From IMG/VR virus record IMGVR_UViG_3300005253_000144, positions 38,175-102,174 of that record: a stretch of DNA of 64,000 nucleotides; one strand, 5' to 3'. The translations under genes and the position numbers were made by a program. This document shows positions 1 through 64,000 of this stretch, piece after piece; position 1 is the first letter of the stretch; the number at the start of each line of letters is the position of its first letter. The notes beneath the pieces were generated by a model, which saw only the letters and a list, made by a program, of their open reading frames with translations, ran no database searches and was not told where the DNA came from. The DNA is from a virus.

Positions 1-110
1 TCCCCCTTATTTTTCATTGGAGAAGAAGATTTCTTTGCCATACCTAATTACTACACTATAGCATAATTGTATGCGTATTATATAACAATAACCTTTTCAC
101 CATTCAGGGA

Positions 111-1733
111 TTATACCGATACAAATTTCGATTCCCTGAATCTGGTTTCTTCGCCCGTTATGAGCTTGTATGCGCCAGACAAACTATCTACTTGGTCATC
201 ATGGCCACCAAATGGAAACCCCGCCAATTCATTCAGCCATTCTCTGTTCCATATAGCTTTAAGAACCAATAGATTGCCAGCATTGAATTGACCTGCTATC
301 GGAGTTGCGCGAACAGCTTTTTTGCCCGTTGGACTATCACCATCAACATCAAATCCCTGCAACAAAATTATATAGCCGTGAATTAGGGTTTTACCTGCTG
401 CCCCGCCTTCCTGTTCAATTCTTATAGGAACTTTCGCGGTATCCAATATTGCTGTATCATATATTAGGTCGGCCACCCCTTCCGGGTCTAATCTGCGCCG
501 AATAACATCCAGCACGTAGGGACGGAATATTATTTTTCCAATCGCATTAACTTTGTCGGTTCTATATAATGCCATTAATGTCCCAACAGTGTAATCCGGA
601 TTGCGGCTAAACATTTCCTCTTCGGTGGCTGCCAAATCCCAATAACGCACATACCAAACGCCTTTCCCAAAACCCAAGGAAAGTAATTCGCCAGTATCGG
701 GATGTAAAGTGCCAACAGCTTCTGGAAGTGAATCAACATAATTAACATTGCCAATCTTAAACATTTGCCCCTTTGGTTTTGTGGGTCGCTGTTGATATTC
801 AGCCAAGAAAACCCGCGGAGCGTCTTTCTCTATCTCACGTAGGTATTCATAGGAATACCGTGAAGGGGCTAGAGCTTCACCAGGCTCACGTCCCAAAATA
901 TCTGGTAAGATTCCCAATTTCTCATCTGGTTCTTCCGCGATAGCCGCATATGAAAGGACTTTCCATCTCCCGCCCTCCTCAACCCTTCCTTCGCTGGCCA
1001 ATATCTGTCCGCCCAAATCTTCCTCATGCCAGCGGGTCATCATAAGGATTATAGAACCTTCCTCCCACATTCTAGTTTTGAATGTGCCTTTCCACCATTG
1101 CCAAGCATTTTCGCGAATAACGTCAGATTGAGCCGCAGCCCAATTTTCAATTGGGTCATCAATTATTCCTAAACCAAAGCCATGCCCAGTTATGGGACCA
1201 TCCAATCCCGCTGATATAACGTATCCCTTATGATTTGCAACGTGCCAATCCTTCATGCGCCAATTTTCTTTATCAGGCATCATGTGTGGAAATACCTGTT
1301 TGTATTGCGGCGTTAAAAAAACATCGCGCGCCATCCTTGAATTGCGTTTCGCAAGTGTGTCCCCGTAAGATATTAATGCGATAGGCATATCTGGTCGTTT
1401 TGCTAACCAAAAAGGTGGTAGACGTACTGAAACCAGCTCGGATTTTCCATGTTGGGGTGGCGCGAATAACATAAGGTGGCGGGTTTCACCAGCAACTACT
1501 TTATCAAGATTTTCGCAAATGTGTGCGTGGAACTTTTCTGTCTTATAGCGCAGATAGGTATGTTCTGTAAAATCTATCAGGTTTTCGCGGGCAAGCACTA
1601 CCTTCTTTGAATCTGGACCAGAAAGCTTTTCGCCCTCTAACGGTTCTATAAAATGCTCTGTAACAGCCTTGACAAGATGTGGATTGTGGTCATGAAAACC
1701 CCCCTTGGGCACGGTCGGCGTTTTAACTACCAT
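111..1733 (-). CDS. terL: Phage terminase large subunit (ATPase + RNase H-like nuclease)
   Basis: Walker A PPQHGKS, Walker B GIIDDP, MTRWHEEDL motif, C-terminal nuclease motifs YWDLA and HDDQVDSLS. Confidence 0.95.
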   Translation of the reverse strand: MVVKTPTVPKGGFHDHNPHLVKAVTEHFIEPLEGEKLSGPDSKKVVLARENLIDFTEHTYLRYKTEKFHAHICENLDKVVAGETRHLMLFAPPQHGKSELVSVRLPPFWLAKRPDMPIALISYGDTLAKRNSRMARDVFLTPQYKQVFPHMMPDKENWRMKDWHVANHKGYVISAGLDGPITGHGFGLGIIDDPIENWAAAQSDVIRENAWQWWKGTFKTRMWEEGSIILMMTRWHEEDLGGQILASEGRVEEGGRWKVLSYAAIAEEPDEKLGILPDILGREPGEALAPSRYSYEYLREIEKDAPRVFLAEYQQRPTKPKGQMFKIGNVNYVDSLPEAVGTLHPDTGELLSLGFGKGVWYVRYWDLAATEEEMFSRNPDYTVGTLMALYRTDKVNAIGKIIFRPYVLDVIRRRLDPEGVADLIYDTAILDTAKVPIRIEQEGGAAGKTLIHGYIILLQGFDVDGDSPTGKKAVRATPIAGQFNAGNLLVLKAIWNREWLNELAGFPFGGHDDQVDSLSGAYKLITGEETRFRESKFVSV

Positions 1734-2479
1734 TAAATATCGTTGGTCCCATCCCCAATCAATGTGTTTTCAGCGGCTGGAAAATAGCTACGGATACGAT
1801 TAATATATGCTTTCCTATCCTGAGGATTGGGGATAAATATAAACGCGGCCTGCTGCAAGAAAACCATCACTTCAATGACCTCGCTAACTGGCACATTTTG
1901 TAGGTTCTCTCTTGCCCATTTCTTTTGGGTATCTGAATTTTTCCTCATGAATTCTGTCACCTGCAAGATTTGTAACCATAGGTTGTGTTCCCGATTCGAA
2001 TCCTCAAGCAATGACCGAATCTCCCACAACGCCTCCTTTGCAGTAAGGATGCCCTTATCCCCTTGCCCCACATATTTTATTGCACGGTTAACCTGTTTTA
2101 AAACCGCTGCAACATCAACCCCTTCATGTTTCAAATCGTCCAATTTAAGTACTAATTGTTCCCACCTTGCACCCATTGCGGCCTGCTGCTCCACCATTTC
2201 CCAAATAGTGCTGTTCCCCATGATGCGATTAAATGCCGCTTCAATTTTTCTGGCAATGGAAAACTTTGAGCCGGGCGGACGACCGCCACGCGCGCCATGC
2301 ATCCGGCAAACTTTATATCCTTCTACCGGTCTATTCTTACAACGTCTATCGGTTTTACATTCAGGACATTTCCAGGTCTTATCCCCCTTGGTAAATCGAT
2401 GTTTACAGTTTGAGCATTTCTTTTTTCTTGCCTTGCACCTAGCCTTTTCAGCCGCGGCCTTTTCATCAGCTTTAGTCAT
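1733..2479 (-). CDS. Probable terminase small subunit
   Basis: Directly upstream of terL and abutting it; Cys-rich N-terminus with CRMHGARGG (HGGxSTG-like) followed by a helical region. Confidence 0.7.
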   Translation of the reverse strand: MTKADEKAAAEKARCKARKKKCSNCKHRFTKGDKTWKCPECKTDRRCKNRPVEGYKVCRMHGARGGRPPGSKFSIARKIEAAFNRIMGNSTIWEMVEQQAAMGARWEQLVLKLDDLKHEGVDVAAVLKQVNRAIKYVGQGDKGILTAKEALWEIRSLLEDSNREHNLWLQILQVTEFMRKNSDTQKKWARENLQNVPVSEVIEVMVFLQQAAFIFIPNPQDRKAYINRIRSYFPAAENTLIGDGTNDI

Positions 2480-2640
2480 TTATCACCCTTCCCTGCATCA
2501 TATTATATTGTATTTGTGTATGGGGCGTGGCGGGATAGCGGTGCCTATTGCGCGCAACCTCTGCCTCTTTATTCATGGTTTGCGGCATTTATTTTCTGCT
2601 TTTATGAATAGCTAATACGGTGAATGATATAATATCATAT

Positions 2641-2991
2641 ATGTCTGAGATAAACGAGCGCGCCATAGTGATATTCTTGCTCAATCAGATGGGGTTCAAA
2701 TCTGCCGATGAACGCAATTATAAGCGGCCTTATTACCAGTTGACAGGCGGCAAAATCATCTTATTTGCTGTGAAAAGCGAACCTGGGTTTTACTTTTTTC
2801 CTTTCAGCGACATAAAACATGCGTGGATGGTAATGAAGAGTTTGGGTAATGATGAAGATGCGCAAGATAAATTTGAGGGTTATTTTGTATATAACCAACT
2901 GGACATCATAGATATTACGCCACGCCATATTTGCATCGCCGCCGTAAAAGCACTTGCTGATGATGAGCAGTGCAAGGAGTGGGGATTGTGA
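2641..2991 (+). CDS. Small phage protein, ABA-sandwich-like family (paralog of 15546..15827)
   Basis: FPFSDIKHAWMV...ICIAAVKAL pattern; start moved to ATG 2641, downstream of an extended -10 element. Confidence 0.55.
   Translation: MSEINERAIVIFLLNQMGFKSADERNYKRPYYQLTGGKIILFAVKSEPGFYFFPFSDIKHAWMVMKSLGNDEDAQDKFEGYFVYNQLDIIDITPRHICIAAVKALADDEQCKEWGL
2932..2991 (+). repeat. 60-bp perfect repeat, inverted copy at 15546..15605
   Basis: tgcatcgccgccgtaaaagc...ggggattgtga matches the reverse complement of 15546-15605 exactly. Confidence 0.9.
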
Positions 2992-3662
2992 GCGAACAAG
3001 AACTAGCAAAGCATGTTGTGGCATGGCTTGAAGAGCAGCACTGGGATGTTTATCAAGAAGTACAGATTTTTAGGGGCGGGAAAGTAGCAGATATTATTGC
3101 CGTAAGAGGCAGTTTGTTATGGGTTATTGAATGTAAAAAATCTTTATCATTAGCAGTTATGGAGCAGGCTTCTTATTGGCGTACTCATTATCGCTCTGTT
3201 GCAGTACCCAGACAAAAAAATGAAATGCGAAGAGTGGGAATTGGTGTGGCGAAAAATTATTACCAGATTGGTGTGCTCACAGTAGGTGAAGGCTATTTTG
3301 ATTTTGGGGTTGATGAAATTGTTTCTGCACCCCTAAAAAGGGAATTTCATAGATTTGCAAAAGATATTCAGAAATGTTTATTGCCGGAACATAAAACATA
3401 TGCAATGGCAGGCTCAAACGATGGCGGACATTACACGCCTTATAAACGAACTATGGATGCTGTGAAAAGCTTTATTGAGAAAAACCCTGGTTGCACATTA
3501 AAGGAAATAATTGATTCCATTGGCAAAGGACATTATGCAAATAGTCAATCTGCAAGAGGGACTATCAGGGTAGCCCTATCAAACTGGGAAAGCGATTGGT
3601 GCCATATAGAGATAGCTACAAAGCCCTATAAATATTTTCTTGTTAGCAGCGCAAGGGATTGA
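2988..3662 (+). CDS. PD-(D/E)XK nuclease-fold protein with C-terminal winged helix
   Basis: YQEV...VADIIAV...VIECKK motif; GTG start overlaps the previous stop codon. Confidence 0.6.
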   Translation: MSEQELAKHVVAWLEEQHWDVYQEVQIFRGGKVADIIAVRGSLLWVIECKKSLSLAVMEQASYWRTHYRSVAVPRQKNEMRRVGIGVAKNYYQIGVLTVGEGYFDFGVDEIVSAPLKREFHRFAKDIQKCLLPEHKTYAMAGSNDGGHYTPYKRTMDAVKSFIEKNPGCTLKEIIDSIGKGHYANSQSARGTIRVALSNWESDWCHIEIATKPYKYFLVSSARD

Positions 3663-3667
3663 GGATT

Positions 3668-4444
3668 ATGAGTTTTCCAAAAGATTTAATTAGAGAACAT
3701 CCAGGTCTAGGGGATTGGAACATTTTACATGCCTATAGGGGTTCAATAGCTCATGGAATGTATATTCCTAAAAACGACCCTATTTCAATTGATGATAAGG
3801 ACACGATGGGGATTTGCGTTCCCCCAAAAGAATATTTCATCGGTACGAAAAGGTTTGCAAATAGGGGCACAAAAGAAATCAAGCGGGATGAATGGGATAT
3901 TGTCATCTATGAAATCCGCAAGGCAATCAGCTTGCTCACGAAGGGAAATCCCAATATGCTATCACTATTATGGGTTACCCCTCAATATTATATAAATATC
4001 ACTTGGGCAGGACAACTCTTGATTGATAATCGCGACCTGTTTTCTGGCAGGCATGTTTATAAATCATTCGCCGGGTATGCCAGCGGGCAACTTAAAAGGA
4101 TGACCAAGGGGAATCGGCAGGGGCATATGGGAGAAAAGCGTAAAGAGCTAATCGAACAATTTGGATATGACACGAAAAACGCTGCGCACTTAATGCGGTT
4201 ATTGAGGATGGGTATTGAATTCTTATCAACCGGCGAACTCAACATTGAAAGGCATGACGCCAAAGAACTATTAGAAATCAAGCGCGGGGAATGGTCTCTT
4301 GTAAAAGTTAAGCGAGAGGCAGAATTGCTTTTCTCGGACCACAGGCAAGCATTGATAAATTCCCCATTGCCCCTAGCTCCTGATAAGGAAGCCATTAATG
4401 CCCTTTGTATGGCCGTGGTTGAACTAGCACACAAAGGGCACTAG
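3668..4444 (+). CDS. Pol-beta superfamily nucleotidyltransferase, RlaP/YcgL-like (copy 1)
   Basis: YRGSIAHG, DxD (DDKDTMG), KGNPNMLSLLW, GYDTKNAAHLMRLLRMG motifs. Confidence 0.85.
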   Translation: MSFPKDLIREHPGLGDWNILHAYRGSIAHGMYIPKNDPISIDDKDTMGICVPPKEYFIGTKRFANRGTKEIKRDEWDIVIYEIRKAISLLTKGNPNMLSLLWVTPQYYINITWAGQLLIDNRDLFSGRHVYKSFAGYASGQLKRMTKGNRQGHMGEKRKELIEQFGYDTKNAAHLMRLLRMGIEFLSTGELNIERHDAKELLEIKRGEWSLVKVKREAELLFSDHRQALINSPLPLAPDKEAINALCMAVVELAHKGH

Positions 4445-4456
4445 AAGGACGGTGAT

Positions 4457-5188
4457 ATGAGACCAACACTTGCGCAGGGCAGATTGTTAAGATTGATGAG
4501 GGATAATCCAGAGGTTTATTTGCAGCGTAGTCAATATGGCAAAACAATACAATTCTCCATTGCGGGGAATTACAAAATGCGCAAGAAGATTCGTAGACAA
4601 ACCGGGGAGGCATTAGAAAAGGCGGGGTTTATAGAAGAGTGGTCTGGCGGCAGAACGTGGGAGAATGGATATAAAATAAGTGCGCTTGGAAAGAGCGCAA
4701 TCGAAAATTGGAAGGATATTGACTTTGAGGGCGACAAACACGGTGAGGCAAAACTGAGCCACCGCCAAGTATTTAGTGCTCTGTTGATAGCATTCTCTGA
4801 AAAACACCCTGGATGGCCAAGAAGATATATTTGCATTCCTGAATTGGTAAGCGACCAAATTGATAGGCGTATCGATTTATTTGTAATGGATTGCTGGAAA
4901 CCATATGTGAAAAGCAGTTATGAAATCAAGGTGAACAGGTCTGATTTCATAAAAGAAATGAAGTCGCCAGAGAAGAGACAGTTTGCCTTATCCATAAGCA
5001 ACCGTTTTTATTTCGCCACGCCAGAGGGACTAATTTCGCCAGATGAACTTCCAATAGAGGCGGGTCTAATAGAGGTAGCAGATGACAACACCATTTCAAC
5101 TGTTGTAGAAGCCCCCTACAGGGATGCCATTCCGCCAACCTGGGGGCTAATAACAAAGATATTCAGGTCAATGAATGGTGACAAATGA
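4457..5188 (+). CDS. MmcB-like PD-(D/E)XK nuclease
   Basis: RRIDLFV...YEIKVNRSDF...SNRFYFATP...ELPIEAGLI. Confidence 0.65.
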   Translation: MRPTLAQGRLLRLMRDNPEVYLQRSQYGKTIQFSIAGNYKMRKKIRRQTGEALEKAGFIEEWSGGRTWENGYKISALGKSAIENWKDIDFEGDKHGEAKLSHRQVFSALLIAFSEKHPGWPRRYICIPELVSDQIDRRIDLFVMDCWKPYVKSSYEIKVNRSDFIKEMKSPEKRQFALSISNRFYFATPEGLISPDELPIEAGLIEVADDNTISTVVEAPYRDAIPPTWGLITKIFRSMNGDK

Positions 5189-5561
5189 GAAGGCCGCTAA
5201 ATCCCCCCCTCACAATGGTCTAATAATGAGAAGCGATGGGCGCGATAGGTATAAGTCCGAGGTTTCTGCAATTGTCTTTAGTTATCGTCAAGCTCTTGGA
5301 AGAAAGAAAATAGGGAAACAATCATATGAACTTTCATTTCGGGACTTCGCCGCTATTCTCAACACAACTCTTAATCCCCTAGGAATGAAATGTAGCCATA
5401 CGACGATATCAAATTGGGAGAACCAAATTCACCTTCCGACATGGCATATTATGTACTCTCTGTCTCAACATGCACCGATTGGTATTATTAGGGACTTTGC
5501 ATTAGAGGTGTTTGGAGTCCTTCTAAGAAGACGTATGCATATAAAAGAAGAAAGGGAATAA
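5175..5561 (+). CDS. HTH (XRE-like) DNA-binding protein
   Basis: LSFRDFA...SHTTISNWENQIHLP. Confidence 0.6.
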   Translation: MVTNEKAAKSPPHNGLIMRSDGRDRYKSEVSAIVFSYRQALGRKKIGKQSYELSFRDFAAILNTTLNPLGMKCSHTTISNWENQIHLPTWHIMYSLSQHAPIGIIRDFALEVFGVLLRRRMHIKEERE

Positions 5562-5646
5562 ATTGAGTTAAATAAACGAACTCCCTAGCTCGCGGAGGAA
5601 GTTCGTTTAAACATAGGTTGGGTAACTAACACTATTATTAGAATAC

Positions 5647-5678
5647 AAAAAAGGCCTCCCGGATTTCGGGAGGCCTTT
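5647..5678. terminator. Bidirectional intrinsic terminator between convergent blocks
   Basis: 12-bp stem aaaggcctcccg/cgggaggccttt with an A-run on the left and TTT on the right. Confidence 0.8.
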
Positions 5679-5716
5679 CACCTTATACAAGATTGATTAG
5701 ATTTGGAGCCGCGGGG

Positions 5717-6361
5717 TTATTGTGTGCAGCTTAACGGGTATTTCAAAAATAGGTCTTCACAATCCGGTACTGATGTTTGGTCAACGCGCACGAAAAAGCC
5801 TGCCCCATACTCACCGGCGATTTCATACAAATGCATTGCACCATCACCGCGCCAACGACCAGGGAATTCCTTTTCATATATAACCGGGTCAGTGTCGGGA
5901 ACGGCAATTGAGCCTTGAGCATTAGCAGCGTCATTGAAAACTTGGTCGTAACTGATGGCATTATATGAGTTGTAAACTACAATAACTTCGTCAGCACCAA
6001 TAGTTTTCGCTGTGGGCACAAAGATGGGGAATCCGTTTGCGTTTATACCGACAAGTTCATATACGAACAAGTCTTGTTCAGCCTTTAGGTATAAGACGCC
6101 CCATTCTGCCGGGCAAGTATCCCAGGACATGCCTTCAACATCTTCCGGCCAGCCAGGTGGACAGGGGCTTTCTGTAGCGGTGGGTTCTGGAAGTGCCTCG
6201 GTAGGCGCGGCGGCTACAGCAGGGTCTACGGGTAGGGCTGGTGCGGGTGCCTCCGTAGCTTCATCGGCTTGGCCTCTCCAGCCACAGGCAGTCAAAAATA
6301 ATCCCAAGATAAGCAGGGCTAAAAAGGTAGCGATTTTCTTTGGTCCAAATATCCTCTTCAT
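5717..6361 (-). CDS. Lipoprotein with Pro/Thr/Ala-rich linker (lysis module)
   Basis: Signal peptide with lipobox LTAC; PTEALPEPTATE linker. Confidence 0.7.
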   Translation of the reverse strand: MKRIFGPKKIATFLALLILGLFLTACGWRGQADEATEAPAPALPVDPAVAAAPTEALPEPTATESPCPPGWPEDVEGMSWDTCPAEWGVLYLKAEQDLFVYELVGINANGFPIFVPTAKTIGADEVIVVYNSYNAISYDQVFNDAANAQGSIAVPDTDPVIYEKEFPGRWRGDGAMHLYEIAGEYGAGFFVRVDQTSVPDCEDLFLKYPLSCTQ

Positions 6362-6415
6362 GATGTTTTACTCTCCTTATGGTTAGTTGGATAAAAAAAG
6401 CTTATAATTTTCTAT

Positions 6416-7306
6416 TTAATTTTCATTGGCAGCTCCCAAATAATCCTGCAATAGGCGGGTCCAATAATCCACCTTGTCACTATATGTCCAGCCCCCAAAG
6501 GAATAGCATCTATCAGCCAATAACGATGCCCAGCTACAATTATAAGCAGCCATTGCCGCCCTAGTCGCATCACGTCCGGGCTGAAAGCCCTTTTCAATGG
6601 CCTGCTCAATAATTTGGTTGATTATTCTTGTCCCGCATTCGATATTCTTTGCTGGGTTTTTGAGTTGCTCGGCAGTAAGTCCACAGTTTCCGGGTGTCAG
6701 TGCCATGAGACCGATTGCGCAAGTCCCTCTTTTGGTGTCAAAATCGTTGCATTCAGCATAGTTATCACCCTGCGATTCCTGTGCAATGATACCAAGAACT
6801 ATTATATCCGTGGCATAGGGATAATCATTTCTTGCCAAAACATCATCAACTATGTATTTCCACCGTACAATTCTGCCCATCTGCCAAGCCAAAATCCTAG
6901 GCGGGTTTACAAACGTAATAACATTCTTATCCTCTGGAGGTGTGTAACGGTATTGTTTTATGGTGGGTAAGGATGCCTTTGGTTTGTTATTTGCATCATT
7001 GATATCTGGAACAGGCTTAATCGAAAAGGGCGAATTGAGAATCAGACTAACGCCATTGTTAATTGGTTTCGCAACGTCACTCCTTGTAATAACGGCTTGA
7101 CGCGGATACTCAATAGCGTACGCAGGTTTAACCCTAGCAGGTCCACCGAGTACCAAATCAACGCCAGCGTTAACTGGCTTTCCGGTATCGCTTCTGGTAA
7201 TAACGGCCTGACGTGGATATCCAATTGCCTGGACAGCTTGGGCATCAACGACCAAGAACATAACTGCCATAAAGACGCCCAGAAAAATATATCTAAATCT
7301 TTCCAT
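6416..7306 (-). CDS. Secreted lytic transglycosylase (SLT domain) with N-terminal tandem repeat
   Basis: IIAQESQG catalytic Glu, AIGLMAL, NIECG, AAYN motifs; N-terminal hydrophobic helix. Confidence 0.8.
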   Translation of the reverse strand: MERFRYIFLGVFMAVMFLVVDAQAVQAIGYPRQAVITRSDTGKPVNAGVDLVLGGPARVKPAYAIEYPRQAVITRSDVAKPINNGVSLILNSPFSIKPVPDINDANNKPKASLPTIKQYRYTPPEDKNVITFVNPPRILAWQMGRIVRWKYIVDDVLARNDYPYATDIIVLGIIAQESQGDNYAECNDFDTKRGTCAIGLMALTPGNCGLTAEQLKNPAKNIECGTRIINQIIEQAIEKGFQPGRDATRAAMAAYNCSWASLLADRCYSFGGWTYSDKVDYWTRLLQDYLGAANEN

Positions 7307-7589
7307 TGGAAACCAGACGTACTATTTTTTCTCCGTCATGAATTAGGCCAGCCACAGGTACTCCGATTATCGCGGTCACTAAATAGCTCACATAATCGAA
7401 AGCAACTCCTGAGCCTTCAATACCAGACAATGTGAAGAGATTTATTTCGGTGGCCGCGGCCATCAAAAAGACAAAGACAAATACAGCGTAGTGCTCCAAC
7501 TGCGCTTTGTCTTGCCTAACCAACTTGAAAACATTGATAGCGGAAAACGCAAATCCAGTAAGTAACGCGAGCGGTTCAAGTGCTTCCAT
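7293..7589 (-). CDS. Holin-like small membrane protein
   Basis: Three hydrophobic segments; lies in the lysis cluster; AGGAG RBS before ATG 7589. Confidence 0.55.
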   Translation of the reverse strand: MEALEPLALLTGFAFSAINVFKLVRQDKAQLEHYAVFVFVFLMAAATEINLFTLSGIEGSGVAFDYVSYLVTAIIGVPVAGLIHDGEKIVRLVSNGKI

Positions 7590-7713
7590 GGGTATTCTCC
7601 TATAAGGGGTTTGTGGGGGATGCGCCTGACTCGGCGCAAGATATTCTATACTATACACAGTTTCAGGGAAATTGCAAGTGAATTAAATTAAAGATTCCAT
7701 AAATTAAAATCAC

Positions 7714-7749
7714 GGGAAGTCTGTTTGCCCGCCGCCAGACTTCCCTTTT
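7714..7749. terminator. Hairpin/terminator
   Basis: gggaagtctg/cagacttccc 10-bp stem followed by TTTT on the + strand. Confidence 0.55.
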
Positions 7750-8229
7750 GTTGGGTTTATATATTTTATCCTGGAAGGAAAACTTATTGTCATTTCCAAG
7801 ATTCCCTTTTGTTATAGGGAATAAAATATTGCAACCTGCCCTTAAATTTGTAAACTACATCAACCGATTCTCCTGTGCGGCCTTCAACAAACGCGGCCGC
7901 TTCCTCTGGAGAGCAATGTGTGATAATCCACAAATCGCATTCAGGCAGTTCTTTCACGTTTTTAATTTCAATCAGTTTCACAATTTGTTACCTCCCAACT
8001 TAGTCTCATTGTTCGTTGGGGTATTTACCCAGTTTATAAACGGCTCTTTCTTACTGCGTTCCGGCATTCCCTGCCAACGCGCCCGACCAACCGTACCAGC
8101 CGACATGAGCCTGGGCTTGAGGTCTTTCCCTCGGTCACGCAGTTCTCTGCGAACGAGACCGGATGTCCAGGCCTCCAGGTAGTTCTCTACCAACGAGCCT
8201 TATGGGACAGGCAATTCCAGCACAAATGC

Positions 8230-8601
8230 CTAAGAAATAGGCATTTGTGTAGCACCTAAATTATAAGCCAATCCCAATTCTTTTGGTAGTTGAGTATATG
8301 TTTCCGCGGATAGCCAATCTTTGGGATGGGTGTTTCCCTTTGAATTATTGCATTCATGACAAGCGGGGACTAAGTTTTCCAATGCTTCAACTCCGCCCAG
8401 GATTTTCGGGATGAAGTGGTCAACAGTAAAAGCGGTAGGGTTTTTCATTCGCGGTTTTCCAAAATTCAGCTTTCTCCAACAATAGATACAGTTACCCTGT
8501 GTTTTTCCTAATATGCAAGCGCGCAAATTTATATCGATTGTTATCCAATAACCTTGTACTTTAACCCTAGGATTTTTGAAGCCGCCTAAAATACGTTTCA
8601 T
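8230..8601 (-). CDS. HNH endonuclease
   Basis: CIYC...TVDHFIPK..GG...NLVPACHECNNSKG. Confidence 0.9.
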   Translation of the reverse strand: MKRILGGFKNPRVKVQGYWITIDINLRACILGKTQGNCIYCWRKLNFGKPRMKNPTAFTVDHFIPKILGGVEALENLVPACHECNNSKGNTHPKDWLSAETYTQLPKELGLAYNLGATQMPIS

Positions 8602-9356
8602 TTGCGGTTCACTAATTTTATTAATTCATATAGACAGCCGCTTGAGGGAATTTCAGGGTCAGGCGGCGGGTCTACCGGAGGCACATCTTGAACTTTTAGA
8701 TAGCTATCCCAATCCCATAGGAAGTCGTTCCTATCCAATGTATGACCTGCTGTTTTATCCCAAGGGCTGAATTGATGGGCAACAACATCTTCCAGAACAT
8801 AGCCTCTAGGGATACCAAAGCGTGCAAAGTTTATGCCATAATACGCCGCCCATAAAGGATGCCGGAGGATTGAGATGGGGATATTTCTTGGCAATTCATA
8901 ATCCCACCACCATTTCCCGGTATAGTTCCAGATAAATTCTTCGTCCCACCACTTTCTTGCCTCTGCGAAAGCATCCACCAGCATATGCAGGCGCGCTAAT
9001 TTACTAATATGTGCTATCTGCCGGGGATGCTGTTCCACGTCTATCGCATAAATATCCTCGTCTTTGTGGTCTCCAATATGGTCGATACCAAGTTTTACTT
9101 GCTGCGCAGGACTGAGACCGCCTGAAAGATTAGCGTCAAATGTAATAAATGTTGTTGCACCGCGTAGCTCAAACATGTTTGCGGCAGTCCAATTATTTTC
9201 AAATTGTGAATCAATATGCCCCCTATAGTCAGGCGCCATAAAATAGCCGTCTGATACTTTACACATCGCCCCCTTGACCCCGGCATCTCTAAGCCTATTC
9301 CAGGGAAGAACTCCATTATGATGCGAAACATCGATGAAATCCATTACTGGAGCCAT
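8598..9356 (-). CDS. GH25 muramidase endolysin
   Basis: FIDVSHHNG, KVSDG, AIDVE, LWAAYY, HQFS, LDRN motifs. Confidence 0.85.
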   Translation of the reverse strand: MAPVMDFIDVSHHNGVLPWNRLRDAGVKGAMCKVSDGYFMAPDYRGHIDSQFENNWTAANMFELRGATTFITFDANLSGGLSPAQQVKLGIDHIGDHKDEDIYAIDVEQHPRQIAHISKLARLHMLVDAFAEARKWWDEEFIWNYTGKWWWDYELPRNIPISILRHPLWAAYYGINFARFGIPRGYVLEDVVAHQFSPWDKTAGHTLDRNDFLWDWDSYLKVQDVPPVDPPPDPEIPSSGCLYELIKLVNRK

Positions 9357-9478
9357 GTCTTTTCTCCTGTTTGTCTGATGGTCTATGCTTTTCTTCTACT
9401 TTATCACAGATTTATTCCATTAGTCAATAAGCTGAAGCGGTAAATGTTAATGTGCATTTGGATTTTTAATCAAAAAAC

Positions 9479-9763
9479 CCCGCAAATAATTGGGCGGTTA
9501 GCGTCAAGCATTTACGCTATACTCCAGGGCCTACTCCGCTTAAGCATCCGTATATCTGGCGGTCTTCCTTTAGCGTAATCTCTTGATTGGTTGGCTCTGT
9601 TTGCAGAGATTTCTCAACTAGGGTGCAATTATTCACCTAGCCTTCTTCTCACTATACCCCAGAAGCGGTTTTTCTCCTTGGTTTGAGTCTAGCGCGCCTA
9701 GCTCGGTATAGCGGCATCCACATCTCAGCTTGTTTTATAGCCAATCGCCCAATTAGTTACGGG
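9479..9763 (-). ncRNA. Putative 285-nt highly paired ncRNA
   Basis: 24-nt terminal inverted repeat (9479-9502/9740-9763) plus nested helices CAAGC/GCTTG, CGCTATAC/GTATAGCG, CCGCTT/AAGCGG, TCTGG/CCAGA, AATCTCT/AGAGATT; U-run follows on the minus strand; no credible ORF. Confidence 0.65.
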
Positions 9764-9799
9764 ATTTTTCGGTTTTTAAGGTTCACTTCTTTTCTTAGG

Positions 9800-9944
9800 A
9801 TTGAATATTTTCTTAGGCCGACAGGACTTGCACCTGTGACCTCCGTGCTTTTGGCAACGGTGCTCTATCAGCGCTACTTACTTGGCCGGGAGCGACCCAT
9901 TCTTTCGGCACCTATCTGAGCTACAGCCTAAGAAAATATTCAAT
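9800..9944 (-). ncRNA. tRNA-like RNA with 52-nt D-loop and extended acceptor stem
   Basis: TAGGCTG-TA-GCTC...GAGC-A-CCGT...ACGG-AGGTC-ACAGG-TGCAAGT-CCTGT-CGGCCTA cloverleaf (9813-9930) inside a perfect 19-bp inverted repeat (9800-9818/9926-9944). Confidence 0.75.
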
Positions 9945-9968
9945 TATTAATTTTCTGAATTCCATGTA

Positions 9969-9997
9969 ATATTACCATTTGCGCTATAATTTGTCAA
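9969..9997 (-). promoter_or_regulatory. sigma70-type promoter with TATAGC spacer box, upstream of the 9.5-9.9 kb ncRNAs
   Basis: TTGACA-AATTATAGCGCAAATGG (17 nt)-TAATAT. Confidence 0.75.
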
Positions 9998-10018
9998 GTG
10001 TTTTATATCAGATATATA

Positions 10019-11596
10019 TCAGAAAAGATTCTGCTGGATACCTAAACTCAACCAATAATCTAGCCGCGCTTTAGCAATGTCAATGTATGCCCGTAAAAAT
10101 TCTACACCAACTATGCATTCCCAGCCTGCCTGGAACGCGCCTATCATTTCGCTACCAGTTCCCGCAAATGGCACGAAAATACGGCGTGGGGCATATTCAT
10201 CTGGTGGGAGTAGCAGAGTTGCTAAGTGTTTGATTAGGGCAATCGTTTTTATGGTGGGGTGTACATTGCGCTTACAGGGTTCATCCTCTCCCTTGTCATT
10301 TATATGATGGGTGCTGTGTAGGTCCCCGCATTTGGCGCAGGGGATGTGATGGATTAATCCTTTCTCGCGCTCAACATTTCCGGTCTTTGCCATATATTTG
10401 AAGGCCGCTTCCTGTTCTAGCTTTTCGTATACATAATCAGCGTTGAAAAAGAATTGTGACGCGCCGCCAGAGTCGCCATAGGTATCCTGCAAAGTCGGTC
10501 TATCGCGGTCTCCTTTGTGCCAACCCCAGTTTTTAGCATTGTGTTCGGGAGTCATCAGTCCACTTTTCAAATGCCCGCTCTGCCTATCCAGTTCTCTTGC
10601 CGGACATCCTTCAACGCATTCCCAGACCGCACTTTCACCGCCAACTTCCTCGCCTTCGTAATCTTCGCCGACCGCGTCTCCGAACGGTTTTGCGCCGTCT
10701 GTAAATCGGTTGATAATATAGCCGTCCGGGGAAGTGCCAATGCGCTTGCAGTCTGGGGAATGTTGGATTATGAAGTTGGCTGGCCAGCGGCCAGAGGAAC
10801 CACCCCATTCCTTTTCTTTCTCTGTTTCCGCCCACCCATAAATGTGAGACGGCCCGCTCCCGGTCGGTCCTACTGGTTTTCCAATCCTCCCCCCATCAAT
10901 ATTCAACGCCCCCGCCCCCGTGCGCGTGATGTCGTCTACCGGTCTACCTTTCTCTGTGTACGGTTTCTGGAATACGATTATCGGCTCAAGTGCGGGCTTT
11001 TGAGCTTGCAGTCCGTAGCGGTGACCTTCCCAGGTTTTGGCTAGGTCGGTGGTAGCCTGTTCTCTATAATTGGTGTGTCTACCATCAAATATACTATTCT
11101 CTTGAATATCTTGTGTTTGTCTAGTACCACCATCTCTATATCGGTCATACCATTCTGATTCTCTCTCTGCCCCCGCCGCCTTATCAATCTGCGTATCAAT
11201 CCGAGTAGCTTTCGGAAATCCACTCCCATAAACCCAACCCATCATCGGGTGGATAATATAACCACTGTCCTCAATCGCAACCGCCATCCGGTGTGCTGTT
11301 CTACTGCCGCCGAATGTCATACAAAATGCGCCGGGATATAGTAAGTCCCAAAAGGCGCGCCATGTTTCTGGTCGGAATGCCACATCGCCTCCGTCCCATT
11401 CCTGTGACATAAAACCGCGGGATACCCGCTGAAATGCACCATCGCTCCCAAACTGAGCAGGTGCCGCGCCATCTTTTCCAAAACGTTTGGTGATACTGGT
11501 TAGATGATAGGGAGGGTCCGCGAGGAGTGCGTGAAAAGGCGCACCATCATAATGTTTAGCAAAACGTATTACATCACCATTTAATATTCTATTCAC
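10019..11596 (-). CDS. DNA adenine/N4-cytosine methyltransferase (beta-type)
   Basis: LADPPY motif IV; HPTIK; VPFAGTGS motif I. Confidence 0.9.
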   Translation of the reverse strand: MNRILNGDVIRFAKHYDGAPFHALLADPPYHLTSITKRFGKDGAAPAQFGSDGAFQRVSRGFMSQEWDGGDVAFRPETWRAFWDLLYPGAFCMTFGGSRTAHRMAVAIEDSGYIIHPMMGWVYGSGFPKATRIDTQIDKAAGAERESEWYDRYRDGGTRQTQDIQENSIFDGRHTNYREQATTDLAKTWEGHRYGLQAQKPALEPIIVFQKPYTEKGRPVDDITRTGAGALNIDGGRIGKPVGPTGSGPSHIYGWAETEKEKEWGGSSGRWPANFIIQHSPDCKRIGTSPDGYIINRFTDGAKPFGDAVGEDYEGEEVGGESAVWECVEGCPARELDRQSGHLKSGLMTPEHNAKNWGWHKGDRDRPTLQDTYGDSGGASQFFFNADYVYEKLEQEAAFKYMAKTGNVEREKGLIHHIPCAKCGDLHSTHHINDKGEDEPCKRNVHPTIKTIALIKHLATLLLPPDEYAPRRIFVPFAGTGSEMIGAFQAGWECIVGVEFLRAYIDIAKARLDYWLSLGIQQNLF

Positions 11597-12131
11597 GCTC
11601 TGCCCTTTGTAATTTTATTTCTCTGATACGATGACATCTGGGGCATACAGTTATAAGATTTTTAATCTGGTTTGCTTTTGAATAATCATTAAATTTCCTA
11701 GAAGGAACGATATGATGTACATGTAATGAGTGCCCTATATTTTCCAGACACTCACTTTCCGTTATTAAACAATCTTGACATGTATTATTATCTCGGTTTT
11801 TTACGGCTCTACGCTGTGCATACCAGTTTGCTCCGTGATGATTTATACCATTTCCATGAATAAACTGTGGATGATTTTTACCAATTCGGTATTCATCTCT
11901 GCATGGCCTAGAGCAATATTTTCCCGCCCCTTTATGTTGTTCAAGTTTGCTTTTGGCTATTACAAAGTTCTTTCCACAATTTAAACATTGTTTTTTGGCT
12001 AACCTAAGATGTGGTCTTGCTTTAATTGCAGCGTACTGGCAATCTTTTGAACAATGTTTACCGCGGCCATGTTTGATACGTGAAGGATTCCTACTAAATA
12101 TTTTTCCACAACATTCACATATGAAGTCCAT
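11589..12131 (-). CDS. HNH endonuclease with Zn-ribbon repeats
   Basis: Two CxxC...CSxxC repeats; RDNNTCQDC, LHVHHIVP, NLITVCPRCH. Confidence 0.9.
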   Translation of the reverse strand: MDFICECCGKIFSRNPSRIKHGRGKHCSKDCQYAAIKARPHLRLAKKQCLNCGKNFVIAKSKLEQHKGAGKYCSRPCRDEYRIGKNHPQFIHGNGINHHGANWYAQRRAVKNRDNNTCQDCLITESECLENIGHSLHVHHIVPSRKFNDYSKANQIKNLITVCPRCHRIREIKLQRAERE

Positions 12132-12253
12132 TTTATTATTATAAGATAAATCATGGGACGAGGCAATTGAAATACATAGCAAAGGCTATAACATCCCCTG
12201 TAATTATCCTTGCATTTATGCTTTCCATTTCTTAATTATACCAATATTGATAC

Positions 12254-12282
12254 TTGACATTTCACATCGCATCTGCTATACT
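12254..12282 (+). promoter_or_regulatory. Near-consensus sigma70 promoter antisense to the local genes
   Basis: TTGACA-17 nt-TATACT with TG extension. Confidence 0.6.
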
Positions 12283-12310
12283 TTGGTTATAACCCCTTGG
12301 CCTGCCCCCC

Positions 12311-12652
12311 TCAGGTCCGGGGGTTTATTTTATTTTCTGTAAATAGTCTTTCGGCATGATTACTATCCAATAGAGTAACGACCTCTTTAGTCGTGTTGCT
12401 GTAAATGGGGTAATAATCTTTATCTCCGCATCTCACCATATGCAGAGTCCGCGATTTTGTCAGCCTCACATATCGCTTGCTTTTATTCCTTCTTATCGAA
12501 TGTAGAATTTCCGTTCTTAATTCATCCGTGAAGTTGATATCCAGCTTTTCTCTGGCTCTTTTTATCGTATGGCGGCGATAACCCACTTCGCGCGTATAGC
12601 GTGCCCTTTTCCTTCTTCTTCTTCGCTTTGATGACCCGCGCCTACGCGGCAT
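12311..12652 (-). CDS. Basic hypothetical protein
   Basis: Arg-rich N-terminus; HTIKRARE...VVTLL resembles small RNase-fold phage proteins (weak). Confidence 0.5.
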   Translation of the reverse strand: MPRRRGSSKRRRRRKRARYTREVGYRRHTIKRAREKLDINFTDELRTEILHSIRRNKSKRYVRLTKSRTLHMVRCGDKDYYPIYSNTTKEVVTLLDSNHAERLFTENKINPRT

Positions 12653-12659
12653 CTAATGT

Positions 12660-13286
12660 CTACGCGTTGCCGTAGATATTATCAACCATGCCAGCCTTGA
12701 TAGCCATATCAGCATTGAACCAAGTATTATGCTTTAATGATTTCTCAACATCCTCCCGCTTAAGAGTGCTATTATTCAGATAAAATGTGGTGATGCGTTC
12801 TATCATCATATCCAATAGCTTAACATCGTCTTTAATTTGTGTATATGTACCCCACATAAATGCCGACAATTCGTGGATAAGCATGTAGGCCGAGGGTTGG
12901 ATATATCTTTGTGAACAGGCCATCGAAATGAACGTGGCCGCACTCGCGCACATTCCCTCAACAATGGAATAGATGGGCGTCTGGATTTGTTTGATTTGGT
13001 CTGAAATCGCAAACCCATCAGTCACCGAACCGCCCCAAGAATTTATATGAAGCCAGATGGGAATGGGTGGAAAGTCAGGTGGGAGTGCTCTTGAAATGTG
13101 TTCACTACGCAAGAAATTGTCCGCTTCCCTAAGCCGCTGCAACAATGTTAATCCCCTATCCGAATTAACATCAGCATAGAAATAGACATGATTATTAATT
13201 GCTTCGACAGTAGTTGGTGCAATAAATCGTGGTCCCTCATCTGCCGTTGGGGGAGTTGGTGATTCAAATGTTGGTTTTGGATACAT
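12660..13286 (-). CDS. ClpP-like serine protease
   Basis: LHINSWGGSV, CASAATFI (catalytic Ser), MLIHE, WFNADMAIKAGMVD. Confidence 0.9.
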   Translation of the reverse strand: MYPKPTFESPTPPTADEGPRFIAPTTVEAINNHVYFYADVNSDRGLTLLQRLREADNFLRSEHISRALPPDFPPIPIWLHINSWGGSVTDGFAISDQIKQIQTPIYSIVEGMCASAATFISMACSQRYIQPSAYMLIHELSAFMWGTYTQIKDDVKLLDMMIERITTFYLNNSTLKREDVEKSLKHNTWFNADMAIKAGMVDNIYGNA

Positions 13287-14103
13287 AATTTCTTTCTCCT
13301 TTTGTTTGATTTTCTGCCGGTGCAAGTCCGGGCAGATGAACGCTCGCTAATAAACCTTTTGCCATTTTACAATATTTTTCTACAACTTCAATTCCAATCC
13401 CCTTGCGCCCTATATCTTGGGCTGCCCGCAATGTAGTGCCGCTCCCCATAAATGGGTCTACAACAGTATCGCCTAGATATGAGTACAATTTTATCAGACG
13501 TTTTGGCAATTCATAGGGAAATGGAGCTGGATGTTTAGATGCCGTTACAGGCGTAAAGAACCAAGTCTCTTGGGTATAGGTCAAAAACTCTTTGCGTTCC
13601 CAAGGACCTGATTCCATCCCTTCCGAACTACGTTTCTCTCCCCATTTCTCGGCCACAATAATATATTCATGGCGCCCTCGAAGAACGGGAGCACTGGCAC
13701 TTTGCCAGCTACCCCATGCGGTCGTACCTAATGGAGTTTGTTTGTCCCAAACAATAATCCCAAGTAGCCGCATTAATCGGCGTAGCTGAATCGTGATATC
13801 GGCATGGATAGGGTAGTAAGGATTACGGCCTTGGTCATTAATATTTATGCATAATCGACCGCCACCAATTAATATTCTCTGGCAGGCTATCCAAACAGAA
13901 TCAAGCCAAGCCAAATAGTCCCAATATTCTTTGCTGTCATTGGTTTGATGATTCTCATCGCCATATTCTTTGCCAACATTATAGGGTGGCGATGTGACAA
14001 TAAGGGCTATGGAATTCATTGGAATCGCACTCAATATTTCTAAACTATCGCCATGAAATATTGTGGAATTTTCATTCTGATAAAATGGCTTAAGATATCT
14101 CAT
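13264..14103 (-). CDS. DNA methyltransferase (N4C/N6A, beta-type)
   Basis: VTSPPYN, HPAPFP, DPFMGSGTT. Confidence 0.92.
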   Translation of the reverse strand: MRYLKPFYQNENSTIFHGDSLEILSAIPMNSIALIVTSPPYNVGKEYGDENHQTNDSKEYWDYLAWLDSVWIACQRILIGGGRLCININDQGRNPYYPIHADITIQLRRLMRLLGIIVWDKQTPLGTTAWGSWQSASAPVLRGRHEYIIVAEKWGEKRSSEGMESGPWERKEFLTYTQETWFFTPVTASKHPAPFPYELPKRLIKLYSYLGDTVVDPFMGSGTTLRAAQDIGRKGIGIEVVEKYCKMAKGLLASVHLPGLAPAENQTKGERNYVSKTNI

Positions 14104-14460
14104 TTATTCCGCGGGGTCAACTTGAATGTAGGGCATTAAATATGTGCCCATGTTCCGCTGCGTTTGTATGAAATCCTTCCCTATTTTGTGGCGGATGCGG
14201 GAGACAAGATTGGAAAGATTGTTCATTCCAAGCTGCATTTCTTTCATTATCTCATCTCTTGACACGGCATCCCCAATATTGTTAGCCAGCAATAACAAAA
14301 ATTTATATTCCATCATCGTAAGAAAAATCTCCCTATCATTTAAGAATATTTTTGCACGGTGAAAATCAATCGTTAAATTTCCATTTTGTAGCATTATGTC
14401 ACCACAACTTCGGGGATTTATTGTTTTGGTAATTCTGATAGAGGATATATCCGGCAGCAA
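14104..14460 (-). CDS. Stand-alone OmpR/PhoB-type winged-helix DNA-binding domain
   Basis: LTMMEYKFLLLLA...VSRDEI...VSRIRHKIG...IQTQRNMGTY; no receiver domain. Confidence 0.8.
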   Translation of the reverse strand: MLPDISSIRITKTINPRSCGDIMLQNGNLTIDFHRAKIFLNDREIFLTMMEYKFLLLLANNIGDAVSRDEIMKEMQLGMNNLSNLVSRIRHKIGKDFIQTQRNMGTYLMPYIQVDPAE

Positions 14461-14504
14461 GAAGAATCGATATGACCACCGAAATTATATTTATGGTATT
14501 CAGT

Positions 14505-14996
14505 TTATTTTTTGTCATTGGCAGCTCTACTCTCTTCTGTAATCGAATAATCGTCGATTCCCCATTCCTTTAATTGCTCCCATGTAGTAGCTAAAACGCG
14601 CGCCGCGGCGATAGTTCTTTGTTTGGGGGAAGCATGAGCCAGCAGAAACATTTTTCTAAATATGCGCTTTTCCAACACTATTCTATCCAATTCAGATGCA
14701 TATTTAGCCATCGCCTTTTCCCCCATCTTTTCAATCATATCTTCCGCCATATATGCATGGTCAATATATCTCATAGGAAACCAGCTTTTTGCATACCAAT
14801 AATCAATAGTGTCACAATAACTAAGGTCATGTTCTGTTATCCAGAAACATGGGCGCGGCAAAGACTTGATGTTTTCATTGGTTATATTTTCAATGTCCAC
14901 TTCTTCCCATTTCATTAACTCTGATGCCAGAAACTTAACTATCGCTAGTTCTTCCGTTGAGGGATTTCCCTTAAGAGAAAATTTGTCTTCGCTCAA
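14505..14996 (-). CDS. ABA-sandwich-like phage protein
   Basis: WFPMRYIDHAY...HASPKQRTIAA; ends KEWGI like its paralogs. Confidence 0.5.
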   Translation of the reverse strand: MSEDKFSLKGNPSTEELAIVKFLASELMKWEEVDIENITNENIKSLPRPCFWITEHDLSYCDTIDYWYAKSWFPMRYIDHAYMAEDMIEKMGEKAMAKYASELDRIVLEKRIFRKMFLLAHASPKQRTIAAARVLATTWEQLKEWGIDDYSITEESRAANDKK

Positions 14997-15545
14997 TGCG
15001 GTCCTCCTGTAAGCGACCCATTTTTAATATCGCTTTTGGCCTTCCTCTCCCAGCCCGCCTCCTCCAATAATTCTGGGTGTATATGTTCTAAGCTTATCAA
15101 ATCCCCTTCCTTCGCAAGGATGACAAAAAAGCTTTTGTTGGAAAACCTTTCTTGTAAGTTCATTATGAGGTCAGTAATAGGCTCATAATCAACCTCTTCT
15201 CCTATTGTCATGATATAAATCGCCCCGTGATTCACGTCCACGCGCTTGATATCAATAATCGTTTTCAGTAATTTGAATAATATTTTTAACACCGTTCAGC
15301 CATTTCCTTTCCGCGCTGATTCAATGCAAAATAGGTGACTGTCCCCTCGGTATGCCTTTTCTTGATAAGCATTTTTTTCCAAAGTGAGTAACCTATTTTA
15401 CCCCCAATCCTTGTCAAATCACAATACCATCCTCCGGGTACTGCGCACACCAAATCTTTTCCGGCTACCATTTCAAGCAACACAAAATGCTCACGCGGGG
15501 TAATGTGCAAGGTGTTTATATCAGGAACAGGAATGCCAATAATCA

Positions 15546-15827
15546 TCACAATCCCCACTCCTTGCACTGCTCATCATCAGCAAGTGCTTTTACGGCGGCG
15601 ATGCAGATGGCTTTTGCCGCCTCCCCCGCATTCCTTGTAAAAACATGTCTGCCCATTAGTTGTTTATTGAATTTGTTGAGCTTTTTATTGCTACCATTTT
15701 GAAATATCCGCTCCACCACCATCCACGCGTGTTCTATCTTGTTCATGGGGTCGAACAGTTTAGGAAAAATAATGTAGTCTTTCCTCATCTGTTCTGCCAG
15801 GAACTTCACTATCGCGGATTCGTTCAT
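15546..15827 (-). CDS. ABA-sandwich-like phage protein (paralog of 2641..2991)
   Basis: FDPMNKIEHAWMVV...AICIAAVKAL; identical 3' end to 2641..2991. Confidence 0.6.
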   Translation of the reverse strand: MNESAIVKFLAEQMRKDYIIFPKLFDPMNKIEHAWMVVERIFQNGSNKKLNKFNKQLMGRHVFTRNAGEAAKAICIAAVKALADDEQCKEWGL

Positions 15828-16040
15828 CTCAGCCGCATCTTCTTAAACAATTCTACAAAGTAATCCATATTGCGCACATAATAAGTATACGTTCGCCTAT
15901 GCTTCAGCCAGTGCTTGCAGACTACCATGTGACCATCAACAATCGCGAGAATGTACAGTTTGGCAATGTTGTTTGGGTCATCCTTGCCGAAATCTATCCT
16001 ATACGTCTTGCCCACTTCTACTACCGCCTTTTCGTTCATC

Positions 16041-16724
16041 TCAGACATTCAGCACCTTGAATTCCACGACCCATACCCAGGGATTGGATTCCCAGGGATA
16101 GCCGCGCTTGGCGTTGATAGGATTCCATATCTCTCTAAAGGCCATACCTGGAATATCATTGGGATGAAATTCTGGAAACTTAGCATATTTATCAAGATGC
16201 CGCTGATGTATTCCTTCTGCAATAACATCCCCTACCGTGATTTCATGTAGTCGCTCCACGCGCACATCTGTTATTTCTAAAGTAATACGACTCGCCCAAC
16301 GGGGCATGTGGATTGAGGGTGACCAACGGTAGTTTTCTTCAAGCGTAAATGGGTCAAGATAGTTTGGTTCATCCGCGCGGAATATTATTCGGCAATCCTT
16401 CATATCTTCTGGTGGGTCCATGTCAGGCCATTCATAGAAAAATGTTTCCCGTACCCACAACCTTTCCCCAGGAACACCATAGGGACAATGATACAAAAGC
16501 CCATATGCTGCTTTTAGCTGATGTAATGTTGAGCCTGAAAATCCGCCAGCCCCCTTCTTCCATTCCCAGGCTTCTCCAAAAGATTTAATTCCCTGAGACT
16601 TTGGCTGAGGCTTAATAACCCGCCTCGTCTGAGACTTGCGCCCATCCAGAATAGCGCGAACCATATCGCTATTGAAAATAATCGGGCGTGTTTTTATCTC
16701 AATTGCTGAATTCGGGGACATCAC
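16041..16724 (-). CDS. ASCH/PUA-like phage protein
   Basis: RPIIFNSDMVRAILDGRKSQTRR, SIHMPRWASRITLEI, NPWVWVVEF. Confidence 0.8.
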   Translation of the reverse strand: MMSPNSAIEIKTRPIIFNSDMVRAILDGRKSQTRRVIKPQPKSQGIKSFGEAWEWKKGAGGFSGSTLHQLKAAYGLLYHCPYGVPGERLWVRETFFYEWPDMDPPEDMKDCRIIFRADEPNYLDPFTLEENYRWSPSIHMPRWASRITLEITDVRVERLHEITVGDVIAEGIHQRHLDKYAKFPEFHPNDIPGMAFREIWNPINAKRGYPWESNPWVWVVEFKVLNV

Positions 16725-19700
16725 CTATCAAACATCGTCTCCAATTTTATCAATTATTATAGATGTAGATTAAAAATTCCTAATATATTATAGTCCAATA
16801 AATGACTAATTGCAACACCCGCTAATGGTTTATGTTACGTAATCCAGATATCTTCTACATCGTCAAAGCACAATACTTCTGGTACTCCGCCAATTCGGAA
16901 ATCTGCCTCGCGCAATCTTCGGTCGTAGGAAGGGGAATAGTCGTTCTTAGCGCACATCTTGCACAATCTGCCTTTTCTGCTTAATGTGAGGCGGTGATTA
17001 TGTCCAGTCCAACATATCACTTGACATGCTGGGCCAATTGACGGATTATCGGTATTGGTGCCATACAGCATGGCGTGGTGTCTTACATTTCGTAGTGGTG
17101 ATTTGTAATATATGAGCCTGTTGCTCATTTCCTTGAAAACATAGCTTTTATGTCACTATAAATTTGCTTGAGCAAAGCTTGCCCTTTTCCCGACATCGGC
17201 TTATCTTCAAATACCTGCTCTTCAACAGATAATGTGGCCGTGCAAGTGACAATCACCATTCTCTGTTTTTCATCAACGCGGACTATTTTGAAAATTATTT
17301 GCTCATCTTTAATTTCTTCTTCTACAATCATGCTCGTCATTCTAATAGCATGTAAAAGATGTTGGCGGCCATAGTGAATGCCATCGCTGTATGGGCCAAG
17401 TTCGTTGAATGGATTTATATACTCCCCCTTAAAGTTTTGACTTTCGCCAAACTTGGTCTCTTCCTCTTCAATGAACTTCAGCATTTCCTTAACTAGTCTG
17501 CCCTTATCTTCAGCCATCGCTCATCCCTCCGCTTCCGGCATTGGGTCCAACCAATTGCCAACAACCTCATACTTTTGTCCAGCCCAATAACGAAAACCCT
17601 GAAACCCTTTATATGGAATCGGTCGAATCCATGTCCAGGTATCAGCCGGTATTGCAATATAATATCCTGCTCCCCACTCCTCCCCGCTTACTTCATCGGT
17701 CATATATCCGCGCCATGCAGTATTGGTAACTACCCCAAAACCGCGGATATAGCCATCTTCAACATAAAATATTTTGGTCTCGCCTGTACGTAATAGCTTT
17801 GGTAAGCGCGCGAATTTACGGAAATAATAACCACCGCCATGTTTAATACAGGCCGCCGCTTCGCGGGCAGCATGTTTGATTTGGTTGATGGGCGTGGTGA
17901 CCAATATATCGTGATTGGATGAAAGCATTATTCCTGCTTCTCCTCTTTCAGCGTTACGATAACACTTGAACTTGTGGGTTCATGCCCCAGCTTTTTCCCG
18001 GTGGCCGTCACTGCTTCAGAAAAATACCACCACATATTAAACTTATCTGTGCCAAGTAATGCCAATAATTTGATTAATCTGCGCACAAGCAGTTCCTGGT
18101 CTCCCTGATTTTCAAAAAATCTTATCGTTCCCTTGAATGGTGTATACGTGCAGTGGCTAATATCATTATTGTGACTATGCTCATCCACGACCCATCTTCG
18201 CTCATCAATCTTTCCATAACAGTCAAAGCTTGAACCAACATCGCTATCATCATGCGCAGATACAAGCAATAGTTCACAATTCAAATCAGGGCAACATCTT
18301 GGACGGGCCGGACCAGGACATTGGCTCCCGCTCCAGGCATCCTTTTCATGCCATGTAATTTGACACCATTCACATAACCAGATACCTTGCTTGGTTAGTG
18401 ATATATTAATTCTATGACCAGTCAATTTTCCTCTAGCCTCCACCGCCGCCGCCAGATGAGCCGCCAGATGATTTTCCCCCGCTTCTAATACCGGGGCTAA
18501 TGCCGGGGAACGGGCCAATCACCATTCCAGTTTCTGATTCTATCAGATGGGGTGTACCGCTTAATGAAAACTCTTCGTAACCCTGTTGCAGCAATTTGTG
18601 CCAAAGAGTTTCCAGTCTTTCAAACAAAAGCTTCACCTCTTCCAATGGAGTTAGATTTTCAATATTCAGAGCGTCCTCCCATTGGTTCTCTGTAATCTCA
18701 TTACCTTCGCTATCCAAATATTTAAATGAGTCTGAATGTTTGGCCTTGATAACCTCCATGGCCTGGCTTAATGCGTCGCTGATAAATATCTTGTTCATTC
18801 TCTCAACCTTCAATTCCTCCTCCGCTTGCGCAAGCCGCTCCAGCTTCAACCGGACATCTTCCCCTATTTCCTTAACTTGTTTTTCAACGTTTTTCATATC
18901 AACCGGCATCTGAAACCTCCATACAATTCTCATTAAGCCGAATCTCATAAAGTGCCTGGGGAATCACTTCGGTAAGGCGCAGGTCTGCCTTATAGCCATC
19001 GTCCCAGGGCGCGCCATCATACCAAGCCGTTTCGCGGTATCGCTTCATGACTTCATATAGCCCCACAAAGCCATCAATCAAAATGGCCCCTACAAGCGGG
19101 AGATTATTTATTGAACCCTCTAACTCGCGCTCCACTTCAGGATGTTCTATCGGATATTTGAAATCAAGCTGAAGCTGCTCAGGCCTAAACATGAACATTC
19201 CTTCATAGGGCGGAAATGGAATGCGATTCTTGTAAGGTGAGGATTCTTCCATATAAGGCCTTCCAGCGTTCATTTCCTTATTTCGATGGTGGTGCCATTC
19301 ACCGCAATACCACCATCGATTTACTTCCTTTGGCATCTTCAATTTTGCGCGCCAGCGCGCGGTGGTAATATATGGCGTCAAAAACAGCCATTGCCAAGGC
19401 GGTCGTACATATTTCATGTTCGTCATTTTGTCTCCTGGGAAGCCTCTGTCTTTACGAGTATTCCACATATGGTTAGCCCCCTGTTTATGTTTATGCCCCA
19501 TTGAACTTTGGTGACTACCCCGACCAATTCGCTTTCTTCTTTTTTGGTAGATGGATAAACCAAAAGGATTTCATCTCCGAGCCGTGGCACATCTTCCATT
19601 TCCATTTCCCAAACAATACTTTCTTTGCCTGCGTGAACTTCATAAATTATGACCTTTGTTATATGTATCATTTTGCAATCCAGGACTCTACTACGTTCCC

Positions 19701-20895
19701 AGATACAGTCCTCATCATGGGAAAAGGGTTTGCCTCGGACTTCTGAGCGACGGCAATATTTACAATAGTCCAAACGCGTATCATTGGCCTCATTGATATG
19801 CGTTCCTATGGGATGGCTTTTTGCTATTTCTGCAATTATCTTAACGTGTTCATTCATCCTTGAAAACTCCTTACTTTCCTTTAGCATCCTTTCTGCTCAT
19901 CTACTCAATTAGATAAATGAACAAGGTTTTGTTTTTCCAATTGGCTCTCTCTTTTCCGCACAAGTAACTCTAGCCCAAGCAATTTGTCTGCTAATCTATT
20001 TGATTTATTGCATTCTTTAAGGAACGCTTGGTCGGTTTTTGACAGGGAAGATAATACACCAAATAATGTGTCGTAATTAATAGTTAGATGAAACTCTTTG
20101 CTCATATTATTTGCGTTATGCCAATAAGTTAGCTTCACAATTCACACCTTTCTGCTTGCGATAAGATAGATTATAGCAAGCTAGTCTTCTCTCTGAACAA
20201 TACCACCTAATTTGATATATAAATCCACAGCTCCCTGTGCCTTTTGGGTAAGTATATTGTATCCATCATTGGTTCGCTCCACCAAGCCCAATGCCACCAA
20301 TTTATCTCTTTCGATTTTTCCGATTAAATCCCCGTCATAAACTCCAGCTTTTCTTGTGACGATTGATAAAAGCTGGTCAAACATTCCTATAGTAAATATT
20401 TGTTCCATTGTCTTGTTCTCCATTTGCTTTCATGTATTTCTTATTATTGTTTCTCCGCTTTCAACCGCTTCCTTGGTTTGAATAATCAAAAATCCCGCCC
20501 CCGCCATCTCTAAAGCAAGCGGGGCGTCTGCATCAATCATCATTGTTTCAGGAGTTATCAGCTCCCAAACCCCAAGTAATTTTCCTAACCCCATTGCCGC
20601 CATCGCAAGCCCTTGGTCGCCAATATCTGCACCCATCTCCAAATAATTATGTTCTTTGCCGTCTAACCAATGGGGAAATTGGTTTTTGATTAGTTCTGTA
20701 AACTCTTCCTTGTCACCTCCTATCTTAGAAACCTTGAAGAAAATCATATCGGTGGTATGGCCATCGGGCTGATGTGCTTCCGGGTCTTCAGGCGCATCAA
20801 AACAGCGACCGCACTTACATGCCCCCTTTTCGGCATTTTGGTTAACGTAGTCAATCAATTCTCTCAATCCCATACTATTACTCTCCTTTGATAAC

Positions 20896-21330
20896 TCATC
20901 CAAATAACCTACTATACATAACGATTGAACCTGCAACCGCCACATTATAAGATGGTATGTTGATGGCCTCTAGTGATACTAGCATATTGCAATCGTCCAC
21001 AATCACATCGGGTAATCCGTTATCTTCCGCCCCTAATATGTAAATGGCGCGTTCAGGATGGGCAAATGACGATAATGCGGTACCGCCCATCTCTACTGCC
21101 ACAGTCAGGCAATTCTTGGGCATATGACTCTTGAATTCATCCCAGTCTAAATAATGATAAAGCGGAAGATGCAAATATGCTTTGCTGGTATCGCTGGCTT
21201 GTTTTTTGTAGCGGCGGCCAATGGTAAAGATGAATGCCGCGCCAAGCTGTTGAGCAGAGCGCCATAGAGTACCGATATTCACTTCCATTTTAGTATGATA
21301 AATGCCTATTCCAAAATAGCCGCGTCTCAT
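20896..21330 (-). CDS. SpoU/TrmH-family RNA 2'-O-methyltransferase
   Basis: NIGTLWRSA, ILGAEDNGL, SYNVAVAGSIVMY. Confidence 0.9.
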   Translation of the reverse strand: MRRGYFGIGIYHTKMEVNIGTLWRSAQQLGAAFIFTIGRRYKKQASDTSKAYLHLPLYHYLDWDEFKSHMPKNCLTVAVEMGGTALSSFAHPERAIYILGAEDNGLPDVIVDDCNMLVSLEAINIPSYNVAVAGSIVMYSRLFG

Positions 21331-21994
21331 CTTGTTGCAATCTCCTCTGCCAAGTCTATCTCTAAATTAAGTTTATCCAGGGTCTTTAAAACACAACCGC
21401 AGCATATTTTCGATACGCCGGATATGCCGCTTGGAAACTTGTAAACGAATTGCGGCTCTTTCCCGCATCGCCTACACATGAAGGCCTTGTCCTTAGGCAA
21501 TACATATATGAAATTATTCATAACTACTGAATGCTATAAATACAGAGTCCATCCGGTCCTCTTGCCGATAATCCTGGTCTGAGTATTGTTTCCATTGTCT
21601 AACAAATTCCTTTTCAAATCGGCGTTTCCTTATATGCCGCCAAATGCGTAGCCCAATCAGATATAAGAATATGTAGCCTAGTATTTCAATCATTTATAAC
21701 CTCAACTTCAATTCCGCTTGCATATTTATGTGCCCCATAACCACCCAAAATCAACCCAGCACAATACTCACAATACTTATGGTTCTCCCAGTGTGGCCTA
21801 TTGTGTAGTATGTACCCGGCAACATTCGGGCAGTATTCTGTGGGAACCATCTCATTATCAATTAAATCCCATGCTCTCCAGGAGCTACATGCAACGTCAG
21901 CCATCAATCTTACTCCTCAAATCCCCTACCTAATGCAGTACCAATAGCCAATATATCTTTTGGTAATTTGGGTTTCATGTACCTAGTATTTCAA

Positions 21995-22333
21995 TCATTT
22001 TAGCCTAGGTAGCCAATAGATTAGCTCTTTTCCATTAGGGTCGCGGTAGTCAAATACCCAAAACTGATAATGCCCATCGCTATCCCCAACCGCAGTCCAC
22101 ATAAATATTATTCGGAAATTCTTTGGCTCTCCTGCTGGAAAAGCAAAGTAGTAATGAATTAGTCCCCAGCATATTGAATCAGAATAATATTCGTATGTTA
22201 GAGAATTAACTCTAACCTCTGTGGTGTTCTGCCTTCCAACACAGTCTGGATGACCATAGCCAGGTTCTGTTTTTACTTCGTACGGCACAACCAAAATCAG
22301 TATAACCAGTAAAACTATCCATTTGCGCTTCAT
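21995..22333 (-). CDS. Membrane-anchored Cys-containing protein (tandem paralog 3)
   Basis: N-terminal TM followed by VPYE..T, conserved Cys. Confidence 0.6.
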   Translation of the reverse strand: MKRKWIVLLVILILVVPYEVKTEPGYGHPDCVGRQNTTEVRVNSLTYEYYSDSICWGLIHYYFAFPAGEPKNFRIIFMWTAVGDSDGHYQFWVFDYRDPNGKELIYWLPRLK

Positions 22334-22337
22334 AACT

Positions 22338-22706
22338 TCACCATTTCCAATCAATCAGGGTCCGAATTAACTTTAGGTCTTCTCTGGTATAGTTTTCCCA
22401 GTCAAATGCTCGGTAGTCACTTATATGAAGAAAGTTGCTTTCATCCCAACACTCGCACCAAATGTAATTTACAGATAATGACTTTGGATAATCACCCCCA
22501 ATAATTACTATAATGGCAAACAAATTATCACATTTATATTCTAAATAAGCCGAATAAATGATAGCGTCTAGCTGTATGGATTTGTTTTCTAGCCCGGCCT
22601 CACAGTCAGGCCATTCGGGGACATCAGAGGTTCTTGTGCTGTAAGGCATGAAGAAAACCCCGACCAGCAATCCTACAAGTAAATAAAGAAACGTTCTTGG
22701 CTTCAT
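22338..22706 (-). CDS. Membrane-anchored Cys-containing protein (tandem paralog 2)
   Basis: N-terminal TM; WCECW and DWEN motifs. Confidence 0.65.
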   Translation of the reverse strand: MKPRTFLYLLVGLLVGVFFMPYSTRTSDVPEWPDCEAGLENKSIQLDAIIYSAYLEYKCDNLFAIIVIIGGDYPKSLSVNYIWCECWDESNFLHISDYRAFDWENYTREDLKLIRTLIDWKW

Positions 22707-22709
22707 ATA

Positions 22710-23069
22710 TCACCACTCCCAGTCAATAAGTAGAACATTCATTTTATCTTCCCATGTTGGGTTTTCCCAGTCATATTCCCAAAAGTTTTCCGCAGTGAGC
22801 ATGTTCTTTTTTTCCCAGCACACACACCATGCATACCTTACGGACAAAGCCCTTGGGCGGTATTCTGCTCCAAGATACATCCTGAATATATATAGCTTGC
22901 CACACATAAAATCGGCATTCGCAGAGTAGACTAATGCAGCTATTTGTATTCTTTTCTCTTCGCGGCCACATATATGCCATGGGGGATTATCAGAGGTATC
23001 TATTTCATATGGAACAATCAAAATAAGCAACGCAATCAGTGCTAACCCTAGCCTCCACCTTCTCTTCAT
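22710..23069 (-). CDS. Membrane-anchored Cys-containing protein (tandem paralog 1)
   Basis: N-terminal TM; WCVCW and DWEN motifs. Confidence 0.65.
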   Translation of the reverse strand: MKRRWRLGLALIALLILIVPYEIDTSDNPPWHICGREEKRIQIAALVYSANADFMCGKLYIFRMYLGAEYRPRALSVRYAWCVCWEKKNMLTAENFWEYDWENPTWEDKMNVLLIDWEW

Positions 23070-24151
23070 TTGCGCATATCCGCGATTATGAGCACGCCGA
23101 TAATTAATAAAATAAAGCCCCCAATTTCCTTTGTCGTTTCAATATCAGCAAGTAAGACGCCCCAAACTACTAGGATAATACCAATTATTATTTCTACCAT
23201 TCTACGCTCCAATTTCAGCTAACAATAAAACCGCCTACAGGAATAGGTCTTTCCGCAAGGTCGAAAAGCCACCGCGTTCTTTCCTTCGCCCACTCCAAAT
23301 CGGCCTCCCGGTTGGCAATCATTTCAGATATCTTAATAAGGTCTGAATCTTCTGCTTCACCCGCTTCAATTGAATTCTTGACTTTCTTTCTATAATATTG
23401 CTGAAGCCCGTAGGCAGTAGTAGATAATCCTAAATAAGAAATTTTTGGCGCGTGTTCATTAACGTTCCATCCCCAAAAAACTCCGCCAACATATAAACAG
23501 GGTTGTGCCGTTGCGCCTTTGTCAAATTCTGCGCTTTCCCACTCCTCACCCTTTGGTCGATTGTTCGGATTACACCATAATGAAAAACCCGCCATTAGTG
23601 GTTCGTAAACAGCATTGGGTGCAGGTGAGCGGAACACATCAAATATTCGTGCCTGCTCTATGACCGACGCATAAATCAAATGTTCCATTTGGTGACTCAT
23701 ATTTTCTGCCTTAAGAATTCTATATAATCTTTTTCAATAGCCTCCACGTATTCTCTCATTCCACAATACACGCTTCGAGATTAATCATATTGCTACCATC
23801 GCGTTCTTGCACAAAACACCAGATTTCCCGCGGTTCAAATATGGTGTCAATGATTTCTTCATCGTGAGGAACAAGTGGTGCTTGGGGCTGACTTTCGAGC
23901 CACAGGTAAATCAGCATATCTTTTCTTTTCCTCATATCCTTTTGCATCCGTTGTATTTCCGCCGAATACCCGAAGCGCATCAAATCCGTAGAACTTTGCG
24001 CGTCTACAAAATAAACTTGTAGTTGATGGCGATTCTTCGCGCTCTCGTCTGCCACAACTTGTTGTAAAACTACCCATGATAAAGCTACTGAAATTATTAC
24101 CGTCAATGCGTATTTCCAAATGTTCTTCATCGGTACTCCTTTGTGTAAATG

Positions 24152-24802
24152 TTACTTGGGAAAATCCTTATGCTTAATCTTGGTAATTATGCGGTTGCCG
24201 CGCCGATTAAGTAATTCAACTTCAGGGCGCATCACCATTCCTTCTGCTTGGAAGTCCCCCCAGCGGGACATAAATCCATTCCTGGTTTGCTCCACAGCAG
24301 TATACAAATTGCCTTGGCCGATAATAGGCGTAATTTGCAACCCCAGTTTTTCTGCGACGTCTTCAACGTTTTCGCGTTCTAAGAACATTTCACCGACCTT
24401 TACATCAAAGAGGCAAAAGTCAACACCATCAGAAATGTAATTCCCGCCGCCTTTTTGAATCCGTGCCCCAAACCCTTCGCCGTAGAGACAAACACCAGTG
24501 TCATAATCAAAGGCATTCTGTACGTTTTCCAAAGTGAACACCTCTTGTAATTTGCTTTCCAGGAACGGTGGTATCTGTGCTTTATCGGTCTTACCGCCAA
24601 ATCGTATTCCTTCAGCATCATACATTACTCGAATGTTAGTGCCGTCTACCTTTTCGGTAAATACCCAATTGTTGCTTTTGAGATAGTCGAATTCAGGATG
24701 TGCAAATTCGTCTAACAATGTCTTGTAATTATTAGTTGGGTCTCGCTTGTAAACTGTTGTGATTTTATGATATGGGTACATCGGGTATTTGCGGTCGGGC
24801 AT
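24152..24802 (-). CDS. ATP-dependent RNA ligase (Rnl2-like nucleotidyltransferase domain)
   Basis: Motif I TEKVDGTN, III LYGEGFG, IIIa FCLFDV, IV EGMVMR, V ITKIK. Confidence 0.88.
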   Translation of the reverse strand: MPDRKYPMYPYHKITTVYKRDPTNNYKTLLDEFAHPEFDYLKSNNWVFTEKVDGTNIRVMYDAEGIRFGGKTDKAQIPPFLESKLQEVFTLENVQNAFDYDTGVCLYGEGFGARIQKGGGNYISDGVDFCLFDVKVGEMFLERENVEDVAEKLGLQITPIIGQGNLYTAVEQTRNGFMSRWGDFQAEGMVMRPEVELLNRRGNRIITKIKHKDFPK

Positions 24803-25526
24803 CGTTACTATTGCTCAATTTCCATTATTTGTTCCAGTTCAAAAGTTGCATATTGCCCACCATGTACCTTATGTGCACGCAACTGTGCTGCGATAACAAT
24901 TCCAGTATCGGTCATGCGCACGCCCCCACTCGTGAGCGTTAGAAACTCTACAAATCCTGCCTTGACCATATTTTCTAGGCAATCCCAATCATCATGCTCT
25001 TTAATTACATTTGGTTTCTCTTCGGTGTGTCCTTTGAGGCGTGTTCCATATTTATAGCCGTAGGGAGGTTTTTCAAGAGCAAGGATTGCCCTAGCTTGTA
25101 TATGACCTACAAGTAATGGATGTGTTCTGATATTCACGCGTAGTTTGTTCCGGTCTATTTGCCCCCATTGGTCCAACGCATCTACACAAATGGTTTCAAG
25201 ATAAGCTAACAAACTCCAATGGTCGCGTCCAAATTTTTCAACTGGCACAGTTTCCATGGTGTGAACTCCTCATCATTAACATTCCCGCCAATTGTAGCAC
25301 CTTGGTTAGTATATGTCAATCGGTTTGCCTCTTTAATATACGAAGGCATTTTTTACAAGTCACATTATCCTTTTCGGTTGTCCATAAAGCTTGTCCCAAA
25401 TTTATTGCTCTAGGCCGCTTAAAACAAAGGGCCGACACATGACCATCTGACCTAATATGTGATGCCATATGATAAATCTTGTCATCGTAATATGGGTCAT
25501 TTTTAGGTGACATATTTCATATTGAA

Positions 25527-27158
25527 TCACTGCTCCCGCTCTTTTGCCGACCAAAGCGGCAATAACGATAAATCTTTTCCCTCCCCATCCTTCCCTTGGC
25601 CAGCTTCCCAGCTTTGCAATGCCTTTAATCCTAGGCGCTTACTTGCTAGTTTTAGATAATCCATAGCTATGTCTAGGCCAATGCCGTGCCTACCTAACTT
25701 GCGAGCCACGATAAGCGTTGTGCCAGAGCCGATAAAGGGGTCTAAAACCAAAGATGGCTCAAGCTCAATTTCCAAAACGCCCGCGCCCAAACAATCTGAA
25801 CAAACAATTTCCAGTTTGTCCTCTGGGTCAATTCCTATGCCAGCACACCTATCACAAGGCGCAAATTCCAATGGCCTTTTTCTGGCTCGCTTAAACCATT
25901 CGTCTTGGGTATCCTGTTGATACTTTTTGCGCGCACTCCTTACTCTTGGGAATGCGCGATAGGCATCATCATAATGTTTACAGACAGGACGCCAACCGAG
26001 GGTTTTACTCATTGCTGGCTTTTCCATTGTTCCGCTAGAGCGAGTTCTGCCCAGCTTATGAGTTCGCTCTGATCGTCTGATTTTCATGGCTATCTTCTCA
26101 ACCGTCCTCTCCCAAGGGTTACCGCATTCAGGACATACACCCTTCTCAGATACACCTGCTTTAATGCAAGTTTCTACAAGTGCAGGAGGATAAGTTGCGA
26201 AATGTGCACCTGAATATGGGGCTGTGGCCATTGTCCATACGGAACGTTTGTTGCGGCCTCGTTCCGAAAAATCATTGTCCCTTAATCCTGCATGTGGCTG
26301 GCCGTTCGGCATCACCCCTTCAGAATAACGTTTTTCGTTGTCTCGGTTTCTTAGACCCCAATCTTTCGATGGCTCACGAATGGCATCCGCATCATAGTAA
26401 TACTTCTTGCTCTTTGTGAGCAGGAACAAATACTCATGCGCCTTTGTTGGCCTGTCCGTGACGCTCTCCGGCATCGGGTTCGGCTTGTGCCAAATAATAT
26501 CCGAGCGCAGATACCAGCCATCGGCTTGCAATGCCAGAGCCACGCGCCAGGGGACTCCCATCAGGTCTTTGGGTTTGAGATCTAATTGTTTGCCAGCTCT
26601 GCGGCTATTCTGTTGACCTGATTTATGTGGGGAATTTTGTTGTGCAAACCCCGTTGATCTATTTGTGCCTGGATACTTTGGCTGTCCTTCTCGCAATCCG
26701 CCTTCGTTGTAATCCCCGCCAGCTCCACCACTTCCCGCGTAAGAATCTCCGAGATTTAACCAGAAGGTCGCGTCGTCTCTCAACACCCGCCAAACTTCCC
26801 GGCACCATTCTACGGTGTGGTCAATGTACATTTGCAGTGTCGGTTCGAGGCCGTATGCGCCGCGCCAGGCGTTGCATTTGGTACAAGAGCCGCCATGTAA
26901 TTGCGCAGTAGTTTCCCATCCATCAGGATTGCTTTTTCGCGTATGCCCATGTTGCCAGCGCTTACGTGATGTATAATTCTCGTCTTTGATTTCAGCGCCA
27001 AACCACTCGTGCACACAATCCTTATCGCCCCCGAATATGAATTCCTGCTCGCCAGAATATTTTCTGAGGGAATAGTAAGGGGGGCTGGTCACGCCCATAT
27101 GAACAGACTTATCCGGGAGTGGTATCTGGAAAGCGTTTGCCTGTGCTAGTAACAACAT
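25527..27158 (-). CDS. DNA methyltransferase (N4C/N6A) with Cys-rich insertions
   Basis: VTSPPYY, AHFATYP, LDPFIGSGTT. Confidence 0.9.
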   Translation of the reverse strand: MLLLAQANAFQIPLPDKSVHMGVTSPPYYSLRKYSGEQEFIFGGDKDCVHEWFGAEIKDENYTSRKRWQHGHTRKSNPDGWETTAQLHGGSCTKCNAWRGAYGLEPTLQMYIDHTVEWCREVWRVLRDDATFWLNLGDSYAGSGGAGGDYNEGGLREGQPKYPGTNRSTGFAQQNSPHKSGQQNSRRAGKQLDLKPKDLMGVPWRVALALQADGWYLRSDIIWHKPNPMPESVTDRPTKAHEYLFLLTKSKKYYYDADAIREPSKDWGLRNRDNEKRYSEGVMPNGQPHAGLRDNDFSERGRNKRSVWTMATAPYSGAHFATYPPALVETCIKAGVSEKGVCPECGNPWERTVEKIAMKIRRSERTHKLGRTRSSGTMEKPAMSKTLGWRPVCKHYDDAYRAFPRVRSARKKYQQDTQDEWFKRARKRPLEFAPCDRCAGIGIDPEDKLEIVCSDCLGAGVLEIELEPSLVLDPFIGSGTTLIVARKLGRHGIGLDIAMDYLKLASKRLGLKALQSWEAGQGKDGEGKDLSLLPLWSAKEREQ

Positions 27159-27163
27159 TGAAT

Positions 27164-28528
27164 CTAATCCCCATCATCAGCGCGGCCGCCCATAATAACA
27201 ACTTGCGGTTCAAGGCGCGCTACCCGATTAATAAGCAGGCCGTCCTGAATCGCCATTACATCTTCAATATCCTTATATGCCTGGATAGTTTCATCTGAGG
27301 CAACGCCATGATAAGAAATATTTTTGTCCTCCATGTGCTTTTTGAATTTTGCCTCGGAGTGCACCCGCTTGGCCTCTGTGCGCGAGTAGGGGCGGCCAGC
27401 ACCATGCGCGGATGAAAATAATGCCTCAGGGTTTCCTAGCCCACTAGTTAAATAACTTGGAGACCCGCTCGTACCGGGGATAAGTCCAATCTCATCCTTA
27501 TGTGCTGGCGTTGCGCCCTTGCGATGGACATAATTGCCCTTTGAGTTCAACCAAGCATAATTATGTCGATTGAAAATCGTCCCGGCTACTTGCAATCCAC
27601 TAGAGCGCGCAAATGTAGAGTGGATAATTTCGTGATTGGCAAGAGCATATTCACCCATAAGCTGCATGACCTCCCAATATTCCTTTCCAGCATCTGTATC
27701 CATACGTAACCAACCATGACCCTTTGGAACATTTCTGGTAGTCGCCTTGGTTTCATTTTCGGCCATCTTTGTATAATGCGTTGCCAATTTATGACCCGTG
27801 CCGCGGCTTCCAGAATGTGTGAGCAGGCCTATCCTTTTTACCCTATGGTCCATAGGCAAAAATTCTGGAGACACATTCGCTCGGATTCGTGAAATAAGAA
27901 CTATATCAGCAAAGTGATTTCCGCCGCCGCTTGTGCCCAACTGCCGATTTGCCAAATATTGCAGGGCTTTAACTTTGGGGGCTATATTCCATTGCTCATT
28001 ATCCATGACAGCATGTTTACGCGGGGAATCAAATTCTAAACCCACACCAAACTTTGTAGATGCTTTTAAATAATCTGCGAACATCTTGCGCCTGCTAATA
28101 AACGCATTTGGTGGGATATCATACACACTTAACATGACCATGCAGGAAATGTCGAAACCGATGTAACCTGGTGAAATCGCGTTTTCCGTTTCGATGACCC
28201 CGCCAATGGGTAGGCCGTAACCTTTGTGGGCGTCCGGCATCAGCGCAGCTCTTATTGCGGGCGGTATCCGCGCGCACACTTCCATTTGGTCATAAGCGTT
28301 TTTAGGAATTAGGGCGCCGACTTTTCCAAATGTTGCGATTGGCACGGGCACATCTCGGTATGCTGGAGAAGTATCCTTTCCGAATTTCTTTTCGACCGCC
28401 TCTAATATCTGTTCCGGGTCATTGCCGAGTTCCCCGGTCAGGCTCGCGGCGTACTTGGCAATTTCAGGATACCCGCGCCGTGAATGATATTCCTTTAGCA
28501 ATTCATGCGTGTTGATTCTTTTTGTCAT
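27164..28528 (-). CDS. rtcB: RtcB RNA 3'-phosphate/5'-OH ligase
   Basis: MPDAHKGYGLPIG, GFDISC, GGGNHF, HSGSRG, HRKGAT, SSAHGAGR. Confidence 0.95.
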   Translation of the reverse strand: MTKRINTHELLKEYHSRRGYPEIAKYAASLTGELGNDPEQILEAVEKKFGKDTSPAYRDVPVPIATFGKVGALIPKNAYDQMEVCARIPPAIRAALMPDAHKGYGLPIGGVIETENAISPGYIGFDISCMVMLSVYDIPPNAFISRRKMFADYLKASTKFGVGLEFDSPRKHAVMDNEQWNIAPKVKALQYLANRQLGTSGGGNHFADIVLISRIRANVSPEFLPMDHRVKRIGLLTHSGSRGTGHKLATHYTKMAENETKATTRNVPKGHGWLRMDTDAGKEYWEVMQLMGEYALANHEIIHSTFARSSGLQVAGTIFNRHNYAWLNSKGNYVHRKGATPAHKDEIGLIPGTSGSPSYLTSGLGNPEALFSSAHGAGRPYSRTEAKRVHSEAKFKKHMEDKNISYHGVASDETIQAYKDIEDVMAIQDGLLINRVARLEPQVVIMGGRADDGD

Positions 28529-28547
28529 ATTTAATGAGCCTCCTATC

Positions 28548-28985
28548 TTATTCTGTTTTTATTGTTTTTGTACTCTTTTGAATACGATGAATCATATAAT
28601 GTGCTGATTTATAGGTAATGTCTAACATATGGCGCAATTGTTGTGCTGGAATTCCCCTCTTGCTTATATTCATCATATAAATTGCGATTAGCCATTTATT
28701 CATGGGAATATGAGTGTCTTCAAAAAGCGTGCCAATGGTGACTGTGAAGTTCTTGCGGCAAAAACCGCATCGATATACACCAGGCCGAATTCTATTTTTA
28801 TACTTCGTTCCTGGTTTTGATTCTAGTTTCCATGCGCCTCCGGCACTCCCGCATTTTGAGCAGACAATTCCATTAGGCCATCGGATATCCTCAATAATCT
28901 CGCGGGATTCATCTTCTGATAGCTTCGCAATTTTTATTAAGTCAAGATTAATCAGATAGTTCTGTATTTCTTCTATTAGTGTCAT
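28548..28985 (-). mobile_element. IS1595-family transposase N-terminal fragment (Zn ribbon + HTH, no DDE domain)
   Basis: IRWPNGIVCSKCG...YRCGFCRKNFTVTIGTLFEDTHIP..KW...ITYKSA; ORF ends before the catalytic domain. Confidence 0.8.
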
Positions 28986-29065
28986 TCAATCAAGAATCCT
29001 AATCCTGCGGTCATACCAAAGCCAATGAATAGGATTGAGAATCCTTAATTCCTCTGGCATCATCG

Positions 29066-30817
29066 CTAAATGTCTCCTATCGCATTCTCGTAAAATACAT
29101 CACTGGCGCGTATTTCTTTGGTCCCGGTTATCAACTCTAATATGCGCAATTTACTCAGTGCGTTATTGAACCCGCCGCTGGTTACCTGATAATCCGTCAT
29201 TATGGCTATCATTTCCTTGGATAGGCTCTTCGGATATTCATCACAAAGTACGGCTAATATTCTTCGCTGTGCGCGGCCCAATTTCCGTTTCCAATATTCT
29301 ATCAACTCCTGACCAACGGGTAAAGGCGCGTATTCTTCCCCCAAGGCTTCAAACCCGCTATCCGTGATTATAAACTTTCCGAGGTTATCCACCTCCATAA
29401 ATCCAGAGATTTTAAGATTGCTTAAAGCATTTGCAAACCCTCCGCTATTGATTGAATAACTGGTAAGAATAGCGATTTGTTTCTTGTTCTTTGTGTTTGG
29501 ATGATGCTGTGCAAGAGTTCTTAATATCCGATTCTGCGCACGGGGCAACTTATCACCATCAAAATTTGGGAGCGTATTGTTTGCTATTGGCTGCATACTA
29601 GGGCGAAGTGTGCTGGTCTCTACTTGTGACGCCCTTGCCATCTTCTCCATTACCACTTTGCCACTGGCCTCCTGCTTCTTCATCCCAAGGATTATCTGGT
29701 CAATAGTTTTGGGCAGGTTTACGAATTCCTTTGTAATGGTAGTCAACTTCGTAGATAACTCTTGCAACGCTTCATAGGTTTCTTCAGGAACAAACGGAAC
29801 TCGCACAGGAACTTTGGTTTCAATATTCTTAATTACGGTATTAGGCGTTGCTACTATTTTCTCCGATGCCTTCGCCTTCCGGCGTGCTTTAGCAATATCG
29901 CGTTTCAGTTCTGTGTTCTCGGTCTGTAACTGCACCAATAGGTCGGTTTCCCTTTGCGCCTCCTGGGGCAAATCCCCCATTTGTGAAACCAATGTTAATA
30001 TCGCCTTCGATGCTGGCGGAACTCTCATTTTGAATCGTTCACCTTGTTTGGGATGCGTGCTTTTAACTTTGTCAGAGCGGAACTCCACAACACCTGCCAT
30101 GGAAAGGGCTGCCCCAAATGTATAAAACATTCCAGGTTTCAAATTACGCAACTCCATCCGCTTGGTTTTGCCCATACCCAATAGGTCGCCTGCCCGCTTT
30201 TGGTCAATATCTAAGGCTGTGCGCCCGATAATGATATTGTTTGCTTCGGCCGCGGCGTCTTTATGTAACTTGCTTAATCGCTGCGTGGAAAGGATTCCAG
30301 CGTAGCCACGCTTACGCCCCTGCGACATCAGGGCGATAACCGCCTCCGAACTTTCCGCACTTCCTGCAGAGCGTTCTGGGCAGTAGACATGCGCTTCATC
30401 TAAGATTACCAAGATAGGATGCCAATATTTACGCGGCAAATTCATCAAGCTATCTAAGAACAGCTTCACATAAGTTCTACGGTCAGCTAGTTTCAAATCG
30501 TACAAATCGATAATCGCGCTTATCTCTTTCTCTGCCAATTTGCGCGCTAACAATTTTGCCGTCTTGATAGTGGTGGCCAATTCGCCATCATTGCCAATAA
30601 GAGCAATGGTAATCTCTTCCCTTAATGTTATAAACTCTCCCTCCGGGTCCAAAATAATGATTTGGACATCTGCCGCCGTTCTTTCCGCGATAAGACGTAG
30701 TAGCCAAGACTTTCCCCCGCCGCTGTTTGCTGACACCAGCATACGTGTGTCAATCAGTTTTGGGAGGTCAATTTTTAATTGCTTATCCTTTGCGACTTGC
30801 CCAATTACGAATTGCAT
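29066..30817 (-). CDS. HerA/FtsK-like (DUF87) P-loop ATPase with coiled coil and two C-terminal winged-helix repeats
   Basis: ANSGGGKS, ILDPEGE, ILDEAH, QGRKRG, STQR; duplicated RAQxRIL...SGGFxNALSxL. Confidence 0.85.
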   Translation of the reverse strand: MQFVIGQVAKDKQLKIDLPKLIDTRMLVSANSGGGKSWLLRLIAERTAADVQIIILDPEGEFITLREEITIALIGNDGELATTIKTAKLLARKLAEKEISAIIDLYDLKLADRRTYVKLFLDSLMNLPRKYWHPILVILDEAHVYCPERSAGSAESSEAVIALMSQGRKRGYAGILSTQRLSKLHKDAAAEANNIIIGRTALDIDQKRAGDLLGMGKTKRMELRNLKPGMFYTFGAALSMAGVVEFRSDKVKSTHPKQGERFKMRVPPASKAILTLVSQMGDLPQEAQRETDLLVQLQTENTELKRDIAKARRKAKASEKIVATPNTVIKNIETKVPVRVPFVPEETYEALQELSTKLTTITKEFVNLPKTIDQIILGMKKQEASGKVVMEKMARASQVETSTLRPSMQPIANNTLPNFDGDKLPRAQNRILRTLAQHHPNTKNKKQIAILTSYSINSGGFANALSNLKISGFMEVDNLGKFIITDSGFEALGEEYAPLPVGQELIEYWKRKLGRAQRRILAVLCDEYPKSLSKEMIAIMTDYQVTSGGFNNALSKLRILELITGTKEIRASDVFYENAIGDI

Positions 30818-31201
30818 AATATGCCTCTTTCATTTATTATAACAATTGTTAGTCCCTAAATTTTTCCTTCATGGCTTCCATAAAACCTGGTGGCCCATCA
30901 AAATAAAACTCTGCTTTTATAGCATATGCGTTTTGTAAATACTGTGCCATTTCTTTAATGTCGTGTATGGATGCAGTATGTAGGTCCAGCCGCTTGACAA
31001 TATCTTGCCCCTTCTGGTGCGAAAGGATGAAGACCACAGTATTGCCATGACTTTTTTGGCTATGCCAATCCACGCCCACTTCCATATTCTCACCCAGGAT
31101 TAATTGCAATGCCTTTTTAAGCTGCGCAAATTCTGTCCGTAGTGCTTCGTCCCTAGGGATGAAAAGGTTTTGGAACTTACGCCGGATAAACGCTTTAATT
31201 T

Positions 31202-32605
31202 TCATTGGTAAATCCGTCCCCAAGCTTCGTCCAGCTTTTTGGCACTCCATATATTGGGGACATATTCAATGAGCGGCGCATCATGGTAGCTGCTGATGGC
31301 GGCTGTGCCTTCAACCGCATCCAAGTACATTGAAAATCTACCCTCGCCTTCAACGACTAAAATATCTGGTATCTCGGCCGCGTCAAGCACATCCTTATAC
31401 TGCTCCACAAAAGCGGTATCTACTGAAAGCCTTCCAGCACTCAGCAATATTTTTGGGGTTATATCCTGTTCCTTTTCCTCAAAGTCTGCCCCACGCCCAA
31501 CGTTTTTGAATCCGAGTAGCGTGAGTGGCAAGCCATGTTCTTTACATTCTTCGATTACATAAGAAATCTTATCACTATAATGTGCGCCCACAACAAAATG
31601 GGCAACACCGCGCAGACCAAAGGCATCGTTAAGACCGGCTATATTTTTAACATCGTAGTGATTGTCAAGAGAGAGCGCATATGAACCTGCATATTCTCTT
31701 ACAGCTCGCAGGACTTCATGGCTCCATTTATCGGGCCGGATAAAGGTCGTGAAATTTGGGATGATGTCCAATTCTCTCGCCCTTTTAAGGATGGCCGGGA
31801 AATCTGGATGCAGCGTTGGCTCCCCGCCGCCAATGGCAATTTCAAACACGCCGCGCGCAGATAAGACTTCTAAATATGTTTCGATAGTTTCATAATCGGC
31901 ATGGTTGCCAGCAATGGTGCTGTCTTGATAACAGAAAGCACAATTGGCCGGGCAATAGTTGGTTATCTTCAGGTCAACCAATTCCGGAGTCGCCGAGCGT
32001 AGCAATTCATTCGGCTTTTTATCAAAGGATAACCTTAACTTCGCCCCGGTTACTTGATTAAACAATGTCCACCAATGGCCTGATTTCTTGGCAAGATAAT
32101 TACTGCCATCGACCTCTCCCAGCATTCTTAGTTCCCAATCGATGGTATCCCTGGTCTTATGCTCTCCCCATTCATCCGGGTCATCGCCATTATCATTGCC
32201 GCCCAATACCATAATATCTGGGCGTTGGAGATAATCGCGGAAGTCTTTAATAAATGCGGTTGAAAGGCGTTTTGTATATGCATCGCGCGGGAAGCCTAGG
32301 TGAGATTGATGGTCAACATATGCGCCTTCAATTTCTTCAACTTCCATTTTTTTCCCTACCAATTCAGATATGATAACTGCGGCAAGGTCTTCGCCCATTT
32401 CCTTTACGATGGCTTGATAGACTTGGGCTATGAAATAATCCATTTTGGGTCCTGGGTCAGAAAGCACAAAACATTCCCATCCAAATTCATATCCCATATG
32501 TCCAGGATTAGTGGGCAGGGCAGCTTTCCCCTTTGGCAATATAATGATTGAATGGCTGCTAGATGAATTTGTTGCTAAACCGAGTCTAATATTTGCAAGT
32601 TGCAT
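31202..32605 (-). CDS. Radical SAM protein with N-terminal TNSSSSHS domain
   Basis: CPANCAFC cluster motif, GGGEPTLHP; N-terminal RLGLATNSSSSHS. Confidence 0.88.
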   Translation of the reverse strand: MQLANIRLGLATNSSSSHSIIILPKGKAALPTNPGHMGYEFGWECFVLSDPGPKMDYFIAQVYQAIVKEMGEDLAAVIISELVGKKMEVEEIEGAYVDHQSHLGFPRDAYTKRLSTAFIKDFRDYLQRPDIMVLGGNDNGDDPDEWGEHKTRDTIDWELRMLGEVDGSNYLAKKSGHWWTLFNQVTGAKLRLSFDKKPNELLRSATPELVDLKITNYCPANCAFCYQDSTIAGNHADYETIETYLEVLSARGVFEIAIGGGEPTLHPDFPAILKRARELDIIPNFTTFIRPDKWSHEVLRAVREYAGSYALSLDNHYDVKNIAGLNDAFGLRGVAHFVVGAHYSDKISYVIEECKEHGLPLTLLGFKNVGRGADFEEKEQDITPKILLSAGRLSVDTAFVEQYKDVLDAAEIPDILVVEGEGRFSMYLDAVEGTAAISSYHDAPLIEYVPNIWSAKKLDEAWGRIYQ

Positions 32606-32609
32606 AGTT

Positions 32610-32936
32610 TCACCTCATTTGTAGGATTGTCCAGATTGCGATTAAATGGAATGCTTGGTCATCCATTTGTTGAGCATATAGCTTTTCCTCATCATTGCCA
32701 ATTAAACGACTCCACCAATAGCCTAGCCGGAAGCCATCGATAATTGCATGGCTAATCGCAATGAAAAGAATTTGTGCGAGAGAAAATCCCAAGACCACAA
32801 ATGGTAATGATGTAATCAAAACGTGTAGTATTAGGATATAAAATTCCTTCTGTTTTCGTTTCCTCAAATAGGCCGTATTAAATAGCCAGTCCCCAATTAT
32901 GTGTGCGATTAATGCCTTTGAAAACATTGCTTCCAT
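32610..32936 (-). CDS. DUF3307-like membrane protein
   Basis: AHIIGDW, H...SHAIID, DQAFH; start trimmed because the longer ORF runs through tRNA-Asn. Confidence 0.75.
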   Translation of the reverse strand: MEAMFSKALIAHIIGDWLFNTAYLRKRKQKEFYILILHVLITSLPFVVLGFSLAQILFIAISHAIIDGFRLGYWWSRLIGNDEEKLYAQQMDDQAFHLIAIWTILQMR

Positions 32937-32938
32937 AG

Positions 32939-33011
32939 CTGCCACGGAAGGATTTGAACCTTCAACCTCGCGATTAACAGTCGCACGCTCCACCAATTGA
33001 GCTACATGGCA
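32939..33011 (-). tRNA. tRNA-Asn (GUU)
   Basis: Full cloverleaf TGCCATG...CTGTTAA...GGTTCAAATCC...CGTGGCA-G; G73; CCA not encoded. Confidence 0.95.
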
Positions 33012-33012
33012 A

Positions 33013-33180
33013 TGGTGACAGACCGCGACCTCGATTACGGCCAGCACCTCACGAGACGGAGTACGCTACTTTTGAGACCTGTGCTGAATGGCCGCTTCCA
33101 ACACATGGTAGCAATTCCACTGGCGGCCGGGACAGTATAGGAATCTCACTTAAGCCTCACTGGTTTTCCGGCGGCCTGTC
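33013..33180 (-). ncRNA. 168-nt tRNA-like RNA ending in ACCA
   Basis: Terminal stem GACAGGCCGC/GCGGTCTGTC + ACCA; internal arms GGCCGC/GCGGCC and CAGCAC/GTGCTG; exactly fills the tRNA-Met to tRNA-Asn gap. Confidence 0.75.
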
Positions 33181-33182
33181 AA

Positions 33183-33258
33183 TAGCGGAGGCGGGAATCG
33201 AACCCGCGTAGGTCCAGGTTATGAGCCTGGCAAGCAAGCCAACATGCTCAACTCCGCG
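33183..33258 (-). tRNA. tRNA-Met (CAU), initiator-like
   Basis: Cloverleaf with CTCATAA loop, C1xU72 mismatch and A11-U24; anticodon stem CCAGG/CCTGG has only two of the three initiator G-C pairs. Confidence 0.9.
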
Positions 33259-33259
33259 A

Positions 33260-33330
33260 TGTTGAGAGGGCAAGCACATAGGGGTTATGTAAAAATAAAA
33301 ATACTATGTGCCCATTCGTTGGCCCTCTCA
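33260..33330 (-). ncRNA. Small rod-like RNA between tRNA-Pro and tRNA-Met (Y-RNA-like stem)
   Basis: TGAGAGGGC/GCCCTCTCA and GCACATAG/CTATGTGC helices, asymmetric bulge, U-rich apical loop. Confidence 0.55.
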
Positions 33331-33331
33331 G

Positions 33332-33405
33332 TCAGGATGGTAGGATTTGAACCTACGCCCTCCTGGTCCCAAACCAGGCGTTCCACCGGACTGAACTACA
33401 CCCTG
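33332..33405 (-). tRNA. tRNA-Pro (UGG)
   Basis: CAGGGTG...TTTGGGA...GGTTCAAATCC...CATCCTG-A cloverleaf; C1-G72, A73. Confidence 0.95.
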
Positions 33406-33429
33406 AATGTTAGACAAAAGATAGTCTTT

Positions 33430-33696
33430 TTAATTCTCTAGCGAAAGACGGATAATGTACAACTCTTCCTTCATATTCTTTACCTCTTTAACCTGCCTCG
33501 CAATTTTGCCAGCCAAGGGACATAGCTCTGATATAGGCTCTTTTTCACTCCCAGAGGTCGTCGAGGTTAGCTGTATGGATATTGCGTTTTCCAACCGTGT
33601 ACGCAATTCATCAATTGCTGGACGTAACTCAGCCAGTGCATCCTCTAAATATGAAATCTGAGCCGTTACTTGTGATTCTTGTACTGCTTCGTTCAT
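33430..33696 (-). CDS. Small coiled-coil protein inside the RNA cluster
   Basis: 88-aa ORF with AAGGA RBS and heptad pattern. Confidence 0.65.
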   Translation of the reverse strand: MNEAVQESQVTAQISYLEDALAELRPAIDELRTRLENAISIQLTSTTSGSEKEPISELCPLAGKIARQVKEVKNMKEELYIIRLSLEN

Positions 33697-33725
33697 TTTG
33701 ATATCCTTTCAAATAAATTTCGTTT

Positions 33726-33872
33726 AGATACTCAGATGGTGGCGGCAGCCAGGCCTCGCACGGTTTCAACCTGGGTCACTTTCAACATTCGTCTGCCGGC
33801 TATCCTCCCGTGCTCTGGGAGTCTTGATTACTCGTAACGCTTTAGTCGCCTTCCGCCACCACTTGAATATCC
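33726..33872 (-). ncRNA. Structured RNA with tRNA-like 3' end (CCGCC-ACCA)
   Basis: Outer stem GGATATTCA/TGAGTATCT (two G-U pairs on minus strand), inner TGGTGGCGG/CCGCCACCA, CCAGG/CCTGG arm before the acceptor-like strand. Confidence 0.6.
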
Positions 33873-33878
33873 TTCTTA

Positions 33879-34105
33879 TTGGATGCTCACTATGGGCGAG
33901 GAAGGGCTGACACCTATCGCCTTCGCCCATCCTCTCATTCTCTCTGGGCGTTATCCCGCTCTAATCAGGAAAACTTACGTATGCTTTACCGATTGCAGTT
34001 CAAACCCCTGCAACTAGGTAAACAGCCTTGATAGGATTTCCGTTACTAAGGGGCCTCTGTCAGACTAGAGCAACACGCCACTATATGCCCATAGTGAGCA
34101 TCCAA
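33879..34105 (-). ncRNA. 227-nt structured RNA closed by a perfect 19-bp stem
   Basis: ttggatgctcactatgggc (33879-33897) / gcccatagtgagcatccaa (34087-34105); inner helices GCTCTAGTC/GATTAGAGC, TTTACC/GGTAAA, TTGCAG/CTGCAA. Confidence 0.7.
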
Positions 34106-34124
34106 ATGTTAATGTTCTGGGGAG

Positions 34125-34197
34125 ATTGAATATCCAGGAAAGCGGTGGGATGAAATGTTGGCCGCATCCCATCCCGCCGCCGTCTCGGACATTCAAT
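34125..34197 (-). ncRNA. Small structured RNA/hairpin
   Basis: ATTGAATGTCC/GGATATTCAAT 11-bp stem (G-U only on minus strand), inner TGGGATG/CATCCCA. Confidence 0.55.
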
Positions 34198-34201
34198 TTG
34201 T

Positions 34202-34256
34202 GAGGGGGAAGGCCAGCTAACAAAGATTGTAAGTCTAATGCTTAGCCTTCCCCCTC
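34202..34256. ncRNA. 12-bp GC-rich hairpin with structured loop
   Basis: gagggggaaggc/gccttccccctc perfect inverted repeat. Confidence 0.5.
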
Positions 34257-34294
34257 TGTTGTAAACAAGGGCTTCCCTGCCCTTGCATACTGTG

Positions 34295-34456
34295 CGGGTA
34301 TTGTGATTAACGATTGCGCCAATTTCTATACCGATGCTCTATCGACTGAGCTACGGACCCCAATATAAACAAACCATTCTTGATTTGCTTATGGAGGGTC
34401 CAGTGGGACTCAAACCCACGACCTTCGGTTCTCATTGCTGTCGTTTATCACACCCG
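34295..34456 (-). ncRNA. Circularly permuted tRNA-like RNA (YrlA/Y-RNA-type architecture)
   Basis: tRNA 3' half with CCA (34429-34392) precedes a 31-nt hairpin linker and then the 5' half (34360-34330); acceptor GGGTCCG/TGGACCC; anticodon arm replaced by a long terminal duplex. Confidence 0.85.
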
Positions 34457-34519
34457 TGGGTGCTGACGCTATTGGAGTAATACGCTTATCTGATTCTTAA
34501 GCGGAGGCTCACAATAACG

Positions 34520-35275
34520 TTACTCCTTAATTTCTCGGGTCTCGATATAGGCAAACAGCTTTGCGGCCATGCCGATGCTATCAGGTTTTGTTTCGATGTC
34601 ATTGGCACGCTGCCGCGCCTTTTTGACTTCATATAACAAATTGTCAAGGCGCCCCAATCGGTCCCGCTTGTCCACAATGGTTATCATACCGGATTGGCTG
34701 ACGGTTTCCCATTCGCCAACTTTGGCATCCTCGTTGTAGGGTTGTACCTGCGCCGGATGTTCAAGCGTGGCCTCATACAAGACATGGGTTTTCATTTGTT
34801 TCTTCATTCGGTTGGTAATAACCGGGTCAGAAACATAGATACCCTTTTGCTCATCGAAATCCCATTTTTGACCGGGAGGAAGCGTGGGGATGGCTTCATA
34901 AACCCTGCGTAATTCTGCCAGCTTCCCTTCCAGATTCAGCAATGCTGTGGCTGGCAATTCTCCAAGCAGTGGCGTGCCATCAATTAATATCGTGTCCCTA
35001 GCTTCGGTATTGGCAATTTCTTTACCAACCGATACGTCAATCCAGGCACCGACTTGCTCAAAGACGCGCGCCAACTCTGCCTCTACCGTAGTAGCAAGTT
35101 CAGTGTGCTCTTCCGGGTAAGTATCCTCTCCCTCAACAATCAACTGATATTTGCGGAACTGCCCCAAGAAATGGGCTTGTCCCGCATCAAATAATCCCCG
35201 GACCTCATTGATTATTGCTGTCGCCTTACCTCGCAAATCCGGTTCAACCGCTAATAGTTCGTACAACTTTGTCAT
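34520..35275 (-). CDS. Helical 251-aa protein of unknown function embedded in the ncRNA operon
   Basis: AAGGAG RBS; MTKLYELLAVE start, LPATALLNLE, YEATLEHPAQV, VKKARQRAN motifs; I recognise the style as a widespread uncharacterised family but cannot confirm a name. Confidence 0.85.
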   Translation of the reverse strand: MTKLYELLAVEPDLRGKATAIINEVRGLFDAGQAHFLGQFRKYQLIVEGEDTYPEEHTELATTVEAELARVFEQVGAWIDVSVGKEIANTEARDTILIDGTPLLGELPATALLNLEGKLAELRRVYEAIPTLPPGQKWDFDEQKGIYVSDPVITNRMKKQMKTHVLYEATLEHPAQVQPYNEDAKVGEWETVSQSGMITIVDKRDRLGRLDNLLYEVKKARQRANDIETKPDSIGMAAKLFAYIETREIKE

Positions 35276-35295
35276 GCTGAAACTCCTTTCGTTAA

Positions 35296-35400
35296 TTGGG
35301 TGCTCAACTGGTGGCGTGTCGGTTTCTCACCGACGGCAACGCGCTGTTGATATTCACCAATCCGCTATATGCTTTCCGCCGCCACCACCTCAATATCCAA
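35296..35400 (-). ncRNA. Leader RNA with T-arm-like hairpin and CGCC-ACCA end; related to 33726..33872
   Basis: TGGTGGCG/CGCCACCA stem; GTCGG-TGAGAAA-CCGAC 5-bp stem/7-nt loop; sits between the promoter and the ORF RBS. Confidence 0.6.
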
Positions 35401-35411
35401 AGTGAATGACA

Positions 35412-35440
35412 AATATATCACTTACGCTATATATAGTCAA
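35412..35440 (-). promoter_or_regulatory. sigma70-type promoter with TATAGC box heading the ncRNA/tRNA operon
   Basis: TTGACT-ATATATAGCGTAAGTGA (17 nt)-TATATT. Confidence 0.75.
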
Positions 35441-35976
35441 CCCTGATTATCATTAAATATCAACCCCATCCCTATATCTCTATAATTTTCAATAGGATAT
35501 CCGAGGTCTGTTAGCACCCCTGTAAAATAAGCCAACGTATTTGGGTGACAGTAATTCCAGCGGTCGATATTTTTCTTAAGCCATATGCTCATATCCCAGC
35601 CCCCGGTATACTCCCTTGATGCGCCAAGTAAGTCAGCCACCCATTCGCGCACATAGGCTTCCGGCATTGGGACTGCCCCATGTGCCCACTCAAATATCCC
35701 TACGGTAGTCCAGTATTCGGGATGATGCTTATTGTTTTTTTGGTGGTGCATCCATGCTTTGATAAACGCGTCAGGATATTTTTTTCTGCCACCGGGCAAT
35801 TTATAGTTTTTAGCATAATTCACAAATTCGACCGGCATGAACTTTGTCCAATCATGAATCAGTAACCGCCAGAAAGTTATACCCCCAACTATTTTCCATC
35901 CGGCCCAAAACACAAACGCCTTATGCCGGACAGTGCTTAATAAATATTGAATTATTGCTTTTGATATTTCCATCAT
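35437..35976 (-). CDS. HD-like metal-binding protein (DUF5662-like)
   Basis: RHKAFV, LIHDWTKF, AWMHHQKNNKHHPEYW, EWVAD. Confidence 0.75.
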   Translation of the reverse strand: MMEISKAIIQYLLSTVRHKAFVFWAGWKIVGGITFWRLLIHDWTKFMPVEFVNYAKNYKLPGGRKKYPDAFIKAWMHHQKNNKHHPEYWTTVGIFEWAHGAVPMPEAYVREWVADLLGASREYTGGWDMSIWLKKNIDRWNYCHPNTLAYFTGVLTDLGYPIENYRDIGMGLIFNDNQG

Positions 35977-36337
35977 GAGATATTCGCAGCCCTGCACCTT
36001 TCTATCCACTCAATCTTCGCAGCCATTAAATCATTCGGGCGTATGCTTGAGTCGCTACTTGCATTCATGACTTCCAGCCCTTCAATTAATAAGGTGGAGC
36101 GTTGCAGGCATTCTGCATTTGAATATTCTAACGCATGGCCGCAATCATCCGCGTGACCTTCATCTTTTGGGAAGCCGCAGGATGTACAGGCAATGACATA
36201 CCCATCATTTTCTTCAGTTAGTTCATAGCCATAGTTGCGCAATTCTTCCTGTAAAATCTTTGTCTTTGCCAACGCCGCCCTGTACCTTTGTAGCTTGTCT
36301 TCGTTTTCGCTCATTGGTTGCCTCGCTTTCTCACTCA

Positions 36338-36604
36338 TCACTTGTCCTCTATTGTACATGGCATTGTTTCAGGGTCAACCTTTATTATATTGAATACGGT
36401 CCCATCATGAAACGATATTGTTCCTGGCGATTTCCCATGCCCACAACAACAGCCGCCAGTATAAAGTCCCGCATCATTTAATGCCTTTATATATGGCGCA
36501 AGACACTTATCAATCCCTTTTACAGCCCACCGGAATTTTCCTGTGTAACTGCACCTTGCCGGGATAGGTACATTCAAAACAACGTTATCGCCCCAGTCAC
36601 ACAT
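36338..36604 (-). CDS. Small Cys-rich phage protein
   Basis: IDKCLAPYIKALNDAG..T..CCCGHG motif. Confidence 0.6.
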   Translation of the reverse strand: MCDWGDNVVLNVPIPARCSYTGKFRWAVKGIDKCLAPYIKALNDAGLYTGGCCCGHGKSPGTISFHDGTVFNIIKVDPETMPCTIEDK

Positions 36605-38675
36605 CTTCTTTCCTTTGGAGGGCGTTTTCTACCCAATGCGTTACTTCATTACTTGGCATTGCCTCATTACACATGTCGGCTAAATGAAATCACCCCGTAC
36701 CTTCAACGTTTTCTCCATCAGCATCCAATCCAAAGTCGTATACGGCCATCCAAAGCATTGCATTATCTAGTAAAACAAAATAGAATGTGGGTTTATGCCT
36801 TGGCAACTCTTTCTCTACGTCTTTCCAAAGCCACGCCCCATCCAACTCCGCTATGCGCCCCTGTGCCTCTTTTAGCTTTTTATTCCTGTCCACTTTGTCA
36901 TTATGCCATTTCAATCCTTGGCTTTTTAGCCTACTCTGCACCTTTGCTAATTCTATCTTATTGTCTACAGCAGCCGCGATTACGCTATCTCTAACTCTCC
37001 GCGCCTCTTCTAGCTCATTTTTATCAATTTCGTAGTCATTCTTCCATTCTACAAACCGCTCCAATGATTCTGCCCACCCTTTCTGCGCCTCTGCTAGTTG
37101 CTCATGTAATTTAAATGCCTTTCCTTGCCAATAAGTTCTATCTGTGCCTACCCCAGCTAGTTGCTCCCGTAGTTTGGCGTTTTCTTTGCGCAGTTCATCA
37201 ATTATTACTTCTTTATTAGTTCTGTCATCAGCCATCACTCACCGCCTTTAGCCACTATCGTTGCTTTTTGCCTTGCCTGTCCCCCTCACGGCATTTTTGA
37301 ACTCCCTCATCCTGTCAATCAATGGCGGTACTGTTTCCGCACCGCCCGCCAATTCCCCTCGCTGAATCGCCTCCACAATCTCCACCCCCTCCGCTATCTG
37401 CTTTTCTAACATAAGACTTTTGGTAAAATAGTGAGTTGACCAATCTTTTGCTTTTATAAGCTGCCCTTCTACTTCGGCTATCCCCACGGCTTGGGTGTCC
37501 ACTAGATCAAGAAGTTTGTTTCCAATTTCTAGCAGGGTCGATTCGGCCTCGCTTTCAACCCTAAGCAACTTGTTCATTGCCTCTAGCTCGTCGCGTATCT
37601 CTTCCAACCGCTTATTCATTGCGCGCCTCCAGCATTTCTTTTAGTCTATCCGATGCCCAACGAACTAGCTCTTTTGAACTAATGGGGACTGCTCCAAGTT
37701 TTATCGCTTTCTCATACAAATCCGCTACGACATCAATATGTTCAATTCCGGTATGGTGAACTGGCAAATCTAACTTCTTGCTAAATTCGATCAGTTCGAG
37801 TATATCGTCCGCAACCAGGAATGCGGTAGGAGTTCTGGCAAATGTATCAACTGGGGCAATATATTTACTCATCGTCTATTTTTTAATAGGGGTTTTCTAT
37901 CTTTAGATCTCCGTCCATCCACGCGTGTTCTTCTGCTTCGCTTTCTAATATTACTCCATCTCTTTTCGCCTTCCTTTTACACTTCTCGCAATAAACAACA
38001 TGGCTAACGGTATTTGCAAACCCGCCTTCGTCCCAGTCAATATCCTTTGTGGCTATCGCACACGAGATATTAGCAAATCCATTAATATCAAATTCTTCGG
38101 AAACATCATGCCCACAAGTCCCAATCATACTACCCATCGTCTGCTGCCTCGCTTTCATTCCATCTAGCAACGCACTCCTCACAATATCCCCGCTCACCTA
38201 TCGGGCTTAATCCCCAATAGTAGCACGCACTACACGAACGCGGATCATCAATAACATGTGCAATACCAGCCGCCAATTTGTCTTTGTCCGCTTCTTCAAA
38301 AAGCCAATCCTTATCCCGAAGCCACCTTACAGCACCGTCAATATATTCATCTACAATCATAAGGTGCCCTGTCCCCCAGCCCTCCCTACCGGCTTCCCGT
38401 GCAGTATTCGCGAATACCAGTATAGCCCCTTCTTCTGATCCCCCACTGCGGGAATAATACATATAGGCTCTCATCACTCCTCCCGCTTGTGGCCGTCACA
38501 GACCATGTAGCCGGTTCTGGCTATCCACATAAGACTATTTTCCCTATCCCTTTGGCAATATACTTTGTCATTGTATCGCTTATCTTTCCCCAGAATAGCA
38601 GAAGAGCCGTGGGCGCAATTTACACAACACTTTGCTTCTCTATAGTCTATTGGTTTTTTTAATTTCCTGCTCATA

Positions 38676-38915
38676 TCACTTGTCCTCCTCAATTCTTACA
38701 CCAGCAAACAACATGCTCATATTCTTTCCGTAAATATCAACCAGCTTTTGGCACGTTCTCAATGACGGCAAAGTCCTGTCCCGCTCAATGTCACTCAGAA
38801 ACGAAACGGATAAGCCAGTTCTTACCGCGGCTGCCCGTAACGTGGTTGTGTGCTTCTGCTTCCTCCACATTCTCAGCCGTTTGCCTACAGTCGTATAACT
38901 GGTTACACTCATCAC
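38676..38915 (-). CDS. XRE-family HTH regulator
   Basis: VGKRLRMWR...LSVSFLSDIERDRTLPSL. Confidence 0.85.
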   Translation of the reverse strand: MMSVTSYTTVGKRLRMWRKQKHTTTLRAAAVRTGLSVSFLSDIERDRTLPSLRTCQKLVDIYGKNMSMLFAGVRIEEDK

Positions 38916-39119
38916 TTGTCCTCTGGGGATGCCTCGTGCATTATCTTCAGTGCTTCCGGCATTTCTGGTAAATATCTTGGCCTCATGTCACCAACCATCA
39001 ATGCCAACTGTGAGTGCATCTTACACAGATACTTCAATCCAAGCAATGGATTTTCACATTCGCATTCTGCCATTATTCCATAGGGCTTACATTCATCATG
39101 GTCACACGGCACAGTTTCT

Positions 39120-39440
39120 CTATATGGCTTGCTCACCGCTCGCCTCCAATACTGCCAATAGTGCCTTTGCGTACATGCCCGGTTTGTAAGAACCCAAAAC
39201 AAGGTTCAAGTGGAACGCAGGCATATCAACATAACCATCCGGCACAGGAATAAGACTAATAAGAGCTTCCTTAAATATATTCAACCTAGAGTTGCTCCGC
39301 ACCCACTCCAATATTATCCCGTCACTTTCCCAAGAGGGCGCACTGTCGAATTTGGGAAATGCATTTCCGTACCCGCCATAACCCCCGTTAACGTTTCTTC
39401 CCAACACCACCACCGCTATGCGTATGTCATTCTTGGTCAT
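39120..39440 (-). CDS. Phage protein (paralog of 42301..42711)
   Basis: Shared NDIRIA, FDSAPSWESDGIILEWV and ALLAVLEASGE blocks. Confidence 0.65.
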   Translation of the reverse strand: MTKNDIRIAVVVLGRNVNGGYGGYGNAFPKFDSAPSWESDGIILEWVRSNSRLNIFKEALISLIPVPDGYVDMPAFHLNLVLGSYKPGMYAKALLAVLEASGEQAI

Positions 39441-39705
39441 TTTGGTTTTCCCCTATCGGCTAACTTACTTGGCCAACCAACAAGTTGAATACGTAGTCCA
39501 TCAGAATATTTCACGTCAATATCCAGCATCCCCAAAGACAGCAGCCACACACCAAGCCATAAAATTGTTCTACCCATCGCTCACTCTCCTGTATCACCGG
39601 TTATACAAAATCTCTTGGGTCATCCGTGCTCTTTTCCTTACATTCCTAATATTTATACCCAAGTGTTTATGAAAAATTTCCTTATCTATTCTTCTCATCA
39701 CTCCT

Positions 39706-39945
39706 CTACTGAACAAGCTCTCTGCCCGTCCACACTATAACTTCAACGTATTCGATATTCAATAACTTGGCAATTTCTAGCCGATGGTTGCCATCTATGA
39801 CATACCACTTCATGTCCATAACGATTGGCTCTCTTATTCCCCTCTTCCTCACATCTTTCAACATACGGTCAAATCTCTTATTTCCTGGCATTAAGCCTGA
39901 ATTGGGAGGCCAGAGGGTTTGGAGAAGCTGTGTCGGAATTTTCAT
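39706..39945 (-). CDS. ParB/Srx N-terminal-domain protein
   Basis: GIREPIV...VIDGNHRLEIAKLL. Confidence 0.8.
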   Translation of the reverse strand: MKIPTQLLQTLWPPNSGLMPGNKRFDRMLKDVRKRGIREPIVMDMKWYVIDGNHRLEIAKLLNIEYVEVIVWTGRELVQ

Positions 39946-40440
39946 CTATTCATCCTCTATTTTGGCTTCGATTAGATTTATCAACGGCTTGCGGTATATC
40001 GCCCCATCTATGGGATGAGCGTACCTATTGATTGTCTCAATATCCTCCCGCCGCGCCGCATTACGCTCTTGCTTACCTTGCTTTTCTAGGAACGGATCAA
40101 GTAATCGCAATGTATTGTCAGCCTCTTTTCTGTCACTGTCTTTTTCTTCTTCGGACAATTCGGAATAAGGTGTACCAATCTGTCTTTGCCAACGCTCAGC
40201 ATATATAAGAGAGATCATAATGTTCCCAAACTCATCTTTCGTACATTGGCTAAATAAATACTTCATCCACCCGGACCAGCGTTCATGTTCCTGATCTGCC
40301 AATTGCTCACGTAGCCGGGCGCGCTCCTCAGCGCTTATCTGCTTATCCTTATTGATATGTAGCGTAGTTTCCGGTGCTACGCGACCAGGGAAGTCAGTGT
40401 TTTCTGTGTCTAATTTCATATTGCGCTCCTTACGCATCAC
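39946..40440 (-). CDS. Phage protein (paralog of 40891..41466)
   Basis: QEHERWSxWMKYLFS...WQRQIxTPY..SEEEKDSDRKEADNTLRL shared. Confidence 0.7.
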   Translation of the reverse strand: MMRKERNMKLDTENTDFPGRVAPETTLHINKDKQISAEERARLREQLADQEHERWSGWMKYLFSQCTKDEFGNIMISLIYAERWQRQIGTPYSELSEEEKDSDRKEADNTLRLLDPFLEKQGKQERNAARREDIETINRYAHPIDGAIYRKPLINLIEAKIEDE

Positions 40441-40890
40441 CTTATTTGCTGGTATCTCAAAGTTTGCCTTTATCCAGCCAGTTGTTCAAAGAAACCAGTA
40501 GTTTTTCTACTAGTTCTACATCCAGGTGCATTCTTTCCCCATTCGCCGTACCCAACCACACCGCCGATGAACCAGGTTGCGTATTGTCCGCTAATGAACT
40601 TTGCTGGAGGCTACAATCAAGTCCATATCTATCCTTGAACACAATATATTGAAATCCCCGTGATGTATTTTTTATTTCGCCTAACCTATCCATACGCACC
40701 AGAAATCCGGGCTTTTCAGGAACATGCATATCATTGTCGCTTGCCCTCAAATGTGTCGTTGCCGCCCACCCTTCCGCTTGCTCCCTTTGTTCCAATGTCC
40801 AGCCTTCTATATCCTCAATTTCTACATGAACACCAACCAAACTTAATAAATCTTTCAATGCTTCCATAATCAACCTCTCTTACATACTGC

Positions 40891-41466
40891 CTAGTATTTA
40901 TCTTCCAGACCATATTCTTCTGCTAGATTCTTGAGCAATTCGTGGTTTGGGGAAACGTGCTTTATAAATTCCCCAGCACCACCACCACGCGCCCAGACTT
41001 TGTATGCCTCAACTTCCGCGGGGAATCCCACGGCTAGTTTTTTGAGATTATTTACGTCAGCGATGTGAATTGCCTCAAATAGATTCTTATAAAAGCTACC
41101 GCTTCTCCTATACTGAAAGTCTAAATATTTGTCAAAGCCATTTACGGATTTATCTACCGCCGCATATCCGGGGAGATGGGCTTCAATAAGTCGAAGCGTA
41201 TTGTCGGCCTCTTTCCTGTCGCTATCCTTTTCTTCCTCAGACATTTTGGCATATGGCGTATCGATTTGCCTTTGCCAATGTTCAACACTTTCAGCGGGAA
41301 TCACCATCGCCTTATCCAAGCCATAGCATTTTGAAAATAAATACTTCATCCACCTGGACCAGCGTTCATGTTCTTGAGCCGCTAACATCTCGCGTATCTC
41401 TTCCAACCGCTTATTCATCTGCTGCCTCTCTTGCTCTGTTTTATTAGCCAGTGTCCGGCTTTCCAT
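40891..41466 (-). CDS. Phage protein (paralog of 39946..40440) with a different C-terminal domain
   Basis: Same QEHERW block, then GSFYKNLFEAI..AD..NL.KL..GFP. Confidence 0.7.
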   Translation of the reverse strand: MESRTLANKTEQERQQMNKRLEEIREMLAAQEHERWSRWMKYLFSKCYGLDKAMVIPAESVEHWQRQIDTPYAKMSEEEKDSDRKEADNTLRLIEAHLPGYAAVDKSVNGFDKYLDFQYRRSGSFYKNLFEAIHIADVNNLKKLAVGFPAEVEAYKVWARGGGAGEFIKHVSPNHELLKNLAEEYGLEDKY

Positions 41467-42300
41467 AACAAAAACCTCCTGAAGGTTTTGAGGGTTGGTT
41501 CTACTACATACCAGCCATTGCCAAAATCAAGCGTTTTCATCATTCACTCCTGTGGCCGTCACAGACATATAGGGCAGCTCGGCCCAGGTTGTCGTATTTA
41601 GGGCCATCTGGACGTCTACAATCCCATACCGAACTTCTGATAGATTCTCCAATTTTTTTACGTGAGTACAACTCGTCAAGTAGCCCACAACCACGACATG
41701 ATTTTCTTACTGGCAACATCCGCAAATTCCGTGGAGAAACTCTCCTTCCTTTCGTATGTTCAAATCCCATTCTGCACCTTCCTGTACTTCTTTGGGGGGT
41801 TTAGTTTAGGCATCATTGTGGTTTCCTTACTCTAAATCCTGTTAGTCCAGCCAGAGGATGATTTGATTCGTCTTGTGGAGCGATAGCCAAGCGCGCCTCC
41901 GTCCCATCCGCAGACATCGCTGCGCCATTCAAGTTAACCCCTAATGGCAAACCTCTAAACACAAAGGGCAACTCACAATCCCTGCACCGAACACGAATAT
42001 CCGCACTGAATCTGCCAGAATCCACTAGTCTATTCACCTCAACAAAAGCGTCAAATTCCAAGTGCTTACACTCACTCATCACTTGTCCTCTGGGGGGATG
42101 CCATCAAAATGCTTGGCGGGGAAACCCTATTGTTTAGGGTGTTTACCGCTACATCATAATAAGCCTTGCTCTCTTTTGCCAAAGCCTCTACACACAAGAT
42201 TAGCATTTCCTCTTTATCAACATCCCCCCTAAGATAGCTTTGATAACCAACGTATACTATCGGGCTTTCCCTAGCCACCTCTATTATGCGCATCAAAGTG

Positions 42301-42711
42301 TCACTCACCGCTCGCCTCCAATACTGCCAATAGTGCAGTTGCGTAGTCGCCTTTTTTGCCATACGTTAAATACATGCGTAGCGTGTTGTTTATGACAGGA
42401 AAAATACCCTCTCTTTTGACAATTAGGCGTTCTACCTCATCTGCAATGGCCTGTATGAAAAAATCATCCTGCCCCTGCACCCATTCCAATATTATCCCGT
42501 CACTTTCCCAAGAGGGCGCACTGTCGAAGGGACGAGCGACCCATTTTCCGGGCTCTTTACCAACGAATTCAAGTATCCAGCAACCACTCTTTGAAACCCA
42601 AGGAAACCCGTCAATACTATCTAATAATGCTTGAGCCATTCCCCCACCGCCCAATAAGTCTGGTTTCGGTTCAACCGCCTCCGCTATGCGTATGTCATTA
42701 GCGTTTGTCAT
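42301..42711 (-). CDS. Phage protein (paralog of 39120..39440)
   Basis: Shared identical sequence blocks with 39120..39440. Confidence 0.65.
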   Translation of the reverse strand: MTNANDIRIAEAVEPKPDLLGGGGMAQALLDSIDGFPWVSKSGCWILEFVGKEPGKWVARPFDSAPSWESDGIILEWVQGQDDFFIQAIADEVERLIVKREGIFPVINNTLRMYLTYGKKGDYATALLAVLEASGE

Positions 42712-42870
42712 TTCTATACCAACGTATTTCAACCCTTCGCAACATCACGTAGCTAAATACATCTTCATCATTACGCGCCCACCAAGCTGAAAATCCGCGG
42801 TTCATCGGCCAAATAACAACACTTAATCTGCCCAACCTTTTTGATGGTACAACATTCACCATAAATTTAC

Positions 42871-43131
42871 TCATCGCTCACTCTCCGTATATCCGGTTAC
42901 ACTGGGCGGTTCTGGGAGCGGCATCCAGTGGGTAACAGGTTCAAGCCTATTGCCAATTCCTTGATTCTCCCCCACAAAATGCCAGCCATTTTTTTCCAAC
43001 CAACCAATAGTTGTAAGACGAACACCCTCCAGCCCAATTGCTTTTATCTGTGTCCCACATACCAAAACATCCTCAGACGAAACATTTTCGTCAACTTCTG
43101 GCGCTCTCTCGCCAACACTAATCCATTCCAT
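42871..43131 (-). CDS. DUF551-like protein
   Basis: WISVGERAP...VTHWMPLPEPP. Confidence 0.85.
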   Translation of the reverse strand: MEWISVGERAPEVDENVSSEDVLVCGTQIKAIGLEGVRLTTIGWLEKNGWHFVGENQGIGNRLEPVTHWMPLPEPPSVTGYTESER

Positions 43132-43759
43132 CTTGCGCCTCCAGTGCTGTTAGGGCTTCTCTTAGCTTATCTTCTGTATGAAATCCTGGATCTTTTATTA
43201 ATTCCCGCGCTGCCTTACGCAACGCTTCGTAGTGGGTGAGTTTAGTGCGCAATTCCGTTATCCTCTGGTAATCATTCCACATTGCATTCTTTATATCGTC
43301 TTCGCTCATGTTCTCAAAATACGCGGCGATAAATTCTTTCTTCGTTGGCATGTCACTCCTCTATTTTGGCTTCAATTGCTTTTGCATAATCTGTAAGAGC
43401 TTTGTTGTACGCCCTCCGCTCCCTCGCATTCTCTCCACGCCATATATTTAGGTATCCCGTATGCAATTCCGCCCGCGCCGCATTACGCTCTTGCTTACCG
43501 TGGACTTTGAATTCATCCTCCAAATCTTTTTTTATGGCCTTGTTCGCATCCATATCGCCATGTTCCAAATGATGTTCTAGTGCCGTTACCGATGCTTGGA
43601 GTCGGGTGTTTTCTTTTTGGCAATTTTCAATGCGCGTCTCTGCCCAAACCCGGAGTGCCTCAATCTGTTCCTCGCGCAATTCTCCAGCGCGTTGAATGTT
43701 TTTAAGCCCCTCGTCAATATTATCCATTATTTCATTTGCTTCATTATGAAAGTTGCTCA

Positions 43760-44476
43760 TTATTCGGTTTCTCCTTTTCGATAATCATTGCCCCATGAAT
43801 CTTCGCCGCGCGCCATGTCGATTGCGACCCAACCTGTCACAGTTATTATCCAATCGACCGACCACCACCCGCTAAAGCGTTTAGCAACAACTGCCGTTCG
43901 CGCGGTTAGTTCTAATACTTCGTCCTTGCTTTCTTGATTAACACGCCAAAGCAACTCTCCCCAATTATCCGGGAGTGGCATTCCATAATAATTGGTTTGA
44001 AAGACTTCTTTTGGCCAATAAGGAATGTGATGCTCAACCTTTCCGTCCCTAAAAAAGTAGCGCCGCTCAATTCTTATTGGCAATCCATTAAAGGCTGTGA
44101 ATGCGGCGGGGTTTCCAAACTTCAATCGTTCCCGGACCGCCCAAGTCCCCATCGGCAAACTAGGCATCGCCATGCCAGATTCTTCAACCAATGCAAAGAT
44201 ATGTGCGGCAAGTCTTTCTGTTGTTTCCAGTAAACAGGTTTGCTTGGCATTATGCTTACCTGATGTATGACCGGTGCGCAAGAATACTGGATGTCCTATA
44301 ATTGAAATGGCATGTTTTAATTCACCAAGAAACTCGTCCATTCTGTGCGGCACCTTGCCATCCAGCATGTCCCATAAGTCACCAGATGTTTGAATGATAA
44401 TTGTTTTGGGCACAGGCTGTTCTGATAGTAAAAGCTTCGGGAACCAGTATGCTATATCATTCTTGTCTATTGCCAT
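43760..44476 (-). CDS. ATP-grasp-like protein, first gene of the leftward arm
   Basis: PVFLRTGHTSGKH, ERRYF, WSVDW...WVAIDM. Confidence 0.55.
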   Translation of the reverse strand: MAIDKNDIAYWFPKLLLSEQPVPKTIIIQTSGDLWDMLDGKVPHRMDEFLGELKHAISIIGHPVFLRTGHTSGKHNAKQTCLLETTERLAAHIFALVEESGMAMPSLPMGTWAVRERLKFGNPAAFTAFNGLPIRIERRYFFRDGKVEHHIPYWPKEVFQTNYYGMPLPDNWGELLWRVNQESKDEVLELTARTAVVAKRFSGWWSVDWIITVTGWVAIDMARGEDSWGNDYRKGETE

Positions 44477-44516
44477 TAACCTATCATCCTTTATATTCTT
44501 TAATATGCTATGAAGT

Positions 44517-44546
44517 ATATTATCACGTTCCGCTATAATATGTCAA
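44517..44546 (-). promoter_or_regulatory. Leftward divergent promoter with TATAGC box
   Basis: TTGACA-TATTATAGCGGAACGTGA (18 nt)-TAATAT. Confidence 0.7.
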
Positions 44547-44677
44547 GATTGGTAAATCGTGGACGGACTTTTAAAGGGCGGGGAGGGCTTTATTATAGGG
44601 GTCACAAGTTTGCAAAGGGTTTTGTGTTCTGGCACCATACTTTGGACGTTTAATGCGCAGCCCCAAATTTGCTTGAC

Positions 44678-44706
44678 TTGACGAATTATAGCACCTGTGG
44701 TATAAT
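44678..44706 (+). promoter_or_regulatory. Rightward divergent promoter with TATAGC box
   Basis: TTGACG-AATTATAGCACCTGTGG (17 nt)-TATAAT. Confidence 0.85.
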
Positions 44707-45078
44707 TAGGTATATGCGTTTTACAAACCATAAATGATTGGAGGTCATAACTATGGCAGGGCGTAATAAAGCTTGGTTCGTTTGTGTTCTAAGGGCATTC
44801 CCGCGCTACCCCTATATCGCAGCAGTATATGCTACATCTAAGACTGCCGCGTGCCAACTCTTTCTGGAATATCTGGAAGATGGCGATTTCAGATTAAAGC
44901 GTAAAACCACAAGCGCGGTCGAAACAATTCTGGCCAGCACGAAACGGTCGAAAAGTTTTGCCGGTGGCAAATCCGGGTATGTGATTCTTGGCTTTGAATT
45001 TGAAGAAGAATCGGCTGACGAGAATACTGATGAATCAGAAGTCACGGGTGCTGAAATAGTTTTGGTGGCGGCATAATT

Positions 45079-45588
45079 ATGGGGAGTAAACGAGATACCC
45101 AACGAGCGCGCGTCTATCGCGCCGAGAAGGATGCCTTTTACACCTATAACGGTTCTGGTAACAAACAACTTTTGTTTGGGAAGTCATTTAGTTCCCTGAA
45201 AGATATGCGTATCCGGGTCAAAAACATATGCTCATCAAAATGGTGGCGTGACAAATCTTATACATTCTGGATATCGTTGAACCGTTTTGAGAAACAACTT
45301 TATGGAGCAACGGCATATAGTTATAAAATCCTGATTGGGAAACGTGAAACCGATGAGTGGGTATTGATTCACGAACTGGCCCATGTATTGCAACGCTCAG
45401 TGCGCGATGAATACTCTGACAGGTTGGGCATTCCTGCTTTCATAGGTGATACACGCGGTCATGGTCGCTCTTTTTGCCGTATTTATCTTGCGATGGTACG
45501 GCGGTTCATTGGGGTTGAGGCCTACAATGCCCTACGCCTCTCATTCAAACATAACAACGTCAAATACGCAAGGTCGGCAGAGGATTAA
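45079..45588 (+). CDS. Zincin-like metallopeptidase-fold protein
   Basis: VLIHELAH plus downstream GHGRSFCRIYL. Confidence 0.75.
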   Translation: MGSKRDTQRARVYRAEKDAFYTYNGSGNKQLLFGKSFSSLKDMRIRVKNICSSKWWRDKSYTFWISLNRFEKQLYGATAYSYKILIGKRETDEWVLIHELAHVLQRSVRDEYSDRLGIPAFIGDTRGHGRSFCRIYLAMVRRFIGVEAYNALRLSFKHNNVKYARSAED

Positions 45589-45589
45589 T

Positions 45590-46354
45590 ATGGCACCATC
45601 ATATGATGAAAAGATTTTTACCGTTCATAATGAAAAGTGGCATACACCTGCCAGCAATTATCCTCAAAATGAATTTGGGGAAGTCAGACTCAAGTCCATC
45701 AACTACAAGCCCGGAATTTACCCTTGCTATGGAATGCGAGGATATCAATACTTCCAGGTTATCAAGATGCTCCCGGTAATGACGCTCCAGCGCAAATTCA
45801 CGCCCATCAAACAACGCCAAAGTACGCATTGGCACACATGGATGGTAGACGATATTCCCCATTGGTGGGCAATGCAGGATTATGCATCTAAGTGTAGCGG
45901 CGATGTGTTGGTTGGCGGATTAGGTCTCGGATTGATAATTCATGCCCTTTGTGCCAATCCTTCTGTTCAGCACATTCATGTTGTTGATTACGATTCAGAC
46001 GTAATCAAATTGGTTGCGCCTCTCCTTCCAAAGGGAAGCAAGGCTTCTATTGAAATTGTTGATGCCAATTTCTTTGATTGGTGGTACGATGACGAAAAGG
46101 ATTGGGACAACGTCATCCTAGATTTATGGGTCACCAAAGGAAAGGACCAAACGCTGCGTTTGGAAAAAAACACGATAACCCCTTTATATCGCTATCTCTG
46201 CAAACGCTACCCCTGGGGCAAAAGTTTTATTCACGGATTTATGTCTGCTCATAGAACTACTGAAGGGAAGTATATGCGGCACATCCACCTTTCAAATTAT
46301 CCGGGGGTAAATTTCTTACGCCCTTCATATAATAATATGCTTGACAATCTATAG
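45590..46354 (+). CDS. Class I SAM-dependent (spermidine synthase-like) transferase
   Basis: WMVD, GDVLVGGLGLG, VVDYDSDVIKLV, ILDLW; start moved to ATG 45590. Confidence 0.75.
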   Translation: MAPSYDEKIFTVHNEKWHTPASNYPQNEFGEVRLKSINYKPGIYPCYGMRGYQYFQVIKMLPVMTLQRKFTPIKQRQSTHWHTWMVDDIPHWWAMQDYASKCSGDVLVGGLGLGLIIHALCANPSVQHIHVVDYDSDVIKLVAPLLPKGSKASIEIVDANFFDWWYDDEKDWDNVILDLWVTKGKDQTLRLEKNTITPLYRYLCKRYPWGKSFIHGFMSAHRTTEGKYMRHIHLSNYPGVNFLRPSYNNMLDNL

Positions 46355-46369
46355 CGCACCTGCTATTAT
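46341..46369 (+). promoter_or_regulatory. Promoter with TATAGC box
   Basis: TTGACA-ATCTATAGCGCACCTGC (17 nt)-TATTAT. Confidence 0.75.
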
Positions 46370-46629
46370 ATGTATGTCTTATAAAACAGGAACAAAAAAG
46401 GAGAAAAGTTGATGGAAAACACCGCTAGTATTAATCTCATCGGCACATATAATTTCACCAACGCCAATGCCCGGCAGCCCTGGGGCGTGGTGGAAAATGC
46501 AAACCACCGTTCAGGTCTTCTTGACGTTTTCTTTCCCCACAACCCTGAAGACAAACAGCACGGTCAAGTAGCACTCCACGAATTACTGGCCTGGTCATCT
46601 GCGGGGGTTATCGAAAAGGTTGATAATTC

Positions 46630-47394
46630 ATGAGCACGCCATGGGGACGTATCCAGCAAGTAGATGTGTATGAACGCGGAATCGCTTTCGTGCACACAGG
46701 TAGTCATGGCGGAGTAAGGGTTTCCCCATCCTATGCTAAAAAGCATCTCAGCCCACTTGCCATTGAACGGGGAACACGTTGGGGAGGGAGCGATACCTAT
46801 CTTTATTATGAAGAGGATTGCCAATGGGCAATAGTGGCATGGGAATTGCCGCACCTTTGGGATAAGTTCTTTTCCTACGCGCATGAGAAAACCGCTGTTC
46901 AGCAGAGGGAATTCTTGGCCGGAACATTGGCTCATTGGGAGCCGGAATATGCTATACAAATGGGCATAATCGATTTACAGAATCCGCCCGAAATCTTTTG
47001 TCACGGCAACCACGATTCTGGTCAGCCGCTTACTGGCAAACCTATTGTCTCGGTCAATGGTAGCAAAAGCATTGTGTGTGATATATGCGGGGAGACCATA
47101 CTTGATAATGTTTCCACCCCGCTCCCGTTTACAAGGGTAACAGCAAAGTTCCGCGGTACTGAACATGTTGGAACCACATTGCCCGTGAACTCGCGCTATG
47201 CATGGGCGGGTACTTGGCATTTTGGTTGGGAAAGCGACAATCTTCCAACACAGGTGGCCGTGGATATCCACGTTGAGAATTGCAAAGCGCGTAGCACGGT
47301 ATTGGAAATCCCGGTTGCGTGGGATTTTGGCGAGATATATTTTGAGCGCGCTGACCAACTCTTGGAGGATGACAGAGCATATGACACAAACTAA
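46630..47394 (+). CDS. Phage/plasmid early-region protein (TPWG...SHGG...YEEDC family)
   Basis: TPWG, TGSHGG, YYEEDCQWAIV motifs. Confidence 0.65.
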   Translation: MSTPWGRIQQVDVYERGIAFVHTGSHGGVRVSPSYAKKHLSPLAIERGTRWGGSDTYLYYEEDCQWAIVAWELPHLWDKFFSYAHEKTAVQQREFLAGTLAHWEPEYAIQMGIIDLQNPPEIFCHGNHDSGQPLTGKPIVSVNGSKSIVCDICGETILDNVSTPLPFTRVTAKFRGTEHVGTTLPVNSRYAWAGTWHFGWESDNLPTQVAVDIHVENCKARSTVLEIPVAWDFGEIYFERADQLLEDDRAYDTN

Positions 47395-48079
47395 AGTCAT
47401 CCCCAATAACTATGTTTGGTATCACGGCGGCATAATGACCGAATATCATACAAACATGTACAACGAAATGAGCCGCGAAATTGCGGAATTGCAGCGTAGC
47501 GGATTTAACAAAGACCACCTTGAACGCCTGTTAAATTCCCGCCACATGTTGGTTGAATTTTACATCCCGACATTGATATAGATGGCTATCGCTCTCCAGA
47601 GGTACACACAATGACACAATTTGAATTAATGCTAGAAGGCAGAAAACGCGTAATATGGGAGGGCAAGAATTGGCAAGATGCTATTGCGCGCTATCTTGAT
47701 TGCCACCCAAACCAAACCGTGATTGCTTGGCGCATTGCTCCTCAACACGGTATTTTCGTGGGAAACCACAAGCGTATTGCCCAATAACTCTCTCGTGGAG
47801 GCTTCATGACAAAGGATATGAAGAACCTACTACCTTATTCGGCCAACGGATTTAAAGTTCTCAATAAGTACGGCGATTTGGTCGTTGAAACTTTAAGCAA
47901 GAAGCAAGCCGAATTCCTCGCCACCGTAACTAATGCCCATTACCCTATGTTAGATGCCCTTGAAAAAATAAAGCGGCAATCCTCAAAACGAGTAGCCGCC
48001 GGACGGAAAAACGAGGTTGATTATTTTAATATTGCAGTAGCCGCAATCGCACAGGCCAAAGTAGAGGAGGCAGATAATC

Positions 48080-48661
48080 ATGGCTAGGATATCTTATATT
48101 CCAGAAAACCCCACCGAAGTCATTGAAGATGAAGGCTTAAAGACCATTATATATAGTTCTGATACGATACATGGAAAGCCGAAAGCCACGGCATTCAGCG
48201 GTAGACGGCAAGAGCCAGACTTCAATTATATATTCAAAAGCGTTGAGCAACGTAGTGAGCACATCGAACAGTATCTGGAAAGTCTGCGTAATGCGCGTGC
48301 TAGAAAAGACGAAGCCGCTCAACGCCGGAAGGATTTTGAGCACGACTTTATAGTTGGCGACATTCTCTATACATCGTGGGGATATGACCAAACCAATGTA
48401 AACTTCTTCCAGGTGACTGAGGTAGTTTCAAAGAAGAGCGTCCGCATCCGCGAGATTGCAAGTTCTGTTAAACAAGCCGGCTTCATGAGCGGTGAGGCTA
48501 TTCCACGTCCTGACGCTTTTTTGGAGCATTCTGCCGTCCTCAAAAACAACGATGGGACCTCCCTTAAACGTGTTCAGCCCGGCAACACGCTGTCGCTCAC
48601 AAGCTATTCCAGTGCCTATAAATGGGACGGCAAACCCAAGTATACAAGTTGGTATGCATAA
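48080..48661 (+). CDS. Conserved phage protein
   Basis: VGDILYTSWGYDQTNVNFFQV motif; GAGGAGG RBS. Confidence 0.7.
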   Translation: MARISYIPENPTEVIEDEGLKTIIYSSDTIHGKPKATAFSGRRQEPDFNYIFKSVEQRSEHIEQYLESLRNARARKDEAAQRRKDFEHDFIVGDILYTSWGYDQTNVNFFQVTEVVSKKSVRIREIASSVKQAGFMSGEAIPRPDAFLEHSAVLKNNDGTSLKRVQPGNTLSLTSYSSAYKWDGKPKYTSWYA

Positions 48662-49124
48662 TATGTTGAATGATGCCGCTAGTTTGCTCAAGGGAATTGG
48701 TCTAGAATCGGTGACCAGCGTATTTGCTGAATTGGTAGCTGCGGAAGAGGTTATTGTTACGGCTCAGAAAAAGTATCCAGATAAAGCGGATGAATTATCG
48801 GAACTGTTTTTAGTATTGATGCCCCCGACGGCTTTATGACGCGCACTGCGAAGAACTTGTAGAGCGTGTTGTAAATGGCAATGGGGATTCTAAAAGCCTT
48901 GCGGTTGCTACCAAGGCCGAGGTTGTGGCTCTGCTTTCCCTGCTATCTCTGGCCTCCCCGTTAAAAACCGATTATGTCGTGCTATATGAAACCCTCTTTA
49001 CAGAAATATTTGGTGGTGTAATCGCCGATAAATTATTTGATTATGGACCCATGCGCGAAAGCTATAAAGGCGCATGTGATGAAATTCTTAACAAAATCCG
49101 AAGTAAGTACGAAAGGAAATAATC

Positions 49125-49949
49125 ATGCGTAAAGATAAAAAAGGTGACCAAGTAGAGGAAGCCGTTTCCGTTCTAATCACCGGCAACAAGGCTGAAAGAA
49201 ACGCCATAAATTATTTGATTCTGGCAGTTACCAAGGATAAGACTAGGCCAATTCTTGGGGGTGTTTTTGTAGATGGCCCCAACGCAATGGCTGCCAATGG
49301 CTTTGTTTTACATATCGTGCCCACGCCTAAGTGTTTGAAGCCCTTTGACGGCAAAGTTGTCAAGCTGGGGAAATTAACAATAATTAAAGGCGCAAAGGCC
49401 TCTGATGAAAAATACTTTGTAGCAACGGCGGAAGTTGTTGAAGGCGATTTTCCTGACTACACCAAAATTGCCCGCATCAATCATGCCAATTTCCAAATCG
49501 GCGTGGACCTGGGGTTATTGCGTAATGCCATTGATAAAAACATTCCCCGCAGCCCGCTGTCCTCTTTTGGACTTATCACCCTCCAAGAGCCGTACAGCCC
49601 CATTATCATACAATCCAGTACGCCAGAACGCCATCCGGGGTTTGGTCGCCGCCGAAAAAGAAAGGGCAATAAGATAGCTGATGAAGACATACATGATGAC
49701 GCTTATATGGCGCAACGCCTAGCCGTTGTTTTGCCAATGCATGAAGCAGCAAGAAAGCTCAATCCCTTCTTGTCCGATTCAGAGAATGGGGACCTAACTT
49801 ACAGCCCCGTTGCTAGTCAGCGCCGGGAGGTTGAAACTTTGTTGGATATGATAAATGATGCATTTCCCCATTACCTGGAATTGTCAGGCGAGCATAAAGA
49901 ATTTGCCGCACAAGTTATAAAGGTGCGGCGCAAATTCGCCCTAGACTGA
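49125..49949 (+). CDS. DNA polymerase III beta-clamp-like fragment protein
   Basis: AVTKDKTRPILGGVFV...AANGFVL, GDFPDY resemble clamp domain motifs. Confidence 0.55.
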   Translation: MRKDKKGDQVEEAVSVLITGNKAERNAINYLILAVTKDKTRPILGGVFVDGPNAMAANGFVLHIVPTPKCLKPFDGKVVKLGKLTIIKGAKASDEKYFVATAEVVEGDFPDYTKIARINHANFQIGVDLGLLRNAIDKNIPRSPLSSFGLITLQEPYSPIIIQSSTPERHPGFGRRRKRKGNKIADEDIHDDAYMAQRLAVVLPMHEAARKLNPFLSDSENGDLTYSPVASQRREVETLLDMINDAFPHYLELSGEHKEFAAQVIKVRRKFALD

Positions 49950-50374
49950 CATGAGCATTGCCCAATCATTAGCCGATGAACTAGCTCTCACGCCATTTAA
50001 GGTGTGGTTTGCAACCGATGGCTTTACCTTCCGTGCGAATGTGCGCGCACCAAATAGCTTTGCGGCGCGGTTAGCCTTTATGACCTTGGTACGTGAGTTA
50101 GAGCCAGAAAAGGCAACCCTTTTGCCCCCGCTGATTAGCCTATTGTCTTTGGATATTGGATCGGATAATAGTTGGGCTACATTAGAATGCTGCCTACAAT
50201 GTAAGGGTGCCGGCGAAATGATGAGCGGCTTTAACCGAGAGGGGTACAATATACATTTGAGGCAATGTACCAACTGCGGCGGCGCGGGCGGCTTTCTTAC
50301 AGTAGACGATGCAAGCAAAGGCATTATAGGTAGTACAATATAAAGAATGTCAAAAACAAAGATTGAATGGATGC

Positions 50375-50926
50375 TCAAGCAGTATGAATGTTTTCGTGAC
50401 ACGAGGAACAAATTGTCAGTCCATTTTCTACATCGAACCTTAGTTCAGGATAATCTGCGAAGGGCTTAATGTGATGAGCTACCAAATTTCCCCCTTTGTC
50501 ATCCCCACATTTTTGGCAGGTGAATTTATCTCGCAGGTAAACATCATAACGCCAGCGCTTATATTGCATCGACCATCTTTGGCCTCTGCGCTCTTGAACC
50601 TTTCCGTCCTTATAAGCCGGTGCATCTCTCCCACTAGGGCTTCTCTCCCTAGATATTATGCTAATTTTGGCTCTTGTTTCAAGTGTGTGTTTTTTGCCAA
50701 TTCTATTGGATGGTCTCTTCTTAGCCGCTTCGCTCATTTTCCTACGAGATTCCTTGCTCATCTTTTTCCCCTTCATTGGCGGAATAAAATTAGGATGACG
50801 AAGTTGCCACATTTCCCTCATCTTTTGTTTGGTTTCCTCAGTGTGTTTTCTGCCAAAGAAAGGGTTGTTTTCCCCCTTATTATTTATTTGATTTGGTTTG
50901 TTTTTGGGTTTCTTAGCAGTTACCAT
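50375..50926 (-). CDS. Free-standing NUMOD3-HNH homing endonuclease
   Basis: NPFFGRKHTEETKQKM and GKKHTLETRAKI repeats; RDKFTCQKC, AHHIK, NGLTICSSCH. Confidence 0.9.
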   Translation of the reverse strand: MVTAKKPKNKPNQINNKGENNPFFGRKHTEETKQKMREMWQLRHPNFIPPMKGKKMSKESRRKMSEAAKKRPSNRIGKKHTLETRAKISIISRERSPSGRDAPAYKDGKVQERRGQRWSMQYKRWRYDVYLRDKFTCQKCGDDKGGNLVAHHIKPFADYPELRFDVENGLTICSSCHENIHTA

Positions 50927-50968
50927 ATATAATTATATTATACGTTCAAACTTGGAAAAGATATATAA

Positions 50969-51739
50969 ATGGGCAGTAACACAAAAATTGAATGGTGTGA
51001 CAGCAGCGGCAATTTGCAAATGGGCTGCGATGGATGTGAGCTGTGGAACAAAAAAGTTCGTACATGCTACTCTGGCATTCTCACAAATCAATATGCTGGC
51101 AATAAAGGCTGGCCTGATAGTTTTGATAAACCCAAAATATTTCCAGAACGTGTAGACACAATTATCAAGTGGCGTTCCTTGGTCGCCAAAACACGTCCCA
51201 ACAAACCCTGGCTGAATGGGTTACCACGGGTAGTTTTCCTGAATGACATGGGGGACACATTTACTGAAGGCTTACCCATTGACTGGCTGTCGCCCTTCAT
51301 TGATAAGTTAGAGAAATCCCCCCACATCTACCTCATACTCACCAAGCGACCAAAACGGATGCGGGAGTTCTTTGGGTCACTTGGCTATGTTCCTGAGAAC
51401 TTTTGGTTGGGAACTTCTGCTACAGATCAGGCGACCGCCGACATCCGCATCCCCGAACTGCTGAAGATACCCGCCAAAGTCCGGTTCCTGAGTTGTGAGC
51501 CGTTATTGGAAGAAATTTCCTTGTGGCAGGCGTTGCCAGCCGGTGGACATCTTTTAGATATTCATTGGGTTATTGTGGGTGGCGAGAGCGGAACAAGGAA
51601 AAGGGCATTTAATTCTAATTGGGCGCGCAATTTAAGGAAACAGTGCCTTCCTCTTGGTATTCCTTTTTTCATGAAGCAGATCGACAAAGTACAACCAATC
51701 CCAGACGACCTAATGATAAGGGAGTTCCCCAATGCTTGA
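50969..51739 (+). CDS. Gp37/Gp68 (DUF5131) family protein, copy 1
   Basis: TKIEW, GCDGC...CY, FLNDMGDTF, LTKRP, FLSCEPLL, WVIVGGESG, FFMKQ. Confidence 0.9.
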   Translation: MGSNTKIEWCDSSGNLQMGCDGCELWNKKVRTCYSGILTNQYAGNKGWPDSFDKPKIFPERVDTIIKWRSLVAKTRPNKPWLNGLPRVVFLNDMGDTFTEGLPIDWLSPFIDKLEKSPHIYLILTKRPKRMREFFGSLGYVPENFWLGTSATDQATADIRIPELLKIPAKVRFLSCEPLLEEISLWQALPAGGHLLDIHWVIVGGESGTRKRAFNSNWARNLRKQCLPLGIPFFMKQIDKVQPIPDDLMIREFPNA

Positions 51740-52426
51740 ACTATTAGGCTACATATTCTTATATCTGATTATAGGGGTGGTGTTGTTGCCGTTCTATATG
51801 ATAGCAGCACGACTGGAGGTTACAAAGTATGGGAAAAAGAACTTGGCCGTGGCTATAATATTTTGGCCGATTGTCAACACATTTTTATTTGTTATAGCTT
51901 TGGTGGGTGGTTGGATAGAACTCAAAAACCACTTATGAACAAACGCTTACGGAAAGTGCTTACCGCAATAAAACGCGGCATTGAAATAGGGTTGTTGGAT
52001 GAGGGCATTGAGTTTGTTTACAAAGACTTTATAACAGAAGACGGCTATATATATCCTAGACAAATAGAATGGGCACGTAAACCACATCCCGGAAAACGAT
52101 TTGGGCGTTGGGATGAATAAGCGCGAGCAACTAAAGCGTGACTTAATAGAAGACCGCAAAGTCTATCAGAACGGTTGTGAAGGGCAGGCATTCAAAGAAC
52201 ACGAGTGTACTCAGATATTCCACCTCAATGAAATTCTATTCACAAGAAATCACTTCAGACACCTAACGCCCAAGAAGAAAGAATACTTTTGGGATGAGCT
52301 TAACTGCGCTATTCACTGTAGTTGCTTTCATGAACAATACGGACATTCAAAAGACTATAGAGCATTCTGGAAAGAAACGCATAATATGGAAGAATACGTC
52401 AGGAATGCGCCGTTGGTGATAAAGGC

Positions 52427-53923
52427 ATGAAATTCGGTAGCCTGTTCTCCGGTATTGGCGGTATGGACAAAGGCTTGGAAGATGCAGGAATGGAATGTGC
52501 TTGGCAGGTCGAGATAGATGATTACTGCCAAAAGGTATTAACCAAGCATTGGCCGGATGTACCAAAATTCAAGGATGTTAGAGATGTCGGAAGAAAAAAC
52601 CTCAAACCAGTTGACCTTATTTGCGGGGGATTTCCCTGCCAGGACGTATCTGTGGCTGGACGCCGTGCTGGATTGGGCGGAGAGCGGAGCAGCCTGTGGT
52701 GGGAGTTTGCACGAATTATTGAGGAACTTCGCCCGCGATGGGTCGTTATCGAAAATGTCCCCGGACTACTATCTTCTTGGACACCTACGGAACCGCCGCC
52801 GTTCTCAATATCGCCTCGAACCTTTGATAAAAAAGAAGAAGCTGAAGAATGGGGAAATAGTTTATCAGGTGAGTGGGACGTGGAAGAAACAAACGACCTT
52901 GAAACCATCCTTGTTGAATTGGAAAAACTCGGCTATTTTGGGGCCTTCAGGATTTTTGACGCTCAATACTTCAACTTGGCGCAAAGACGGGCGCGCGTGT
53001 TCATTGTCGGACATCTTACAGAACCAACCTATCCCATCAAAGTATTATTTGAGCCAGAGAGCGGCGAAAGGCATTCTCCGCCGGGCAGAGAAAAGGGGAA
53101 AGTCACTCCCCCCCGTACTGCAACAGGCGTTGGAGCAGGTCGCACAGAGAATGAGCGAAACGAATTAGACTTTGTGATTCCATTCAGCCACAGTCGCGGA
53201 CATGGTAAAGAGACAGATATCGCGCCAACGCTAAATAGCAGAACCAAAGATGGCATGATGAAAAATCAGGAGGGGCTGGGAGTTGTTGAAATAGGGCAGG
53301 GATATTGGGAGGAAGGCAAACCCAAATTGGATAAATCTTTTGCCGGAAAACCGAGGAATTTAATCGCATTCCATAATCGCCAAGACCCCGACGTGAGCGG
53401 TGAAGTAACACATCCGCTAGGAACCAAAGACAATGGAATGGGGGTAGCCTATGGATTGAACAGCCGCGGTAATAGATATGATGGCGAGAGCCAATCACTA
53501 ATTACTGAAACCGCGGCACCATTAACTGTAAAGCGCGGCGGGGGCAGCAATCAACGGCCAGCACATAATGAGGCAGATAATCTAATTGCATGGCATGAAA
53601 ACAAAGAAGGGAATCTGTCGTCAGACAATGAAACGGCCAGAGCCTTGCGCTCTAGTGCTTCCCATAGTTATCAGGGTATTGGTGTCCGCCGTCTAACTCC
53701 CCTAGAATGTGAGCGGTTGCAGGGCTTTCCCGATGATTGGACAAGAGTTCCTGCAATAGGGAAAGACGCAGGAATAGAAATTGCCTCACACCCAGAGGAT
53801 GAAGATGAAATAATCAGGGGAAAAATCATGTCGGATGCCCAACGCTATAAGATGATGGGAAATGCCGTGAGCGTCCCCGTGATTGAGGCAATAAGGAGAA
53901 AAATTTTGGAATGTATCGCATAA
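52427..53923 (+). CDS. DNA cytosine-5 methyltransferase
   Basis: LFSGIGG, GGFPCQD, IENVPG, QRRARVF, RRLTPLECERLQGFP, GNAV. Confidence 0.95.
   Translation: MKFGSLFSGIGGMDKGLEDAGMECAWQVEIDDYCQKVLTKHWPDVPKFKDVRDVGRKNLKPVDLICGGFPCQDVSVAGRRAGLGGERSSLWWEFARIIEELRPRWVVIENVPGLLSSWTPTEPPPFSISPRTFDKKEEAEEWGNSLSGEWDVEETNDLETILVELEKLGYFGAFRIFDAQYFNLAQRRARVFIVGHLTEPTYPIKVLFEPESGERHSPPGREKGKVTPPRTATGVGAGRTENERNELDFVIPFSHSRGHGKETDIAPTLNSRTKDGMMKNQEGLGVVEIGQGYWEEGKPKLDKSFAGKPRNLIAFHNRQDPDVSGEVTHPLGTKDNGMGVAYGLNSRGNRYDGESQSLITETAAPLTVKRGGGSNQRPAHNEADNLIAWHENKEGNLSSDNETARALRSSASHSYQGIGVRRLTPLECERLQGFPDDWTRVPAIGKDAGIEIASHPEDEDEIIRGKIMSDAQRYKMMGNAVSVPVIEAIRRKILECIA
52557..53168 (+). CDS. Nested alternative-frame ORF, probable beta subunit of the C5 methyltransferase
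   Basis: 203-aa open frame ending CSLSDIL...KYYLSQRAAKGILRRAEKRGKSLP, as in nested beta chains of M.EcoHK31I-type enzymes. Confidence 0.6.
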   Translation: MYQNSRMLEMSEEKTSNQLTLFAGDFPARTYLWLDAVLDWAESGAACGGSLHELLRNFARDGSLSKMSPDYYLLGHLRNRRRSQYRLEPLIKKKKLKNGEIVYQVSGTWKKQTTLKPSLLNWKNSAILGPSGFLTLNTSTWRKDGRACSLSDILQNQPIPSKYYLSQRAAKGILRRAEKRGKSLPPVLQQALEQVAQRMSETN

Positions 53924-53930
53924 AAAGATT

Positions 53931-55562
53931 ATGACAACTAGAAAGTGGCCATCTGATTTCGTCAATAAAGTAATCTGCGGGGACTGCCTTGAGGTGATGA
54001 AGCAAATACCGGACGAATGCGTTGATATGGTCATGACTTCGCCGCCTTACTGGGGCCTCCGGGATTATGGAATAGAGCAGATATTTGGGGGAAATCCAGA
54101 TTGCGAGCATGAGTGGGGAAATCAATTATCTCATCCGAAACAAGAAAAGAGAACAATTAAACAATTAAGATCGAGTAGTGGTTTATCATGGAATCGTGGA
54201 GAGAATGCGTCTATTTTTAAATGGCAAGAATACAGTCCTAAGAATCAAGGTAATTTTTGCCTCAAATGCCAAGCATGGAAGGGCCAGCTCGGACTCGAGC
54301 CGACTCCTGAAATGTATATCGAGCATTTGACCATAATATTCAATGAAGTCAAGCGGACGCTGAAGAAAGAAGGGACGCTCTGGCTGAATATCGGGGATAC
54401 TTATGGAGGGAGTAATACTGGCCACACAGGTCCGGCTCCTACTAAATGGAAAAAGCTACCAAGGGCGAATGGAAAAAGCCTACAGAGCCAAATTAATTAT
54501 CAGCCTAAATGTCTCTGCATGATTCCCGAGCGGCTGGCTTGGTCGCTGATCCAGAATGGTTGGATCCTTAGAAATAAAATCATCTGGTATAAGCCTAATT
54601 CAATGCCTTCGTCAGTTAAGGATAGATTCAGTAATCGTTGGGAAGGTCTATTTCTTTTCGTTAAAAGTAGCAAGCCTGTTTATTGGACAAATAGAAAGAC
54701 AGGGGAGCTTGTTACTAAAAGTCCTTTTGGGATAAAGGGGCTAGAGGGAATAGATTGGGAATGGAAAAAATTAAATAGCAAATTAAAAAAGGTCTCTCTC
54801 TGGCAATCGCATGATTATTATTTTGATTTAGATGCAGTAAGGGAGCCTCATAAATATGATGGGAGAAAAGATACTTTATACAAAGGTGGACCAAAAGATA
54901 TGCAAATAGGAAAACATGAAAGATGGCCAGACCCCGCAGGAAAAAATCCTGGCGATGTTATTAAAGTAGACAGGAAATGGAATGAAGTCCCGGGCCAAGA
55001 AACCCAATCAATCGCGCAAGATCATGGTGGTTGGTATAGGAAGGATGGCTCTCCTATAGTAGATTTTGAGAAGGGTAAAAACCCTGGCGACTTCTGGGGT
55101 ATAAATACCCAACCATTTCCTGAGGCTCATTTTGCCGTGTTTCCTGAAAAGCTATGTGAGAAGCCGATAAAAGCCGGTTGCCCAAAAAAGGCATGTAAGA
55201 AATGTGGAAAGGCGAGGGAGAGGATAATTGAAAAATATGACACTGGCGGGACTCAGAAAATGCCTGATTATTGGGAAACAGATCCAGGTAGTCACGGAGC
55301 TATTCATAGAAAAGGAAGATCAAAAGGAGTGGCGGGAATTCCTATTATGGCGAATAAAACCATCGGCTGGACATCCTGTAAATGCAATGCTGGCTTCGAG
55401 TCGGGCATAATCCTAGACCCATTTGCAGGAGCTGGGACAGTCGGTGTCGTGACCAAGAAATTTGGCCGGCGATTCATCCTGATAGACATCAAAAAAGAAT
55501 ACTGCGAGATGGCAGAAAAAAGGATAGCTCAAGTCGGCTATCAGATGGAGCTGAGGATTTGA
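53931..55562 (+). CDS. DNA methyltransferase (N4C/N6A) with Cys-rich insertions; paralog of 25527..27158
   Basis: MTSPPYW, AHFAVFP, LDPFAGAGT. Confidence 0.9.
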   Translation: MTTRKWPSDFVNKVICGDCLEVMKQIPDECVDMVMTSPPYWGLRDYGIEQIFGGNPDCEHEWGNQLSHPKQEKRTIKQLRSSSGLSWNRGENASIFKWQEYSPKNQGNFCLKCQAWKGQLGLEPTPEMYIEHLTIIFNEVKRTLKKEGTLWLNIGDTYGGSNTGHTGPAPTKWKKLPRANGKSLQSQINYQPKCLCMIPERLAWSLIQNGWILRNKIIWYKPNSMPSSVKDRFSNRWEGLFLFVKSSKPVYWTNRKTGELVTKSPFGIKGLEGIDWEWKKLNSKLKKVSLWQSHDYYFDLDAVREPHKYDGRKDTLYKGGPKDMQIGKHERWPDPAGKNPGDVIKVDRKWNEVPGQETQSIAQDHGGWYRKDGSPIVDFEKGKNPGDFWGINTQPFPEAHFAVFPEKLCEKPIKAGCPKKACKKCGKARERIIEKYDTGGTQKMPDYWETDPGSHGAIHRKGRSKGVAGIPIMANKTIGWTSCKCNAGFESGIILDPFAGAGTVGVVTKKFGRRFILIDIKKEYCEMAEKRIAQVGYQMELRI

Positions 55563-56371
55563 GAATAGCGAGAGTCTTTCCCACGAAAACAAGCATGAGT
55601 CCTGATGACCATGATGTATATTTTGGCGAGCCAGGACTCTTCATGCCTGAATACGATGAGGTCCACATTTCTGTAGCCTTCACATGGGATCTCGAGCGAG
55701 CTAAATGGCTTAAAAGGCAATGGGAATTCATAGCCCCGGTAAAGATAGGTGGGCCTGCAATAGATGGTGAGGGCGATGGTTTTGTGCCTGGGAAATATCT
55801 TAAAAAAGGCATTACATTCACATCACGGGGTTGCCCTAACCGATGTCCTTGGTGTTTTATAAATAAGCCACTTAAAGAACTTGATCCTGTCCTAGAGGGA
55901 AACATAATCCAAGATAACAATATTTTAGCGTGTTCCAGAAAACATTTGGATAAAGTCTTCCAAATGCTCTCCCGGCAACATGCGATCAGATTCCCAGGCG
56001 GACTTGAAGCTAGACGCATCAGATACGATATTGTCGAGCGTTTCAGGAGTTTAAGGATAAATGAGCTTTGGTTATCTTATGACAATGATGAGGCTATTTA
56101 CGATCTTATGAAGGCCGCCTATCTTCTTAAGAAATACTTCAAGCGATGGAAGTTGAGATGCTATGTCCTTATAGGCTTTAAAAATGACACCATCAAGAAA
56201 GCCGAAAAAAGGCTTGTAAAGACTTGGGAGTTTGGTTTTCTTCCCTTCGCCATGCTTTATAGAAACAAGAAGGGGGATTATCCAAAGCCTGAGAGAGAAT
56301 GGCGACATTTTCAGAGAACCTGGACTAGACCTGCTGCTATAGCCACAAAAATAAAGGAATTATTAAATTGA
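55559..56371 (+). CDS. Radical SAM protein
   Basis: SRGCPNRCPWC, QDNNIL, CYVLIG; TTG start overlapping the previous stop. Confidence 0.85.
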   Translation: MRIARVFPTKTSMSPDDHDVYFGEPGLFMPEYDEVHISVAFTWDLERAKWLKRQWEFIAPVKIGGPAIDGEGDGFVPGKYLKKGITFTSRGCPNRCPWCFINKPLKELDPVLEGNIIQDNNILACSRKHLDKVFQMLSRQHAIRFPGGLEARRIRYDIVERFRSLRINELWLSYDNDEAIYDLMKAAYLLKKYFKRWKLRCYVLIGFKNDTIKKAEKRLVKTWEFGFLPFAMLYRNKKGDYPKPEREWRHFQRTWTRPAAIATKIKELLN

Positions 56372-56375
56372 AAAA

Positions 56376-56864
56376 ATGACCATAATTAAACCGCTCAAAT
56401 CTTGGGATACTCGGGTCCCGATTTCTAAAAGCCAAGAAGATATTCGAAATCTATTGGCAAGATTCGGAGCAACAAAAATAGCTTTTGAAGAGGATCTTCA
56501 AAATGGAACACAAATTTTAAGATTTGAATATCCGATGAAAGAAAAAATGAGTGTGCCTGTTCAATTTAAAATAGAGGTAAAGGGTGTTTTTGATTGGCTG
56601 GAAGAAAATGGCCGATCCTCCTGGAATAACGATTATCTTTGGAAGCAATCAAAAAAAGTAGCCTGGAGACATATATTCGATTGGACCAAGTCGAACATCA
56701 ACCTTGTCGAGTTTGGATTGATTCCCTTTGAGAATATGTTCCTGAGCTACTTCTCGCATGTCCTCCCCGACGGGAGCTACAGAAGCTTGGGAGAGTTCAT
56801 TCTGCCCAAGCTCCATTCGGGGGAACTGTTCAGGAAACTACTGCATCAAGGAGAGGACAAATGA
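56376..56864 (+). CDS. Conserved phage protein
   Basis: SQEDIRNLLARFGA...KVAWRHIFDWTK pattern. Confidence 0.6.
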   Translation: MTIIKPLKSWDTRVPISKSQEDIRNLLARFGATKIAFEEDLQNGTQILRFEYPMKEKMSVPVQFKIEVKGVFDWLEENGRSSWNNDYLWKQSKKVAWRHIFDWTKSNINLVEFGLIPFENMFLSYFSHVLPDGSYRSLGEFILPKLHSGELFRKLLHQGEDK

Positions 56865-58138
56865 TGAGGGAAACCTCCCTGCCTTCGGGCCATACAATGA
56901 AACTCAAATTATCTGAAATTATATTCGATGCAGAAGTCTATCCAAGAATAGAAAAAGACGATGAGAAAATTAATTTATACCGCCAAGCTATTGATTTATT
57001 ACCTCCGATTATCATCTCAAAAAATAAAAAACTTATAGATGGCTACCATCGGCTAATTGTCTATCGGCTTGAACAGAAAAAAGAAATAGAAGCTAAAGTT
57101 TTAGATATTACCGAAGACCAGGATATTTATTTAGAAGCGCTAAAAAGGAATTCATCTCATGGCATGCAATTAAACTTGGCAGAGAAAAAGAGAGCCGCCA
57201 TTGCCCTTTATGAGAAATACAAATTCACAGAAGCAGAAATTGCCGAGATTCTATCGGTTACCCAAAAATCTATATCTAACTATATTGCAGACCTAATAAA
57301 AATAAAAAAGGAAGAAAGAGCCAGGATGATTTTAGACCTCTATCTTAAATGTTATCCAGAACATGAGATAGGAATTTTACTTAAAAAAGCAGGTCATGGC
57401 AATTTAGAAAGAAGGCAAATCCATAATATAATTGAAGATAGCGAGATTTTTAGTAAATTTACTAAAATTGCCATCACTTCGCCTCAGCACTCTAACTCCT
57501 GGAAGCAATTCAATTTAGATAAAAGCCAGATAAAATTTAAAGGTCAGCTGCCAAAAGAGTTGGTCCAGAATATTATTTATTACTACTCCGAGCCGAGGGA
57601 TATTGTTATTGATCCAATGGCGGGAAGCGGAATAACCGGAGTTGTCTGCAAAGAAATGGGGAGAAGACACAAGCTTTATGACATAGATCCCATCCATGAA
57701 GAGATCGAACAGAATGATATATTAAAAGGGGTCCCAAAGTTAAAGGTTAATAAATTAGCCGATTTAATCTTTTTTGATCCCTGGTATTTTTCCCTATTAA
57801 AAAATGATTATCCGCCTTCAAAATTCACAGAAAGCTACGATAGCTTTTTAGATTCAATAAAAAAAGCCACTAATAATTGCTTACCAGTTTTAAAAAAGGG
57901 CGGGAGATTGGTTCTGTTGATGAAACCTATGAGAGAAAAACTTTATGAAGGCCGATGGTTGCCGAGTTCCAGGGATAGTTCAATCCTAATTGAAAAAAAT
58001 GGATTTGAGTTGATTCAAGAGATTTCAGCGCCTTTGAGTTTTCATGAAACCTTTTCTCCTCATCAAGTAAAAGAAGCAGAAGAGAGAAAAGTTTTATTAA
58101 ATATCGTTAACCATATTTTGGTGTTCAAGAGAATGTAA
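56861..58138 (+). CDS. ParB-HTH-DNA methyltransferase fusion
   Basis: LPPIII...LIDGYHRL (ParB), EIAEILSVTQKSIS (HTH), DPMAGSG (motif I), FFDPWY (motif IV variant). Confidence 0.8.
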   Translation: MMRETSLPSGHTMKLKLSEIIFDAEVYPRIEKDDEKINLYRQAIDLLPPIIISKNKKLIDGYHRLIVYRLEQKKEIEAKVLDITEDQDIYLEALKRNSSHGMQLNLAEKKRAAIALYEKYKFTEAEIAEILSVTQKSISNYIADLIKIKKEERARMILDLYLKCYPEHEIGILLKKAGHGNLERRQIHNIIEDSEIFSKFTKIAITSPQHSNSWKQFNLDKSQIKFKGQLPKELVQNIIYYYSEPRDIVIDPMAGSGITGVVCKEMGRRHKLYDIDPIHEEIEQNDILKGVPKLKVNKLADLIFFDPWYFSLLKNDYPPSKFTESYDSFLDSIKKATNNCLPVLKKGGRLVLLMKPMREKLYEGRWLPSSRDSSILIEKNGFELIQEISAPLSFHETFSPHQVKEAEERKVLLNIVNHILVFKRM

Positions 58139-58720
58139 ATGGGAGATAAGAAATACATTGAAGAAGAAGAGACCAGAAGATTAGGTTGGAATCCTTTAGA
58201 GCTAGAGGATATTTTATGCACAAAAGTTAAGCCTCATAAAGATCATATCCTAGAAAAAAACAATAGATTAGATAAATGTACAATTGACCTGAGATTGAAA
58301 GATCGAAAAACTGGAGAAATTATCGCAAGAATCGATTTAGAGTCAAGGACAAATGAATTGTCTAAGCCATATTTTAAGACTATTCATGTGCCAAAATTTG
58401 ATTGGAAAGGTTTCAGAAACCAACATTTTCTTAGAAGAAGTAATAAAATTTTATACTACGTAAAACATCCCAATAATTCTTTTCATTTATCTTGGTCGGT
58501 AAATGAAAAATTGGGCTATCTAATGATAGCCAAGGACATTCTTTCTAGCCCTGTAGTGAAAGTAATAGATAGAACTGGAAGATACGGAAGAAAAATACAA
58601 GATATTTTTTGTTACGATGTTCCTAAAGCTAAGGCTCGTGAAATAAATGTAAAAGACGGCGGTAAGGGTTTAATCGAGCTAATAATTAGCTGGGTTAAGG
58701 CTATGGGGATAAATTTTTAA
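58139..58720 (+). CDS. Putative PD-(D/E)XK endonuclease
   Basis: TIDLRL...IDLESR; directly follows the methylase; AT-rich. Confidence 0.45.
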   Translation: MGDKKYIEEEETRRLGWNPLELEDILCTKVKPHKDHILEKNNRLDKCTIDLRLKDRKTGEIIARIDLESRTNELSKPYFKTIHVPKFDWKGFRNQHFLRRSNKILYYVKHPNNSFHLSWSVNEKLGYLMIAKDILSSPVVKVIDRTGRYGRKIQDIFCYDVPKAKAREINVKDGGKGLIELIISWVKAMGINF

Positions 58721-58771
58721 ATGCCCGAAGGACGCATACATAAAAAGCACATATCGGAAAGGATAAATTAA

Positions 58772-59653
58772 TTGAAAAAAAGAACAGGAGACGATTGGTT
58801 CCCATTCTGGATCGACAAGTGGCTTTTAGGGTCCACGAGAGACGAGTTGACAATCGAACAGTGTGCGGTATGGGTGGACTTCCTCGCTTTGAGTTACAAA
58901 GACGAAGGCTACATAAGAGCCAACGAGGGAATCCCATATCCAATCAAAAGGCTTTCCGGGCTTTTGAATAGGCCGATAAAACTTATACAACAGACAATTG
59001 ACCGGTGTCTGGAACCTAAGATAAACAAACTGAGGCTTGAATCTGATGGCACTCTTTACGTTATTTCGCACCCGGAATATGAGCTTTCAAAGCGCCATAA
59101 AAGAAGGCTCATGGAAGATGATGTCCGCCAAAAAGGACACGATGACCGACAAAAGGACACTAAGAGAAGAAGAGAGAAGAGTAGAATAGATAAGAATAGA
59201 GAAGATAAAGAAATCCTCAATCTTCTTTCCAAGGTTAAAAATTATCCGCTCAATAAAGAAAAGGACTTAGAGTTTATTAAAGAGTTGAAGGTTGAATTTC
59301 CCGATGTCGATATCTTGGAGAAGGTTAAGCAAATCTGTGCAAACTGGCTTGATAGGCCATTATTGAAAAAATCCAGACCTCGAGTCCAGATTAGGCGATG
59401 GGTTTCAAACGAACAAAAGTGGCAACAGGAGGGAGACAAAGAAAGGAAGGTCGGCAGACTCTATGCAAAAGAACCGCAATTCCTGTCCATGGAACTATTG
59501 AATAACGTCTATCGGATAATCAATGGAAAAGGAGGAGACAAGGGGAAATTTTATATCAAGGCAAAATTAGCCTTTCCTAAGATTAAGACAAAATGGCAAC
59601 AATCCGACAAGAAGCCGGAGACGTTCATTAGGCTCGTAGAGAGTGTGCAATGA
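58772..59653 (+). CDS. Phage replication initiator-like protein
   Basis: WFPFWIDKWL N-terminus, central HTH, REKSRIDKNREDK linker, C-terminal helical domain. Confidence 0.7.
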   Translation: MKKRTGDDWFPFWIDKWLLGSTRDELTIEQCAVWVDFLALSYKDEGYIRANEGIPYPIKRLSGLLNRPIKLIQQTIDRCLEPKINKLRLESDGTLYVISHPEYELSKRHKRRLMEDDVRQKGHDDRQKDTKRRREKSRIDKNREDKEILNLLSKVKNYPLNKEKDLEFIKELKVEFPDVDILEKVKQICANWLDRPLLKKSRPRVQIRRWVSNEQKWQQEGDKERKVGRLYAKEPQFLSMELLNNVYRIINGKGGDKGKFYIKAKLAFPKIKTKWQQSDKKPETFIRLVESVQ

Positions 59654-59934
59654 GGACAATTTACAAATACCCGATTCCGATCGAAGGTGCATTCGAGATT
59701 GAGTTGCCAACGGGGGCGATGATTCTGTCTTTCCAGAGCCAGAATGGGGTGCCTTGCATATGGGCGATGGTTGATACGGGGTTTGTCGAGGAAGAGAGAA
59801 GTTTCAGGCTATTTGGGACAGGGCATCCGATCGGGAATATTCCGAAAGGTGTCAGTCTCCATTACATCGGCACGATGCAGCAGAGCCAAATCCCTCCGCT
59901 TGTATGGCATCTGTTCGAGGAGGCGAAGAAGTGA
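59650..59934 (+). CDS. Conserved small phage protein
   Basis: IYKYPIP...IWAMVD...FGTGH...YIGT...VWHLFE. Confidence 0.75.
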   Translation: MRTIYKYPIPIEGAFEIELPTGAMILSFQSQNGVPCIWAMVDTGFVEEERSFRLFGTGHPIGNIPKGVSLHYIGTMQQSQIPPLVWHLFEEAKK

Positions 59935-60344
59935 ACTTCGCAGACAGGGTGGACTTCTCGAAGAAGATGATAGAGGTAGCTACGGTCGTCGGCCGGGCGA
60001 TAGATGATGTCGAGATAAGCGCCTATTTCACTCGCTTAGCCGAATATCCGCTGGACTTGGTATGCAAAGCATTTGATAGAGCATTAGACGATCGTGACCA
60101 TGAGGATATATATTTGGCGACACTGATTCCCACCGATAATGAAATCCAGAAGGCGATATCGGCGATCCTCGCGGAGGAGGGAGGCCCGGACGCGACAATC
60201 GGATGCGAGAAATGCAAGGGGACGGGTTTCATTATGGGAGAACGCAAGAACGGTTCAGTTGTCGCCGGGCGCTGCGAATGCCTCCTGGCGACCATTGAAA
60301 TGAGGAAAAAATACAGTCCGAAGGACAAAAAAAAGGAGGGATAA
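59931..60344 (+). CDS. Replication-associated protein (helicase loader/inhibitor-like) with Zn ribbon
   Basis: Located after the initiator; CEKCKGTG...RCEC. Confidence 0.5.
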   Translation: MNFADRVDFSKKMIEVATVVGRAIDDVEISAYFTRLAEYPLDLVCKAFDRALDDRDHEDIYLATLIPTDNEIQKAISAILAEEGGPDATIGCEKCKGTGFIMGERKNGSVVAGRCECLLATIEMRKKYSPKDKKKEG

Positions 60345-60609
60345 ATGATCGTATACGCTGTCGTAGGCTGGATGGTGTTCGCCATTGTGCTTTTGTTTCT
60401 CATAGCTGTTTTTCTGGTGTCAAAAGCGAAGATAAAAAACCTGGAAAAATGCAATCGCGAACTCATAGACGAGAAATCCAAACTCTCTGATCAGGTCCAG
60501 ATTAAAAGCATGGCTGTGAATCGTTTGACCAAGGAGGTCAAGAGATTGGAGAAAGAGAATACCGGATGCAATACTGATCTAGAGATATCTAAACCAATGA
60601 CATTGCATA

Positions 60610-61425
60610 ATGAATAAGCAAATAATAAAGAATGACAAGCTACTAAACGAACTCGAGCCTTATTGCATCCTGAAGGGGTACAGGGGAAGCATAGCCCACA
60701 ACACTTACGAGGAAAATGTGACCCATGACGACAAGGATGTGATGGGGATTTTCGTCCCTCACGAAGATGTTCTTTTCGGTTTGGAAAAGATGGAGACGAT
60801 TGAGAGGATGGTCGAGGAGAAGCTAAGCCAGAAGAGAACGGTTACCTGGGACATCATTTATTATTCCCTCCCCAAGTATCTGAATTTGGTTTTGAAGCAG
60901 AACCCGAATGTGCTTAGCATACTTTGGCTTTCGGAGAAACACTACATTAAAAAAAGTTCGTTGGGAGATAAACTCGTCAAGAATCGGCATAAGCTGATAT
61001 CGAAGGAGTGCTACAAGTCATTCACCGGCTACGCTTACGGGCAATTGCACCGCATGACCCATATGGCTCCTACCGGGAAACTCGGGGCAAAGCGCAAAGA
61101 GCTAGTGGAGAGGTTCGGGTTCGATGTGAAAAATGCAAGTCATCTGATAAGGCTCCTGAAGATGGGAGTGGAAGTCCTGACAACGGGAGAACTGCTTGTG
61201 GAGAGGCCGGACAACAATATGCTTTTGGAGATAAAGCGGGGGGAGTGGGAGTTGCAGAGGGTTTTGGATTATGCGAACAGCCTGTTCAGGCTGGTGGATG
61301 AGGCCTTGATCAAGTCTCCCATGGCCAACAAAGTCGATTACCACTTTGCGAATGAGCTCTGCAAGTGGATAACGATAAATTTCTACAAAAACAATCCGCC
61401 CATTCCATTGGGCGAGGAACCATGA
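60610..61425 (+). CDS. Pol-beta superfamily nucleotidyltransferase, RlaP/YcgL-like (copy 2)
   Basis: YRGSIAHN, DDKDVMG, QNPNVLSILW, GFDVKNASHLIRLLKMG. Confidence 0.85.
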   Translation: MNKQIIKNDKLLNELEPYCILKGYRGSIAHNTYEENVTHDDKDVMGIFVPHEDVLFGLEKMETIERMVEEKLSQKRTVTWDIIYYSLPKYLNLVLKQNPNVLSILWLSEKHYIKKSSLGDKLVKNRHKLISKECYKSFTGYAYGQLHRMTHMAPTGKLGAKRKELVERFGFDVKNASHLIRLLKMGVEVLTTGELLVERPDNNMLLEIKRGEWELQRVLDYANSLFRLVDEALIKSPMANKVDYHFANELCKWITINFYKNNPPIPLGEEP

Positions 61426-61817
61426 CAAGGGAGAGAGTATATAAGCAGGATTATGTCAACTAAATGGGAAAAATTAGAACCGCTAAAAGGCAGAATTAGT
61501 GGCTGTTTGCATTGTGGTTATACAGAAGGTAAGGCTTCAATGAAAACTAAAGTCATTGCAGGTTTCGGAGAAGCAATAATAAAAAAAGATTCGGAGTTCA
61601 TTTACCAAGCCCTATATGACTTGGAGTGGAAAGATGCTTTCACCCTTCAAAAGTTTGAAAATAGGGCAAGAAAAGACCCTAACCATGATTGGCGATTTGA
61701 GCTAATTCTTCCATTAAGAGAAGCAGAATATCAAAGGCAAGGTGATAATAATTGGGTCTTGGTAAAAGTCGGAGAAGGCTTCGCCTAACGTTCATGAGAA
61801 AATTTATGTAAAATAAA

Positions 61818-62546
61818 ATGCAAAAATCAAACATTGAATGGACTGATTACACTTGGAATCCCATTAAGGGAATATGTCCTGTCGGTTGTTGGTATTGTTA
61901 TGCAAGGCGAATGTATCAGAGGTTTGGATGGAACCCTGAAATAAGGCTTGATGGGGAATTATTTGGGTCATGCCAAGATGCCTTTGCTCCAAATATTAAT
62001 GTATATAAAAAGCTTGAACGCATAAAGGCAGGAAGTAAAATATTTATCTGTTCTACGTTTGAATTATTTCATCCTCATGTTCCCAAAGAATGGAAAGATG
62101 CAATATTTCAGGCAATCAAAGACAATCCCCAGCACACCTTCCAAATCCTAACCAAACTCCCCCAGAACATAGACAGAGAGATGCCTGATAATGTGTGGTT
62201 AGGGGTGACGATAACTGGAGATGATGATCAATGGAGTAAGGCATTTAATCTTTATTCGAAACTGCCCAAAATAAAATTCATCTCGTTTGAGCCCCTATTC
62301 CAGCCGATAGAAATTATAGACGAACTCTGGGTTTTTGATTGGATTATCACGGGGAGGGTTACAGGACAGGGAAAGAAACATCAACCAGAAAGGGCCTGGA
62401 TTCAAGAAATAGTGGATGAATGTAAAAATAGTGACACTCCCGTTTTCATCAAAAACAACCTCAAGCAGATTTGGGGTGAGCCTCTGATTCAGGAGTTTCC
62501 CAATATCGCCGAAGAAAGCATATATCAACAAAATATAAATTCATAG
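61818..62546 (+). CDS. Gp37/Gp68 (DUF5131) family protein, copy 2
   Basis: SNIEWTDYTWNP, CPVGCWYCYA, LTKLP, ISFEPL, VFIK. Confidence 0.88.
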   Translation: MQKSNIEWTDYTWNPIKGICPVGCWYCYARRMYQRFGWNPEIRLDGELFGSCQDAFAPNINVYKKLERIKAGSKIFICSTFELFHPHVPKEWKDAIFQAIKDNPQHTFQILTKLPQNIDREMPDNVWLGVTITGDDDQWSKAFNLYSKLPKIKFISFEPLFQPIEIIDELWVFDWIITGRVTGQGKKHQPERAWIQEIVDECKNSDTPVFIKNNLKQIWGEPLIQEFPNIAEESIYQQNINS

Positions 62547-62558
62547 GAGGTAAAGATA

Positions 62559-62990
62559 ATGAATTATCAGAATGATGAGACAAAACGGATTAATCCCGCT
62601 CCGTGGGTGGTTTTGGGCATTATCGGTTTGGTGCTTTTAATCGCCTTGGGAATGTGGGGCTGTCCGAAGTACAATGTGTGGCAGAAAGAGCTTAGTGGAA
62701 AAGCTCAGTTAAAGGAAGCCGAGTGGAACCGTCAGATTACAATTACAGAAGCACAGGCCAAGGAAGAAGCCGCTAAGGCCTTGGCAGGAGCCGAAGTTGA
62801 AAGAGCAAAGGGCGTCGCTGAGGCAAACAAAATTATAGGCAAGAGCCTTAAAGATAATGAGGCTTATTTGCGGTATCTGTGGATTAACGGCCTGCACGAT
62901 GGAAGTTCAGAAGTTATTTATATTCCCACAGAAGCCAATTTACCCATTTTAGAATCGGTTCGCAAACTTCAATCCAAAGCGAAAAAGTAG
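62559..62990 (+). CDS. Membrane-anchored conserved phage protein
   Basis: N-terminal TM; AEVERAKGVAEANKIIG...YLRYLWI...IYIPTEANLPILE. Confidence 0.75.
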   Translation: MNYQNDETKRINPAPWVVLGIIGLVLLIALGMWGCPKYNVWQKELSGKAQLKEAEWNRQITITEAQAKEEAAKALAGAEVERAKGVAEANKIIGKSLKDNEAYLRYLWINGLHDGSSEVIYIPTEANLPILESVRKLQSKAKK

Positions 62991-63149
62991 CGACATTTTT
63001 AAATATATAATGGACATTATTGTGAACAATAAGAATCTAAGTCATTGTAAATATTAAGAATAACATGGACAAAAAAAAGTACAAAGAAATATACAAAAAT
63101 TATTTAAAAAAAGCAAAGTAAAGGTAATTAAATTTTAGGAGAGGTAAAA

Positions 63150-63734
63150 ATGCTTAAAAAGAAAAAAGAAAGTCATGTTGCATTCCTTTTAGACCAAACT
63201 GGCTCGATGGAGTCATGTAAAGGGGATACGATAGGAGGCTTCAACAATTTTCTCAAGGAACAGAAGGAAAAGAAAGGAGATTCATTGAAGTTTTCTCTCA
63301 CGCTTTTTAACTCTGCAAAGGTGGAAAAGCGTTATGTAGGAGTCGACATTAAGAAAGTGAAAAAGCTCGATGATAAGAATTATATTCCCTTATATCTCAC
63401 TCCTTTGTGGGATGCAGTCGGGAATACGATTCAGGAGTTCCCCAGAGATAAAGATATGTTCTTTATTATTCTCACCGATGGCTATGAAAATTTCTCCAAA
63501 GAGTTTAAGGCAAATGCAGTAAAAAGGCTAATTACTGATAAGGAAAAGAACTTCGGCTGGAAATTCCTTTACCTCGGAGCTGACCTTGGAAGTTTCCATG
63601 ATGCACAGAGCGTAGGAATCGGGCTACATTTCAAGGTAGATAAGTCGAACATGAGGCAAACTTATGCCTGTGTTTCCCAGTCCGTTTCAGGCTATCGTGA
63701 TACAGGCGATATAAAATACGGAGATAAAAAATAG
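63150..63734 (+). CDS. von Willebrand factor A domain protein
   Basis: MIDAS-like LLDQTGSM, TPLWDAVG, ILTDGYEN, FLYLGA. Confidence 0.9.
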   Translation: MLKKKKESHVAFLLDQTGSMESCKGDTIGGFNNFLKEQKEKKGDSLKFSLTLFNSAKVEKRYVGVDIKKVKKLDDKNYIPLYLTPLWDAVGNTIQEFPRDKDMFFIILTDGYENFSKEFKANAVKRLITDKEKNFGWKFLYLGADLGSFHDAQSVGIGLHFKVDKSNMRQTYACVSQSVSGYRDTGDIKYGDKK

Positions 63735-64000
63735 CGTCGGATAACTAACGATTATGTAAATAAGGAGCCATAAATGTGGAAGGATAAAGATGAATATATA
63801 ATTAGGTGTGAATGTGGTGATTTAAGTCATCCTGTCCACCTGTGTTTTTGGGCAGAAAGATACCCGAAGGCAGAGAAAAAATTCAAGAGAAAATATATAG
63901 ACTTAGACATTTATCTAGAAATTGAGAATGTTGGATTTTGGCAAAGAATAAAAAACGCCTTTTTATACATTTGGAAACAACGGAAATTCTGGCATTATGG

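Follow-up and report, generated by a model that had tools for sequence, protein, structure and literature searches.

The species 1 and 2 RNAs of bacteriophage T4 are small stable RNAs of unknown function that belong to a phage tRNA cluster, and the large ornate RNAs GOLLD and ROOL, roughly 580-800 nt in size, are often located near tRNAs in phages. Mobile regulatory cassettes in the form of promoter-stem-loop repeats mediate modular shuffling in T4-type phages. Phage tRNA regions differ by whole modules even between relatives as close as T4 and T2L (PMC2330249). Bacterial Y RNAs (YrlA/YrlB, RF02553) occur in pairs and in tandem with tRNAs, with which they can be co-transcribed, near rsr and rtcB, and are marked by the motif GNCGAAN0-1G (PMC4201824).

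The element considered here spans 227 nt (33879-34105) of the window, by which is meant the whole 64-kb stretch of DNA analysed, bases 38175-102174 of a 102,174-base IMG/VR virus record with an estimated completeness of 91%. Like the RNAs of phage tRNA clusters, it is a non-tRNA structured-RNA candidate co-oriented with and adjoining phage tRNA genes, and the window differs from a close relative (contig L085) by whole modules, as T4 does from T2L; unlike those RNAs, it is without homology to any described RNA, is known from sequence alone and lies among modules that share closing-stem sequences. As in bacterial Y RNAs, its 5' and 3' ends form a long stem around a structured interior, in tandem with a YrlA-like tRNA mimic and tRNAs and with RtcB nearby, but the phage is without rsr and the element has neither a Ro-binding motif in its 5' strand nor a detected tRNA-like domain. 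With GOLLD and ROOL the region has in common that it is phage-borne, tRNA-adjacent, multi-helix and non-coding, whereas the element measures 227 nt, matches neither model at E up to 10, and sits in a string of independent hairpin-closed domains rather than one large fold. Short border repeats coincide with whole-module gain and loss, as with the promoter-stem-loop cassettes, except that here it is closing-stem strands that are repeated, and RNAs are among the units shuffled. The perfect terminal inverted repeat, the size of about 200 bp, the non-coding interior and the presence/absence polymorphism are reminiscent of MITEs and Correia-type hairpin repeats, from which the element differs in being single copy, in an empty site that keeps 11 nt of one arm and in having no clean target-site duplication.

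Genomic setting and fold of the element

Nearly all ORFs of at least 85 aa around the element lie on the minus strand. Its neighbours include genes for a HerA-like ATPase and a DNA methylase, along with the following features.

27164-28528, minus strand: RtcB RNA ligase gene (Pfam E 3.6e-71), 5.4 kb from the element
31202-32605: radical-SAM protein gene
32938-33405, minus strand: tRNA-Asn, tRNA-Met and tRNA-Pro genes
33430-33696, minus strand: 88-aa ORF, present in the window only and missing in L085
33697-34519 (823 nt): ORF-free gap holding the element, between the DUF7873 gene and the 88-aa ORF
33727-33871, minus strand: CCA1, a 145-nt 'CCA-ended' RNA whose 3' strand ends in CCACCA, with the same type of closing stem as the element
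34125-34197, minus strand: upstream hairpin hp1, conserved in L085
34295-34460, minus strand: permuted tRNA mimic (T arm, acceptor-like hairpin, D arm)
34520-35275, minus strand: DUF7873 gene
35296-35402, minus strand: leader RNA
35412-35440: sigma-70-like promoter upstream of the minus-strand operon

The gene adjoining that of RtcB encodes a 145-aa protein (28548-28985, minus strand) whose sole domain is an IS1595-type zinc-ribbon.

No terminator-like site was found on the minus strand between the DUF7873 gene and the tRNAs, and a search for a promoter of the element's own returned none. The predicted order of the minus-strand operon is promoter, leader RNA, DUF7873, permuted tRNA mimic, hairpins, the 227-nt element, CCA-ended RNA, 88-aa ORF and three tRNAs. 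Folded as minus-strand RNA, the ORF-free gap forms a chain of separately closed helical domains (z -11.3 vs shuffles), in the order leader hairpin, permuted tRNA mimic, three hairpins, the element and CCA1.

The preliminary description, made from the letters of the sequence, had proposed a perfect 19-bp stem closing a 227-nt RNA, and this was borne out: 33879-33897 and 34087-34105 constitute a 19-nt inverted repeat that is complementary at all 19 positions (100%), with 189 nt between the arms. The 64-kb window holds only two perfect inverted repeats of at least 16 nt with arms within 600 nt of each other, the second being at 9800-9944, and the 19-bp inverted repeat is far beyond chance. The parts of the element are as follows.

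34087-34105, minus strand: 5' arm of the closing stem, UUGGAUGCUCACUAUGGGC
34095-34105: outer 11 nt of the 5' arm, UUGGAUGCUCA, also found in L085, which is without the element
33879-33897, minus strand: 3' arm of the closing stem, GCCCAUAGUGAGCAUCCAA
33898-34086, minus strand: interior, 189 nt
34075-34079/33947-33951, minus strand: interior helix GGCGU/ACGCC
34063-34071/33958-33966, minus strand: interior helix GCUCUAGUC/GAUUAGAGC
34017-34022/33985-33990, minus strand: interior helix UUUACC/GGUAAA
34008-34013/33993-33998, minus strand: interior helix UUGCAG/CUGCAA
33898-33934, minus strand: 3' hairpin of the interior
33907-33918, minus strand: GAUAGG-UGUCAG, in the loop of the 3' hairpin, complementary to CCUAUC (34030-34035) and CUGACA (34058-34063)

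The whole 227 nt folds at -100.1 kcal/mol on the minus strand (z -7.1 vs shuffles) and at -87.5 kcal/mol on the plus strand (z -6.2). Most of this folding signal can be attributed to the terminal stem, since the 189-nt interior alone is marginal, with z of -2.43 on the minus and -2.21 on the plus strand against shuffles. The helix GCUCUAGUC/GAUUAGAGC includes one G-U pair and is intact on the minus strand alone; this strand is favoured for the element by folding energy and by that pair, and the neighbouring genes and tRNAs lie on it too. The helices of the nested domain that had been named are all present on the minus strand. In the minimum-free-energy fold, GGCGU/ACGCC, GCUCUAGUC/GAUUAGAGC and the closing stem are retained, and an alternative takes the place of the two innermost helices. 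A double pseudoknot had been suggested from the GATAGG-TGTCAG segment; its complements exist, but a 12-mer of which both halves have a perfect 6-nt complement in the interior arose in 352 of 2000 dinucleotide shuffles (18%), and so equal complementarity is expected often enough by chance that the pseudoknot does not count as evidence.

A coding role was considered and rejected, the only ORF on the plus strand being one of 44-50 aa opposite to all neighbours, and the minus strand offering a 20-codon frame without a proper ribosome-binding site. Derivation of the interior from the neighbouring CCA RNAs was likewise discarded, local alignment being at chance (p 0.2-0.4), as was an antisense regulator of another genome site, for which only chance 11-12-mers were found.

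Searches for known families and further copies were extensive. Rfam returned no match in the element at gathering score, and with E up to 10 and relaxed filters over 32500-35500 there was no ribozyme, group I intron, 6S, GOLLD or ROOL in it; its sole match was TLS-PK6 on the plus strand (19 bits, E 1.4). No tRNA, YrlA or ARAGORN signal lies within 33879-34105. BLASTN of the whole gap, taken as 841 nt, against 50,697 GenBank phages gave no match, and an IMG/VR single-protein search with both flanking proteins found nothing. A DUF7873 profile was used to collect about 240 loci (~1.6 Mb) from viral, metagenome and genome collections, in which the element was sought by BLASTN with word size 7 (all loci) and by a covariance model built on it, R1 (L004-L202; L203-L243 were covered by BLASTN only). 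Among these loci it was found in one other only, L084 (GenBank LAZR01011009), where it is 100% identical. It is single-copy in its own 102-kb genome by BLAST and R1, R1 detected no further copy in 50 complete or partial viral records, and IMG/VR exact-pattern scans with the inner stem plus spacing and with the UUGCAG hairpin gave no match. The interior showed no similarity to anything else found.

A 231-nt unit gained or lost between close relatives

L085 is a 2,149-nt JGI contig whose DUF7873 protein is 90% identical to that of the window. The two sequences are 88-96% identical on both sides of the element, which is itself missing in L085. The block present in the window and in L084 and missing in L085 occupies 33864-34094 on the minus strand (231 nt), and consists of the remainder of the element, then the spacer UAAGAA, then the 9-mer GGAUAUUCA (33864-33872, minus strand); this 9-mer serves as the 5' strand in the closing stem of CCA1. 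At the junction, L085 reads ...AACAUUAAUAAUUGGAUGCUCA directly followed by AGCGGUGGCAG..., while the window reads ...AACAUUAACAUUUGGAUGCUCA, then the 231 nt, then AGUGGUGGCGG..., the block itself ending in ...GAGCAUCCAA-UAAGAA-GGAUAUUCA. The comparison of these alignable flanks shows that a 231-nt unit has been gained or lost between two phages 88-96% identical here.

The borders of the unit coincide with stem strands. The 9-mer GGAUAUUCA and GGAUGCUCA, inside the element's 5' arm, form an imperfect direct repeat (7/9) and both bound the indel; written as GGATGCTCA and GGATATTCA, the border repeats again match at 7/9 positions, one lying in the left arm and the other 6 nt past the right arm. 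The 3' strand of hp1, GGAUAUUCAAU, is a repeat of the same motif. In L085, CCA1 has the 11-mer UUGGAUGCUCA for the 5' strand of its stem, and the outer 11 nt of the element's 5' arm, being these same letters, are therefore resident sequence. On the other side, a CCA-type RNA located where L085 begins has a 3' stem strand identical to UGAGCAUCCAA, the outer 11 nt of the 3' arm; the equivalent strands in CCA1 and in the leader RNA (35296-35402) are similar to these 11 nt. With the outer 11 bp thus shared, the element consists of its own interior and 8 inner bp, set on the closing stem of a small RNA family.

With two states compared, the event could be a gain in the lineage of the window or a loss in that of L085, and either direction needs one or two more CCA1-stem substitutions, which are seen as compensatory changes. 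Since it is missing in the closest relative, the element is dispensable and not essential.

Neighbouring RNAs and the DUF7873 context

It can be seen from the same comparison that the neighbours of the element are conserved in the manner of structured RNAs. The interior of CCA1 is identical over 107 nt between the window and L085 (33722-33876 vs L085:1491-1648), and all 8 substitutions fall in its closing stem, comprising 2 two-sided compensatory, 2 one-sided pair-keeping and 1 disruptive change; this conservation is much stronger than that of the flanking protein gene (90% aa). A covariance model of CCA1 (R2) found the RNA only in the window, L084 and L085, and an IMG/VR exact-pattern scan with a conserved CCA1 22-mer gave no match. 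The tRNA mimic matches Rfam YrlA at 34332-34427 with 33 bits, below the 69-bit cutoff, and L085 has compensatory swaps at two adjacent pairs of the mimic's acceptor-like stem. Over the modules shared by the window and L085, 6 two-sided compensatory, 10 one-sided pair-keeping and 9 disruptive changes were counted, 5 of the 9 disruptive ones being located in one divergent hairpin tip. The substitution pattern of the shared modules is thus that of RNAs whose structure is selected for on the minus strand. With neighbours of this kind, it is reasonable by context to read the element too as an RNA, which is no evidence on the element itself.

At least three further whole-module differences separate the window and L085 within the same 2 kb. 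L085 alone has an insert of ~114 nt (L085:1286-1399) with imperfect direct repeats on either side and, behind the good ribosome-binding site AAGGUGA, an ORF for a hydrophobic peptide of 33 aa (MFVEMWFALFVFLLGIATGIQIAKWLVKTGWLN). The 88-aa ORF of the window, for which there was no Pfam or PHROG match, is part of an indel bounded by the 5-nt microhomology TCTAA, and tRNA-Pro directly adjoins the CCA-ended RNA in L085. A tRNA-Arg(TCT) and two extra hairpin RNAs lie in L085 (L085:1875-2091) between tRNA-Met and the beginning of a 168-nt RNA; in the stretch of the window compared with it (32938-33180), tRNA-Asn(GTT) follows the 168-nt RNA. One of the extra hairpins carries the stem motif GAGAGGG/CCCUCUC, in common with the rod-like RNA between tRNA-Pro and tRNA-Met. 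The 5' end of L085 holds part of a further CCA-type RNA, and no such module occurs between promoter and leader RNA in the window. The region is a module-swapping hot spot.

Beyond this lineage, a DUF7873 gene followed within ~250-500 nt by a tRNA on the same strand was found in many unrelated phages and prophages (L008, L011, L020, L022, L025, L027, L028, L244). Directly after the DUF7873 gene of the unrelated phage L048 (L048:4768-5006), an 18-bp perfect stem surrounds a 203-nt interior that contains a YrlA-type permuted tRNA mimic; the right arm of that stem ends exactly at the contig end, so that an assembly effect is possible. In the window, the second 19-bp perfect repeat (9800-9944, minus strand) extends the acceptor stem of a tRNA mimic. 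From these two cases, long perfect closing stems recur on tRNA-related RNAs here. The repeat at 9800-9944 begins with AUUGAAUAU, the motif at the base of the hairpin at 34125-34197.

The DUF7873 protein gave a confident AlphaFold model (pLDDT 86). It had no sequence match in the PDB and no Foldseek match, the structural matches being generic helical ones with Z of at most 8.6, and no mention of the family was found in the literature. A recognisable RNA-binding protein was considered for it and set aside, there being no informative sequence or structure match. Ro60/Rsr (TROVE) was sought in the 102-kb genome without a match, the control genomes being matched by the same search. The only Y-RNA motif in the element is GGCGAAG at element positions 179-185, in the 3' hairpin, with ~0.1 expected by chance; GNCGAAN0-1G is not present in the 5' arm (UUGGAUGCUCACUAUGGGC).

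Origin of the element and competing explanations

The explanation that accounts best for these observations, and to which we give a probability of about one half, is that the element is an accessory, lineage-specific and dispensable structured-RNA cassette in a tRNA/tRNA-mimic array, which recombination at shared stem sequences has added or removed and which is probably cut out at its long duplex. The transcript would fold here as a self-contained domain closed by the 19-bp perfect duplex, of which the outer 11 bp correspond to the closing stem of the neighbouring CCA-ended RNAs and the inner 8 bp, with the 189-nt interior, are the element's own. The break falls within the stem strand that is repeated as GGAUGCUCA/GGAUAUUCA, and the unit may have been exchanged when stem sequences repeated in tandem RNA modules recombined or crossed over unequally, in a region where modules seem to be freely swapped. 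Once transcribed, the long duplex could insulate the folds of the neighbours and could be cut by a double-strand-specific RNase of the RNase III type, releasing an RNA of ~190 nt that the phage lineage can do without. An uninterrupted perfect duplex of 19 bp is present, as for a candidate RNase III processing stem; weighing against this, RNase III substrates have their lower size limit at about this length. It also counts against the cassette reading that a perfect Watson-Crick stem of 19 bp without wobble is equally expected from a recent event at the DNA level.

The main rival is to read the element as a non-functional by-product, a recombination scar or passenger DNA left by illegitimate or template-switch recombination in a hyperplastic region, with the perfect stem reflecting recent origin and not selection. 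Presence and absence between close relatives, the interior z of only -2.4, a stem that is perfect where the older neighbouring stems have mismatches and G-U pairs, other local indels bounded by microhomology (TCUAA, for example) and the want of a homologue in the searched loci, viral records, IMG/VR pattern scans and GenBank phages all agree with it. We nevertheless consider it rather unlikely, in view of a 3' arm that precisely complements 11 resident nt and so rebuilds the family closing stem, which is unexpected for random passenger DNA, and of the seamless fit of the element in a chain of closed RNA domains whose other members are under structural selection. The arrival from the host of a MITE-like non-autonomous transposon, bounded by 19-bp terminal inverted repeats, would explain the perfect repeats on 227 bp without an ORF, the absence from a close relative and the short direct repeat at the borders. 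The 'empty' site of L085, however, already has the outer 11 nt of the left arm, so that the repeat is not wholly inserted DNA, and the border repeats match at 7/9 and are offset from the arms, with no clean target-site duplication; this pattern is not what cut-and-paste transposition of an element ending in its inverted repeats would leave. Border repeats of the kind that would mark a MITE thus exist, albeit imperfect and offset, but dispersed copies were not found, the element being single copy in the 102-kb genome and otherwise absent from the ~240 loci (its identical counterpart in L084 apart), the 50 viral records and the two IMG/VR pattern scans. No transposase is adjacent, the only transposase-like signal being the Zn-ribbon domain 5 kb away, and since the closing stem shares its outer 11 bp with that of the adjacent family of CCA-ended RNAs, the element is not a classical MITE; a mobile origin of this type is improbable.

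Two further readings were weighed. A compact RNA with a double pseudoknot, either a ribozyme or a large orphan ncRNA of defined tertiary fold, had been put forward in the preliminary description, and the complementary segments, the overall fold far more stable than shuffles and an RtcB encoded 5.4 kb away are compatible with it, the RNA ligase RtcB joining the kind of ends that self-cleaving ribozymes leave. The case did not hold up under analysis, since the complementarity is at chance (18% of shuffles), the terminal stem gives most of the stability, the interior is barely beyond shuffles, and no Rfam family, self-cleaving ribozymes included, was matched even at E up to 10; moreover, the single further copy, in L084, shows no difference, and L085 does without the element. 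The ribozyme-like interpretation is therefore unsupported, and a defined tertiary fold of this sort is very improbable. What stands of that description is its RNA-level reading, which is reasonable given the transcribed strand, the chain of closed domains and the compensatory changes in the neighbours. The remaining possibility, a Y-RNA-like partner of the YrlA-like mimic, with DUF7873 or a host protein of the Ro60/Rsr type binding to the element's terminal stem, draws on the YrlA-like module 190 nt upstream (33 bits, cutoff 69), on the pairing of Y RNAs in tandem with tRNAs near rsr and rtcB, and on the GGCGAAG match. It is highly doubtful, as the 102-kb genome has no TROVE/Rsr gene, the motif lies in the 3' hairpin and not in the 5' stem strand, with ~0.1 occurrences expected by chance, no tRNA-like or YrlA signal is found inside the element, and DUF7873 is without a recognisable RNA-binding fold.

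A broader proposal that goes beyond the accessory-cassette reading, and that we regard as a long shot, is a phage system in which diverse structured RNAs are packaged in a common closing stem (UUGGAUNNUNA/UNANNAUCYAA), cut from the tRNA/tRNA-mimic precursor and made to act with the RtcB ligase or the DUF7873 protein, for instance in end-joining or circularisation, the shared stem being both processing signal and recombination handle for swapping RNA cargos. If this were true, the element would be one cargo of a previously undescribed phage system.

Taken alone, the element is an orphan that lengthens the list of unexplained structured-RNA candidates among the accessory RNAs of phage tRNA clusters, and it is not a priority target, being dispensable and its ribozyme-like reading unsupported. 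The useful result concerns origin: at nucleotide resolution, whole RNA modules of this array are seen to come or go at the closing-stem sequences that they share. Selection has left its marks, compensatory changes in stems and an interior invariant over 107 nt, on the neighbouring RNAs and not on the element. Overall, the array is more interesting than the element, with its invariant CCA-ended RNA, its permuted tRNA mimic and its link to DUF7873 and RtcB.

What the first reader, a model, noticed from the sequence alone, without database searches (positions are those of the whole stretch)
34295..34456. Circularly permuted tRNA with encoded CCA and a compensatory elbow pair
Seen (minus strand): ACCGA-AGGTC-GTGGG-TTTGAGT-CCCAC-TGGACCC-T-CCA (3' half), then a 31-nt linker forming an 11-bp hairpin, then GGGTCCG-TA-GCTC-AGTCGATA-GAGC-A-TCGGT (5' half). 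The near-universal G19-C56 pair is swapped to A19-U56, which argues for selection on the L-shape. The anticodon stem runs on into a long interrupted duplex (CAAT/ATTG, AACGA/TCGTT, GTGAT/ATCAC, CGGGT/ACCCG). Established: this T-acceptor-D order is that of YrlA Y RNAs; permutation also occurs in two-piece tmRNA and in algal/archaeal permuted tRNAs. Inference: linker removal would give a two-piece, CCA-ended, anticodon-less tRNA; alternatively RtcB could join it into a mature tRNA.
Basis: partly seen in the sequence, partly recalled or inferred. Interest (0 to 1): 0.85.

Follow-up and report, generated by a model that had tools for sequence, protein, structure and literature searches.

The report
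Phage tRNA-mimic RNA beside DUF7873
The flagged stretch is a real RNA shaped like a transfer RNA with its two halves in swapped order and no anticodon; it belongs to a widespread, apparently undescribed phage RNA family that always follows one unknown protein gene (DUF7873) rather than Ro60, the partner of the known look-alikes.

Summary
It is not a chance fold or a misassembly. An independent 2024 sediment assembly carries the same stretch, and its one change inside the RNA turns G7.U66 into A7-U66.

The element lies 90 nt downstream of a DUF7873 gene in a 102-kb marine-sediment phage. A covariance model built here finds the same permuted T arm, 7-bp acceptor and D arm module downstream of 85 of 87 DUF7873 genes from phages of very different hosts.
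- 94% of the pair cells are paired, and 20 of 21 pairs show compensatory changes.
- CCA follows the discriminator in 59 of 77 members, and C74 in 77 of 77.
- The linker varies from 3 to 143 nt.
- The leader before +1 reads U-R-U.

This pattern fits RNase P cutting and 3' trimming to a two-piece, CCA-ended mimic, as shown experimentally for M. smegmatis YrlA. Processing is inferred here, not shown.

It is YrlA-like in plan but fails YrlA membership: 33 against 69 bits, no Ro60, no Ro-binding motif. RtcB-made mature tRNA is not supported. This scan has already met the family in at least 146 genomes.

The parts
34520..35275 (-). DUF7873 protein gene (251 aa), the invariable upstream neighbour of the RNA
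   Evidence: Pfam PF25283, E 4.6e-69. Relatives in 75 cultured phages and 268 IMG/VR stretches. AF2 model pLDDT 88 with no convincing known fold.
34430..34456 (-). 5' strand of the interrupted closing duplex (CGGGT, GTGAT, AACGA, CAAT) plus the internal-loop bases GAGA
   Evidence: MFE fold. Flank-flank duplex z -2.7 here; family median z -2.3.
34420..34429 (-). Anticodon-stem-like strand ACCGA (tRNA positions 39-43) and variable loop AGGTC
   Evidence: Pairs with TCGGT at 34330-34334. All five pairs of this helix covary in the family.
34403..34419 (-). T arm GTGGG-TTTGAGT-CCCAC, with U56 instead of C56
   Evidence: Helix 99.2% paired in 76 distinct sequences.
34392..34402 (-). Acceptor 3' strand TGGACCC, discriminator U73, encoded CCA
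   Evidence: CCA in 59 of 77 members and C74 in 77 of 77. The window's three ordinary tRNA genes encode no CCA.
34361..34391 (-). 31-nt linker forming a 12-bp hairpin; the proposed excised spacer
   Evidence: Linker length ranges from 3 to 143 nt in the family and is conserved only at its two ends.
34354..34360 (-). Acceptor 5' strand GGGTCCG (G+1 at 34360)
   Evidence: 7 bp with 34396-34402. Helix 99.6% paired and all 7 pairs covary. The natural variant G7>A keeps the pair.
34336..34353 (-). U8 A9 and the D arm GCTC-AGTCGATA-GAGC, with G18 A19
   Evidence: A19 matches U56; elbow covariation.
34295..34335 (-). A26, anticodon-stem-like strand TCGGT (27-31) and the 3' strand of the closing duplex (ATTG, TCGTT, ATCAC, ACCCG)
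35412..35440 (-). Promoter-like site upstream of the DUF7873 gene (TTGACT-17-TATATT with TG); a possible start of a shared transcript
   Evidence: Consensus scan only, at the number expected by chance. No terminator-like site on the minus strand between 33300 and 35600.

Best explanation
The stretch encodes a non-coding tRNA mimic of the YrlA plan. Its T arm, 7-bp acceptor stem and D arm fold into a tRNA-like L. The position of the anticodon arm is taken by a long interrupted helix made from the RNA's two ends. It is one member (here with a single tRNA-like module) of a large phage and bacterial RNA family that is always encoded just downstream of a DUF7873 gene, usually inside phage tRNA gene clusters, and that does not travel with Ro60.

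Proposed mechanism, inferred and not shown. The RNA is made together with DUF7873 and is handled by the host's tRNA enzymes. RNase P cuts before G+1 (34360). Exonucleases trim the linker back to the encoded CCA (A76 at 34392). The result is a nicked, two-piece, CCA-ended, anticodon-less tRNA look-alike held together by the acceptor and closing helices. DUF7873 probably binds it, by analogy with Ro60 on Y RNA, to form a particle that engages tRNA-binding factors. The most plausible role is as an uncleavable decoy or tether in the phage-host contest over tRNAs.

Shown: sequence, fold conservation, elbow covariation, linkage to DUF7873, absence of Ro60. Inferred: processing, protein binding, biological role.
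For: Structure and family.
- Model R1 hits 85 of 87 DUF7873 loci downstream of the gene on the same strand at 42-88 bits. The other two loci are cut off just after the gene.
- 94.2% of cells are paired against 60.5% in shuffles and 34-50% when the partner is slid. 20 of 21 pairs change on both sides.
- Elbow: 62 of 66 seven-base D loops have G18/U55 and G19/C56. All departures are matched: A19-U56 in the window and L014, U19-A56 in L012, A18 with G55 in L010/L011, L012 and L076.
- All 77 re-joined elements are called tRNA by ARAGORN.

Processing signature.
- The 7-bp acceptor is universal.
- CCA in 59/77, C74 in 77/77, linker 3-143 nt.
- Leader: -3 U 69%, -2 purine 91%, -1 U 58%, +1 G 69%.
- The element keeps CCA although the window's three tRNA genes lack it.
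- Precedent: M. smegmatis YrlA, also with a 7-bp acceptor stem, is cut by RNase P in vivo and in vitro, carries CCA, and stays as two halves (PMC4201824; 10.1101/312249).

Not Ro60-dependent.
- TROVE is absent from the own phage, which is 91% complete.
- TROVE is present in 1 of 5 cultured phages and 2 of 50 IMG/VR records, and in 0 of 20 that are at least 90% complete.

tRNA context and decoy idea.
- 55 of 87 loci hold at least one ordinary tRNA gene within the fetched flanks (2.5-5 kb either side).
- The decoy idea for YrlA is in print (PMC7790460).

Reality of the DNA: an independent assembly carries it, with a pair-preserving change.
Against: There is no transcript, end-mapping, binding or phenotype datum for any member.

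In 18 of 77 members CCA is replaced (CTA, CTG, CAG and others), and some linkers are only 3-6 nt. A closed acceptor loop may therefore be the working form in part of the family.

In the window the base at -1 is G, not the common U, and the linker hairpin stacks on the acceptor stem. Both could hinder RNase P.

DUF7873 has no recognisable RNA-binding fold, and its binding to the RNA rests on gene neighbourhood alone.

An earlier check within this scan priced the 'protein binds RNA, one Ro60-independent unit' reading at only 22 in 100.

My 80 IMG/VR loci are the closest relatives of this protein, so the near-100% linkage may not hold for distant DUF7873 genes.

The covariance alignment is fitted to the model, which inflates the pairing percentages somewhat.
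Confidence: 0.55

Rival explanations
1. Uncut tRNA mimic. The acceptor stem stays closed by the linker or loop, as in most YrlA RNAs. The conserved C74-C75-A76 and U-R-U bases are loop contacts for a partner (DUF7873, RNase P as a sponge target, or another CCA-reading factor), not processing signals.
For: Some members have loops of only 7-10 nt in all. 18 of 77 lack CCA but keep C74. In the window and in L003, L004, L006, L022, L024 and L035 the linker forms a hairpin that pairs part of the CCA. Wang et al. state that most YrlA RNAs are closed, permuted tRNA look-alikes.
Against: A 3-143 nt range of linker length, with conservation only at the two junctions, is what a discarded spacer looks like. 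The 7-bp acceptor stem is the feature that made M. smegmatis YrlA an RNase P substrate.
Confidence: 0.25
2. Cis-acting end-maker for the DUF7873 mRNA or the tRNA-cluster transcript. The tRNA-like fold serves as an RNase P cutting point and leaves the upstream message with a protected, tRNA-like 3' end, as mascRNA does for MALAT1. There would be no trans function of its own.
For: The RNA is always on the same strand, 90-350 nt after the DUF7873 stop. No terminator-like site is seen on the minus strand around it, and the only promoter-like site at a suitable place lies upstream of the gene. RNase P-made 3' ends at tRNA-like structures are known (cited).
Against: Selection on the elbow pairs, the D arm and a long closing helix goes beyond what an RNase P site needs. 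Earlier notes of this scan describe bacterial copies as separate promoter-to-terminator units (not checked here).
Confidence: 0.12
3. Ordinary YrlA Y RNA that works with a Ro60 (Rsr) supplied by the host or by a missing part of the phage genome.
For: Best Rfam family is YrlA. The phage record is 91% complete, so up to 9% is unseen. Rhizobium phage RHph_Y65 carries both the DUF7873-RNA pair and a TROVE gene 5.3 kb away.
Against: The score is 33.1 against the gathering score of 69, and only the tRNA-like core (model 23-85) matches. The GNCGAAN0-1G Ro-site motif is absent in the window and present in only 6 of 77 members, against 1.7 expected. TROVE is in 0 of 20 near-complete related phages. The constant neighbour is DUF7873, not Ro60.
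Confidence: 0.05
4. True permuted tRNA gene. The ends are cut and joined, for example by the phage RtcB at 27164-28528, to restore an anticodon loop. RNase P and 3' trimming then open the acceptor end, giving a decoding tRNA.
For: RtcB and a second RNA ligase are encoded 6-10 kb away. The seven bases after TCGGT (AUAGAAA) have the form of an anticodon loop with U33. Re-joined halves are called tRNA by ARAGORN. The idea is raised for YrlA by Wang et al..
Against: RtcB is present in 1 of 5 cultured and 6 of 50 IMG/VR carriers, and in 1 of 20 near-complete ones. The bases that would form the loop are instead paired into a closing helix in most members. The 'anticodons' obtained on re-joining scatter over at least 10 amino acids, plus stop and undetermined calls. 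The internal loops (4x6 and 3x6 nt around a 4-bp helix) are not a bulge-helix-bulge motif, and no such splicing endonuclease has been reported in bacteria.
Confidence: 0.02
5. Chance resemblance or assembly artefact.
For: None found.
Against: E 4e-11, z -4.4, 85 homologous loci and an independent contig.
Confidence: 0.01

Closest known systems
YrlA (Y RNA-like A, Rfam RF02553), above all the Mycobacterium smegmatis form (Chen et al. 2014, PMC4201824; Wang et al. 2018, bioRxiv 10.1101/312249)
   Same: Same topology: ends paired in a stem, then T arm, acceptor stem, D arm. Same tRNA elbow contacts. The M. smegmatis form has a 7-bp acceptor stem, is cut by RNase P, carries CCA and persists as two halves. 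That is the fate proposed here.
   Different: No Ro60/Rsr gene, no GNCGAAN0-1G Ro-site motif, and a score below half the Rfam gathering score. The partner gene is DUF7873. The CCA is encoded rather than added, and a long hairpin linker is present. The element sits in a phage tRNA cluster.
Two-piece (permuted) tmRNA of alpha- and beta-proteobacteria (Rfam RF01850 and relatives)
   Same: The permuted gene order is T arm, acceptor 3' strand-CCA, discarded spacer, acceptor 5' strand. The weak local hits of RF01850 cover exactly that part.
   Different: No tag reading frame or pseudoknots. ARAGORN calls no tmRNA. G3.U70 alanine identity is present in only 2 of 76 members. A full D arm is present.
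Circularly permuted tRNA genes of the red alga Cyanidioschyzon merolae and some archaea (Soma et al. 2007, as cited)
   Same: The 3' half is encoded before the 5' half, and the acceptor end is closed by an intervening sequence that RNase P and 3' processing open.
   Different: Those mature through a bulge-helix-bulge cut and ligation into decoding tRNAs. Here there is no such motif, no conserved anticodon and no consistent ligase.
mascRNA/MALAT1-type tRNA-like structures cut by RNase P (cited)
   Same: A tRNA-like fold used by RNase P outside a tRNA.
   Different: Those are not permuted, are eukaryotic, and have no dedicated protein gene.

Membership tests
YrlA (RF02553) | Permuted tRNA-like module: T arm, acceptor stem, D arm between paired ends | tested here: met
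YrlA (RF02553) | Score at or above Rfam's gathering score (69 bits) over the whole model | tested here: not met
   33.1 bits, model positions 23-85 of 114 only. Relatives score 29-36 bits.
YrlA (RF02553) | GNCGAAN0-1G motif near the 5' end (proposed Ro60 site; Chen et al. 2014) | tested here: not met
   Absent from the window's 5' flank. Present in 6 of 77 family members against 1.7 expected by shuffling.
YrlA (RF02553) | Ro60/TROVE gene within about 4 kb on the same strand | tested here: not met
   No TROVE in the 102-kb phage record. Present in 1 of 5 cultured and 2 of 50 metagenomic carriers.
YrlA (RF02553) | Bound by Rsr in cells | not testable with these tools
   Needs immunoprecipitation.
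DUF7873-associated tRNA-mimic RNA (provisional family of this scan; not in Rfam 15) | Encoded directly downstream of a DUF7873 gene on the same strand | tested here: met
   Core starts 90 nt after the stop codon. Same arrangement in 85 of 87 loci.
DUF7873-associated tRNA-mimic RNA (provisional family of this scan; not in Rfam 15) | Match to a covariance model of the family core | tested here: met
   52.8 bits, E 4e-11. The window was one of the 53 seed rows, so it matches partly by construction. L027 and L030, not in the seed, score 72 and 58 bits.
DUF7873-associated tRNA-mimic RNA (provisional family of this scan; not in Rfam 15) | Two tandem permuted modules in one RNA (as earlier notes describe for most members) | tested here: not met
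   Second-best hit in 33400-34700 is 4.9 bits with filters off. This member has one module followed by other hairpins.
Two-piece tmRNA | G3.U70 alanine identity, tag reading frame, pseudoknots | tested here: not met
   G3-C70 in the window. U70.G3 in 2 of 76 members. No tmRNA by ARAGORN. RF01850 scores 16 against 84 bits.
Permuted tRNA gene maturing to a decoding tRNA | Bulge-helix-bulge motif at the paired ends and a restored, conserved anticodon loop | tested here: not met
   Internal loops are 4x6 and 3x6 nt. Anticodon calls on re-joining are scattered.
Permuted tRNA gene maturing to a decoding tRNA | Ligated junction and aminoacylation in vivo | not testable with these tools
   Needs RNA-seq or acid gels.

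The most novel reading that the evidence does not exclude
DUF7873 and this RNA form a new, Ro60-independent ribonucleoprotein. Its RNA is cut by RNase P into a two-piece, CCA-ended, anticodon-less tRNA. Phages carry it in their tRNA clusters to neutralise or hijack host factors that read the tRNA elbow and acceptor end, for example tRNA-directed defence nucleases or acceptor-end toxins.
Probability: 0.25. Interest if true: 0.85.

Novelty: new variant of a known kind. Interest (0 to 1): 0.62.

Why it matters
Y RNAs of the YrlA type are the only described cellular RNAs with this inside-out tRNA plan, and they are defined by their partner Ro60. Here the same plan recurs in phages of hosts as different as Rhizobium, Vibrio, Gordonia and Arthrobacter, and in uncultured phages, with a different and wholly uncharacterised protein neighbour and almost never with Ro60.

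If the pair is a particle, it would be a second class of tRNA-mimic ribonucleoprotein, and it sits exactly where phages keep their tRNA genes. That would bear on how phages cope with host attacks on tRNAs and on what the tRNA-like domain of Y RNAs is for, which is still unknown.

The family also offers a natural test of RNase P action on permuted substrates. Several cultured phages carry it, so the question is directly testable.

Tried and rejected
Searches that found nothing.
- Exact 26-mer search of viral contigs: no match.
- Single-protein search for related viral loci: none confirmed. It succeeded only with an alignment.
- blastn of the region against cultured phages: no match.
- PHROGs, PADLOC and NCBIfam for DUF7873: nothing usable.
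- PDB sequence profile search: 0 hits.
- Foldseek against PDB and BFVD: no match at E <= 0.001.
- VIA-align wide search: best Z 8.4 to a designed helical protein, which is within the range the tool calls common for helical models. The fold stays unassigned.
- ESM Atlas: only DUF7873 clusters.

Sequencing runs. No RNA holder is listed, so expression and RNA ends could not be examined. Contigs cannot show RNA ends.

Second permuted module in the window: none.

Encoded CCA as a copy of the phage's tRNA-gene habit: rejected for this window, where 0 of 3 tRNA genes encode CCA. Across loci the link is weak: 93/126 against 15/33 neighbouring tRNAs with CCA.

Literature.
- No paper in the held library mentions DUF7873 or a permuted tRNA-like RNA of phages outside the Ro60 context.

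I did not run complex prediction, because it cannot take RNA.

Full report
**The observation.** From 5' to 3':
- a five-base strand ACCGA (34429-34425) and a five-base variable loop;
- a T arm GTGGG-TTTGAGT-CCCAC;
- the acceptor 3' strand TGGACCC, a discriminator U and CCA (34394-34392);
- a 31-nt linker (34391-34361);
- the acceptor 5' strand GGGTCCG (34360-34354), then U8 A9;
- a D arm GCTC-AGTCGATA-GAGC, A26, and TCGGT (34334-34330).

The minimum-energy fold of 34285-34470 forms every one of these helices, a 12-bp hairpin in the linker and a long interrupted helix closing the RNA at 34456/34295. Its energy is -63.2 kcal/mol, z -4.4, and none of 200 shuffles folds as well. ARAGORN and Rfam at gathering thresholds see only the three ordinary tRNA genes at 32938-33405. 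At a relaxed threshold the best family is YrlA: 33.1 bits against a gathering score of 69, E 4.5e-5, covering model positions 23-85, which is the tRNA-like core only.

**Where it lies.** The window is part of a 102-kb viral record, 91% complete by CheckV, from marine sediment. The RNA core starts 90 nt after the stop codon of a 251-aa gene on the same strand (34520-35275). That gene is a full-length match to Pfam DUF7873. Three tRNA genes follow about 1 kb further on. RtcB (27164-28528) and an RNA ligase (24152-24802) lie 6-10 kb away. No TROVE (Ro60) domain is found anywhere in the record.

**It is a family.**
- tblastn finds DUF7873 in 75 cultured phages of Vibrio, Rhizobium, Gordonia, Klebsiella, Serratia, Arthrobacter and others.
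- In all six that I fetched, the gene sits in or next to a tRNA cluster and is followed by 300-600 nt without annotation. In five of those gaps Rfam gives a sub-threshold YrlA or permuted-tmRNA hit. In the sixth, L004, reading the sequence and model R1 show the same element.
- A search of viral contigs with an alignment of the proteins gave 268 relatives, of which the best 80 were kept.
- A simple descriptor of my own asked for a T arm, a seven-base strand complementary to a seven-mer up to 200 nt downstream, then a D arm. It found the module 100-350 nt after the gene in nearly all loci.
- A covariance model built from 53 of them hits 85 of 87 loci at 42-88 bits, always downstream and on the gene's strand. 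This includes two loci my descriptor had missed. The two without a hit end just after the gene.
- 55 of the 87 loci hold at least one ordinary tRNA gene within the fetched flanks, 2.5-5 kb on either side.

**Structure is under selection.** On 76 distinct sequences:
- 94.2% of pair cells are standard pairs, against 60.5% after shuffling and 34-50% when the partner is slid by one to three columns.
- 20 of 21 pairs show changes on both sides.
- The acceptor stem is 99.6% paired and all seven of its pairs covary.

The alignment is fitted to the model and part of the seed was chosen for pairing, so these figures lean upward. The slide control and the non-seed hits argue that the signal is real.

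Of 66 seven-base D loops, 62 have G18/U55 and G19/C56. Every exception is matched on the other side: A19 with U56 (L014, and the window with its eight-base loop), U19 with A56 (L012), and A18 with G55 (L010/L011, L012, L076). No unmatched single change is seen. The window and L014 share the same T stem and may represent one event. The L shape and its elbow are therefore maintained, as in the crystal structure of Salmonella YrlA.

**The acceptor end.**
- CCA follows the discriminator in 59 of 77 distinct members, and C74 is present in all 77. The discriminator itself varies (U 32, G 20, C 14, A 11).
- The linker between CCA and +1 ranges from 3 to 143 nt and is conserved only at its edges. It is A-rich after CCA. 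Before +1 it reads U at -3 (69%), a purine at -2 (91%) and U at -1 (58%). +1 is G in 69%.
- The window's three ordinary tRNA genes do not encode CCA, so the CCA here is not simply the phage's habit. Across loci the link with neighbouring tRNA genes is weak.

A seven-pair acceptor stem, a retained CCA, a U-rich leader with U at -1 and a spacer of free length are together what one expects of a substrate cut by RNase P and trimmed back to CCA. The preference of bacterial RNase P for U(-1) and its pairing with C74 and C75 are recalled from established work, not tested here. The precedent is experimental. M. smegmatis YrlA, the one YrlA with a seven-pair acceptor stem, is cut by RNase P in vitro and in vivo, ends in CCA, and is recovered as two halves bound to Rsr.

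Against this reading:
- 18 members lack the full CCA.
- Some loops are very short.
- In the window the base at -1 is G.
- In the window the linker hairpin stacks on the acceptor stem.

I therefore give the cut, two-piece form about even odds and keep the closed form as the main rival.

**What it is not.**
- *Not YrlA by membership.* It has half the gathering score. The GNCGAAN0-1G motif is absent in the window and present in 6 of 77 members against 1.7 expected. TROVE is absent from the phage, present in 1 of 5 cultured carriers and 2 of 50 metagenomic ones, and in none of the 20 that are at least 90% complete.
- *Not a tmRNA.* There is no tag or pseudoknots, and G3.U70 occurs in 2 of 76 members.
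- *Unlikely to mature into a decoding tRNA.* RtcB occurs in 1 of 5 and 6 of 50 carriers. The flanks pair with each other rather than forming a loop: median z -2.3, and 88% of members below -1. When the halves are re-joined with seven natural flank bases, all 77 are called tRNA by ARAGORN, but the 'anticodons' scatter over at least 10 amino acids, plus stop and undetermined calls.
- *Not a misassembly.* A contig from a different study (2024) spans the whole 701 nt with eight substitutions. The only one inside the RNA, at 34354, changes G7.U66 to A7-U66.

**The protein.** An AlphaFold2 model from 49 sequences is confident (pLDDT 87.9, pTM 0.78). It has four long helices and a sheet with two long hairpin strands. 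Neither sequence profiles nor fold searches give a convincing relative, so it is not a Ro60-like ring by any test I could run. Conserved polar residues (H5, E6, D80, N89, E116, D141, H173, Q176, K218, R221, N225) would suit an RNA-binding or catalytic protein. That is inference only.

**Earlier work of this scan.** The same gene-RNA pair has been reported by other agents in at least 146 genomes, usually with two permuted modules in one RNA of 330-500 nt. The window's member has a single module. A later check there accepted the observation but priced the 'protein binds RNA as one Ro60-independent unit' reading at 22 in 100, for want of any transcript or binding datum. I share that caution.

**Novelty and verdict.** In the library I could search, no paper mentions DUF7873 or a Ro60-independent phage RNA of this plan. 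Rfam 15 has no family for it. One possibly relevant paper, Burroughs and Aravind 2016, could not be read.

The finding is real. It is a new variant of the YrlA kind of tRNA mimic with a different partner gene. The RtcB idea is not supported.

Noticed in passing
window 33881-34103 (-): A 17-bp perfect long-range helix (GGATGCTCACTATGGGC at 34103-34087 with GCCCATAGTGAGCATCC at 33897-33881) encloses about 190 nt of non-coding sequence. It is a candidate structured RNA downstream of the tRNA mimic, possibly part of the same long RNA.
   Followed up: no
window 33737-33860 (-): About 124 nt whose ends pair (GGTGGCGG with CCGCCACC) and are followed by A, so the 3' end reads GCCGCC-A-CCA. It has an internal GGTTGAAACC T-loop-like hairpin. 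It looks like a second, non-permuted tRNA-like RNA and is not called by ARAGORN or Rfam.
   Followed up: no
window 34125-34198 (both strands): A long near-perfect hairpin that draws spurious plant and animal microRNA-model hits (28 bits and below). There is no U tract after it.
   Followed up: no
window 32938-33405 (-): The three phage tRNA genes (Asn, Met, Pro) encode no CCA. The Met gene scores only 34 bits on the tRNA model, with an odd D arm.
   Followed up: partly
window 24152-32605 (-): A cluster of RNA ligase, DNA methylase, RtcB, an IS1595-type zinc-ribbon protein, a HerA/DUF87-like ATPase and a radical SAM protein lies upstream of the tRNA region. It may be an RNA-repair or counter-defence block.
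   Followed up: no
L005 3815-3886; L031 4255-4326; L017 3510-3592; L076 3337-3411: Some carriers hold a second permuted module near the first (42-57 bits). In Arthrobacter phage Racecar the second copy has ACCA while the main one has UCUG.
   Followed up: partly
L037, L060, L075, L051, L049, L015, L036, L027 flanks: In one subfamily the outer helix carries a conserved internal loop, with AGUA on the 5' strand and GAAAG on the 3' strand. This resembles a sarcin-ricin (bulged-G) motif. The window's member lacks it.
   Followed up: partly
L006 (Rhizobium phage RHph_Y65), record 139762-140505: This phage has the DUF7873-RNA pair and also a TROVE (Ro60-like) gene 5.3 kb downstream and an RtcB. It is a natural case for asking whether the two systems are separate.
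   Followed up: no
L059 3392-3602; L062 3968-4141; L039 2907-3064; L078 3529-3689: Here the linkers between CCA and +1 are 91-143 nt long. The contents of these inserts were not examined.
   Followed up: no
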